Shown: positions 1 to 64,000 of the stretch, one piece after another
Layout: each line of letters opens with the position of its first letter
Position numbering within the stretch: position 1 is the stretch's first letter
Assembly (NCBI GenBank): GCA_038087875.1
Contig: CM075989.1
Coordinates: forward strand, 21,640,001-21,704,000
DNA from: Malacoraja senta
Lineage: Eukaryota
DNA: 64,000 nt
Direction: 5' to 3'
Notes under the pieces: model-generated
The model's input: the letters and a program-made list of their open reading frames with translations, nothing else
What the model was told of the DNA's origin: nothing
Database searches by the model: none
Made by a program: the position numbers and the translations under genes

Positions 1-98
1 ATATCTCAAGAGTGCAATGTTATTTTAGAAAAACCACGTTCACTCTGTAAGAATAAGACAGCAAATGCTGCAAGTCTATTTTGATTAGAAGGCAATTG

Positions 99-403
99 GG
101 GGCGGCACGGGGGCGCAGCGGTAGAGTTGCTGCCTCACAGCGCCAGAGACCCGGGTTCCATCCTGACCTCGGTGCTGTCTGTACCGAGTTTGTACGTTCT
201 CCCCGTGACTGCGTGGATTTTCTCCGGTGTGCTCTGATTTCCACCCACATTCCAAAGACGTGCATGTTTGTAGGTTAATTGGCTTCTGTAAATTGTCCCT
301 GCAGTGTAGGATCGAACTAGTGTATGGGGTGATCGTTGGTTGGCGCAGACACGGTGGGCTGGGGGGCCTGTTTCCACACTGCATCTCTAAACTAAAATAC
401 TAA
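99..403 (+). mobile_element. HE1-like V-SINE (tRNA-derived head, V-domain core, CR1-type tail)
   Basis: A-box-like GGCGCAGCGG, B-box-like GGTTCCATCC, core TTCTCCCCGTG...CCAAAGACGTGCA, tail CCTGTTTCCACACTGCATCTCTAAACTAAA; the same element recurs about 25 times in the window. Confidence 0.85.
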
Positions 404-1295
404 GACAATTCATATGTAGTTACCGTAAGCGAAGATAATGCATTTGGCACGACAGCGAAGATTATGTTGAAGGTGAAAGAATAAACGCCTCAATACCTGA
501 CAACGAAATTAATCATGCTTAGTTCACTTACATAATGTTTCGCTATTTTTAATAGGCATTGTATCTTTATGTAATATATGGCCATGTGATGTACCACTGA
601 TATTTACAGGGTATGATGCATGCATTTCATTATAGAGTCTGTGTCTTCACTGTGTGATACATGTGTCTGGACACTTTGAATTGTACTGCAGTCCCAAGCA
701 GTTCCCAATGTTGATCTTGCTTGCCAGCCTATTTCCAGCCCTTGTGGATGGATTAGAATGAGTTACGAGGCATGGACCATTTTTTTCTGCACCAGTCAGT
801 GCTTTGGAAGAGAAAGAACTTTTGAAAATAGCACATTGGGGAAGAACAGCAACTGGCTGGGATGAATTCCCGCCAGGCTTTGAGCAAGAGCGCAGCGCGC
901 GGACATCCCTGTGACTCCCTGAATGGAGATAAGTCACAGTTGGAAAAACTCTGCAGGAACATTAACTCACAATTGACACAATTACCAAGTCTTTTGCAAA
1001 TTGACTGTGGCGTGCTGGAATCAACATTGAAAGCTTTTGTGGGTGGATGGGGATGGGGATGGGGGGGTGTGTGGGGAACCCTATTTTTTTTTTTTATTGT
1101 GCTGCCGTCTAATATTAGAGTTCGGGGCATTCTGACATAGTTTAGTTTAGTTTTAGAGATACAGCGTAGAAACAGACACTTCGGCTCGCTGAGTCCATGC
1201 CGACCGACGATCACCCGTAAAAAACAGTTCTATCCTACACGCTAAGGACAATTTAACAGAAGCCAGTTGACTTACACACCTGCATGTCTTTGGAA

Positions 1296-2097
1296 TTTTA
1301 GTTTAGCTCAGAGATACAGTGTGGAAACAGGCCCTTCGGCCCACCGCGTCCAGCGATCACCCGTATGCTAGTTCAGGAAGGACATTCTTGCTATTGATGG
1401 AGTGCAGCGTAGGTTTACAAGGTTAATTCCCGGGATGGCGGGACTGTCATATGCTGAGAGAATGGAGCGGCTGGGCTTCTACACTCTGGGGTTTAGAAGG
1501 ATGAGAGGAGATCTCATTGAAACATATAAGATTGTTAAGGGCTTGGACACGCTAGAGGCAGGAAACGTGTTCCCAATGTTGGGGGAGTCCAGAACCAGGG
1601 GCCACAGTTTAAGAATAAGGAGTAAGCCATTTAGAACGGAGACGAGGAAACACTTTTTCTCACAGAGAGTGGTGAGTCTGTGGAATTCTCTGTCTCAGAG
1701 GGCGGTGGAGGCAGGTTCCCTGGATGCTTTCAAGAGAGAGCTGGATAGGGCTCTTAAAAATAGCGGAGTCAGGGGATATGGGGAGAAGGCAGGAACGGGG
1801 TACTGATTGGGGATGATCAGCCATGATCACATTGAATGGCGGTGCTGGCTCGAAGGGCTGAATGGCCTACTCCTGCACCTATTGTTTATTGTCTATTGTC
1901 TATTGTCCTACATGCTAGGGACAATTTACAGAATTAACCTACAAACCTGCACGTTTTGGGAGTGTGGGGGGACCCGGAGCAAACCCATGCAGGCAAAGGG
2001 AGACTGCACAAACTCCGGACAGACAGCACCCGTAGTCAGGATCGAACCCAGGTCTCTGGCGCTGTAAGGCTGGAAGTCTGCGACTCTACCGCCATGC
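1296..2097 (-). mobile_element. HE1-like SINE split by a CR1 3' fragment; another partial SINE tail lies at 1138-1290
   Basis: SINE tail half 1296-1374 and head half 1907-2097 rejoin into the SINE consensus when 1375-1906 is removed. Confidence 0.75.
1375..1906 (+). mobile_element. CR1/HER1-like LINE 3' fragment (ORF2 C-terminus plus 3'UTR)
   Basis: QRRFTRLIPGM...RGDLIETYKI...RTRGHSLRI...WNSL...GYGEKAGTGY stop, then (TATTGTC)n tail. Confidence 0.9.
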
Positions 2098-2519
2098 CAA
2101 TGTGCCACCCTGACGTGTGGGTTAGGTCGGCACAGACTCACAGTGACGCTGAGTTAGTTGTGTGTGTGTGTGTGTGTGTTAGTCCCACGCTGCTGAACTA
2201 GGCTGCGATTCTTGCTCAGTGCTAATGAGATTCTGTATATATGGAAATGTTTCCTTTGGAACATAGATCTTTAAATAAGCTCCCCTCTGCTTTCCAGACA
2301 GGTCTGACCAGTGCTTTTTTTTTTTTGCAGACAAAAAGGTGCCAGTATTCACCTTTAATAAACATACACATCACAAGGCTGGATAACAAAACACTGAAGG
2401 TCAGCATTTTAGAGGGTTCAATGGTTCAATGTTTCTTTATTGTCACATGTGCGTTGGAGTGACATTTGTTTTACACAGCTTACAGATACACTAGTCGCTA
2501 TATTTTGCTGCCATTTACG

Positions 2520-2818
2520 GGGGCGGCACGGTGGCGCAGCGCTACAGTTGTTGCCTCACAGCGCCAGAGACCCAGGTTCGATCCTGACTACGGGTGCTGT
2601 CTGTACTGAGTCTGTACGTTCTCCCCGTGACCTGCGTGGGTTGTCTCTGGGTGCTTCAGTTTCCTCTCACACTCCAAAGACGTACAGGTTTGTAGGCAAA
2701 TTGTAAATGATCCTGAGTGTGTGTAGGGTAATGTTGGCATGCAGCTATCTCTGGTCGGCGTGGACTCGGTGGCCCGAAGAGCTATTTACCGAGCTTTATC
2801 TCTAAACTAAACTAAATT
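2520..2818 (+). mobile_element. HE1-like SINE
   Basis: Full head/core/tail match, (CTAAA)n end. Confidence 0.85.
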
Positions 2819-3002
2819 AAGTACTCACCACCAATATCATCATCAAAAACCATCACCAAAAAAACTCTGGTTCTGAGAATATTTAGGTTGGTAACGACAA
2901 GATATATTCACCCAGTTTGTTGTGTACATATTGGCTGCAGTGTCCCATATATTACATTGGTAACAACACTTTCAAATTACTCATTTCACTGTAAAGTTGA
3001 TA

Positions 3003-3215
3003 AGTGATAAGAGCAGAATAAGGCCATTCAGCCCATCAGGACTACTCTGCTATTCAATAATGGTAGATCTATCTTTCCTTCTCAACCCCACTCTCCTGCC
3101 TTCTCCCCATAATCCCGGACACCCGCACTAATCAATAATCCATCAATCTCTGCCTTAAAAATATCCATTGGCTTGACATCCACACCTGTCTGTGGCAATG
3201 AATTCCACAGATTCA
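3003..3215 (-). mobile_element. CR1 3' fragment (tail type II)
   Basis: Reverse complement of WNSLPQ..GYGEKAGEWG and 3'UTR. Confidence 0.7.
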
Positions 3216-3514
3216 AATTTCCACAAATTCTCGTGAAGAACATCGAAATATTCCCGCAAAGGAACAGGAAAAGTTTTTTTAATTTTTGCAGGTCATTTTT
3301 TCCCTTACTCTTTAATCCACGGAAGCAATATTTTAATGATCAGGTGATCAATCCTTGGAGCAGGTTGGCTGAGGAGATGGCGGAAGTAGATTATACTTAT
3401 TCACTCAAATGCTAATAATATAGATTTCTTTTAAAAAAACATCTTGATGTACAACCGTCAAACTGTCCGTTTACACAAACGAATGCAGCGTGCTGGGATG
3501 TAGCGGTTGATTAC

Positions 3515-3895
3515 AATCGGCCCTTCGAGCCAGCACCACCATTCAATATGATCATCCACAATCAGTACCCAGTTCCTGCTTTCTCCCCATATCCCTTGAT
3601 TCCGTTAGCCCTAAGAGCTAAATCTAACTCTCTCTTGAAAACATCCAGTGAATTGGCCTCCACTGCCTTCTGTGGCAGAGAATTCCACAGATTCACAACT
3701 CTCTGGGTGAAAAAGTTTTTCCTCATTTCAGTCCTAAATGGCCGACCCCTTATTCTTAAACTGTGTGACCTCTGGTTCTGGACTCCCCCAACATCGAGAA
3801 CAGTTTTCCTGCATCTAGCCTGTCCAATCCCTTTAAGAATTTTGCAGTATATGTTTCTATAAGATCTCCTCTCATCCTTCTAAATGCCAGTGAAT
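3515..3895 (-). mobile_element. CR1 3' fragment (tail type I)
   Basis: AFRRMRGDLIETY..GLDRLDAGK..GESRTRGH on the minus strand. Confidence 0.8.
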
Positions 3896-3970
3896 ATATT
3901 ACAGACTGATCCTTTCCACAGCTTCGTGTTATCTTCATTTGACAACTGAGTCTACTGCCCAACGGGCTGC

Positions 3971-4262
3971 CAGTGGCGCAGTGGTAGAGTTGCTGCCTCA
4001 CAGCGCCAGAGGCCCGGGTTTGATCCTGACTACGGGTGCTGTCTGTATGGAATTTATACGTTCTCCATGTGACCGCATGGGTTTTCTCGGGATGCTCCGG
4101 TTTCCTCCCACGTTCCAAAGACGTGCAAGTTTGTAGGTTAATTGGCTTTGGTAAAATTGTAAATTGTCCCTCGTGTGTGTAGGATAGTGTTAGTGCATGG
4201 GGTGATCACTGCTCCAGTGAGCCGAAGGGCCTGTTTCCATGCTGTATCTCTAAAGTCTAAAG
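3971..4262 (+). mobile_element. HE1-like SINE
   Basis: Head, core and tail match the other copies. Confidence 0.8.
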
Positions 4263-5537
4263 TAACATCTAAAGCACTGCTATGGCTAATTAATAATTAC
4301 ATCCTTGGACTTCATGTGGTCATTAGGATATTACCCAGGCCAAAGTATATCTTGGCCTTCTCTTCATTCACAATTCCTGTGTTTTTAAATGAGTTGATTT
4401 GAGATTCCTTATCCACCTTATGTACGCAGGGAGAGATCAAAGATTTCCACCAACAGATAGTAACATTTCCTTCCTAATTCTTATTGCCTTGGTTTCTGGT
4501 GGACGTTTCATTGGGCTACCACTATTAATTGCCCTTATTATACTCGGACAGGAGGGGAATTGGGGTAGAGGTTCGGGGAGAGAAATACATGGGGGAATAC
4601 ATAGAACATAAAACAGTACAGCGCAGGAACAGGCCCTTCGGCCCACATGATGCCAAGACTATCTCTTATCCTATCTATGTCTCTCATAATTCTATGTACC
4701 TCTCAGAGAATGCGAGTGATGGGATTGGTCTGGGAATTGGCAAATACGTTTTCCTTGAGAAAAAATACGAAGACTTTGAAAAATAAACTTAAGAGGCGGC
4801 TGACTTCTCGTAGAAATTGTTTTACAGTTGTCAGAAATACACAGATTGATGGGATTCTCGCACGTGAAAGGTGTTCAATAGTTCAATGATGCCAGCTACA
4901 GTGAAATACATTGAATATTGGAACTCTGGTGTGTCATGTTGAATCAGCGTCTTCTTCAGAACGTTATCGGATGCCCAAAGACAGTCGGACATTCCTGCAT
5001 CTTCTCCACATTCCTGCATCTTCTCCATCTTTTCAAACTGGACGAGAGGAAGCTGTAGCAGCTCGGAAGCAGAAAGGATGGGAAGCAATGAGAAGAAACG
5101 CTCCCCTGAAGTGTTCTATCAGAATTGGCTGCGTAAGGTAAAACATCTAATCCCATTTAACTAGGGCCCCACAGTTAAGAATCACCACAAAGCTGGTAAA
5201 CCATAGCTGCCCTCGAGACCAGTCATCAGGTAAAGATGGCAATGGATGCTGAAACTTTCACATTACGCTGCTGAACAAAATTGATTTTAAATGACTTTTG
5301 CTGATCATATGGTATGGGATGTTAAACTTGCAGGTCCATTTGATTTACTGCAGTCCTTACATCTTCCCTTCTACTGCTGGAACATCTGCATGCGGCAGCA
5401 ATATAAGAAATGCTTCTTTTTACCTCGTTCCCCTTGCTAAGCTAAAAAAATTATCCTCTTAAACACTTTGTTGCTTGGATCCTCAGGCAGTCGAAGGCAG
5501 AAGAAAGTGTTCGGGGTCTTGCTGATATTCAGTTGCT

Positions 5538-6476
5538 TTTTAGTTTAGAGATACAGCGCGGAAACAGGCCCTTTGGCCCACCGAGTCCGCACCGACCTGT
5601 GAGTCAAGTCACGTGAGCTTATTGTCATGTGTCCCTGATAGGACAATGAAATTCTTGCTTTGCTTCAGCACACAGAACATAGTAGGCATTGACTACAAAA
5701 CAGATCAGTGTGTCCATATACCATAATATAAATATATACACACATGAATAAATAAACTGATAAAGTGCAAATAACAGATAATGGGTTATTAATAATCAGA
5801 GTTTTGTCTGAGCCAGGTTTAATAGCCTGATGGCTGTGGGGAAGTAGCTATTCCTGAACCTGGTTGTTGCAGTCTTCAGGCTCCTGTACCTTCTACCTGA
5901 AGGTAGTAGGGAGATGAGTGTGTGGCCAGGATGGTGTGGGTCCTTGATGATACTGCCAGCCTTTTTGAGGCAGCGACTGCGATAGATCCCCTCGATGGAA
6001 GGGAGGTCAGAGCCGATGATGGACTGGGCAGTGTTTACTACTTTTTGTAGTCTTTTCCTCTCCAGGGTGCTCCAGTTGCCGAACCAAGCCACGATGCAAC
6101 GGGTCAGCATGCTCTCTACTGTGCACCTGTAGAAGTTAGAGAGAGTCCTCCTTGACAAACCGACTCTCCATAATCTTCTCATGAAGTAGAGGCGCTGATG
6201 AGCTTTCTTGATAATTACATCAATGTTCTCCCCCACACACTGACGCCATTCTACACACACTAGGGACAATTTTACATTTACACCAAGCCAATTAACCTAC
6301 TAACCTGTAGGTCTTTGGAGTGTGGAAGGAAACCGAAGATCTCGGAGAAAACGCAGGCAGGTCACGGGGAGAAGGTACAAACTCCGTACAGACAGCACCC
6401 GTAGTCAGGGTCGAACCCAGGTCTCTAGCGCTGTAAGCGCTGTAAGGCAGCAACTCTACCGCTGTGCCATCGTACT
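5538..6476 (-). mobile_element. HE1-like SINE interrupted by a Rex1-type LINE fragment
   Basis: SINE tail at 5538-5600, SINE body and head at 6228-6476. Confidence 0.75.
5601..6227 (-). mobile_element. Rex1/Babar-clade LINE 3' fragment
   Basis: KKAHQRLYFMRRL...FYRCTVES...HPGHTLISLLPSGRRYRSL...RFRNSYFPTAIRLLN, typical Rex1 post-RT C-terminus; 3'UTR ending in a short repeat tail. Confidence 0.85.
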
Positions 6477-6571
6477 GCGCCAAACAGTTGCTGTTGAGAA
6501 TAATGTGACATGAGATCAAATCAATGAGTCCCACAGAAAAACCTGAACCTGATTTGTGCTCCACCTTAAGA

Positions 6572-6710
6572 CTTCTTCTTCTTGCGTATGGCGTGCACAG
6601 CCTAAAGTTGAAAGACAACTTGTTCTGTTTGATCTTCTGTTTGTGCACGCCAGGTTGATTGCATTCGTCGAAACAGGGTGGACCACGTGAAGGTTGCAAT
6701 CTCCCACCCC
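6572..6710 (-). mobile_element. Short non-autonomous retroposon-like element with a 5' HDV-like ribozyme and (AAG)4 tail
   Basis: Ribozyme fold at the 5' end, 11-bp perfect inverted repeat in the body, (AAG)n 3' tail; no clear TSD. Confidence 0.65.
6657..6710 (-). ncRNA. HDV-like (CPEB3-type) self-cleaving ribozyme fold with minimal P4
   Basis: GGGGTGG(P1) GA GATTGCA(P2) ACC(P3) TTCACGT(L3) GGT(P3') CCACCCT(P1', G1-U wobble) G T-TTCG-A(P4) CGAA(J4/2) TGCAATC(P2'); every helix pairs. Confidence 0.85.
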
Positions 6711-6834
6711 CATGAGGAATCATTTTGGAAGATTAGTAATGGAATCATATTCTTTTCTCAACTGCCAACTTTAAAACATTGTCAATAATCTTTTGAAGTC
6801 ATAAGGTATTTGTGCCATAAAGGTCTCAAGTATT

Positions 6835-7175
6835 TTAGGTCAGTTTAGTTAGCTTATCGTCACGTGTACCGAGGCACAGTGAAAGGCTTTTGTTGCGTGC
6901 TAACCAGTCAGCAGAAAGACAATACATGATTACAATCAAGCTGATCACAGTGTCGATACAGGATAAAGGGGATAAGTTTAGAGCAAGATAAAGTCCAGTA
7001 AAGTCTGATTTAAGATAGTCCGAGAGTCTCCAATGAGGTAGATGGTAGGTCAGGACCGCTCTCCAGTTGGTGAGGGGATGGTTCAGTTGCCGGATAACAG
7101 CTGGGAAGAAACTGTCCCTGAATCTGGATGTGTGCGTTTTCGCACTTCTGTACTCCTTGCCTGACGGGGGAGGAG
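6835..7175 (-). mobile_element. Rex1-like LINE 3' end
   Basis: Minus strand encodes PSGKEYRSAKTHTSRFRDSFFPAVIRQLN, followed by a 3'UTR shared with 33838-34128 and 59490-59745. Confidence 0.7.
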
Positions 7176-7448
7176 ATCAAACCGTTGTCTCTTAAAGGAA
7201 AAGTTGAACTTATTTTGGGCTAAGATTAAGTCTTCATTAGGAATCATTGCAAAAGATTAGTAATGGAACTATATTATTTTTGTTCTATATTATTGTCTAT
7301 TCTATATTCTTTATTGGTCTATATTATCATCATCGTATTCCACACAGATATTGTGGGCTGAAGGGACTGTTCCTCTGTTGGTACTATTCTATGTTCTATG
7401 TTCTACATCGAAGGAAGCCAATGAACCCAAGAGAAACTCGTGCACACA

Positions 7449-7503
7449 CACCTCTCCCGGTTGCCAAACACTTTAGTTCTCCTTCCCATTCCCACACTGA
7501 CCT
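7449..7503 (+). mobile_element. Penelope-like GIY-YIG endonuclease remnant
   Basis: PLPVAKHFSSPSHSHTDL resembles the post-GIY-YIG segment of vertebrate Penelope-like elements. Confidence 0.55.
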
Positions 7504-7790
7504 CATTGAAACATATAGAAAAGTGAAAGGCCTGGATAGAGTGGATGTGGAGAGGATGTTTCCACTAGTGGGAGAGTCTAGGACTAGAGCTAATAGCCTC
7601 AGAATTAGATGTTCTTTTAGGAAGGAGGTGAATAGATTTTTTTTAGTTAGAGGGTGGTGAATCTGTGGAATTATTTGCCACAGAAAGCTGTGGAGGCCAA
7701 GTCAATGGATATTTTTAAAGCAGAGATAGATGGATTCTTGATAAATACAGGGGTGCCAGTTATGGGCAGAAGGCAGGAGAATGGGGTTAG
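7500..7790 (+). mobile_element. CR1 3' fragment
   Basis: DLIETYRKVKGLDRVDVERMFPLVGESRTR..VNLWNYLPQKAVEA. Confidence 0.8.
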
Positions 7791-8726
7791 GACCCAAAAT
7801 GTCACCCATTCCTTCTCTCCAGAGATGCTGCCTCACCCGCTGAGTTTACTGCAGCATTTTTTGTCTACCTTCAAATGGACACTGTGTTCGGTTCTGGGCT
7901 TGTTCCGACAGGCACCAGGCTAAATGAATTCTTTCCTGGTGTTATCCTCTTTAAAGACCGTTGCATTTATGGCAGGAAAACAGGATTAATTTGAAGTTGC
8001 CAGAGGGCATAACATAACCCTGCTTGAAGTACATGTGGCATGGTCAGCGCTGGCAATCCATGCAAAGCTCGCTTTGAATGTCCTGACCTCGGAATATTTC
8101 TCTCCACAGGTTAAGCCAATCTCCAACAACAGATTGAATTCATTCTCACACCTCTACAAACTGAAGCCCATTCCTGGTGACATATGACAAATACAGGTCA
8201 CCTCACTTAGGAACACGGCAGATAAGAGCCAGGTCCATTTAGCAGCAAATTTGATCCATGAGTGGAGTTATATTGTGGCTACGTTAATTCCTTTGCTGGT
8301 AACCTCCTGTTAAGAGCAAGCAGTTTCACTTATAAACATGTTTCTTTATCATCGGCTGTTCACTTCACTAAAACAAGTGACCTTGCACCCCCCTTTTCCC
8401 TGCCCCGCACACCATTAATCAGCCATTAATGACCCAGCCACATAAAAAGCCACAAAATGTATTAATTACTTATTCTTAAAAGGCACGAAGAAGCTATTGT
8501 GTTATCTTAAATCTTCTTTGCAGACACTCGACCAGCCTTTTTTCAACGACATGTCTGTTGCCTCATGCATTTGTCTCGCCTCTCCGAAAAATAAATGCAC
8601 AGCTGCATTTTCACAGGTTAAAAGCAAATGACTTAAAGTTCAGTTTCGCTGCCGACCGACCCAAGGAAAGCCAAGGGATGCTGAAAGTGGAAATTAGCAG
8701 CTGAAGCAATTTTGGAAGCAAGTACT

Positions 8727-9046
8727 GGGCGGGCACATGGTGCAGCGGTAGAGTTGCTGCCTTACAGCGCCAGGGACCCGGGTTCGATCCTGACTACGGG
8801 TGCTGTCTGTACGGAGTTTGTACGTTCTCCCCGTGACCTGCGTGGGTTTTCTCCGGGTGCTCCGGTTTCCTCCCACACTCCAAAGACGTACAGGTTTGTA
8901 GGTTAATTGGCATCGGTAAAAATTGTAAATTGTTCCTGGTGTATAGGATAGTGTTAGAGTGCGGGGATCGTTGGTTGGTGCTGACTCGATGGCCGAAGGG
9001 CCTGTTTCTGTGCTGTATCTCTAAAACTACACTAAACTAAACTAAA
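8727..9046 (+). mobile_element. HE1-like SINE
   Basis: Full-length match, (CTAAA)n tail. Confidence 0.85.
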
Positions 9047-9284
9047 GTATTGTTATTAGAATTCAATATTGGGGATGATCAGCCATGATCACATTGAATG
9101 GCGGTGCTGGCTTGAAGGGCCGAATGGCCTTCTCCTGCACCTATTGTCTATTGTCAATGATCCTTTAAGCATCTTAGGCCTCAATGCTTGTGCGTGAAAT
9201 TTGATTTTTCTTAGCAGGAAATCAGATTACAATATTTTTAAAATACATTGTCTGAAAGATTTCATAGAAGAAATTGGGAAGTAT

Positions 9285-9733
9285 AAAAGTTGGGAGGTCA
9301 TGTTGCAGTTATATAAGACGTTGGTGAAGCCACAATAGAGTGTTGTGTTCAGTTCTGGCCACCATGTTATAGGAGAGATGTTGTCAAACTCAAGGGTACA
9401 GAGCAGGTTTACGAGGATGTTGCCAGGACTCGGGGGTCTGAGCTATAGGGAGAAGTGGAACAGTCTAGGACTCTATTCCTTGGAATACAGGAGGATGAGG
9501 GGTGGTCTTATCGAGATGTACAAAATCTTGAGAGGAATAAGCTTGAGAGGAGGCAGAAGCCCTGGTTTCCATTCACACTCCAAAGACGTTCAGATTAATT
9601 GGCTTGATTTAAATGTAAATTGCCTCTAGTGTGTGTAGGATAGTGTTAGTGTGCAGGGATCGCTGGTCAGCACGGACTCGGTGGGCCGAAGGGCCTGTTT
9701 CCACGCTTCATCTCTAAACTAAACTAAACTAAA
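9285..9733 (+). mobile_element. CR1 ORF2 fragment (9285-9540) followed by the 3' half of an HE1-like SINE (9560-9733)
   Basis: VQSRFTRMLPGL..LGLYSLEYRRMRGGLIEMYKILRG, then SINE core and tail. Confidence 0.7.
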
Positions 9734-10217
9734 AACCTACCCCTAGTCTTAATTCTATCCCTACCGCTACCCTATTCCTATTTCTACACTCCCTCCTCCT
9801 CTCCCTCATTCCCTATCTCCCTGTCACTTTCCTCCATCCTTCCTCCCCAGTGCCGGATTTAGATGAGGAGAGGCCCTAGGCTATTCCACTTGTGAGGCCC
9901 CTCCCAATCCCCCACCCCCACGTGGAAGTTAACCTTTGACCTCGCTTTCTTGTTAAGTCGTTCAACATGGCATTCCTGTGGTTCTCTGAGTTTTCGTGAG
10001 TTTGGATAAGACAGGGGTTTTGCCAATCATCAAACCCTTCAGAAGCTAAAGATGTTGCAGAAGATGCAATGTTTGGAAAGAGTTTACAAACAAAGCAATA
10101 TATCCGGCCTTTTGAGGGAGAATACACAAGCCACACTCGGCTATATGTTTCTCCATTGACTCTTGTTGAATAAAAAAGAGCTTTTGTGCAAAACCTAGAC
10201 TGCTTTTTATACATAGG

Positions 10218-10447
10218 TACATAGAAACATAGAAAATAGGTGCAGGAGGAGGCCATTCGGCCCTTCCAGCCAGCACCGCCATTCATTGTGATCATGGCTG
10301 ATCGTCCCCAATCAATAACCCTTGCCTGCCTTCTCCCCATATTCCTTGACTCCACTAGCCCCATAGAACTCTATTTAACTCGCTCTTAAATCCATCCAGT
10401 GATTTGGCCTCCACTGCCCTCTGTGGCAGGGAATTTCACAAATTCCA
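10218..10447 (-). mobile_element. CR1 3' end nested in the hAT transposase
   Basis: (CTATGTTT)n tail and 3'UTR on the minus strand. Confidence 0.8.
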
Positions 10448-10621
10448 CACTCGCTTGGAATTTGAAACTGGTCCACAACGATGCTGAACTTGAGAGGGGT
10501 CCCTTTCGACCCAATAGGATACGTCCTCATGTGATAATTCTGTCCACAGACCAACGTCTGTTACGGTAGATCTATGTTTGCATCATCTATATCTGAGTCT
10601 TGAATACCTTGGACTTGGCCT

Positions 10622-10731
10622 AACTGTCACTGTATGTCATGTTGTTACTTGTGGGCAGAGCACCAAGGCAAATTCCTTGTATGTGAATACTTGGCCAATA
10701 AACTTACTTACTTACTTACTTACTTACTTAC
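10622..10731 (+). mobile_element. Short LINE-like 3' tail ending in (ACTT)n, nested in the hAT
   Basis: CAAATTCCTTGTATGTGAATACTTGGCCAATAAA followed by (CTTA)n. Confidence 0.55.
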
Positions 10732-11959
10732 CAGGTGTGAGCTGAAAATTCTGACTATTCACATTATTTTCTTGTCGCTCTTTAGCCTCTCCCTGTCCAA
10801 GTGACTCCTGAATTAGTTCTATATTTTCATTTTGAGCCGGCATCATGGCTGCTATCTCAAATTCAGCTTGCTGTTCCGTGTCCTGTTTCGCTGTTTCTGT
10901 TACAGGGAGGTTTTCTTCTGGTTGAATGCTAGTAGATGGCTGGATAGCTCCACCACACTGATTTCCTTGTGTTAGTATCAATGTATCTGCTTCACCGCTG
11001 GCACTTGTTGCCTCTGTTAGTGGCTGATCCAAGAAAGCAGTGATTGGTCTTAATTTCTTCACCATATCATTTTCAAGTCTCTTTTTCTTGCGCTTGCGAG
11101 CACCACTTTCAAATATTTTACCCATGCTCAGATTAGAATCTGAAAATAGAAAGTAAAATTAATCTTTAACAGTTATTAGAAAGGAAACATGAAGGGGCGT
11201 TCTCACAAAATGGGGTCCACTTGAGTGAAGAAAAAAACCCTCTGTATAGTAGTTGGGAAATATTTCTTAAAGAATTATTCCTTATTGACAATTATATTGC
11301 AAAATCTGAATCAAATCTGAATCAAATCTGCTTCCAAAAACCATTTACCAAAACGAGTATACTTTTTAAATGTTAAAACAAATAGTAAATACCCAACAAA
11401 AAAATCATATTCATCAGTTTCATCAAATCAATTAAATTCATCTAATCAATTAAATTCATCTGAATTCAATTACTAGATCTAAACATCTATCCATTTCTTA
11501 AGAAAAGGCTAACATTTTTAAATAGCCAAAGTATCCAAATAACAAATAACAAACTGATCCCATTCACACAAGAATTCACAATATAACATGATTTTTAAAT
11601 CTCACTTTGCCATGAATTTATATGCCAAATGGAAGGGATGTAATGTTTAATTCCCATAAATTAATCCAGAAACATCCACTCTGAAGATAATTAAATCTTT
11701 TTTTTTTGCACAATACATCTGACTAAAACTGTAGTGGATATTTAGTATGAAAAATATTGATGATGGATAGACAATAACACAAAATATAGATGACATGATT
11801 GTGCAAAAAAATAATGAATTTGATTATCTTGAGAGTGGATGTTTCTGGATTGTTATCGATTGGAATGTGGCCAGTGCCATGATTTACGCCCCGATATCGG
11901 CAGGCAAGATAAGGCCGATTCGTATCGGGGCCTAAATAACAAAGGACAACGGACAAAGG

Positions 11960-12730
11960 ACATTTATTGCCACATACACCAATTGGTGTAATGAAATTTG
12001 AGTTGCCGTTGTAGCACACAAATAAAATAAACACAACATTATAGAATTTAACATTAAACATAAAAAACAGCTCCCCACAGCGGGATCAACGTTTCCACTG
12101 TGAGGGAAGGCACCAAAGTTCAGTCCACTTCCTCCATGTTCACCCGTGGTCGGGGCCTATTGAGGCCTCTGCAGTCGCCGCCATGGCAGCCCGATGTTTC
12201 AGGCCCTCTTGCCGGATGATGGAACTCCGGCGTCGGAAGAACCACGGCTCCCGAAGTCCACAGGCCGCGCTGGACGGAGCTCCAACACTGGCGATCTCGG
12301 CGAGAGGCCCCAGGCTCCACGGTGTTTAAAGTCAGCGCTGCCCGCGGCTGGAAGGTCCGCAAACACAGATCCATGATGTTAAAGTCGGCACTCCGGAGCT
12401 CCACACAGCGACCCGGGTAAGGCATCGCCCCGCTCCGCGATGGTACTTCAGTGCTGAAGCTGCAGCACGAAGCTCTGGCCAGTCCCGGCAGGAAAGGCCG
12501 CACCAATCCGAATGGTAGGCCGCGAGGAGGGGGCGAAGATGCGGCGCGGAGGAAGGACGCATCCTCGCCCTGGTAGGGACTGGGTAAAATGGTATTCCCC
12601 TTCCCCCCCCCCCCACCCCCACATAAAAAGACTAAAAAGACTACAAGGCCTCCAGAACAAAACTTTTTAACGAACTAAATTGTTTTTAAAGGGTGAAGAG
12701 CGAACAGCTACAGGCAAGGCTGCCACCACC
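11960..12730 (-). mobile_element. GC-rich non-autonomous retroposon-like repeat (second copy at 50375-51198)
   Basis: Co-linear similarity to 50375-51198; minus-strand end CACCAATTGGTGTATGTGGCAATAAA plus short repeat tail. Confidence 0.65.
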
Positions 12731-13197
12731 ACTCGACATTTTCCACATCAGCAGATTAAAATGAAGTCACAACAAAAAGCAAGAAAATATCTTAAATACA
12801 CGACATACCTTTTGTTTTGTCCTGCACTTGCGATCCGTGATGTTGAAGGCGTTGGAGACGTTTTTAGTCGCGTTTAACTTCAATCCAGCAGAAACGGGAG
12901 CGCAATCGTAGAACGGATTTTCTTCATCAGGTAGTATCTTTGAGTAGCAGTCCGAGCAAATTCCTCTCCGACAACGAATACAAACCTCACCTGCATTTTA
13001 ATTCTGCCCTCCCCCCCCCCTCCACCTCCACATCCACGGAATCGCAAGCACAGTGCCACTGATGGTAGGTTTTGTAACAATGCCACTATGTCAAAAATAT
13101 TATACACTTTGGCATAGCGAGGCCGAGGCCCCCTAGATCTCGAGGCCCTAGGCTTTAGCCTATGAAGCCTGTACATAAATCCGGCTCTGTTCCTCCC

Positions 13198-13595
13198 CCC
13201 TTCACCCTATTTCCTATTACTCCCCTCTTTTCCTCATTTCCTCTCCCCCTCCTTCTACCTCCCTTTCCTTCTCTCCCTCCCCTCCTCCCTCTCTCCCTCT
13301 CCCTCTCCCTCCTCTCCCTCTCCCTCTCCCTCTCCCTCTCCCTCTCCCTCTCCCTCTCCCTCTCCCTCTCCCTCTCCCTCTCCCTCTCCTCTCCCTCTCC
13401 CTCTCCCTCCCTCTCCCTCTCTCCCTCTTCTCCCCCTCAACCTCCCTTCCTCTCCCTTTCCCTCTCCATCTCCCTCCCTTCCTCTCCATTTCCCTCTCCC
13501 ACTCCCTCTCTCCCTCTCTCCCTCTCTCCCTCTCTCCCTCTCTCCCTCTCTCCCTCTCTCCCTCTCTCCCTCTCTCCCTCTCTCCCTCTCCCTCC
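13198..13595. repeat. CT-rich polypyrimidine tract, (CTCTCC)n
   Basis: Direct inspection. Confidence 0.95.
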
Positions 13596-15354
13596 CATCC
13601 TCTGGCTTCTTCAAGCTGCCCGCCTCCCAATTGTCTATTCCACCCACATATATAAATTAGGCCATGAAGCTGCAAGGCGACAACCTGAATTAAACACAAA
13701 ACAAATATCTTTTGCATTAAACAATGTTGTCAAACAGAATCTCCTCCAAATTAACATGAGCAATGTTTCAGGAGATGGGCTCATATTAATAAAGGCCTGG
13801 ATCATGAAGGGCTTCTCTCTAGAGGGGAGATTTTAAAAGAACACCGTTATGTGCTTCATTAACATACCGCAGGTGTGAATGCATTTTGAATTCTGTTCAA
13901 CTTTTCTGCACCTTTTTGACGAGTTGAATTGTTGGTGGAGGGGGGGGGGATTTGGAACGCTAAAGGACTGATGCAAAAAATTCCATCCACTTTCTCGCCC
14001 GTTTATTCACCAGAGTCATCTACATAATTAGGGCAACCTGCATTTTCTTTCATTGTTAATAAAACTTAATGCTTGTACACTATTAGTCACATAACAAGGA
14101 ATTGTGCTGAAGGAAAAGACAATAGCACAGCGTGAAATAAAATGTACATCTTATAAACGCATTACTAACTGTACTTCATTCGGAAGGGTAAGTTGGACAT
14201 GTTTTTTTTAATTCATAATGCTGAAATTTGAGATTCTAATTCGAAGCCCATTTCCCGATGCCATTAGACTAGAAGCGTAGCTGCTTTTCTTTTCATATGT
14301 TTGGGTCGCAAAAAATATATATGAATTTCTGATCTGAATATTCATTCACAGATGTTGGAAAAATATTCGCAGGCAAGTTCACTGCCATTTGCCGAGTCCA
14401 CTCTGTTGACTGTTTATTCTAGAGGGAGGTGATTATTTTTTCAGCATGTACCCTGTACGGAACCGCCAAGAGGATATGTCCAGATTAAAATGGGTCCAAA
14501 AAAAAGTGGTTTAATATTTCTATTAATACTGGGAAAAACATGCGGTCCGCTCGGAATAACATTATGTTGGTACATTACTTTTAAAATTCTCCGGACTGAT
14601 GTATACCAGAGACATATTACTAAAATCTTTCATGTGCTGTCTGCTTCTTTTATCCAGCTCACTTGCACTCTGTCCTTATCCCCCTGAGTGTCCTTTTGTT
14701 TATTGTCTTTTGTTGTTGTGTGCATAACTCAGAGGCGACGCAATCAGTTTTAGAGGAAGTCCAATATCACAAGGTAACAGATTATGGAGAGGGGAAGGAA
14801 AAAAAAACCCTCTTATCAAATGAAGAATAGTGGCGAGAGGTCAGGTGCAGATAAACAAGAACATAGCACTTCTGAAGGTCAGGAACCTTGTATGGTGGTT
14901 CTTGTTATGTCTGACCTTCATATTTTCATCATCACTACCCCTGACAACTTAATAATGTTGAGGTACAGGATTCATTTTTCCCGTCGGAGTGCTGGTGCCG
15001 ACCGCCCATTCCTGATTATTTCCCTGCACTCCCAGCTGCCCTTTACAGGCCAACCATAGCTCCATCAATCTTGCTTTTCTCACCCTGCCCCGCTCTCAGC
15101 CTCACGCTCGGCCGATAGATTTTACTCTCTCTCTCTCTCTCTTTTTTTTTTTTTCCTTTCCGCGCGAAGCAGCTGTCTGTATTTGCCAAGAAAATGGCCT
15201 CCCACTGCCTCAGCATCACGCTGAGATTAGCTGGTTCAGGAGCGTGGCTTATGGCAGCCTGGTGTCTGTCTGACATCCGCGCTGCACTAAGTCGGCAGGG
15301 CTAAAACCGCGTGGAATTTGATCCGCCGAGCTGGTGGGCACCGTCGAGATTGAA

Positions 15355-15655
15355 GGGGTTGGGGGGGAGAGTGGGGAGAGTGGGGAGAGGGGGTGGGGGG
15401 CAGTTGGGGGATGAGGGGGAGAGGGAGCGGGAGAGGGGGAGAGAGAGGAGAGGGGAGTGAGGGAGGAGGGGGTGGTGGGGGGAGAGGGAGGGGAGAGGGG
15501 AGAGAGGGAGGGGAGAGAGCGGGGAAAGGGAGGGGGAGAGGGAGGAGAGGGAGGAGAGGGAGAAGAAGGGAGGAAGGAGAGGGGGAGAGGGGGAGAGGGG
15601 GAGAGGGGGGAGAGGGGGAGAGAGGGAGAGGGAGGGAGAGGGAGGGGGAGGCAGA
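15355..15655. repeat. GA-rich polypurine tract
   Basis: Direct inspection. Confidence 0.95.
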
Positions 15656-16599
15656 GAAGTGCAAAAGGGACGGGAAAGAACATTTTGAGGGGCGCAACAA
15701 GAGAGGGAGTGAAAACGGGAAAAGGAAGAGTGTAAATTTGATGCCAGTGGATGTAAAGATCGAGAAACAAAGACTAAAAAAAAAATTAGAAATACGTGGT
15801 TGTTAAGCAAATGCTGGGAGGGAAGTTAGTTAAAATGGGATGAGACAGATTCGCAGAGTGGATGATCTTTTGCACTTAGCAGGACTTGTGCTCATGCATG
15901 TTGCTCGCTGAACGAGTGCAATTTGTAACAAAGATTGCCGATGTCACGAGAGAGGATAATGTGACTGGCACGCACCAACTCGATTACCCCCCCCCCCCCC
16001 CCTCACCCTCACCCTCCCCCCACACACCTTCCTCCCAATTAAGTCACTTTCGGCTAATAAGGTGATGCTCACCCTTTAGACACAGCTTGACTGATCCAGC
16101 CCACCCACTATATTATTCAACACAACATCAGCCAGCTTAAAAATTAACCATATGGCACTGCTTGTAGTTGGTTGATTTAGGTCCAAACCAAGACATGATC
16201 TAATGGATGTGTCTGCAATAGAGCTTGTACCCATGACACAGGAGGCACGCAGCATTTTGTTCACAAGAGGAGATTTAACCAGGGAGCCAAACTGGATTTA
16301 AGGACAGATATAACATTTCACTGGATTTTATTTCATTTAAAATTGAATTTTAATATTATAAATCCAGAAAAAGAAGTCTTAAAATCTATGGGGCCAGAAT
16401 GTTCTGTGTGATTAACAATGCGTTTATCGTGCTCTGTTACTGCGTTCATTTGTCACAAAGCTTCATCGTAGTAAAGACTCCCTGTTTTTACAGTAGTTAC
16501 TAGATAGTGATCCAATAACTAGATCTAACAAACCCAAGACAAGGGTTCCAATCCTAATTCTTCAGCTGTAGAATTCCAACTCAGTTAGTTCGGTACTTA

Positions 16600-16888
16600 A
16601 GGGCGGCACGGTGGAGCAACGGTAGAGTTGCTGCCTTAAAGCACCAGAAACCCGGGTTCGATCCTGACTACGGGTGCTGTCTGAACGGAGTTTGTAAGTT
16701 CTCCCCGTGACCGCGTGGTTTTTCCTCCAGGTGCTCCGGTTTCCTTCCACACTCCAAAGACGTGCAGGTTTGTAGGCTAATTGGCCTCTGTAAATTGTCC
16801 CTCGTGTGTGTAGGATAGATCGCTGGTTGGCCCGGACTCGATGGGCCAAAGGGCCTGTTTCCGCACTGTATCTCTAAAGTAAAGTGTA
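16600..16888 (+). mobile_element. HE1-like SINE
   Basis: Full-length match. Confidence 0.85.
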
Positions 16889-17105
16889 AAGTATTTGAAG
16901 CGGAGGTGAATACATATTTGATAGATGGAATAAGTGAGGAGTCTGGAGAAAGGTCCGGGAAATGGAGTTCAGCCCAACATGGATCATCCATGGTTATATT
17001 AAACGGTCAGGAGGTGGGCATCGACAACATCATCTGGCCAGGCCGACCCTTGCAGCTTTGACCCAGTGCCATCGCCTTGGCCAACCGGTCTTTGTGGCCA
17101 AGTTA

Positions 17106-17643
17106 AGCCCCTGTCCCACTTTCACGACCTCTGCCGATTGGCGACCTCTTCCGAGTTTGCCCTTGACTCATACTCGCAGCATGGTCGCCACGAGGTCGTA
17201 GGAGGTCTTCGTAACTCTTCCTCGTGCTCGTGAGTGGTCTCCGCGTACTCGTGGCCTCAAGTAGGTCGCGGCGTTTTTTCTAGCCTGATAAAAAATGTCC
17301 ACGAGTAAAAAAAAAGGTCGGCATGAAAAAAATGGATACTTTTTACTCGTAGGTAGGTCGTAGTAGGTCGTGATGGTAGTCGTAGGTAGTCGTAGGTCGG
17401 TAACTGGCCTGAGAAAAAAATGCAAACTTGACATCATATTATCATGTGATAATTTTCCACTCGTAGCTAGTCGTAGTTGGTCTTAGGTGTGGAAGACTGA
17501 GGTCGAGGGGGGTCGCAGGAGGTCGTAGACATAGTCGGGGGAGGTCTTTTACTTCGGCGAGTCAACACAACCTTGACATTTTTTTCAACTCGTCTAGGGT
17601 CTTCTAAACTTGTGGATTAGGTCGTCCAAGTGGGACAGGCCCT
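17106..17643. mobile_element. PIF/Harbinger-like MITE, family A
   Basis: TIR AGCCCCTGTCCCACT / AGTGGGACAGGCCCT, TTA on both sides; inverted homolog at 48031-49165. Confidence 0.85.
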
Positions 17644-17809
17644 TTAAGACTCAAATATTTTGTTTTGGTTTGGGAGTTGAATGGAACAGGATGGTGCCTA
17701 AAACATGGCGACTCTTGTGTACTGACTGAAGGTAGTCTACTATCTTATATAAGGTCATAAGGTCATAAGTGATAGGAGTAGAATTCGGCCATTCGGCCCA
17801 TCAAGTCTA

Positions 17810-18160
17810 CTTGTTGGGGGAGTCCAGAACCAGGGGCCACAGTTTAAGAATACGGGGTAGGCCATTTAGAACGGAGATGAGGAAAAACTTTTTCACCCGG
17901 AGAGTTGTGAATCTGAGATTTGTGAACCTCTTGAAAGCATCCAGAGAATTGGCCTCAGAAGGCAGTGGAGGCCAATTCCCTGGATGCTTTCAAGAGAGAG
18001 TTAGATAGAGCTCTTAAAGATAGTGGAGTCAGGGGATATGGTGTGAAGGCAGGAATGGGGTAGTGAATGTGGATTATCAGCCATGATCACAGTGAATGGC
18101 GGTGCTGGCTCGAAGGGCCGAATGGCCTACCCCTGCACCTATTGTCTATTGTCTATTGTC
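17810..18160 (+). mobile_element. CR1 3' fragment (rearranged)
   Basis: LGESRTRGHSLRIRGRPFRTEMRKNFF plus (TATTGTC)n tail. Confidence 0.75.
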
Positions 18161-18587
18161 TTGTCTTTGTCATGTTGTATTTACGCAAGATTCCAACATC
18201 TGTGGTTTCTTGTGTGTCCACAAAACATCTCCTTGGTTTGGCCACCAGCGTACGGTTATGGATGGACAGATAGACACAAAGTGCTGGAGTAACTCAGCGG
18301 GTCAGGCAGCATTTCTGGAGAAAAGGAATAGGTGACGTTTTGGGCTTGAGACCCTTCTTCTACACTAGTTCTATGTTATCCCAGTTAGGGTCCCGACCTG
18401 AAACGTCACCCTATTGTCTATTATCTATTGTGGAATAATACAATTCTTACTTGCAGCAGCAGAACAGAATATGTTTGCAAGTGTTTGTCAAAGAATTTTT
18501 TTTTTAAATCCACGCTATTAAAATGCTTGTAATCATGTAACCAAACATGTCTTCAGTGGAACGTCAATATAAATGTGTCTGAGTTAG

Positions 18588-18890
18588 TGGCGGCATGGTG
18601 GCGCTGCGGTAGAGTTGCTGCCTCACAGCGCCAGAGACCCGGGTTCGTTCTTGACGACAGTTGCTGCCTGTACGGAGTTTTGCACGTTCTCCCCGTACTC
18701 TCTTGTGTGGTTTTGCTCGGGAATCATCACGGGTTTCCTCACACACTCCAAAGGCATACAGGTTAGTGGGTTTATTTGATTGGCTTGGTGTAAATGTGAA
18801 TTGTCCCTAGTGTATGTAGGATAGCATTAGTGTGCAGGATCGCTGGTCGGCACAGACTCGGTGGGCCGAAGGGCCCTGTTTCCGCACTTT
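18588..18890 (+). mobile_element. HE1-like SINE
   Basis: Diverged full-length match. Confidence 0.75.
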
Positions 18891-19249
18891 ATACATCAAC
18901 CAATCTAAACAGAAAATATCACACCAGTGTTTTGCAAGGTTATATTATTGGAAGTGAATGGTTAGACATAATTTCATATTTGTGCGCATTAACAGCAAGG
19001 AAAGTCTGAAATGTATTAACATGATAGAATTATTGCTCTGTTTGCACCTATTTCATGTCAGAATGTTTGAAGGTCCCTTGATATCTATTCAGGCTTGATT
19101 GAGCCAGGCTTTCCCTGTTAGGGGCCATTGATTTATAGTAAACATATTGGCAGATTGATCAAACACACTGGGATTTACTGCCATGTCCGCCAGAGATGTT
19201 ACAGAAGTGGGTTTGTTTTATGAACAAACCTCCACCTGGTCTATTTTAA

Positions 19250-19862
19250 ATTAGTTTAGTTCAGTTTAGAGATACAACACAAAAACATGCCTCTTCGGCC
19301 CACCGAGTCCGTGCCGACCAGCGATCCCCGCACACTAATGGGGCTGTCCCACTGTTCGAGTTAATTCAAGAGTTCTCCCGCGTTTCCCCTGATTCGAACT
19401 CGGGAGAATTACGGTAATAGCCGCTCGTGGGTACTCGGGCTCTCGTGGACATTTTTCACCCTATGTTGAAAAATCTTCACGGGTCTTCCCGAGCTTACCG
19501 CATTTCCCGAGTACCTGCCGTTAGCGTTACGAGCCGCTAAGAGACGTCCCCGAGCTCTGACGTACCCGCTACGTACATTCTACGTACTTACCACGAGCTT
19601 GATTTTTTTTAAAACTCGGGAGAGCTCTTGGGTGAACTCGTACAGTGGGACAGGGCCATAACACTACGCTGCATACCGAGCCAATTAACCTATGAACCTG
19701 TACGTCTTTCGAGTGTGGGAGGAAGCCGGAGATCTTGGAGATAACCCACACAGTCATGGGGAGAACGTTCAAATTCCATACAGATAGCACCCATAGTCAG
19801 GATCGAACCGGGTCTCTGGCGCTGTGAGGCAGTAGCTCTACCACTGAGCCACCCTGCCACCC
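19250..19862 (-). mobile_element. HE1-like SINE interrupted by MITE family B
   Basis: SINE halves rejoin at CACACTAA|CACTA. Confidence 0.8.
19339..19658. mobile_element. Harbinger-like MITE, family B
   Basis: TIR TGGGGCTGTCCCACTG / CAGTGGGACAGGGCCA, TSD TAA; near-identical copy at 37450-37764. Confidence 0.85.
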
Positions 19863-19989
19863 TGACGCTCACTCACTGTAAATCCACGAAACGTCTCTAT
19901 GACCGTTCTTCTATTTAATAATTAACACGCACTAAACATTGGATACAACTGGTAAATGTAACCAAGGGAAGCAACAGGACTGGACTAGG

Positions 19990-20228
19990 ACTGAGATGAA
20001 GAAAAAACGTTTTCACCCAGAGAGTTGTGAATCTGTGGAATTCTCTGCCACAGAAGGCACTGGAGGCCAATTCACTGGATGTTTTCAAGAGAGAGTTAGC
20101 TATAGCTCTTAGGGCTAACAGAATCAAGGGATATGGGGAGAAAGCAGGAACGGGATAATGGCGGTGCAGGCTCGAAGGGCCGAATGGCCTACTCCTGCAC
20201 CTATTTTCTATGTTTCTATGTTTCTATG
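19990..20228 (+). mobile_element. CR1 3' fragment
   Basis: 3'UTR plus (CTATGTTT)n tail. Confidence 0.75.
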
Positions 20229-20229
20229 A

Positions 20230-20580
20230 CTAACCCAGCGGGTCAGGCAGCATCTGTGGAGTGTAACAAAGATAGACACAAAGTGCTGGAGTAACTCAGC
20301 AGGTCAGGCAGCATCTCTGGAGAAAAAGGATGGATGACTTTCGGGGCGGGACCCTACTTCACCTATGCATTTTTTTCCAGCGATGTTGCCTGACCCGTTG
20401 AGTTACTCCAGCATTTTGTGTCTGTCTTTGGTATAAACCAGCAAGTGGAGTTCTTTGTTGCTGGCATCCGTGGAGGGAATGGATAAGCAACGTTTTGGGT
20501 GAGAACTCTTCAGACCAGTCCCGTTGAGTTCCTCCTGCACTTTGTGGTTTCTCACGATTCCAGCATCTACAGTTCCTTAT
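20230..20580. mobile_element. Penelope-like terminal repeat fragments in inverted arrangement
   Basis: GCTGGAGTAACTCAGC..GGCAGCATCTCTGGAG and its reverse complement facing each other. Confidence 0.6.
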
Positions 20581-20824
20581 ACCTCGTCTGCATTAAAGTA
20601 CTTGTTTTTATTGGACTAATTTGGTTTGGGATGTATTGACATAAGGATATCTGCGTACCACTTCCATGAGAATATCTACCTTATTCTATTCTCTATCACA
20701 AGCTGCTCCCACAGAAGTGCTGGAAGGATGTAGGACCTTTCTAGCTGGTCCATGCTACTCATTTTAAGCAGCACTCACTTACCAAATGTTTTCTACATCA
20801 GTAAACAGCATTGCAATTAGAGTC

Positions 20825-21830
20825 GGTAGTGAGGAAGGCAAATGCGATGTTTGCATTCATTCCGGGAGGACTAGAACATAAAAGCAAGGATGTAATGCTG
20901 AGATTTTACATGGCTCTGGTCAGGCCACGTTTGGAATACTGCGATAGAAGGATGAGAGGGGATCTCATTGAAACATATAAGATTGTTAAGGGCTTGGACA
21001 CGCTAGAGGCAGGAAACATGTTCCCGATGTCCAGAACCAAGGGCCACAGTTTAAGAATAAGGGGTAAGCCATTTAGAACGGAGACGAGGAAACACTTTTT
21101 CTCACAGAGAGTGGTGAGTCTGTGGAATTCTCTGCCTCAGAGGGCGGTGAAGGCCAGTTCTCTGGATTCTTTCAAGAGAGAGCTAGATAGGGCTCTTAAA
21201 AATAGTGGAGTCAGGGGATATGGGGAGAAGGCAGGAACGGGGTACTGATTGGGGATGATCAGCCATGATCACATTGAATGGCGGTGCTGGCTCGAAGGGC
21301 TGAATGGCCTACTCCTGCACCTATTGTCTATTGTCTATTGTCTATCAGTTTTGGGCCCCGTAACTGAGGAGGGATGTGCTGGCACTGGAGAGGGTCCAGA
21401 GGAGGTTTACGAGAATGATCCCAGGGATGATTGGGGTAACATATAATGTTTGAAGGCTCTAGGCCTGCCCTCACAAGGAAGAGGGGAGCCGAGATACAGT
21501 GGGTGTGGAGAAGATGTTTCCGCTAGGACTAGAGGGCACAGCCCCAGAATAAAAGGATGTACCTTGATAATGGAGATGAAGAGGAAATTCATGATACAGA
21601 TTAGTGGTGAATCTGTGGAATTCATTGCCATGGTCGAAGGTGGAGGCCAAGTCATTTGGGTAGTTTTAAAATGGAGTTTGATAGGTGCTTGATTCGTAAG
21701 GGCGTGAAAGGTTGCAGGGAGGCAGGAGAATGCGGTTGCGAGAGAAAAATAGATCAGCCATGAATGAATGGCAGAGTAGACTCAATGGGCCGAATGGCCT
21801 AATTCTGCCTGTTATATAATGTCATAGTCT
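20825..21830 (+). mobile_element. Older CR1 ORF2 3' region with a younger CR1 3' fragment nested at about 20945-21345
   Basis: KANAMFAFI..LVRPRLEYC is interrupted by a near-copy of 1495-1906, then resumes QFWAP.. Confidence 0.75.
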
Positions 21831-22249
21831 TAAGGTCATTGAAGCCAAAAGGTCTCAGTCTTCAAAATCATCACCAAATTGATTGCCATGGATCTGTGTA
21901 TTGGCCACTATCACTGATGAAATCGATAGCCTTCAAAGGTCATAGAGTCATGGAAAGTAGTGAGTTAGTTTTAAGCATCCTGCTTCCTCCATTCCTCATG
22001 CTAACGTGGATCTATAATTATGTTTGAGCATGAGTTACAGAAATTCTTGGTTGTAAATCTGTATTTGATGGTCGATTCGATCAACGTGCATCCTGTGGAT
22101 GTTCCACTGGATGTTCTTGGGCTGAATGTATAATCCATTCATTTCACTGGCAGTCAGATATTATAACTAATTAGATGCTAAACATAGAGGGTTTTCACTC
22201 TACAGTTATATGAAGCATGGTTATACAACACAACACCAATAATCCGATA

Positions 22250-22800
22250 GGTCAAAATCAGCATGGATTTGTGAAAGGGAGATCTTGCCTGACAAACCTC
22301 ATGGAATTCTTTGAGGAAGTAAATAGCCGGAAAGTCAAACGAGAGTCAATGGATGTTGTTCACCTGGATTTTCAGAAGGTCTGAAGAGTGTTTGACGGAA
22401 CTGGGCTTGCACTCACTGGAGTTTAGAAGGATGAGAGGGGACCTCATTGAAACCTACCGAATAGTGAAAGGCCTGGATAGAGTGGATGTGGAGAGGATGT
22501 TTCCACTAGTGGGAGAGTCTAGGAGCAGAAGCCACAGCCTCAGAATAAAAGGACGTACCTTTAGAAAGGAGATGAGGAGGAATTTCTTTAGTTAGAGGGT
22601 GGTGAATCTATGGAAATTAATGCCACAGAAGGCTATGGAGACAAAGTCAATGGATATTTTCAAGGCGGAGATTGATAGATTAGTACGGGTGTCAGGGGTT
22701 ATGGGGAGAAGGTTGGAAAATGGGGTTGAGAGATCGAATGGCGGAGCAGACTCGATGAGCTAAATTGGCCTAATTCTGCTCCTGTGTCTTATAGTCTTAT
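22250..22800 (+). mobile_element. CR1 fragments (RT start joined to 3' end)
   Basis: QHGFVKGRSCLTNLMEFFEEV, then LGLHSLEFRRMRGDLIETY and a type II tail. Confidence 0.75.
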
Positions 22801-23569
22801 GGTGCATGCCAATGATGGATAGATCACACTGCAGGTTAGATGGTAAATTAAAATGGAAGGCAACTAGTAGCTCAAGTTGATTGATATGCAATCGACTGAC
22901 TACCATGATGCCTGGGGAGGTTTAATATGCTCTGTTAGAACATGTGTAAATGCACTCAAATAGCATATGGAAACAAAAACTGTACAAACTAACAGCAGCA
23001 ACTAACTCCCACTTCCACAACTACCATGTACTGATGGGGAATGATGAGGCAGGATATGAAAAATAACTGCACATGCATAAAGAAACACAAGGCAAGAAGG
23101 AAAATGAAAATAATGTTATTGATTTACTTTTAAATCAATAGGGATATTTCAAAGGAAATATTATTTCAGCTCGGTCAAATGCAGGTGAATTGGCTGTAAT
23201 CTACAGGTAACCAAATTCTCAGGTGTGACTGACAACAATCACATTGTGGCCATTGGAAGTAGCCCAGGCAATGTCATGTTCATAATTTATAGGAACAGAA
23301 TTAGGCCCTTTGGCCCTTCAAGTCAACTCCGCCATTCAATCATGGCTGTTCTATCTTTCCCTCTCAACTCGATGACTCGATGATTCATATCCTCTTCTTA
23401 CTTTGCAGGACATACAGTAAGTATGAAAGGAGTGTCACCCAACTTAAACCAAAACTACAGTATAAGTTTTTTAAATTGTTTTTTTTTAAATCCCTGGTGG
23501 TGTCCAGCTGAGTGGGTAGTTATTTTCCCACACCATGATAATGTGGAAGGGAAGTAAGTTCATAGGTCC

Positions 23570-24165
23570 TAGGAGCAGAATTAGGCCATTCAGCCCATCA
23601 AGTCTACAACATCCAATCATGGCTGATCCATCATTCCTTCTCAACCCCATTCTCCTGCCTTCTCCCCATAACCCCCGACACCCTTACTTTTCAAAAATCT
23701 GCCAAACTCCACCTTAAATATATCCATTGACTTGCCCTCCACAGCCAACTGCAGTGAACAATTCCACATATTCAACACTCTCTGACTAAAGAAATCCCTC
23801 CTCATCTCCTTTCTAAAGTTTAGTTTAGTTTAGTTTAGACACAGGGTGGAAACAGGCCCTTCGGCCCACCCAGTCCCCACCAACCAGCGATTCCAGCAAC
23901 GTAACACTATCCTACACACACTAGGGACAATTTACATTTATACCGAGCCAATTAACCTACAAACCTGTACGTCCTTGGAGTGTGGGAGGAAACCGAAGAT
24001 CTCGGAGAAAAACCCACACTCGTCACGGGGAGAACGTACAAACTCTGTACAGACAGCGCCCGTAGTCAGGGTTTCGGTAGAACTAGTGTACGGAGATCGC
24101 TGTTCGGTGTGGACTCAGTGGGCTGAAGGTACTGTTTCCACCCTGTATCTCTAAACTAAACCAAA
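23570..24165 (-). mobile_element. CR1 3' fragment (23570-23815) followed by an HE1-like SINE (23818-24070, minus) and a plus-strand SINE tail
   Basis: Matches to other copies in the window. Confidence 0.7.
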
Positions 24166-24470
24166 ACATCGCAAATGTGAGGACTCATTTACCTCTCTGA
24201 TGTACTGTATGCAATGGAGGTACTCTATTATTTGAGACATAAGAAACTGCAGGTGCAGTATATCGAACATCTGGGAAAGGATCCTGACCCGAAATAGCGT
24301 CTGTCTATTTGCTCTACAAATGCTGCCTGACCCGCCGAGTACCTCCAGTGCTTTGTGTTTTGCTCAATAACTGAAGATGGTCTCCAGTAGGTTTTCGGTG
24401 GCTATTCCAATGGTAGGTGGAACTGGAGATGTGTTACATTGGTATGAACAGGTGGTCCTAAAGACAGTAA

Positions 24471-24883
24471 AGGCAATTTTTCCCACGTAGGCAATTGTTT
24501 AGGCGCCTACAGGCGACTAGGTTGTCGCCACATGGTTGCCGGGGTGTCGCCTGTATGGTCGTGAGTCATCTCCTCAGTCGCCCATAGAGTCGTAGGGTTT
24601 TTCTGATCGCTGCTGGATTTTGAAATGTTCAAAACCTTTCGGCAACAGTCGGCGGCAGTGGGCTTGACACCAATGGGCGTAGCTTGACTTCTCCTGACGT
24701 AGGTGCTGTCGTAGGTTGTCGGTAGCTTGCCGTAGCTTGACGTCGACTAGGTGCTAGGTTGCCGTAGCTTGTCGTAGACTGTCGTAGGGGGGGGGGGTCC
24801 AGTCGCTGTTTTTTCGATGACCTGCTACAACTCTGACAGTCACCGGCAGTCACCAAAAAAATCGCCTAAGTGGGACAGGCCCT
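24471..24883. mobile_element. Harbinger-like MITE, family C (left TIR degraded)
   Basis: Right end ATCGCCTAAGTGGGACAGGCCCT; body homologous to the MITE spanning 26767-31123. Confidence 0.75.
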
Positions 24884-25039
24884 TGAGTTGTCACTGTTGA
24901 AGTTTAACTCAGATCCAAACACATCACAGGCACACTCCTCTGACCCAGTCATCCGCGAGTTTTACATCAGAGCACTTCAACTAGAAATCATTGTGATTTG
25001 TCTGAGATATTTTGAAGTAAGGTAGCTGCTACCAGTCAC

Positions 25040-25370
25040 AGAGTCATAGAGCATGGAAACAGGCCCTTCGGCCCAACCTGCACACACCAACCACCATGTC
25101 CTATCTACTAGATTCTTGATTCCGCGACTCTGGGCAGGAGACTCTGTGCATTTACCTGATCTATTCCTCGCATGATGTTGTAAGATCACCCCTCTATAAG
25201 ATCACCCCTCATCCTCCTGCGCTCCAAGGAGCCATAGCCTTCTTAGTGAAGTGCTCTGATGTTGTAAAACACGTTGGCCAAAACTGTACACACTGCTCTG
25301 AATGTGGCCTCACCAACGTGTTATACAACTGCAACATGACCTGCCAATTTCTATACTGATGAAGGCCAAT
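25040..25370 (-). mobile_element. CR1 fragment with SINE-like (type III) tail
   Basis: VMLQLYNTLVRPHSEQCVQFW; tail GGGCCGAAGGGCCTGTTTCCATGCTCTATGACTC. Confidence 0.7.
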
Positions 25371-25974
25371 GTGCCAAAATTGTCGTGGCAAATACGATCA
25401 AACAGTAATAGAGCTGGAATATTGATATTTGTAGGGGCTGGTGATAATAAAGGATGGATATTGAACAGAGATAATGTGTACGATTAGTGTCATTATGCCA
25501 TCGTTGCCAAAGACCTTACTGTGACATAATTACAATCCATGCAAATTGCAACTTTATGATACAAATAAGATTGTTATAATTTGTGATTACACAAACAAGA
25601 TCGGCCTTATTTTTATGGCAATGATGCTCTTTACATATATAAGGAATTACAATCGCATGCCTGGGGACATAATCTTTGGTTTGCATGCTCCATTAAAACT
25701 TCCATTATTTATTTTGTTTGCTATCATTCACAAATGTATTAGAAGTGCATTTTAATTTCATATAAAGACAAACCTCTGTGACCAAACCTGTTAGAAATAT
25801 CGCAGTCTGATTTCATTACATAAAACGCAATGCCTTCAAGATTCAGGTTGGGACATGTGTATTAATATTAGTTTGCATGATTGTAATCGTGGACTCAATA
25901 TGTTTATAGTTTACTTGCAATCTGATTGAGAATTGGAAAGATTATAATAATGTGAGTAATATAATTATTCCTCA

Positions 25975-26457
25975 ATGAGAGGAATAGATCGGGTAGATGC
26001 ACAGAGTCTCTTGCCCAGAATAGTGGAATCGAGAACCAGAGGGTATAGGTTTAAGATGAGGGGGGAAAGATTTAATAGGAACCTGAGGGGTACCTTTATT
26101 ATATGGAACGAGCTGCCAGAGGAGGTAGTTGATGCAGGTACTATCACAACTTTTAAGGAGCATTTAGACAGGTACAGGTCTAAATGTCTAAACAGTACAG
26201 GTGTCAGGGGTTATGGGGAGAAGGCAGGACAATGGGGTTAGAAGGGAGAGATATATCAGCCATAATTGAATGGCGGAGTAGCCCTTGATAGGCTGAATGG
26301 CCTAATTCTGCTCCTATCACATGACCTTATGACCCACATGGATAGGATAGGTTTGGAGGGATTATGTAGCCAGGCGCAGGCAGGTGGGGCGAGTGTAGAC
26401 GGGACATGTTTGTTGGTTTGGGCAAGTTGGGCTGATGGGCCTGTTTCCACGCTGTGA
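25975..26457 (+). mobile_element. CR1 type III 3' end with a nested type II tail
   Basis: MRGIDRVDAQSLLPR..WNELPEEVV; both tail types present. Confidence 0.7.
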
Positions 26458-27100
26458 AAACAAAGGGAAAAAAAAGAAATGTGGAGACAAGGTGGCTCGT
26501 CCATTGGTGCCGAATCTTTGAATACTGTTGTGGGTGTAAATTGGACCCGTTCTCTTCTAAGGTCATGGTATTTAATTAAACAACAGTCCAGTAGATACGC
26601 GAAGACATGGCAACAGCAATGAATCATAAATAGTTTACGGTGTGTAGGAAGGAACTGCAGAGGCTGGTTTAAACTGAAGATAGACACAAAAACCTGGAGT
26701 AACTCAGCGGGTCACGCAGCATCTCTGGAGAGAAGGAATAAGTGACGTTTCGAGTTGGGACCCTAAAGCCCTTATCCCACTTAGGCGATTTTTTTCGGCG
26801 ATGAGGCTGTCGCCACATGGTCGCGGGATGATGCCTGTATGGTCGTGAGTAGTCTCCTCAAGCCGCCTAAAGAGTCGTAATGTTTTTCTGGTCACCGTTG
26901 GATTTTGAAATGTTCAAAACTTTTCGGCGACTGTGGGCTTGTCGCAGCTTGTCTTTCCTGTCGTAGGTGCCATCGCCGGTTGTCGCCAGGATGAGGCAGG
27001 TCGTCGCCAGGTGACGTTGGTTGTCACCGGGTGATGACTTCAGTGAATTCCATTGGCGACTACCTACGTCAACCGCCGACAGGTACCGGCGACTGAATCG

Positions 27101-27707
27101 ACTGAATGGGACAGAAGACGTGTTTACACTGAGTGGCGGACTGGCTTGCGATGCGAATAGGGCTGTTGAGCCAAAACCAAAAAGGCCTAAGGCAGGCAAC
27201 GCCATTGTAGTGGGAGACTCGATTGTGAGAGGTACGGACAGGGGTTTCTGTGGCAACAGACGGGATGCGAGGATGGTGTGCTGCCTTCCTGGTGCCAGGA
27301 TCCAGGATGTCACGGACAGAGTGCAGAAAATCCTCGAGGGCGAAGGTGAACATCCGGAAGTGGTAGTGCATGTCGGCACAAACGATGTCGGAAAGAAGGG
27401 GATGAATATTCTGCAGCGTGACTTTAGAGAGCTCGGAAAAATGCTGAAAAGCAGGACCTCCAGGGTTGTTATCTCCGGTTTGCTTCCAGTTCCTCGTGCT
27501 GGCGAGAGCAGGAACAGGGAGATACGGGACCTGAACGTGTGGCTCAGGAACTGGTGCACGGGGCAGGGATTTAGATTCTTAGATCACTGGGATCTGTTTT
27601 GGGGTAAGGGGGAACTGTACAAAAGGGACGGATTGCATCTTAACAGGTGTGGGACCAGCATTCTGGCAGGCAGGTTTGCCACTGCTACACGGGTGGTTTT
27701 AAACTGA
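27101..27707 (+). CDS. CR1 ORF1 C-terminal SGNH/GDSL esterase domain (5' partial)
   Basis: Blocks VVGDSIVR, CLPGA, HVGTND and DGLHL; esterase ORF1 is established for CR1/L2 LINEs. Confidence 0.85.
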
Positions 27708-27802
27708 ATAAGGGGGGTGGGGTGTCGAATGGGATAGTGGAGGATGGAGTTAAAGGGAAAGGGTTTCTTAAATGTGTGAGCGTAGAGACAGAGGAGTGTA
27801 AA

Positions 27803-30738
27803 ATGAGGGTAGAAGCAATAGGTAGCAAGGTGAAAAGTAAAAGTGGAAGACAGACAAAACCAGGGCAAAAATCAAAAAGGGCCACTTTTCAACATAATTG
27901 TATAAGGGGTAAGAGTGTTGTAAAAACAACCCTGAAGGCTTTGTGTCTCAATGCAAGGAGCATTCGTAATAAGGTGGATGAGTTGAATGTGCAGATAGCT
28001 ATTAATGACTATGATATAGTTGGGATCACGGAGACATGGCTCCAGGGTGACCAAGGCTGGGAGCTGAACATCCAGGGATATTCAATATTCAGGAGGGATA
28101 GAGAGAAAGGAAAAGGAGGTGGGGTAGCATTGATGATTAGAGAGGAGATTAACGCAATGGAAAGGAAGGACATTAGGTTCGAGGATGTGGAATCGGTATG
28201 GGTAGAGCTGCGAAACACTAAGGGGCAGAAAACGCTGGTGGGTGTTGTGTACAGGCCACCTAACAGTAGTAGTGAAGTTGGAGATGGTATCAAACAGGAA
28301 ATTAGAAATGCGTGCGACAAAGGCAAAACAGTTATAATGGGTGACTTCAATCTACATATAGATTGGGTGAATCAAATTGGCAGGGGTGCTGAGGAAGAGG
28401 ATTTCTTGGAATGTATGCGGGATAGTTATCTAAATCAACATGTAGAGGAACCAACGAGAGAGCAGGCTATTTTAGACTGGGTATTGAGTAATGAGGAAGG
28501 GTTAGTTAGCAGTCTTGTTGTACGTGCCCCTTGGGCAAGAGTGACCATAATATGGTTGAGTTCTTCATTAGGATGGAGAGTGACATTGTTAATTCAGAAA
28601 CAATGGTTCTGAACTTAAAGAAAAGTAACTTTGAGGGTATGAGACATGAATTGGCCATGATGACTGGCAATTAATTCTAAAAGGGTTGACGGTGGACATG
28701 CAATGGAAGACATTTAAAGACTGCATGGATGAACTACAAAAATTGTTCATCCCAGTTTGGCAAAAGAATAAATCAGGGAAGGTAGTGCATCCGTGGATAA
28801 CAAGGGAAATCAGGGATGGTATCAAAGCAAAAGATGATGCGTACAAATTAGCCAGAAAAAGCAGCATACCAGAGGACTGGGAGAAATTCAGAGACCAGCA
28901 GAGGAGGACAAAGGGCTTAATTAGGAAAGGAAAAATAGATTATGAAAGAAAACTGGCAGGGAACATAAAAACTGACTGCAAAAGTTTTTATAAATATGTA
29001 AAAAGAAAGAGATTAGTTAAAACAAATGTAGGTCCCTTGCAGTCAGAAACAGGTGAGTTGATCATGGGGAACAAGGATATGGCGGACCAATTGAATAACT
29101 ACTTTGGTTCCGTCTTCACTAAGGAAGACATAAATAATCTGCCGGAAATAGCAGGGGACCGCGGGTCAAAGGAGTTGGAGGAATTGAGTGAAATCCAGGT
29201 TAGTCGGGAAGTGGTTTTGGGTAAATTGAATGGATTAAAGGCCGATAAATCCCCAGGGCCAGATAGGCTGCATCCCAGAGTACTCAAAGGAAGTAGCTCC
29301 AGAAATAGTGGATGCATTAGTAATAATCTTTCAAAATTCTTTAGATTCTGGAGTAGTTCCTGAGGATTGGCGGGTAGCAAACGTAACCCCACTTTTTAAG
29401 AAGGGAGGGAGAGAGAAAATGGGGAATTACAGACCAGTTAGTCTAACATCGGTAGTGGGGAAACTGCTAGAGTCAGTTATTAAAGATGGGATAGCAGCAC
29501 ATTTGGAAAGTGGTGAAATCATTGGACAAAGTCAGCATGGATTTACGAAAGTAAATCATGTCTGACGAATCTTATAGAATTTTTCGAGGATGTAACTAGT
29601 AGCGTGGATAGGGGAGAACCAGTGGATGTGGTGTATCTGGACTTCCAGAAGGCTTTCGACAAGGTCCCACATAAGAGATTAGTTATACAAACTTAAAGCA
29701 CATGGCATTGGGGGTTCAGTATTGATGTGGATAGAGAACTGGCTGGCAAACAGGAAGCAAAGAGTAGGAGTAAACGGGTCCTTTTCACAATGGCAGGCAG
29801 TGACTAGTGGGGTACCGCAAGGCTCAGTGCTGGGACCCCAGCCTATTTACAATATATATTAATGACCTGGATGAGGGAATTGAAGGCAATATCTCCAAGT
29901 TTGCGGATGACACTAAGCTGGGGGGCAGTGTTAGCTGTGAGGAGGATGCTAGGAGACTGCAAGGTGACTTGGATAGGCTGGGTGAGTGGGCAAATGTTTG
30001 GCAGATGCAGTATAATGTGGATACATGTGAGGTTATCCATTTTGGTGGCAAAAACAGGAAAGCAGACTATTTTCTAAATGGTGGCCGACTAGGAAAAGGG
30101 GAGATGCAGCGAGACCTGGGTGTCATGGTACACCAGTCATTGAAAGTAGGCATGCAGGTGCAGCAGGCAGTGAAGAAAGCGAATGGTATGTTAGCTTTCA
30201 TAGCAAAAGGATTTGAGTATAGGAGCAGGGAGGTTCTACTGCAGTTGTACAGGGTCTTGGTGAGACCACACCTGGAGTATTGCGTACAGTTTTGGTCTCC
30301 AAATCTGAGGAAGGACATTATTGCCATAGAGGGAGTGCAGAGAAGGTTCACCAGACTGATTCCTGGGATGTCAGGACTGTCTTATGAAGAAAGACTGGAT
30401 AGACTTGGTTTATACTCTCTAGAATTTAGGAGATTGAGAGGGGATCTTATAGAAACTTACAAAATTCTTAAGGGGTTGGACAGGCTAGATGCAGGAAGAT
30501 TGCTCCCGATGTTGGGGAAGTCCAGGACAAGGGGTCACAGCTTAAGGATAAGGGGGAAATCCTTTAAAACCGAGATGAGAAGAACTTTTTTCACACAGAG
30601 AGTGGTGAATCTCTGGAACTCTCTGCCACAGAGGGTAGTCGAGGCCAGTTCATTGGCTATATTAAGAGGGAGCTAGATGTGGCCCTTGTGGCTAAAGGGA
30701 TCAGAGGGTATGGAGAGAAGGCAGGTACGGGATACTGA
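27803..30738 (+). pseudogene. CR1 ORF2 (APE endonuclease plus reverse transcriptase) with seven single-base frameshifts
   Basis: LNARSI, ITETWL, GGGVAL, YRPP, GDFN, SDH; KSPGPD, NYRPVSLTS, LDFQKAFDKV, GVPQGSVLGP, FADDTKL; ends GYGEKAGTGY stop. Confidence 0.9.
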
Positions 30739-32926
30739 GTTGGATGATCAGCCATGATCATATTGAATGGCGGTGCAGGCTCGAAGGGCCGAATGGCCTA
30801 CTCCTGCACCTAATTTCTATGTTCTATGTTTCTATGTCTTCAGTTGTCTTCAGTTGTCGCCGACAGGGTCGTTGCTTGTCGTAGCTTGTCGCGGGTGGAC
30901 GTAGGTTAACTTTGGTTGTCGTAGGTTGTCACCTGTGTGGTCGTAGGTGGACGTCCTAATGGGTCGCCGGTTGTCGGTAGCTTGACGTCGACTAGGTGGT
31001 AGCTTGTTGTAGACATTGTCATGGAGGGGGGGGGGGGGTCAAGTCGCTGCTTTTACAGTGACCTGCTACGACTGTGACTGTCGCCAGCAGTCGCCAAAAA
31101 AATCGCCTAACTGGACAGGCCCTTAAGGGTCAGAAAAGGTTCTGAAGAAGGGTCTCGACCCAAAACATCACCTATGCCTTTTCTCCAGAGATGCTGCCTG
31201 ACCTGCTGAGATACTCCAGCTTTTTGTGCCTATTTTATGGTAAAAAGTTTCTTTAATAAAATTAATTACATTTATCCTGCTCAAATTTTTTTTTTATGAT
31301 TTGAAATCTGTAAAATGTCTTTATATATTGTATATGCATCAATAACAGTTGACTTCCAATTTTCCTGTTAACTTCAAGGGTCCTGTTTCAGTAACACAGA
31401 TTCTAGGCATGAATGTCCCATGTGCCTGTGTGTGACAAGATGTATCTTGGTCTCTGTCGGCCTTTAGTATGCAGGCAGTAAGGGCAAGGAGATAATAGGA
31501 GAAGTGTCTATCTTTCAGAGCCAGGCAATGCCGAATAAGTTATCAAGAAACATACAAGTCTAAATAGACCCTTTTGCCATCAGTAAGATGTTATCTATCT
31601 CGATGAGTGAATTCCTCCCCAATGTCAATCCGTGAAAGTGGTGAAGAAAATCTCTAATAAAATCAACCAGACATTCCACTGGGCTCTGGACAGCCCATTC
31701 TCCTTTTTATTTCTCTCTCTGTCTTGCCATCTCACTTGATGTAAGCCCATTGAGATGTGTTAATTGTTAAGCTCCTACTTAAAACTTTGCATCAGTTCCC
31801 CTTTGTGCGTGGCACTTCTCTTCATTGAAGCATGCAAATTCGTCAACTTACACCAGAATATTAAAAAGGGCAATATCACTTGTCATTGTGAAGCCAGAAA
31901 ATGCACGGGTACTAGTATCACGCTGAGAGAGTCCCCTATTCTCTGCTTCTACAGTCCCCACACAAATCTAATTATACTTTCCCTTAGAATTCAGGATGAT
32001 TATAGTTTTAGTCCTTAAATGTCCCCATGGTTTGTGTTTAATTTGTGGACGCATTTTTTTTTTTTAAATAGTTCGCTATGTGCACTGGCTATTATTTTCG
32101 AACTCCCTGGGCCCCATTCGGGTCTGCTCCTGGGGTCTTGGTGTCAAATGTCAGACCTTGTACTAAGCTGTCAAAGAGGAGAATAGGCTTAGATGATGGA
32201 TGACTAGCGAGGCTGTAACACAAACCTCTGTGCAACTGCTACCTACCAGAACAGGCTACTCGGAGTCACTCCTCAAGGTCATGCACATACCATTCCACCC
32301 ACTGACTCCTGCGTGGCGATAAGACTCCGACATTCATCCATTCACCGCTGCTCCCTTCTTGCATCTGAAATAGGGGAAATTCTGCCAAATTTTCAGCCAC
32401 TTAATCCTGGCGGAAAAAAAAACGCGTCTCCTTTTTCCCCTTTTTGCCGCGCTTGTCATTTTGGAGAATTAACACGTTGGAAGCAAGGAGCTGAAACTTT
32501 TCGCAAGTCAGCTGACAAGATTATTAATGGAGTGAACAATATCATATCTAATTTCATGCATATTCATGCCGTGGCCTTGCAGATGAGTGAGTTACAGCGA
32601 ATGTTTCATTCTGTGCAGTAAAAATTGAATTACATATATGTATATAGTATATTAATATTAATTGAATTTATGTCATTGGTAGATTCAATTGACCATTTAG
32701 ATTATCGCATTGAGCTGCCTAGTCTTAAATCTCGCCCGTGGCTGCGACTTATCATTGTATTCTACATTACAATTCACGAGTTCAGTCCGTAATTCTATTA
32801 CTGATAACATTTAACATTGTAATCAACTTATAAATAGCGGGGCTTATAAATAGGGTGTAACTGGAACCCCAATGCTGGTGACAACTGACTTGATATTAAC
32901 TATTATGAAATCTGCAATCAACATTG

Positions 32927-33126
32927 NNNNNNNNNNNNNNNNNNNNNNNNNNNNNNNNNNNNNNNNNNNNNNNNNNNNNNNNNNNNNNNNNNNNNNNNNN
33001 NNNNNNNNNNNNNNNNNNNNNNNNNNNNNNNNNNNNNNNNNNNNNNNNNNNNNNNNNNNNNNNNNNNNNNNNNNNNNNNNNNNNNNNNNNNNNNNNNNNN
33101 NNNNNNNNNNNNNNNNNNNNNNNNNN
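32927..33126. other. Assembly gap (200 N)
   Basis: Run of N. Confidence 1.
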
Positions 33127-34128
33127 ATTGCGTGGAATTGTGGAGGCAACCCAGACCATCTCACGATCCAACCTCCTTTCCATTGGCTCCATTTACACCT
33201 CATGCTGCCTCGTCAAGGCCAGCAGCATAATCAAGGACGAGTCGCACCCAGACCACTCCGCTCACCCCAAGAGCGGAACTCGCTATCAAAACATGGAGGG
33301 GACGGGGACACCATTTTTTGGCGGCCACGCGCGCATGCGCACAATCACACACGCGCGGTAATGCAGCTCAACTGCCTGTCTCACCGGGTTAACCTACAGG
33401 CCCTGCCTGGACTGATGGGACACCAGCACTGCTTCTCCGTGCTGGCCATATTTCCCGCAAGCCCAGGCAGGACAGGCAGAGTTGAGCTGGGTTTAGCGCT
33501 ATTTCTCTACGCTGGCTGTGGGCCTGGGTGCACCGCTCCCGTCTGACTCCCGACCTCTCTGGCCACCCGTGGGGGGGGCACTCGGGACAGTGCCGGAGAG
33601 CCGGCCACGTCTCCCTCCTCCAATCACCGCGCTCTATCCTCAGTCCCACCCCCTCCCCCCACTCCTCACTCCTCCAATCATCGCGCCCTCGATCATCAGT
33701 CCCACCCCCACTGTCTCGCAGAAAGCGGAGATTTTAAAATACGGATCACAAAAACTTGGGGGGATGTCCCCCACCTCTCAAAACATGGGGGGACGTGTCC
33801 CCTCTGCCCCCCCCCCCCCCCGGGTTTTCCGCCCCTGCCCATCGGGCAAAAGGCATAGAAGTGTGAAAACGCACACCTCCAGATTCAGGGACAGTTTCTT
33901 CCCAGCTGTTATCAGGCAACTGAACCATCCTACCAACAACTAGAGAGCAGTCCTGAACTACTATCTACCTCTTTGGAGACCCTTGAATGATTTTTGATCG
34001 GACATTACGGGCTTTATGTTGCACTAAACGTTATTCACGTGAGTCCCTTCGTCGTGTATCGGTACACGATGGATGGCTCGTCTGTAATCAGGTATTTTCT
34101 TTCCGCTGACTGGTTAGCACGCAATAAA
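33127..34128 (+). mobile_element. Rex1-like LINE 3' fragment interrupted at 33268-33837
   Basis: IVEATQTI..CLVKASSIIKDESHPDHS | PSGKRHRSVKTHTSRFRDSFFPAVIRQLN. Confidence 0.8.
33268..33837. mobile_element. GC-rich MITE-like insertion with hAT-like ends
   Basis: Ends CAAGAGCGGAA / TTCCGCCCCTG form an imperfect TIR; repeated AAAACATGGGGGGAC motif; no clean TSD. Confidence 0.5.
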
Positions 34129-34460
34129 AGATAGACACAAAATGCTGGAGTAACTCAGCGGGACAGGCAGCGTCTCTGGAGAGAAGGAATAGGTGACGTT
34201 TCGGATCGAGACCCTTCTTCAGACTGGTTAGGGATAAGGGAAACGAGAGATCTAGACGGTGATGTAGAGAGATAAAGAACAATGTACAAAAGATGTGCAA
34301 AAAAGTAACAATGATAGAGGAAACAGGCCATTGTTAGCTGTTTGTTGGGTGAAAATGAGAAGCTGGTGCGACTTGGGTGGTGGAGGGATAGAGAGAAAGG
34401 GAATGTTGGGGCTACCTTAAGTGAGGGAAATCAATATTCATACCACTGGGCTGTAAGCTT
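34129..34460 (-). mobile_element. Penelope-like element 3' end (ORF C-terminus plus terminal repeat)
   Basis: SLQPSGMNIDFPHLR stop on the minus strand, followed by the repeat containing CTGAAGA..GAAAC. Confidence 0.75.
34195..34222 (-). ncRNA. Minimal type I hammerhead-like motif in the Penelope terminal repeat
   Basis: CTGAAGA A GGGTC-TC-GATCC GAAAC GTC; helix I is weak (about 2 bp). Confidence 0.55.
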
Positions 34461-35173
34461 TTCACTTTAGCTCAGTGACAATACACTGTACAGGTGACAA
34501 TAAACACACAAAAAAACCTCAGTTAACTAATTTCTGAAGTATGCCCCAGCAATGGAAGCACTTGAGCAAGATTTCATTACACTTGCTTTTCCAAAGTTCA
34601 AAGCAAAATGCTTTCAGAAGTGAAGCAGCAATGTACAGAAAATGTGCAGGCTTCTGATCACACAAGTGGTAATGTGGAATAGAATAACAAGTGCAGGAAC
34701 TGTTAAAACAAACTTGAGAATTCTTTGTTGCACTTGTTCAGTTCAGTTCTGTTCATTGTCACATGTACCTTGACAGGTACTTTGATAAACTTAATTTATT
34801 GTATGTAGAAGTTTTAAGTTTCCCTTTTAAAGATGGAGGTTTTAAATAGAGAAAATGATTGATTTTAGCATTTTGAACTTTCAAAAATATTTCAACATTG
34901 TGCTTTTGAAAACCAACTTTTCCCAGATTGAAGCGATTTCTGGGTTGATTCTTGTTCCTCTGTAACTTAAAACACTCATTTTAAGGCACAGGAGTTATTT
35001 GAACACCTGATACTGTTATGGCAGGTGTTCGGATGGCTGAAGGGCCTGTTTCCCTGCTGTATCTCTAAAATCTAAAGTCTACTATGGTGAGTTTCTGAAG
35101 GCAACTTTTTTTTTCTCTTTCCCCCCACCATGCCAGCTTCTCCCCCACGGCCAACTCCTAGGGTATCCATGTT

Positions 35174-35435
35174 CCTGCCCCTTTTCCGGGGTTACGTCCG
35201 TGCCTGCGTGCCCCTGGAGAGGGAAAACGCGGTGTCCACGGGGACTCTGGAGGCCTTCCGTGAACGCTGGTCACCGCGGGAGGTCGAATGTATTGTTGAT
35301 AAAATTGTTAATATTTTAATATGATAACTTTGTTTGTAAAATGCCAACATAGGCATTCTTTGATCGTGTTACTACTTTGTATTCTTGTTTGTTCTGAATA
35401 AAAGCATTATGTATGGAAAAAAAAGAAAAAAGAAA
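35174..35435 (+). mobile_element. Tx1/L1-like LINE extreme 3' end with A-rich tail
   Basis: LFRGYVRA..LEAFRERWS..NILI stop, AATAAA, A-rich tail; 14-bp TSD AGGGTATCCATGTT / AGGGTGTCCATGTT. Confidence 0.75.
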
Positions 35436-35609
35436 AGGGTGTCCATGTTTTCCAGAGATGCTGCTTGACCCTCTGGGTTACCGGTTGGATCTCTTAGGCA
35501 GCATTTGATCCTCCCATTTATTTTTGGTCTTGATAGGTAGCACAATGCACTCCACCACCATCTCCATTCATGGCACCCTATGCACCAGCCCCAATCATAA
35601 ATACATTAG

Positions 35610-36030
35610 TTCATAAGTGATATGAGCAGAATTAGGCCATTCGGCCCATCATGCCTATGAGGTCATAGCCTTAGCATTAAAGGCCCTTCCTTGAGGAAGG
35701 AGATGAGGAGAAATTTCTTTAACAAAAGGGTAGTGAATCTGTGGAATTCATTGCCACAGAAGGGTGTGGAGTCCAGGTCAGTGGATATTTGTAAGGCAGA
35801 GATAGATAGATTCTTGATTGGTACGAGTGTCAGGCATTATGGGGAGAAGGCAGGAGAATGGGGTTTGGAGGGAAAGAAAGATCAGCCAGATTGAATGGCG
35901 GAGTAGACTTGATGGGCATCCTCACACTTATGAACTTATAAGTCTACTCCACCATTCAATCATGGCTGATCTATTTCTCCCTCCGAACACCATTTTCATG
36001 CCTTTTCCCCATAAACCCCTGACACCCGTA
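35610..36030. mobile_element. CR1 type II 3' fragments in both orientations
   Basis: RKEMRRNFF..WNSLPQK..YGEKAGEWG plus reverse-strand tail pieces. Confidence 0.7.
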
Positions 36031-36193
36031 CAGTCAGAACCCCTGACAGTCCTCACTAGTTATTTGCTTTAAAGAATAAACTCTTAAACTAAGGTCTTAC
36101 TTGGGCTTCTGAAGATTGATTTAACACCTTGCAGCTCCCTCACCATCTACAGTACCAAAGGGCTTCCGAACACTCTCTCCCTCTCCCCCTCAT

Positions 36194-36224
<31 letters not shown>

Positions 36225-36824
36225 CTCTCCTCCTCCCCCCCCCCCCCCACCCACCCCTCTTTCTCTCTCCCTTTCTCTCTCGATCATAATTCCTGGACAT
36301 TTCCTTCCCCACACACAAGAAGCACAATATATAACAACTCCTCAGTGGTCCTGAGATCAGCAATGTCGGAGGTTTGCAGCGATTGAAGCAATAATCCACT
36401 ATTTACAACATACATTAATTCTGGTCCCTCTTCTTTGAATCAATACCATTAGATCCTTCTAAAAATTTTTTTAAAGAAAAGAACACATTTTCCACACATT
36501 TCCTCAGAATTCTCCGGGAACTTTCACGCACTCTGTTCCAGCAGTTCCAACTCTGAACAGTTTTTTTTATTATGTTTTCAATCATTATCTATCCACTTGA
36601 TGGCTCTAAAGTACAGGCAGGCCAGGTAAACAAAAAGAGTGTTTGTTTTAGTGCCCTTTCAGTTATGAAGGTGTCAGGGTCACAGGAGGCTGGAAGATAA
36701 TGTGGGTGATATCACCTGATAACGGCCCAGCAGCTTCATGGGACATTCCTTTCTCTGCTCCTTTCTCTTCTCTTTTAAAGAGGTATTCACACACATGCCG
36801 TCTACTATTAGTTTAGTTTAGGTT

Positions 36825-37205
36825 ACACATACAAAATGCTGGAGTAACTCAGCAGGACAGGCAGCATCTCTGGAAAAAGGAATGGGTGAAGACCCTTCTT
36901 CAGACCCGACACGAAACGTCACCCATTCCTTCTCTCCAGAGATGCTGCTTGTCCCGCTGAGTTACTCCAGCTTTTTGTGTCTATCTCTGTTTTAAACCAG
37001 CATCTGCAGTTCCTTCCTACACATTATGTTTAAGAAGGAACTGCAGATGCTGGAAAAATCGAAGGTTGACAAAATTGCTGGAGAAACTCAGCGGGTGAGG
37101 CAGCATCTATGGAGCGAAGGTCTCGACCCGAAACGTCACCTATTCCTTCGCTCCATAGATGCTGCCTCACCAGCTGAGTTTCTCCAGCATTTTTGGCTAC
37201 CTTCC
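36825..37205. mobile_element. Two adjacent Penelope-like inverted terminal-repeat pairs
   Basis: Arm and anti-arm palindromes of the GCTGGAG(T/A)AACTCAGC repeat. Confidence 0.65.
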
Positions 37206-37217
37206 TACACATTATTT

Positions 37218-37802
37218 CAGTTTAGTTTAGTTTAGTTTAGGTCAGAGAAACAGGCCCTTCGACCCATCGAGTCCATGCCGACCCACACACACTATCCTAC
37301 ACACTGGGGACAATTTACAATGACACCAAGCTCATTAACCTACAAACCTTTACCTCTGAGAAAACACACGCAGGTCATTGGAAGAACGTATAAACTCCGT
37401 ACAAACAGCACCCGAGGTGAGGATCGAACCCGGGTCTCTGGCGCTGAAACGGGGCTGTCCCACTGTACGAGCAAATTCAAGAGTTCTCCAGAGTTTCCCC
37501 TGATTCGAACGCGGAGAATTACGGTAATAGCCGCTCGTAGGTACTCGGGGCTCTCGTGGACATTTTCCAACATGTTGAAAAATCTTCACGAGTCTTCCCG
37601 AGCTTACCGCGTTTCCCGAGTACCTGCCGTTAGCGTTACGAGCCGCTAAGAGACGTCCCGAGCTCCGACGTACCCGCTACGTACATTCTACGTGCTTCCA
37701 CGAGTTTGATTTTTTTAAAACTCGGGAGAGCTCTTGAATTCGCTCGTACAGTGGGACAGGCCCTTAAGGCTGCAACTCTACCGCTGCGCCACCATGCTGC
37801 CC
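37218..37802 (-). mobile_element. HE1-like SINE interrupted by MITE family B
   Basis: Halves rejoin as GCGCTG(T)AA|GGC. Confidence 0.8.
37450..37764. mobile_element. Harbinger-like MITE, family B
   Basis: TIR CGGGGCTGTCCCACTGTACGAG / CTCGTACAGTGGGACAGGCCCT, flanks AAA/TAA. Confidence 0.85.
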
Positions 37803-38613
37803 TAAATCGCCATTGGTAATATTTTACCCAGTATGGCCTGAAAGATGCTTGCTCCAAATGCATGATTAAAATTTACTTCAAGATGCACAAGAGCGCAGAA
37901 ACTATGATTTTTGTAGAAAGCAAAGATTTGTCTTGAAAATTCAAATAAAATTTAAGAACGTCTTAATGACTTAATTGTGCTTTTAAGCACTTTTAACGAT
38001 ATTATTTGAATTTATAATACTCAAATATGTTGTCCTCTGACTTTCAGATGTTGAGCCTTGAATGCTTGGAACAATATGATGCAAATTAAACTCTCTGTTT
38101 AGGAAAAGTGATTTTTTTTTTGTTCTAATTAAGCCAATGATTCCTAATCAATTGCAGATTCCAATTAATGGGAACTTTTATTAATACCTTCACTTCTGTT
38201 CTAGTGTTTTAATGGCCCTGGTAAGCTCTTTAAAACGACACTAAAACAGTTGAATGCTGTTAATTTCTTTTTTCCCTGGATATTGAAAATAAACAGTAAG
38301 GCTCCAATGTGTTCAGCATCTGCTTGCTTTGTGTACTAGAGGGAGGCGTCACTTTGCTGGCTGGCCAGATGCAGGTTGATAGTAATATCAACAGGAAAGA
38401 ATGGGAAGAGTGTTTTTGTCCCTTTGTTTGACTTAGTCATGAGTGACCCAGTGATGTGCTGGTGGCCCTGCAAGGATTGGTTGCTGTTAGAATTATGCAA
38501 TGTCATTCGCTGTCCTATTTGCAACTACTGACCAAGGCAGACTGTTGAAAGATGAGTAAGGCCTGGATAGAGTGGACACGAAATGCTGGAGTAACTCAGC
38601 GGGACAGGCAGTA

Positions 38614-38760
38614 TGTCCGGAGAGAAGGAATGGGTGACGTTCCGCGTCGAGACCCTTCCTCAGACTGTCTGGAGAGAAGGAATGGGTGACGTTCCGCGTC
38701 GAGACCCTTCCTCAGACTGTCCGGAGAGAAGGAATGGGTGACGTTTCAGGTCGAGACCCT
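38614..38760. repeat. 52-bp tandem repeat (about 2.8 units) of the Penelope terminal-repeat core
   Basis: Units start at 38614, 38666 and 38718. Confidence 0.85.
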
Positions 38761-38764
38761 ACTG

Positions 38765-39100
38765 TGGAGAGGATGTTTCTACTGGTGGGTGAGTCTAGGA
38801 CCAGGGGTCATAGCCTCAGAATTAAAGGATGTTCCTTTAGGAAGGAGTTGAGGAGGAATTTTTTCAGTCAGAGGGTGGCGAATCGGTGGAATTCATTGCC
38901 ACAGAAGGCTGTGGAGGCCCATTCAGTGGATATTTTTAAAGTAGAGATAGATAGATTCTTGATCAGTGGAGGTGTCAGGGGTTGTGGGGAGAAGGCAGGA
39001 GAATGGGGTTGGGATGGAGATATAGATCCGCCATGATTGAATGGCGGAGTAGACCTGATGGGCCGAATGGCCTAATTCTCCTCCTATCACTTATGAACAT
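38765..39100 (+). mobile_element. CR1 type II 3' fragment
   Basis: VERMFLLVGESRTRGHSLRIKG..WNSLPQK plus tail. Confidence 0.8.
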
Positions 39101-39239
39101 TAATTTATCATTCATTCATATATTCATATCTAGTATTGACGCAAATTACAATCTGCATGCATTTAATATTGTGTCACTTAGATTTCAGCTTACCCCATGC
39201 TGAATATGGACATATATTTTGCCTTTTCTTTACACCTGT

Positions 39240-39940
39240 CCACAGTGGTGCAGCGGTAGAGTTGCTGCCTTCCAGCACTCACAGCGCCAGAGACCCAAGT
39301 TCGATCCTGACTATGGGTGCCGTCTGTACAAGGTTTGTACGTACTCCCCCTGACCTGCGTGGGTTTTCCTCGAGAATCTCGGTTTCCTCCCACACTCGAA
39401 AGACGTAAAGATTTTTAGGTTGTGGGAAGGAACTGCAGATGCTGGTTTAAACTGAAAATAGACACAAAATGCTGGAGTAACTCAGCTGGACAGGGAGCAT
39501 CTCCGGATAGAAGGAATGGGTGACGTTTCATGGAAAATAGGTGCAGGCATAGTCCATTCGGCCCTTAGAGCCAGCACTGCCATTCAATATGATCATGGCT
39601 GATCATCCAAAATCGGTACCCCATTCCTGCTTTTTCCCTCATATCCCTTGATTCCTTTAGCCCTAAGAGCTGAATCTAACTCTCTCTTGAAAATATCCAG
39701 TGAATTGGCCTCCACTGCCTTCTGAGGCAGAGAATTCCCCAGATTCACAACTCACTGGGTGAAAACGTTTTTCTTCATTATCCTCATCATCGGGTTGAGG
39801 CCCTTCTTCAGACGCGTTTGTAGGTTAATTGGCTTGGTATAAATGTAAAAATTGTCCCCAGAGTAGGATAGTGTTAGTGTGTGGGGATCGCTGGTCTGTG
39901 GGCCGAAGGGGCTGGTTCCGCGCTGTATCTCTAAACTAAA
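39240..39940 (+). mobile_element. HE1-like SINE split by a Penelope-like repeat, itself split by a minus-strand CR1 tail (39530-39790)
   Basis: SINE head 39240-39420, SINE tail 39815-39940; the Penelope arm ends GACGTTTC and resumes GGGTTGAGGCCCTTCTTCAGAC. Confidence 0.7.
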
Positions 39941-40590
39941 CGAGACAAAACCCCCCACCAGTCCAAGCAAAAAGTGTTTTTCCTCAAACAAATCTCTTTG
40001 AAGGCAACCCATTTCTTAAAGCATTAGATCTCGAGGAGAAACCCAGAGGGGCGCTTTATGGCCCTGCAGTGGACACTCTGGAGGTTGTTATATTTTAACA
40101 TCTGTGCCCTGACTGCACACACTGTCAAATTTATGATACGGAAACCACAGGAAACATTTATCATGTGACTTGTGAAAGTATTAGCTCGATGAAATCTGAC
40201 ATTAATACATTTGGTGTACGAGACATTTCACGACCGCTGAGCGTCTTTTTAGGACTTGGATTCAAATCTTGCCTTAGTATAGTTCCGAAAAGCTGGTACA
40301 TGTTTGAAATAAATTTAACTCTAACAGTATCAATCATCTTTCCAGTGTGCTGGAGAATACGGCAGGAATCTGATCTAAATTGGGCTAAGTTGACAGTGAT
40401 GCAGTGATCTTGTTGCCCTGCTCATCTCCACAATGCGTGAAATGTTATCCACGAATCCGGGCAGCTGGGAGTGTAGACTGATACAGTAACTTATTCCAGC
40501 CATGCATTGTGTTCCAAAATAAAAATTACGGCCATCTCCCTGTAAGCTGGGACGTCAGTCTCTGCTACAAACCTGTGTGAGTTCCCCATC

Positions 40591-41070
40591 GCCGCACGGT
40601 GGCGCAGTGGTAGAGTTGCCGCCATACAGCGCCAGAGACCCGGGTTCCATCCTGACTACAGGTGCTTGTCTGTACGCAGTTTGTACGTTCTCCCCGTGAC
40701 CTGCGTAAGGTTTCTCCGGGATCTCCGGTTTCCTCCCACACTCCAAAGGCGTACCAAAGGTTTGTAGGTAAATTGGCTTGGTACAAATGTAAAATTGTCC
40801 CGAGTGTGTGTAGGGTAGTGTTAGTGTGCGGGGATAGCTCTCCCCTTGACCTGTGTGGGTTTTCTCCAGGATCTCAGGTGGGCAAATCCCCGATCTATTC
40901 CTCTCATGATCTTGTACACCTCTGTAAGTTCAACCCTCATCCTCCTGCGCTCTAATGAGTAGAGTCCCAGCCTGCTCAACCTCTCCCCGTCGTCCAGGTC
41001 CTTGAGTCCTGGCAACATCCTCGTAAATCCTCCCTGCACCCTTTCCAGCTTGACAACATCTTTCCCACGA
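40591..41070. mobile_element. HE1-like SINE (+, 40591-40835) and CR1 ORF2 fragment (-, 40890-41070)
   Basis: SINE match; KLERVQGGFTRMLPGL..LGLYSLERRRMR. Confidence 0.75.
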
Positions 41071-41134
41071 CAGTCCACACTTTAATGCAACCGTGGAGCA
41101 CATTTAATACCGACGAAAGGAAATTAATTTCAAG

Positions 41135-41570
41135 ATAGACAGAAATGCTGGGGAAACTCAGCGGGTGCAGCAGCATCTATGGAGCGAAGGAAATAGGCAA
41201 CGTTTCGGCCCGAAACGTTGCCTAATTCCTTCGCTCCATTCGATTTTCCAGCATCTGCAGTTCCTTCTTAAACAATTAATTTCAAGAGTCCAGAGTCAAG
41301 TGTCAAGTGTCAAGAGGGTTTTATTGTCATGTGTCCCAGATAGAACAATGAAATTCTTACTTGCTGCAGCACAACAGAATGTGTAATCATAGTACATAAC
41401 AGGAGAAAAAAAAAAAAAGTACACAAAAATGCTGGAGAAACTCAGCGGGTGCAGCAGCAACTATGGAGCGAAGGAAATAGGTAACGTTTCGGGCCGAAAT
41501 CCTTCTTCAGACTGATAGGGGGTGGGGAGAAGAAAGGAAAAAAGGAAAGAGGCGGAGGAGGAGAAAAAAA
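41135..41570. mobile_element. Penelope-like terminal repeats (second subfamily) flanking a Rex1-like tail
   Basis: GCTGGAGAAACTCAGCGGGTGCAGCAGC..AACGTTTCGGGCCGAAATCCTTCTTCAG. Confidence 0.65.
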
Positions 41571-42055
41571 AAGTTCAGTGTGTGTATGTACACATGCACA
41601 CATACTCAATAAATATACAAATATAGTGCAATAATAATAATAGTCTGAGGTAAAATATACTGACATTTGTTTTAGATATGCACTTATTGGAGCCAGAATT
41701 ACTTTTCCATTCCTAATTTACTTTGAGTAGCGATGGCAATCTGCCTTCTTAAACAACCTGCAGCACTAGCACTGATGGGATTTCCATGTTATACGTCTCA
41801 CCACTGATGCTACTGCGCCTTCTGAGTATCCCCATGTGGAATTTTAGTTAAGATAGATACAAAAAGCTGGAGCAACTCAGCGGGACCAGCAGCATCTCCG
41901 GAGAGAAGGAATGGGTGACGTTTTGGGTCGAGACCCTTCTTCAGACTTTCAGAATTTTAGTTAGATTTCCAGCATTTTCACTGTATTGACTTTTGCCTCC
42001 CACCGTGCGGTTTGATGGGGGTGATCCAGGATTCAGACACTGCAATGGCGAAGCA

Positions 42056-42357
42056 CGGCAGGGTGGCGCAGCGGTAGAGCTGCTGCCTCACAGCGCCAGA
42101 GACCCGGGTTCGATCCTGACTACGGGTGCCGTCTGTACGGAGTTTGTACGTTCTCCCCGTGACCTGCGTGGGTTTTCTCCGGGTGCTCCGGTTTCCTCCC
42201 ACACTCCAAAGATGTACAGGTGCTTTGGATAATTGGCTTGGTAAAATTGTAAAATTGTTCCTTGTGTGTGTAGGATCGTGCTGGTGAACAGGGATCGCTG
42301 GTCGGCGCGGACCCAGTGGGGCGATGATCCTGTATCTCTAAACTAAAAGTAAAACTA
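42056..42357 (+). mobile_element. HE1-like SINE
   Basis: Full-length match. Confidence 0.85.
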
Positions 42358-43099
42358 CAATAAGGAGATGGCCAAGAGAACCAGGCAACATCAGGAAACA
42401 AAAGTCAGGCAGCAAATTATTACAATCTAGAGTTGACTGCATTAAAGACTGGCAGAAATCAGATTCAACACAATTTTCTAGCTGGGAAATGATAAGCAAT
42501 TAAATGGGATAACATCACTGTACCATTGGCAATGGACAGAATTTGGGACTATGACTTGCAAATGCTGGCACAGGCAAGATGTTGCAAGCGATCTCCTGTT
42601 TTACTTGGAAAGCAAATAACATTTTCCACAAACAACCCGGATGACTTTCGTCTGAATAAGAACATAATGTAAGAAATCGGAGCCTGATAGTCCTTGGAGC
42701 CTAATCTGCCATTTAATAGCATCTTTTACCTCAGCGCTTTTCTGCAGTATTGCCATTATCCTTGATTCTTTTCGTACCCAAATGCCTTGATTATTTTCAC
42801 TGACTGAGCTGACACAGCCATCTGAGACAGAGAATTTCAAAGATTCACAGCTCGTTGAATGAAGAAATTTAATCTTATTTCATTCCTAAATGGCCAAGCC
42901 ATTATTCGGAAATTGTGATCACTGATCTTAGAATCTTAAGATCTGGGAGACGGCCTCTCTAACCCCAACTTAAGCATCTTATATTATTCATAGAGATCAA
43001 TTAGCTTAGTCATTCAAGTCCAGGCAGTATCCTCTTTCCAATAAACATTGCACTTCATCGATGACAAGTAATCCTCAACTGTACACTTTCATGCAGAAA

Positions 43100-43910
43100 C
43101 AAAGAACTGCAGAAGGTGGTTTGCATAAAAAGACACAAAGTGCTGGAGTAACTCAGCGGGTCAGGCAGCATCTCTGGTGACCATGGAGGTCATAAGGTCA
43201 TAAGTAATAGGAGCAGAATTAGGCCATTCGGCCCATCAATTCTCCTCCGCCATTCAATCATGGCTAACGGAATCAAGGGATATGGGGAGGAAGCAGGAAC
43301 GAGGTACTGAATTTCTTCAGTCTGCAGAAAGGTCCCGACCACAAACGTCACCTGTCCATGTTCTCCAGAGATGCTGCTTGACCTGCTGAGTTACTCCAGC
43401 ACTCTGTGTCTTTTTTTGTACACTTTAGCACTGGTGATAGAAAGGTCTTTCTTTCAATTTAATTGTTTTATTTACTCTCTGTTCCTTTGCAATAAAGGTT
43501 AAAACATAATTCACTCTTCCCACAGCTTACTTGGATGTTTGTAGTCTGTACTGAGGAACAGGCTTTCTAGTTCCTTGATGAACAGTAACATAGAAACATA
43601 GAAAATAGGTGCAAGAGTAGGCCATTCGGCCCTTCAAGCCAGCAGCGCCATTTAATATGATCATGGCCAAAATCTGCACCCCGTTCCTGCTTTCTCCCCA
43701 TATCCCTTGATTCCGCTAGCCCTAAGAGCTACATCTAACTCTCTCCTGTATATATCACATACTATTCGGGTGTCAGGAGTTATGGGGAGAAGGCAGGAGA
43801 ATGGGGTTAGGAGGGAGAGATAGATCAGCCATGATTGAATGGTGGAGGAGACTTGATGGGCCGAATGGCCTAATTCTGCTCCTATCACTTATGACCTTAT
43901 GACCTTATGT
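43100..43910. mobile_element. Cluster of Penelope-like inverted repeats and CR1 tails
   Basis: Matches to other copies; (CTATGTTT)n and (CTTATGAC)n tails. Confidence 0.65.
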
Positions 43911-44179
43911 AGTAGGTACTGCTACATACTTATGGTACTAGTTCAGCAATTTGCAAGGGAATACTGTAAATCAAATTCAATGGACAGGAATCAGGAATAA
44001 GTGGTTAGAATCATGAAGAATAAATTGATCTCTTATCTCACAGTGACAGAGTTCGAAGGCAATAGATATTCACTACATTACAATTTTACTGAACGTTTTG
44101 TGTGAGCAATGAAAGGGAATTTAGGCACTTCAAAGGAACGACCATGAATTATTGGGGAGTTGTTTCTTTATACATATAA

Positions 44180-44566
44180 AATTATAAAATTATAAAAGGA
44201 CTGGACAAGCTAGATGCAGGAAAAATGTTCCCAATGTTGGGCGAGTCCAGAACCAGGGGCCACAGTCTTAGAATAAAGGGGAGGTCATTTAAGACTGAGG
44301 TGAGAAAAAACGTTTTCACCCAGAGAGTTGTGAATTTGTGGAATTCCCTGCCACAGAGGGCAGTGGAGGCCAAGTCACTGGATGGATTTAAGAGAGAGTT
44401 AGATAGAGCTCTAGGGGCTAGTGGATTCAAGGGATATGGGGAGAAGGCAGGCACGGGTTATTGATAGGGGACGATCAGCCATGATCAGAATGAATGGCGG
44501 TGCTGGCTCGAAGGGCCGAATGGCCGCCTCCTACACCTATTTTCTATGTTTCTATGTTTCTATGTT
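44180..44566 (+). mobile_element. CR1 type I 3' fragment
   Basis: KGLDKLDAGKMFPMLGESRTRGHSLRIKG..GYGEKAGTGY stop plus (CTATGTTT)n. Confidence 0.9.
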
Positions 44567-44869
44567 TATAATATTTGCACCAAGAATATTTTCAACATGA
44601 AATAGTTCATCCTGCAAGTAATCATTGGGTGCTTGTGTAATTTGATAAGGACCAACAAGTGTGTGAAGGGGTAGAATGTAAAAAGATAGAATAAAGTATT
44701 ATTACAGTAGATAGCAGAAATGATATCAATGGGCTTTGTAATTCTCTAGATAGCATGGCCATAAGATGTTCTATTCGTGAAAGAAAATTAATTGATGGCA
44801 ATGCAGGCCTGCAACAGAATATGTGACTTGAAATCTATCACCTATGTGTAAAAATAAAATTAAAAAATA

Positions 44870-45152
44870 GTGGCATGGTGGTGCAGTGGTAGAGTTGCAG
44901 CCTTACAGCAGCAGAGACCCGGGTACGATCCTGACTGTTGGGTGCTGTCTGTGCAGAATCTTTATGTTCTCCCTGTGACCTGCGTGGGTTTTCTCCGGGT
45001 GCTCCGGTTTCCTCCCACACTCCAAAGACGTACAGGATTGTAGATTAATTGGCTTTGGTAAAATTGTCCGTAATGTGTAGGATAACGCTAGTGCACGGGG
45101 TGATCGTTGGACTCAGTGGGCCGTGGGGCCTGGTATCTCTAAAATCTAAAGT
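44870..45152 (+). mobile_element. HE1-like SINE
   Basis: Full-length match. Confidence 0.8.
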
Positions 45153-45619
45153 CGAGAGTCACAGCCCTGATGTCCCCTGTTGCTAAAGAAAGCTTTCTCC
45201 TTCCTCAACATAGAGTAAGGTGCAGAAAGGACTGCTTTGTACATATGGTACACAGATCAGTAGGTGATACGAAGGATTGGATATTGGGAATCCAGTAAAC
45301 ACCTGTGGGAGAATCATTTACCCGCAGCTTCTAATCAAGGTCTGGATTTAGTGATGGACATTATTAGTCATTATTTATAATTTAAATTGCCTGGACATTT
45401 CAACAAACTACTTCCTTATTTCTGCCTTTGCAACAGGTCCATAATTTGTTGCAGATTCCATTGGAGGCCGGCACTTATTGGAACGTGTATTTTTTTTCCC
45501 AGCTAAATTGCTTGTGATCGTATGAGCGCAGTTTCCGCAAGATGTTGCTGCCGGCAAGTCCTATGATGTAACACGCAGGCAGTGGAGATTTCACAAAGAA
45601 TATTAGGAATGGATTTAAG

Positions 45620-46671
45620 GTTAAAGATACAGCACGGAAACTGGCCCTTCAGCCCACCGAGTCCATGCCGACCATCGATCACCCATTCACACTGGTTCTA
45701 TGTAATTTAATCTTCTCACACACTAGGGGCAATTTTGCAGAGGCCAATTAACCTACGTACTCACACACCTTTAAGATTCTTAGACAGGTACACGGATAGG
45801 AAGGGTTTCAGCCCGAAACGTTGCCTATTTCCTTCGCTCCATAGATGCTGCTGCACCCGCTGAGTTTCTCCAGCATTTTTGTGTACCTACACGGATAGGA
45901 CAAGTTTGGACAGAAATGGACCAAACGCAGGCAGGTGGGACTAGTGTAGGTGGGACATGTTGGCCGGTGTGGGCATGTTGGGCTGAAGGGCCTGTTTCTA
46001 CACTGTGTCACTCTACCACTCTAGGATTCTATGTGGGAGGAAAATGGAGCATCCAGAAGAAACCAGTGTGGTCACAGGAATGTCATCAGGTCATAAGCTT
46101 TTGTTTTAGTTTAGTTTAGTTTAGTTTAGAGATACAGCGCGGAAATAGGCCCTTCGGCCCACCGGGTCTGTGCCGACCAGCGATCCCCGCACATTAACAC
46201 TTTCCTACACCCAATAGGGACATTTAAAAAAAAACATTTAGCAAGCCAATTAACCTACAAACCTGTACCTCTTTGGAGTGTGGGAGGATCTCGGAGAAAA
46301 CCCACACAGGTCAAGGGGAGAATGTACAAAGTCCATACAGACAGCACCCGTAGAAGGGATCGAACCCGGGTCTCCGACGCTGCATTCGCTGTAAGGAAGG
46401 AACTGTGCCACCGTGACCGCCCGACAAGGGATAGGAGTAGAATGAGGCCATTTGGCCCATCAGGTCTGCTCCGCCATTCAATCATGGCTGATCTACTGTA
46501 CCTCTCCGTCCTAACCCCATTCTCCGGCCTTCTCTTCATAACCTCTGACACCTGTATTAATCAAGGAAGAACATGCAAACTCCACACAGACAGCACCCGA
46601 GGTCAGATTTGAACCTGGGTCTCTGGTGCTGTGAGGCAGCAGCTCTACCAGCTGCACCACTCTGCTGCCCT
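45620..46671. mobile_element. Cluster of HE1-like SINE pieces (full copy 46100-46415, minus), a CR1 type III tail and a Penelope repeat arm
   Basis: Matches to other copies. Confidence 0.7.
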
Positions 46672-47094
46672 TGAAAAGCTCGTCATCACTGTCATAGATG
46701 CCACTGTTAAAGATTAGCTTAACGACTGAAAACCATCAATACTATCGACAGTGTTTGGGAATACCTTCCCTTTTGCATTCCACTGGCAGTCCTCGTGTTA
46801 GGAAGGTACAACACTTCACATGGTGTAAAAAAATAAAGTAGGGAAAGTAGGAATTAGGTAATGAAATGCAATATGGTGAATGCATTTCCAGGCATCAGAA
46901 TGCCCCTAAATTCCTTACGGTCAATTCAATCCCATTGAATGGAGGGTTCCATTCAAAGCTGGAAAATGTGAGTCAAGGGTGTTTAATTGCCATATGTACC
47001 AGGAATGGAAGATTCAATGTGTCTCTGTGCTGTGTGTGAGGCAGCAACTCTACCGCTGCGCCACTATGCCGCGCATGAATTTTAAAGTTGTTTT

Positions 47095-47950
47095 TGTTTA
47101 GTTTTAGTTTGTAGGTAGAGCGCAGAAACAGGCCCTTCGGCCCTACCGAGTCCACACCCACCAACAGTCCCTGCACTCTAACGCTATCCTACACACACTG
47201 GGGAACAATTTACAATTATACCTGTACGTCTTTAGAGTGTGGGAGGAAACCGGAGATCCCGGAGAAAACCCATGCAGGTCACGGGGAGAACGTACAAACT
47301 CCGTACAGACAGCACCCGTGGTCAGGTTCGGACCCGGGTCTCTGGCGCTGTGAGGCAGCAACTCTACCGCTTTGAGGCAGCAACTCTACCGCAGCGCCAC
47401 CATGCCGCCCATGGATTAATGCACTAAATTCCAGAAAGCTTCATCGTACACAATAGCTTCCAGAATGAGGTAAAAAGCTGAAGGCTTCACAAAACAACCA
47501 AAGGCAGCTTCTGTATAATAGCACAAACACGACAGAGTCGGTCTAGAGCTTTACACCTAAGCGAGCATGTTAAACAAAATATCTGTAATTACATTACTGA
47601 TCACAGTTAACAGCTTGCAAACAAGGCCTAATTATTATTCCAATTTCCACAGACCATTCAAACCACTGGTGCTGCTGTTTAGTTTAGTTTGGTTTAGTTT
47701 TGAGATTCAGCGCGGCAGTCCATGCCGTCCATCGATCTCCCGTTCCAGTTCACTGTTATCTCACTTTCTCACTCCATAGGCACTCGGGGCAGTTTACAGA
47801 GGGCCAATTAACCTACAAACCTTTTTGGATGTGGGGGGAAACCCAAGCGGTCACTGGGAGAATGTGCAAACTCCGCACAGACAGCACCCAAGGTCAGGAT
47901 CGAACCCGGGTCTCTGGTGCTGTGAGGCAGCCACTCTACCAGCTGTGCCC
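47095..47950 (-). mobile_element. Two HE1-like SINEs (47095-47410 and 47678-47950)
   Basis: Reverse-strand matches. Confidence 0.8.
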
Positions 47951-48030
47951 CCATATCCTAGGAAGTAAAAAACTGCCAACATGTACACGACATGTACATA
48001 TGATATCACACACTATAAAACCGTGCCTTA

Positions 48031-49165
48031 AGAGCCTGTCCCACTTGGACGACCTAATCCACAAGTTTAGAAGACCCTAGACGAGTTTAAAAAAATGTCA
48101 TGTTGACTCGCCGAAGTAAAAGACCTCCTACGACTATGTCTACGACCTCCTACGACTCCCCTCGACCTCAGTCTTCCACACCAACTACGACTAGCTACGA
48201 GTGGGAAATTATCACATGATAAAATGATGTCATGTTTGCATTTTTTTTCTCAGGCCAGTTACCGACCTACGACTACTTACGACTACCTACGACTACCCAC
48301 GACTACCCACGACTACCCACGACTACCCACGACTACCCACGACTACCTACGACCTACCTACGACTACCCACGACTACCCACGACTACCCACGACTACCCA
48401 CGACTACCCACGACTATCTACGACTACCCACGACTACCCACGACTACCCACGACTACCCACGACTATCCACGACTACCCACGACTACCCACGACTACCCA
48501 CGACTACCTACGACTACCTACGACTACCCACGACTACCCACGACTACCCACGACTACCCACGACTATCTACGACCTACCTACGACTACCCACGACTACCC
48601 ACGACTACCTACGACTACCCACGACTATCTACGACTACCCACGACTACCCACGACTACCCACGACTACCCACGACTACCCACGACTACCCACGACTATCT
48701 ACGACTACCCACGACTACCCACGACTACCCACGACTACCCACGACTACCCACGACTACCCACGACTACCCACGACTATCCACGACTACCCACGACTACCA
48801 TCACGACTACCCACGACTACCTACGACTACCCACGACTACCCACGACTACCCACGACTACCTACGACTACCTACGACTACCATCACTGCCTACTACGATC
48901 TACCTACGACTTAACTACGAGTAAAAAGCATCAATTTTTTCCATGCCGACCTTTTTTTTACTCGTAGACATTTTTTATCAGGCTGGAAAAAATGCCGAGA
49001 CATACTTGAGGCCACGAGTACGCGGAGACCACTCACGAGCACGAGGAAGAGTTACGAAGACCTCCTACGACCTCCTACCACCTGGTGGCGACCACACTGC
49101 GAGTATGAGCCAAGGGCAAACTCAGCAGAGGTCACCAATTAGGTTGTGAAAGTGGGACAGGGGCT
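48031..49165. mobile_element. Harbinger-like MITE family A with an expanded internal minisatellite
   Basis: TIR AGAGCCTGTCCCACT / AGTGGGACAGGGGCT, flanks TTA/TTC; inverted homolog of 17106-17643. Confidence 0.85.
48265..48885. repeat. 10-bp minisatellite (ACGACTACCC/ACGACTACCT)n, about 60 units
   Basis: Direct inspection. Confidence 0.95.
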
Positions 49166-49439
49166 TTCTATAGATTATGTTTAGGTTTAGATTATTACTT
49201 AGGTGCAGTGAAAAGCTTTGCCTTGCATGCTATCAGATCAGATAAAACCAGACACATCAATACAATCATGTCAAACTCAACGATAATAGATACCATAAAT
49301 ACATTCTCAAAAAATGTGATTGAAAATAAGTTAGGTGACTTTATAATTATTGTTTGAAGCAGTGAGCATTAAGAATTATGTGGATATGCTACTTGAAGAG
49401 AAAGATCCTGGGAAGAGAACAGGCTTATGAAATTAGGAA

Positions 49440-50350
49440 CAAGGAACTGCAGATGGTAGTTTAGAGAAGAAGTCATAAAGTACTGGAGTAACTCAACGGG
49501 TCAGGCAGCATCCCCGCAGAACATGGATAGGTGACTTTTCAGGTCGGGACTGATTGTACTGAGGGGGAGGAAAACTGAAAGGAGGGGGGCGGCAGGAGAG
49601 AGCCTGACAGGTCATGGGCTGACCGGTGGATCCAACCATCTACCTATCACATAACCCTACTCACCTTTGGCAGCCTATTCACTGCTAGGCTTTTCCCTGC
49701 CCCTCCTCTCTATCACATTTCTACCCCCCCCCCCCCACACACACACACACACACATTCAGTGTGAAGAAGGGTCCCGACCCGAAACATCACATAATAGAC
49801 AATAGGTGCAGGAGTAGACCATTCGACCCTTCGAGCCAGCACCGCCATTCAATGTGATCATGGCTGATCATTCCCAATCAGTACCCCGTTCCTGCCTTCT
49901 CCCCATATCCCCTGACTCCGCTATTTTTAAGAGCCCTATCCAGCTCTCTCTTGAAAGCATCCAGAGAACCTGCCTCCACCGCCCTCAGAGGCAGAGAATG
50001 CTGGAGAAACTCAACGGGTGAGGCAGCATCTATGGAGAGAAGGAAGAGGAGACGTTTCAGATTGAGACCCTTCTTCATAGATGCTTCTCTCCATAGATGC
50101 TGCCTCATCCGCTGAGTTTCTCCGGCATTTTTGTCTACCATAGATTTTTCCAGCATCTGCGGTTCTTTCTTAAATACCTAATCATTCATGTGCAGGAAGG
50201 AACTGCAGATGCTGGTTTATACCGACGATAAACAAAAAATGATGGAGAAACCGAGCGGGTGAGGCAGCATCTATGGAGCGAAGGAATAGCCGACGTTTCG
50301 AGTCGAGACCGTTCTTCAGACTGATGTGGGGGGGCGGCAAAAAGAAAGGA
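49440..50350. mobile_element. Penelope-like terminal repeats with a minus-strand CR1 tail (49793-49990)
   Basis: Multiple arms in both orientations; hammerhead-like core at 50292-50319 (minus). Confidence 0.65.
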
Positions 50351-50374
50351 AGATAGATAGATAGATAGATAGAC

Positions 50375-51198
50375 ATTTATTGTCACATACACCAATTGGT
50401 GTAGTGAAATTTGACTTGCCATGCAGCACACAAATAAAGATAACATCAAAGAATTTAACAGTAAACATAAAAACATCCCCCCACAATGGTTCCCACTGTG
50501 GGGGAAGGCAGCAAAGTCCAGTCCCATCCCCAGTTCACCCATAGTCGGGGCCTATTGAGGCCTCTGCAGTCGCCGATACGGCAGCCCGATGCCTCAGGCC
50601 CTCTCGCCGGATGATGAAGCTCCGGCGTCGGGTGAACACTCTCAGCGGCCCGGAGTGTCTGGAGCGGCCGCCTCCTCCCAGTAGACCGCGGCTCCCGAAG
50701 TCCACGAGCCGCGCTGGTCGATGCTCCGACTCTGGCGACCTCGTCGTGAGATCCCATGCTCCGCGGTGTTTAGAGCTCAGCGCCGCCCGCGGCTGGAAGC
50801 TCCGCAGACCGCAGACCGCAGCTCCGCGATGTTGGTGCCGGCTGTCACAGCACTCCGGAGCTTACTGCACGGCGACCCGGGTTAGGCATCGCCCGCTCCG
50901 CGGTGGTACTTCAGCGCTGTGCCGCCGCCTAAGCTGAAGTCCTGGCCGGTCCCGGCAGGAAAACGCCGCTCCAGTCTGCCCGTAGGCCGCGAGGAAGGGG
51001 CAAAGATCCGGCTCGGAGAAAAGCCGCAACTCCGACCAGGTAGGTACTGAGAAAATAGTTTCCCCCTAACCCCACCCCCCACCCCCCACATAAAAAGACT
51101 AAAGACCTCCAAAACAACACTTTCAACTAACTAAAATTTTTTTTAAAGCGTGAAAGAAAACTAACAGCTGCTGGCAGGGCAGCCATACTCGACGGCGC
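50375..51198 (-). mobile_element. GC-rich non-autonomous retroposon-like repeat (homolog of 11960-12730) inserted in a Penelope 3' end
   Basis: Ends on minus in GTATGTGACAATAAA plus (TCTA)n; Penelope ORF C-terminus remnant FRLDCLHPSD at 51260-51325. Confidence 0.65.
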
Positions 51199-51329
51199 CC
51201 CAGGTGGAAAAGCGGAGACAGTAGGACTAGAAGGAGAGCGGAGAGGACTGAGAAGACAAGGGCTATCTAAAATTAGAGAAGTCATGTTGATATCGCTGGG
51301 GTGTAGACAATCCAAGCGAAATACCCAAG

Positions 51330-52518
51330 CTTGTCTCCTCACTACATTTACTGCTGGCTCCAGTCGCAAATCTGTGTTTTCGAGTGACCTGTGCAAGGCA
51401 TTCATTGATGCTGGAATTCCACTGTGGAAATTGGAAAACAAATTTCTCAGAGTTTTTTTAGAGAAATATACAGAGGAACATATGCCAAGCGAGTCATCAT
51501 TACAGAACAATTATGCTGACAGCAACTTCAACATTGTAGTGCAGAAAATTAGAGATGAAGTTGCATGCAACACAATATGCATCTCAATAGACAAAACAAC
51601 CGATGCTGTGGGGAGATTTGTTGCCAATGTGGTCATCGGTACACTGGAGGCAGGTCAACCATCAAATGAGTATTTGTTGACATCGGAAGCATTGGGGAAG
51701 TCAAACAGCTCAACTATTGCTCAGATGTTTACATCTTCACTTGCTGTACTTTGGCCAGAAGGTATAAAACACAAGAATGTTCTTGTGTTTGTGACTTAAA
51801 GTTTTATTCCCCAAAATGTTGCATTTGACATGCTTAGCTCAAGGACTTCATGGAATTGCCAAGCACAGACGTAGCTTGTTTCCAAATGTCGATCGCCTAG
51901 TTTCCAATGTCGAAAAAGTCTTCCTCAAAGTACCGTCACGTGTGCAGTTGTTCAAGGAAATGGCACCTGAGATTCTGCTACTTCCTCAGCCCATTTTGAC
52001 TAGGTGGGGTACATGGCTCTCTGCTGTACTCTACAATGCTTCAAATTTTGAAAAGATAAAAGAAATCGTCAACTGTTTTGAAGAAGAATTTGCTGCAGTC
52101 AGGATCGTCAGTGAAATCATGCAGAAAAAGTCCCTCCACCGCAATATTGTGTTTATTGCTTCCAATTTTTCAAACTTCCCACAAGCTATCACTTTCCTTG
52201 AGAAATGTGGCGAAACAATAGTGAATATCTTGCAGGTTTTCAACAAAGTAATTGACAATATTCGTAAAGTTCTTGGCAATGTAGGTAAAGACATACAAGG
52301 AAAATGTGAGAGTGTGATTTTAGCTAACAAAGATCTTGATGAAATACAAAACATAGCTAAAGTTCTCAAAGGTAGTTGTAATGTACAAGTTATCGACATG
52401 AATATAGAGTCTGTAGCTTGTTTCAGGTATGCACCAGTGACCTCAGCTGGAGTAGAAAGAGGTTTTTCACGACTGAAGCATATTCTGTTTGACAGACAGC
52501 ATATTTTAAATCAGATAA
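51330..52518 (+). pseudogene. Degenerate hAT transposase
   Basis: Two ORF pieces (51284-51799, 51816-52577) with a break and deletion at about 51797. Confidence 0.8.
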
Positions 52519-55093
52519 ATTTTGTTTTTTTGGTGTTTTTTTTGTTTTGTTTTTTTGTTTATTTTATTAGAAGTTAATACAATACAAAACAATACAGTGG
52601 TACCTAATTTTAGGTGCCAACTATGTCATAACGTAATACATTCTATGTACAACCTCCAGTTTTATGTTTTTGAAAAGGTAAAAAAAATAACAAATAAAAA
52701 TAGAGAGAAGAAAGAGAGGAAAAATAAATAGTAGAAAATAGAAAAACGTGAAGTGTGTATATAAGAAAAGAAAAAATATAAAGTAGAAATAGTAGTAAAA
52801 GACCCTTAAAAAAGAAAATTTCAAATCTTTGTTCAGAGATGTAATCTATCCACGACCTGACCTGAAATCAGTAATCTTTACGGTACTGCTGCATCATATG
52901 ATTCCAAAAAGTCGATGAAAGGGGACCAACTCCTTAAGAATTGGTCATATTTATCTATTAGGCGGAGTCTCATTTCTTCAAGGTGTGCTATGTCCGTCAT
53001 ATTCCTAATCCACATTTTAATAGTTGGTATAGCTGTATTTTTCCAAAATTTAAGTATCAATTTCTTTCCAATTATTAACCCATAATTAAAGAATACTTTT
53101 TGGTCTTTGTTTAAATTGATATCTTCTACTATTATTCCAAATATAATCCATTCCGTATTAGGTTCTATTCTTGACTTGAAGAGCTTTGTAAATATATCAA
53201 ATATATATCGCTCCAAAATGTATTCAACTTTGTACATCCTACAAATGAATGTGTTATATTGGCATTTTGAAACAAACATTTATCGCATCTGGGAGAGACA
53301 TTTGGGTAGAATTTATTCAACCTTGTTTTTGAATAATATAGTCTATGTAATAATTTAAATTGAATTAAATTATGTCTTGCATTAATGGAACAATTATGTG
53401 TGTTCATCAGAAACTTTTCCCATCTATCTTTCGGGATCTTTATCATTAGTTCATGTTCCCAATCTTCTCTTAGTGCCTCTGTTGAGGGTAATTCTCTATT
53501 TAATATACTATTATAAAAATATGATATTAGTTTTTGTGAATCAGCCTTAATATTCATTGCTTCTTCTAAAGGGTCTAAAAATATAGTTTGAAATCTATGT
53601 ATATATTTCTTCATAAAGTCACATATCTGTATATATTTAAAATATTGATTATCATTCAGTTTAAATTTTAATTTTAATTGTTGAAATGATAACAATTTGC
53701 CCAGTTCATACATATCTCCTACTTTCCTAATCCCCAATCTATCCCATTGTTTATATGTTTTGTCGATAAAAGATGGTTTGAATGCAGGATTATTCAGAAT
53801 TGGGGTTAATACTGATAGATTATTTAATTTCAAGGATAATTTTATCTGATTCCAAATTCTTATTGTATTGTGAATAATTGGGTTCTTCTTATATATTATA
53901 CTATTTAATTTTATCGGTGAGAACAAGATCGTTCCTATATCGTACGGGAAACACTCCACTTTTTCCATTCTTATCCACTCCGACTGGTGAGTGGAACTAT
54001 CCAACCAGTACATTATGTTCTTAATATGCACTGCCCAGTAGTAATACGTAAAGTTAGGTAGTGATAAACCCCCAACTTCTTTAGGTTTACACAAATGCTT
54101 TCGTTGAATTCTGTGTGCTCTATAATCCCATATAAAATTAGTGATATTAGAATCTAGTTTAAAAAAAATATATTTCGGAATATATATTGGGATCGCTTGA
54201 AACAAATATATTAATTGTGGTAAGAAAGTCATTTTTATAGCGTTAATTCTACCTATCAATGAGAGTGGGAGCGTTTTCCAAAATTTAATCATAACATTCA
54301 GTTTATTTAATAGTGGCATAAAATTGGCGCTAAATAATGATTTGTGTCTTCTCGTAATTTGAATACCTAAATACTTGAATTTTTCTGTTGCAATTTTGAA
54401 AGGGAATTTTAATAAGTGTCTCGCATCCTGTGGTTTTAAAGACATAATTTTGCTTTTATTCCAATTTATTCTATATCCTGAAAAAGAACCAAATTCCTCA
54501 ATTAGTGTTAATAAGGTGGGGATACTCATTTGTGTATTAGTAATATATAAAAGAATATCATCAGCATATAATGAAATTTTATCCTTTGAGTCCTTGGTAT
54601 TATATCCGTGAATATTCGGATGATTTCTAATCCTTTCAGCCAGCGGTTCTATCATAAGGGCAAATAGCAATGGTGATAAGGCACAACCCTGCCTATTACC
54701 CATTGATAAATAAAATTTTGGAGATAACATATTGTTAGTTAATATTCTTGCCGTAGGTTTATCATAAAGTAGTTTAACCCATCTAATAAAATTCTCTCCC
54801 GTATTAAATTTTTGGAGTACCTTATATAAATACTGCCATTCTACCTGATCAAATGCCTTCTCTGCATCCAGCGTAACGACTGAAATATCTTCAATGTCCT
54901 CTTTGTGAGAGTACATTATATTGAAAAGCCTTCTCAAGTTATTAAATGATTGTCTTTTGGGTATAAATCCTGTTTGATCCGGGTTTACCAATTTATTAAT
55001 ATAATTATTCAGTCTTCTTGCTAGAATCTTTGCTAAGATTTTCTGATCCGTATTTAGAAGTGATATAGCTCTGTAAGAACCCGGTTCATCTAA

Positions 55094-55583
55094 ATTGATT
55101 TTAAAATCCTGCTGCTCACCTATAAATCACTACATGGTTTAGGGCCAAAGTATATCACTGACATGCTTCCACTATATAAGCCTTCTAGACCGCTAAGATC
55201 TTCTGAAACCAATCTGCTAGTGATTCCCAGAGTAAATACAAAACATGGGAAAGCAGGATTTAGTTACTATGCAACAAATAGCTGGAATAAACTTCCTGAA
55301 GATTTAAGACTTGCCTCAACTTTGACCACTTTTAAAACAAGACTGAAAACTTTTATGTTTACTTTAGCTTTCAGCTAAATCTTAACTACATTGCACTTTT
55401 AACTTTTGCACTTTTTATAATGCATTTTTAATTTTGTTTTTCTTTTCTTTTAGTTCTTCTATTTTATTTCATTTTATTATTTCATTTATTGTATGACATG
55501 TTTTTATGTGAAGCACTTTGAGTCTGCCTCGTGTATGAAATGTGCTATATAAATAAAGTTGCCTTGCCTTGCCTTGCCTTGCC
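55094..55583 (+). mobile_element. L2-clade LINE 3' fragment nested in the L1
   Basis: IDFKILLLTYKSLHGLGP..RPLRSS..WNKLP..FKTRLKT; tail GTGAAGCACTTTG..GTGCTATATAAATAAA(GCCTT)n; CTAAAT duplicated at the junctions. Confidence 0.85.
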
Positions 55584-56158
55584 TAAATCTTTATCTTTTT
55601 TTGGTATAAGCGTTATTGTTGATTCTGCTAAAGTTTCTGGTAGTTTATTTTCGGTATAAGCCTGCGTGTATAAGTTGAGTAATCTTGGTACAAGTGACTC
55701 CTGAAATCGTTTATAAAATTCATTACTAAAACCATCTGGTCCTGGGGTCTTCCCATTTTTCAATGAGTTTATTATTTGTTTTAATTCTTCACTAGTAATC
55801 CGTGCTCCTAATTCCTCTTGTTCTAAACTATCCAATTTAGGGAGGTTGCAAATATCTAAAAAAATTGTAATTTTACTATCATCTGTATTTATTTTAGTTG
55901 TGTATAAATTATGATAAAATTGGGCAAACCTTTTATTAATATCCTTTGGTAATGTTAGAAGCTCACCCTTATCAGATTTAATTTTAGTGATAGTATTTTC
56001 CTTTTCTTGTTGCTTCAGTTGCCTCGCTAATAATTTATGTGGCTTATCCCCAAATTCGAAGTGTGCCTGTTTTGTAATTTGGAATAGTCTTATTACTCTA
56101 CCCGATAATATTCTATTGAGTTTATATTTCAATAAGGTTATCTTATTATGTTTATCTA

Positions 56159-56816
56159 ATAGATTGCTTGGGTGGGTATACAGATATTGGCCTACTGGTG
56201 GTAATAATATCAAATTATACCATTCAGTGTTTCCCAGGCTACACCACGAGGAGATTTCTGTATTAGCAGCTGGTATTGCCCCCCCCCCCCCACCATATCA
56301 GATGATCCATCGTCGCCCAAGACGAGCGGAGAGCACAGGAGATCGATACCAGGCACCCCCTGCACGGACACACAGCACCTCCACCCCGACTGAAATCCAG
56401 AGCCAGTTTCTTGCAGACAGTCCCACCTCTCCAGACAACCAAAGAAACAGCAAGGACCAACATCTGGAAAGATGAATGGAACCAGCTCAACACACGAGCC
56501 CACGACTGGATGGAGAGAGGAATCACTCCGACTGAATGCCTCGCCAGCGGGCACGACCTCCCATGGCCAACCTGGAAGACCCTCAACAGATTACGAGTGG
56601 AGCAGGGGAGGTGTAAAGCACTTCTGAAAGCATGGAACTACCAGGCAGAAGACACATGCAGCTGTGGAGCAGTACAGACAATGTCCCACCTACTGGAGTG
56701 TGACGACGCCCCCCAGTGCAGCCCCCAGGACCTGGCTGAACCGACTCGACCAGCTGTGACCTGCGCCAGATACTGGCAGAACGACATCTGAGATTGCAAC
56801 GGACTCGAAGAAGAAG
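56159..56816 (+). mobile_element. Ingi/Vingi-like LINE 3' fragment nested in the L1
   Basis: AGIAPP..; WKTLNRLR..GRC..CSCG..QTMSHLLEC; (GAA)n tail; 14-bp TSD ATTATGTTTATCTA at 56145-56158 and 56817-56830. Clade assignment is from motif memory. Confidence 0.75.
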
Positions 56817-57469
56817 ATTATGTTTATCTATGGTTGGGTCACTTGCATTGTCCAGTTCTAGTGATTTTATTTCCTGTTCTATCCTCTGAAGTTCTCTTTT
56901 ATTTTCTTTATTTTGATAACTTTGATAAGAGATTATAACACCGCGAATGTATGCCTTAAAGGTTTCCCATAATAGCGATACAGAAATACCCGGCGTCTCA
57001 TTTGTCTCTTGTTTGTTCTTTTATATACTCATAACCCTGCGGGTTATTTAATATTTGTGCGTTGAATCTCCAAAAAGATTTTATACCCGGCATTCCCTCG
57101 ATTTTAAGTATAAATCAGATAATTTGAAAAAAATGCTAGTAATTATGCGAAACCAGGCAACTTTGGTCATTTAATGTAGTATACCTTTATATTATTATTT
57201 TGAACCATATTTGGGTGGTGGAATAAATGCCTTTTTATGCCCTTTTTTGTCAATAAATGCCTTTTTCTTGCCTTTATTGTAATTTTGTTATGCCTTTCTG
57301 CCTGCCTATTTCAGTGTTTTTTAGTGCCTAAACATCCTTGCTCTATACATGATCATCGACTGCAGTTTGGCAATATTATTTTGTGGAGAAGGCCATGACC
57401 TGGATTATATTGCCCTGTTTCCCCGAGCAGCTGAAACTAATTGAGTAAAGAAAAGATCTTTCTTTTGAG

Positions 57470-57780
57470 TTAAGTTTAGTTTAGAGATACAGCGCGGAAA
57501 CAGGCTCTTCCGCCCACTGCGTCCGCGCCGACCAGCGATCCCCGCACATTAACACTGCCCTACACACACGAGGGACAATTTTACATCAACAAATTTATAC
57601 CGAGCTAATTAACCGACAAACCTGTACGTTTTTGGAGTGTGGGAGGTAACCGAAGATCTCGGAGAAAACCCATGCAGGTCTTGGCGCGAACGTACCAACT
57701 CCCTACAGACAGAACCCATAGTCAAGATTGCACCTGGGTCTCTGGCGCTGTAAGGCAGTAGGTCTACTGCTGCGCCACCG
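57470..57780 (-). mobile_element. HE1-like SINE
   Basis: Full-length reverse match. Confidence 0.8.
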
Positions 57781-58567
57781 TTTATAATGTTAATAAAGAA
57801 AATCACAATGTTAAAAATGGGCCTAGGTTGCTTTCCAGTTGGAAATAAAGGCTACGGTTGATCCATCAAATACGTTCCCCCATTCATAACTCTCCACTCA
57901 TAAGGATTGTAAAACCAAATGATGTGAGAGAGTTTTGATATAGAGTTACCAAATGCTCAGGCCTTTGAAGTTCATGACACAGTGTCCTACAGTTATTTCA
58001 GGCAGTCCTGTGGGTAATAGATTTAGGTTGAAATATTCTTTAGCTTGTGTATTAGAACCACTGGGGTATGAAGGTCACTCAGTACGTCCAACGATTCATA
58101 TGTGTTCGCCAGTAATAACTATTTCACCTTTGAAACCAACCCTGCATTAAGCAGTGTGAGGTCGTTCATGTCACAAGTAATAAATTAGCCTCTGTTTTTC
58201 TAACAAATCTTCTTGCCAGTATTGTCTCTTCACTCCCGTCCCCGAAGGCATTGCTGATGTCTGGTTACCCTTCAATAGTTCATCCAAGTGGCCTGGCCAT
58301 ATGCGTGAGCCAAAATTGTGTCTGCCCACAGGCCAATGGCCCATGCTGGGCACAAACCTGTCAACTAGCATCCACACACATAAACCTAACTTGACAATGA
58401 TCAGAATTGGGGCAGGCAGATCTGTGTGCATCCATTCCCTCATTCAAAGCCTTCGTGCCCAGATGTCTGTGATTATTACTTAGCGCCATTCGGTCATCAG
58501 ACCTCAAACTCAATCTGTGCGGGAAGGACAGCGAGAGAGGGCGTTGCAGAACCCTCGTCAGAGAGAG

Positions 58568-58870
58568 GTGGCATGGTGGTGCAGCGGTAGAGCTGCTGCT
58601 TTACAGCGCCAGAGATCCAGGATCGATCCTGACTACGGATGTTTGTCTGTACGGAGTTTTACCTTCTCCCCGTGACCTGCGTGGGTTTTCTCCGAGATCT
58701 TTGCATTTCCTCCCACACTCCAAAGACGTACAGGTTTGTAGGTTAATTGGCTTAAAAGGAAGAGGTGGAGACAGTAAGCTGTAAGAGCTGGGAAGGGGAG
58801 GGGAAGGTGGGAGAAAGCAAGGACTACCTGAAATTGGAACAGTCAATGTTCATACTGCTGGGATGATAAA
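58568..58870. mobile_element. HE1-like SINE 5' part (+) followed by a Penelope ORF C-terminus (-)
   Basis: SINE head and core; LYHPSSMNIDCSNFR stop on the minus strand. Confidence 0.7.
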
Positions 58871-59145
58871 GGTGATCAAACTGTGAATAAGTATCAGTGA
58901 GACAAATGTCAACTGCTGCTGGAAGACCATCAACTTGATGAAAGATGCACTTAGGACTGCCCGATAGCTCCCAGTGAAAGGGAATATCCGTAAGTGAATG
59001 GTACCAGCATTCCAGGTGGCAGGAGTAGATTGGTAAGGGAATCACGGATTTTACCTGGACTTGAGAGCTAGAATTATAGGGAGAGGTTGGATAGACTGGG
59101 GCCATTTTGCTTTGGAGCGCAGGAGTCTAAGGATGGATTATTGAA

Positions 59146-59745
59146 GGCAGCATGGTGGCGCTGCGGTAGACAACACCAGAGTTCCGGGTTTGATCCCGTC
59201 TATGGCTGCTGCCTCTGCAGAGTTTGCACGTTCTCTCCGTGACTGCATGGGTTTCCTCCGGATGCTCCGGTTTCCTCCCGCACTCCAAAGACATACAGGT
59301 TTGTAGGTTAATTGGCTTGGTATAATTGCAAAATTGTCCCCAGTGTGTGTCGGATAGAGTTAGCGTGCGGGGATCGCTGGTTGGCGCGGACTCGGTGGGC
59401 CGAAGGGTGTATGTCTGTGCTGCATCTCTAAACCAAATAAACTGAACTAAAAGGTGTACAAAATAATGAGGGGGCATGGATAACGTTAGAGGTACAGAGG
59501 TGTGAAAACGCACACCTCCAGTTTCAGGAACAGTTATTATTCCCAGCTGTCATTAGGCGACTGAACCGTCCCAACAACAAATAGAGAGTGGTGAGCCAAG
59601 ATTGACCTCATTAGAGACCTTCGGACTGTCTTTAATTGAACTTTACCTTGCACTATCCGTTATTCCCTTTATCCTGTATCTGAACACTGTGGACGGCTAG
59701 ATCATGTAATGTATTTCCGCTGCCTGGATAGCACGCAATAAAAAA
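59146..59745 (+). mobile_element. HE1-like SINE (59146-59450) inside a CR1 fragment, then a Rex1-like 3' end (59490-59745)
   Basis: Matches to other copies. Confidence 0.7.
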
Positions 59746-60167
59746 TGCAGAGCGAGTTGTTTCCCAATGGTTTTTACTGCATACGTTATAAATAACATAT
59801 TATGGAGAAAAGAAACATGGACATAATATTAACAATAAAGGTGGTATTGTTGAAGATTTCAAAGATAAAAATGTTATTTTACTCTATATTTCGTTAAAAA
59901 TCATTTTACTTCCCGTCCCATTATAATACAGATCAAGTAATCCCACTCTGACCTGAGAGCCTGACAGATTCAGATACTATAAAGTAAACATGGTCGCCAA
60001 GGGGTTAACAATCATACAATAAAATTGCCCAGCCCCTTAAATAAACGTCTGTTAAAACAGATTTCATTACCAGTTGGAATTCTCAATACAATAGAAAAAG
60101 ATGGCGGTAATAAAAAGTCTACCTTCATTTAACTCGGACGTTGCAGTTCTTTTCCCAAGAACTCTTG

Positions 60168-60467
60168 GGTGGCACGGTGGCGCAGCAATAGAGTTGCTGC
60201 CTTACAGCGCTTACAGCGCCAGAGACCCGGGTTCGATCCCGACTATGGGTGCTGTCTGTACGGAGTTTGTACGTTCTCCTCATGACCACGTGGGTTTTCT
60301 CAGAGATCTTCAGTTTCCTCCCGCACTCCAAAGACGTACAGGTTTGTAGGTTAAAGTACTTGGTATAAATGTAGGTTGTGTAGGGTAGTGTTAGTGTGCG
60401 GGGATCGCTGGTCGGTGCGGACTCGGAGGGCCTGTTTCCGTGCTGTATCTCTAAACTAAACTAAAGT
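60168..60467 (+). mobile_element. HE1-like SINE (ACAGCGCTT-duplicated subfamily)
   Basis: Full-length; the same head duplication is seen at 6428-6445. Confidence 0.85.
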
Positions 60468-61029
60468 AAGCTCTCTTCATAATTCTGTACCTTTTTCTAT
60501 GAGTAAGTAAAATATTGCACATTTTTTCCTCTTATGTAAGCTGAGTCACTCCTTTATCAAATGAACTATACATTATACAAGTTACTGATTGACTTTAAAA
60601 AAAAACCTGAAAATGTCAGAACAACTTAAAATGTTACGTAATTTTAGAAAACAACATACAATGGGACATAGTTTCCTCCATTTTGAGTTTAATTACATTC
60701 CTTCACAAACTCTCCCTCTTGCAATTACAATTCTCTCTCTCTTTCTCTCTGTCCCTCTCCCCCTCCCCCTCTCCCTCTCCCCCTTTCTCTCTCTCTCTCT
60801 CTCTGTCCCTCTCCCCCTCTCCCCCTCTCCCCCCCCCTCGCTCTCCCTCCCTCTCCCTCTCCCTCTCTCCCTTCCTCCATTTTAATAGGAATTTAAGGGG
60901 TGACTTTTTCACATAAAGGGTGGTGGGTGTATGGAACGAGCTGCTGGAGGAAGTAGATGAGGCTGGTAACATTGCAACATTTAAGAAACAGTTAGACAGA
61001 TACATGGACAGGACAGATTTAGAGGGATA

Positions 61030-62061
61030 CTAGACTAAGTGGGACCCGTTGGGTCCCAGGTTCACATGGGAGGGTTGGTCCCCCAAAGCAATATTCCACC
61101 TCTCCACCAATCCCAATATTGGTGGTCAGTGGGGGGGGGGGGTTCTGGAGCACTAGCATGGGTGTTGTGGGTCAAGTCAAGTCAAGTCAAGCACAGTGAG
61201 TGCAGGGCCAGCCAACAATACAATCCATTTGCTTCCATTTCAGGTGAGGTCAAGCAAAGCAAAGGCAAAGCAAAAGCAAAAGCACAGGGCAGGCCAAACA
61301 ACTCATTTCATTTCATTTCCATTTCCATTTCCATTTCCATTTCAAGCACAGGGCAGGCCAAACAACTCATTTCATTTCATTTCCATTTCCATTTCCATTT
61401 CCATTTCAAGCACAGGGCAGGCCAAACAACTCATTTCATTTCATTAAGGGCTAACAAATCATTTATTGCAAGCACATTAAGGGTTAACAAATCATTTATT
61501 GCAAGCACGTTAAGGGTTAACAAATCATCATTCATTGCAAGCACATTGCTGGCTAACAAATCATTTATTGCAAGCACATTAAGGGTCAACAAATCATCAT
61601 TCATTGCAATCACATTGCTGGCTAACAAATCATTTATTGCAAGCACATAAAGGGTTAACCACATAAAGCACATGAAGAATAGTCTCACAATTCAGTAGAC
61701 TCACAGTTCAGTAGACTCACAGCAGAATCACAGTTGTGGCCTCTCCCTCACGATCTTTCAGAGTGACTGACTCACGTCCAGGCATCTGGGGTTTTATAGT
61801 CCTCCACCCCCCCATGGAAGGGGCGTTACCTTCATCATGGTGATTGACAGGCGAGAGGGCCAATCAGCTGATCTCAAGATTTGTAAACATTCATAACTTT
61901 TTTATTTTTCATCGATCGGAAAAATCCTTGGGGCTGCCTCAGCGGTGGAGGACTGTGAGTAAGATGGGCAAAAATCATAGTGATATATGGTAGCGTTTTT
62001 TCTAAAATCAATATATAGCACAGACAGGAAGTGGTCAAGCTGAGACTTTTAGTTATATAGA
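61030..62061 (-). mobile_element. Non-autonomous Helitron
   Basis: Minus strand A|TCTATATAAC...TGGGACCC-AAC-GGGTCCCA CTTAGT CTAG|T: 5' TC, subterminal hairpin, 3' CTAG, A|T target, no TSD. Confidence 0.88.
61280..61660. repeat. Tandem repeats inside the Helitron: 64-bp units containing (CATTTC)n, then 33-36-bp units
   Basis: AGCACAGGGCAGGCCAAACAAC at 61281, 61345 and 61409; repeated AACAAATCATTTATTGCAAGCAC. Confidence 0.9.
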
Positions 62062-62299
62062 TGCGCCAAACGCAGGCAGGTGGGACTAGTATAGCTGGGA
62101 CATGTTGGCCAATGTGGGCTAGTTGGGCTGAAGGGCCTGTTTTCATGCTGTTTCATTCTATGTGGGATCTCTCATCTTTGGAATGTAAACTTTAGAGGCA
62201 CCTTATCTTCCAAATGCCACAGAATAACCAGAAGTGCCATTTCTGTTCATCAAGGGAACCTAAATGTTCAGATGGGTGGACCTTATCTGAATGGTTTTA

Positions 62300-63667
<1,368 letters not shown>

Positions 63668-64000
63668 CCATTTGTGCATTAAAGATAATAGTTGTTAGAA
63701 TACCTTAGCTCCACTCTCCTGCACAAACAATATTTTGTGATTCCCTTAAAATAAAAGTTTTACTGCATCTATCTTGAATATATTCTCTGACTGAGCCTGC
63801 ACAGTCCTTCTTGTTAAAGAATTCCGAAGGTTCCCTGCCAACAAGTGAAAAATGTCTCCTCATCTCTGACGGACGTGACCGATCTCTCATTCTGAGGCTG
63901 GGACCACCTGGCTCCATACATCTCAGCCAAGAGAAACATCACCTCTCCATACACCCTGTCACAATCCCTTTAGGTATTTTAATAGCCTATATATCGGCTT

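Follow-up and report, generated by a model that had tools for sequence, protein, structure and literature searches.

A 139-nt Internal-Deletion Derivative of a Vingi-like LINE, Headed by a Predicted Minimal HDV-like Ribozyme, in the Genome of Malacoraja senta

Results

The Element and Its Surroundings in the Window

The analysed stretch of DNA (the window) comprises 64,000 nt of Malacoraja senta (assembly GCA_038087875.1, contig CM075989.1, positions 21,640,001 to 21,704,000 of the forward strand). An element of 139 nt lies on its minus strand and consists of the following parts:

6572..6710, minus strand: whole mini-retroposon, 139 nt, subfamily A, no target-site duplication (TSD) at this copy; extent taken from the genome copies and their ends
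6657..6710, minus strand: predicted minimal HDV-like ribozyme, 54 nt; from a descriptor, with the same fold in different letters in six families
6632..6710, minus strand: 5' part, inherited from the start of the parent LINE (element nt 1–79); about 91–92% identity with parent copies
6642..6652, minus strand: 5' arm of the end-to-end stem, from the parent 5' UTR; 8 bp in the parent versus 11 bp here
6611..6631, minus strand: linker of about 21 nt, unmatched in parent copies, carrying an inverted copy of the parent 3' CAACTT
6572..6610, minus strand: 3' part, inherited from the end of the parent LINE (element nt 101–139); 89–97% identity with parent copies
inside 6572..6610, minus strand: last two codons, stop codon TAG (6604–6602), 3' UTR and tail, all parent-derived
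6589..6599, minus strand: 3' arm of the end-to-end stem, from the parent 3' UTR, by comparison with the parent
6572..6583, minus strand: (AAG)4 microsatellite tail, of the same type as in the parent, from the sequence

The 11-bp inverted repeat (6589–6599/6642–6652), the inner stem AAGTTG/CAACTT (6605–6621) and the TACGC followed by (AAG)4 (6588–6572, minus strand) were all read from the sequence where the original prediction had placed them. The inner 6-bp stem results from the inverted CAACTT copy in the linker. The 3' 77 nt of the element folded better than shuffled sequences (z = −3.1; 1 of 200 shuffles as good). For the whole 139 nt, the minimum free energy (MFE) fold did not differ significantly from shuffles (z = −0.95), which is expected because a pseudoknot lies outside what MFE folding can model. 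A scan for Pol III boxes found no A box at up to one mismatch and no exact B box in the element, in agreement with the earlier reading, and returned one B-like 9-mer with one mismatch.

No TSD was found when the flanks of the window copy were checked, again as noted before. These flanks (about 6505–6790) are duplicated locally at about 7160–7300 with about 75% likeness, and the second copy lacks the element. This duplicate suggests that the window copy may have inserted with the loss of a few bases, although it is too diverged to settle the matter. Just downstream of the element (about 6230–6480, minus strand) lies a SINE with a tRNA-like head and A- and B-box-like motifs, which presumably resembles a common shark/ray SINE.

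Copies, Ends and Subfamilies in the Genome

The observation that only one copy is visible holds for the window and fails for the genome, which contains thousands of copies. A DNA search of the genome yielded 2,550 first-look candidates, and the 40 that were scored were 96–100% identical to the element. Exact matches to the middle 23 nt numbered 5,207 genome-wide, a lower bound on copy number, compared to none for the reversed pattern. The copies are dispersed, and the 139 nt hold no ORF.

We assessed ends and TSDs in the first 30 matches by position, picked on the middle pattern alone. Alignment started at nt 1 in 21 of the 30 copies and at nt 1–5 in 29, so that 5' ends pile up at G1 (6710), one of the checks proposed with the original prediction; a single copy was 5'-truncated. 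TSDs, the other such check, flanked 25/30 copies, with a mismatched-flank null of 0–1/30 over 10 rounds. Among the 30 best-scoring loci, 23 had TSDs. TSD length was about 8–15 bp, tails were variable, and insertions were nearly always full length. Judged by eye, most TSDs sit directly against G1 or G2, without an extra base in between. The original prediction had named single-copy status, or copies extending well past the ribozyme, as outcomes that would speak against it; neither was observed, as the family is multicopy and its copies stop there.

The family comprises at least three subfamilies, each about 3–4% diverged from its own majority: 2.7% for subfamily C (n = 7), 3.8% for subfamily B (n = 21) and a median of 3.3% for subfamily A (n = 28). 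With 521 exact matches, the subfamily that includes the window copy is the smallest. Some copies differ from their majority by just 0–2%.

Contigs in all four runs from four other organisms cover exactly 6572–6710, with loose ends piling up at both boundaries; in three of these runs, loose ends also occur at 6610, resembling the parent 3' end. In the three runs guessed to be RNA, contigs extended beyond the 5' end as frequently as beyond the 3' end (13 and 11, 29 and 16, and 77 and 57, respectively). Run-on past the 5' end weighs little against cleavage, because the contigs carry neither strand nor true ends and the RNA status of the runs is a guess.

Vingi-like LINEs and the Parent Family

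A Vingi-like fragment with a (GAA)n tail had been noted in the same window. It is a copy of a LINE family that we designate W:

56158..56816, plus strand: family W copy, with an inverted extreme 5' end joined to the 3' end of the ORF; 13-bp TSD at 56145–56157/56817–56829
about 56158–56270, inverted, within the W copy: W 5' end with its own long-P4 ribozyme

The Vingi-like nature of the fragment and the shared tail type were thus borne out, but W is a sister family and not the parent. As a candidate parent, the fragment (56159–56816) was rejected, for it shares merely an 11-mer and the tail type with the element. Family W is 3.1 kb long, has ends and a 3' UTR different from those of the element, and consists of copies about 97–98% alike. 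The W copy sits inside an antisense LINE fragment that is presumably L1-like by its motifs.

A search with the family W endonuclease domain recovered about ten related Vingi-like families. One of them, family P (L100, L101, L102, L104 and L113; about 3.1 kb), begins with element nt 1–79 (about 91–92% identity) and ends with element nt 101–139 (89–97%). Both element-matching ends are shared by L100, L102, L104 and further copies, L102 and L104 each carrying the two. The element is therefore a short, internally deleted derivative of P with a 21-nt linker. As both ends are shared with P, it is a SIDE and not a new class. The proposed analogy to trypanosome RIME/SIDER elements was right as to kind and can be taken further, to direct derivation from one LINE family by internal deletion.

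Family P encodes APE and RT Pfam domains (Exo_endo_phos_2, RVT_1) and is colinear with two intact ORFs, of 986 and 1002 aa, from sister families. An uninterrupted 1002-aa APE+RT ORF of family B lies at L081:731–3739 (minus strand). RNase H gave no match in two full sister ORFs and five parent fragments, the C-terminal part of the parent being placed by colinearity alone. None of the P copies examined had an intact ORF; all were broken. P copies differ by about 5% from their majority (21 copies), and the 3' 28-mer of P has 141 exact matches in the genome. By exact matches, the element is about 37-fold more numerous than parent 3' ends, with patterns of different lengths. The element family looks mostly old, of an age similar to or slightly younger than that of the parent.

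By its structure and motifs, P fits Vingi and is called Vingi-like here; we take the same motifs to rule out an RTE affiliation. On this basis, the partner proposed as a Vingi/Ingi- or RTE-type LINE appears to be Vingi-like and not RTE. Vingi elements are described as having a compact single APE+RT ORF without RNase H (PMC13708176).

The Predicted Ribozyme

The descriptor assigns the following parts, all on the minus strand, to the candidate ribozyme:

6710–6704/6681–6675: P1, 7 bp, G1·U wobble first
6701–6695/6663–6657: P2, 7 bp
6694–6692/6684–6682: P3, 3 bp
6691–6685: L3, 7 nt
6674–6668: 7-nt stub replacing P4
6667–6664: J4/2 CGAA, with the candidate catalytic C at 6667

The first 54 nt of the element match the HDV-like layout without mismatch and in nested-pseudoknot order, and the predicted cut falls just 5' of 6710 (G1). 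A strict HDV-like descriptor hit one site on both strands of the window (128 kb), at 6710, and none in 30 Markov-shuffled windows. The canonical P4 helix is absent from the element, its place being taken by the 7-nt stub. This reduction is probably why Rfam misses the ribozyme: neither the window nor the element gave anything at the gathering score, and the element gave nothing at E ≤ 10 either. HDV-like ribozymes without P4 are reported to cleave in vitro (PMC10879173).

The descriptor also matched 9 of 62 Vingi-like LINE loci, representing six families, in which the letters of P1, P2 and P3 differ yet pair; the remaining, descriptor-negative loci were truncated or mutated. The layout P1/P2/P3/L3/C-N-A-A is common to all six families. 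The three subfamily-level changes in the ribozyme of the element are all compatible with the fold (unpaired nt 8, A-U to G·U at nt 32, and variable J4/2 nt 45). The candidate catalytic C was kept in 28 of 30 copies. The C together with all helices was kept in 14 of 30, as expected after neutral decay. Predicted HDV-like folds thus head at least six Vingi-like families in this genome, the version in the element being without P4. Vingi is missing from the six LINE clades that Kojima 2018 names as carrying ribozymes (PMC5786205). If the prediction is true, Vingi would join these clades, an animal genome would contain thousands of copies of a P4-less HDV-like ribozyme, and sense-strand intronic copies could cut host pre-mRNAs.

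Pairing between the Ends

In parent P, the same arms form 8 bp between the region behind the ribozyme and the region before the tail, 3 kb apart. The 11-bp stem of the element is thus predicted to be a 5'–3' end pairing inherited from the parent. End pairing was evaluated across eight families by matching 40 nt behind the ribozyme with 40 nt before the tail (anchors picked by eye, that of family I uncertain). Own-family pairs averaged −19.8 kcal/mol versus −12.3 kcal/mol for cross-family pairs, and the true assignment was the best of 40,320. When all available copies and windows of 25–50 nt were used, it ranked 1–4 of 40,320. The pairing was clear in families W, B, P, G and C and weak in E; in the same eight-family test, it was not seen in D and I. 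A stepwise tightening over time from 8 to 11 bp was not established, and the idea was dropped because the parent-like subfamily C (2.7%) is no more diverged than subfamilies B or A.

Inverted copies bear on the position of the RNA 5' end. Of 30 P copies picked by their 3' end, four had an inverted piece in the visible 1.5 kb, and in all four this piece originates within the RNA's first 412 nt, with over 2 kb separating it from the forward piece. The W copy in the window has the same inverted-5' form as these. Usually, L1 inversions have adjacent breakpoints, unlike the inverted 5' pieces of Vingi-like copies. The origin of all inverted pieces from the RNA 5' end suggests that this end is held close to the insertion site, which agrees with the end pairing. 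Loci of Vingi-like copies with inverted RNA-5'-end pieces include L202, L204, L225 and L228, and some among L103–L120.

A Second Mini-Family

A second mini-family (about 170 nt plus an (AAG)n tail) carries its own predicted P4-less ribozyme of the same layout. Its stub has the same length of 7 nt behind a different P1/P2, its ribozyme is CPEB3-like, and a stem of up to 12 bp occupies the same place as the end-to-end stem of the element, likewise in agreement with the end pairing. Of 16 copies, one had no 3' end, and TSDs were found in 12 of the other 15. There were 28 exact matches genome-wide (loci L251, L253 and L257–L270, e.g., G000:C20:3600463-3600525).

Likeness to the Mammalian CPEB3 Ribozyme

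The 5' ribozyme of family B scored 45–64 bits on the Rfam model of the mammalian CPEB3 ribozyme (RF00622, cut-off 35), and sister Vingi-like families as a group scored 37–64 bits. Other Vingi-like families reached 19–29 bits only, so the fold does not force the match. A genome search with the model gave 59 scored candidates and 51 matches, 39 of them above the cut-off. The 40 inspected of the 51 matches, selected as they were by likeness to the model, are 5' ends of families B, H, J and K, mostly inverted against Vingi-like ORF ends, and of the second mini-family. CPEB3-like loci include L081–L086 and L231–L250 (e.g., G000:C21:8958106-8958189 and G000:C1:380487059-380487137). In L081 and L082 (family B), the first ~25 nt of the ribozyme are tandemly repeated at least four times at the 5' end.

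Five decayed copies of family J scored 39–51 bits, and the J column majority, taken by eye from printed alignments, matches about 59 of 67 CPEB3 ribozyme positions, the unconstrained P4 stem included. No full-length J element was found, the search giving just four matches, all short. The element itself has the L3 of the CPEB3 model and did not match that model (Rfam, E ≤ 10).

A 2021 study states that the CPEB3 ribozyme was not found outside mammals (PMC8233481). A Vingi remnant, X12_LINE, is reported from the human genome (PMC5753468), and transposon domestication has already been suggested in general as a source of vertebrate intronic ribozymes (PMC7761336). Our scores suggest descent of the mammalian CPEB3 ribozyme from Vingi; the likeness may also reflect convergence, or a donor from another clade.

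Discussion

Origin and Mobilisation of the Element

We consider it probable that the element is a non-coding internal-deletion derivative of a Vingi-like LINE that frees its 5' end by a predicted minimal HDV-like ribozyme and was copied by the parental RT. In the element, the first 79 and the last 39 nt of the parent flank a linker of 21 nt. A copy would be transcribed by Pol II, most likely through host read-through. The double pseudoknot is then predicted to fold and to cut just 5' of G1, leaving an exact 5' end. The region behind the ribozyme would pair with the region before the tail through the stem received from the parent, so that the element RNA would present both ends like a full LINE RNA. 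Acting in trans, the parental APE/RT protein probably recognises the 3' UTR with its (AAG)n tail and starts reverse transcription from a nick. The outcome is, in nearly every case, a full-length insertion with a variable tail and a TSD of about 8–15 bp. Mobilisation in trans by the parent protein is inferred from the shared ends and overlapping ages.

The same origin and trans-mobilisation would be compatible with an exact 5' end set by a Pol II promoter inside the element, within its first 60–80 nt, the P4-less ribozyme being slow or vestigial. Pr77, reported as both promoter and ribozyme in L1Tc/ingi, provides a precedent (PMC4035085); the P4 stub is unusually short, sequence upstream of G1 is not depleted in the contigs guessed to be RNA, and the pile-up of 5' ends at nt 1 suits either mechanism. 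We nevertheless regard a promoter-defined 5' end as unlikely, given that subfamily changes keep the ribozyme fold, that P4-less HDV-like ribozymes are reported to be active in vitro (PMC10879173), that the second mini-family has the same 7-nt stub with a different P1/P2, and that TSDs mostly abut G1/G2 with no extra base by eye. Promoter and ribozyme roles can coexist.

Slightly less likely still is that an element built from parent ends was mobilised mainly by another Vingi-like family that is younger or has more copies, such as W, via the shared (AAG/GAA)n tail. Such a helper would suit the 37-fold excess over parent 3' ends (by patterns of different lengths), the element copies only 0–2% from their majority beside a broken parent at about 5%, and the W copies, which are about 97–98% alike and have the same tail type. 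However, the 39-nt 3' end is specifically that of the parent and is kept in all subfamilies, the W 3' UTR is different, and element and parent overlap in age. For a short, abundant sequence with an internal inverted repeat, one might also imagine a MITE-like DNA element or a Pol III SINE whose ribozyme fold arose by chance. The probability of this is negligible: the repeat is internal rather than terminal, tail and TSD lengths vary, A and B boxes are missing, the descriptor null is zero, and both ends match a LINE, by which a MITE or Pol III SINE is ruled out.

A broader proposal, which we favour only slightly over its negation, is that Vingi RNAs are closed-loop templates, with ribozyme and end pairing as the whole cis-acting unit, captured and tightened by the 139-nt RNA, and that Vingi was the source of the CPEB3 ribozyme. 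If true, the memory-linked human CPEB3 ribozyme would have arisen when the 5' end of an inserted Vingi was domesticated, and the sister-family ribozymes are candidates for its outgroup and origin. The element also defines how small a natural template of a Vingi-type enzyme can be. The Vingi clade is now used in RNA-based gene insertion (PMC13708176), and the predicted ribozyme and end pairing are directly testable cis-elements for gene-insertion templates.

Comparison with Known Systems

Among the matches listed in a literature search that covered papers, with limited coverage, none dealt with a ribozyme in Vingi, with pairing between Vingi ends or with descent of CPEB3 from Vingi. The details that may be new are the small size, the P4-less ribozyme, the end pairing (significant across eight families and clear in five), the second mini-family of the same layout and the CPEB3 link. 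The kind itself is already known from SIDEs and bipartite non-autonomous Vingi elements; the novelty would lie in details, and the family may be uncatalogued in Repbase/Dfam.

By testable criteria, the element is a SIDE, or bipartite non-autonomous LINE: both ends and the tail come from one LINE, there is no ORF, and the copies are dispersed with TSDs and variable tails. A tRNA, 7SL or 5S head with A and B boxes, the criterion for a Pol III SINE, was not found in it. It resembles R2Dwi_SIDE and the other R2/R1 SIDEs of Drosophila in joining a 5' HDV-like ribozyme to a LINE 3' end around a middle unmatched in the parent, with target-primed reverse transcription, which is inferred here (PMC3414825). 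It differs in being 139 nt long rather than 529 bp as in R2Dwi_SIDE, dispersed rather than site-specific for rDNA, derived from an APE (Vingi-like) rather than an RLE (R2) parent, and headed by a P4-less rather than a long ribozyme (PMC3414825).

NARTc/RIME with Pr77 (L1Tc/ingi) are likewise internally deleted from an Ingi-related LINE and have an HDV-like ribozyme at +1, but they are trypanosome elements whose parent has RNase H, and Pr77 is about 77 nt long, with a P4 helix and proven promoter activity (PMC4035085). They are not known to have an end-to-end stem. Bipartite non-autonomous Vingi elements, such as Vingi-1_EE derivatives, similarly consist of 5' and 3' parts joined by internal deletion, with no Pol III head (PMC5786205). 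The predicted ribozyme resembles minimal HDV-like ribozymes (theta, drz-Mtgn) in the absence of P4 and the position of the catalytic C first in J4/2; nearly all of those described come from gut phages, where they often neighbour tRNAs (PMC10879173), whereas here the fold heads an animal retroelement. Finally, the CPEB3 ribozyme is a single-copy intronic host ribozyme (PMC8233481), unlike the element, which is a multicopy mobile family.
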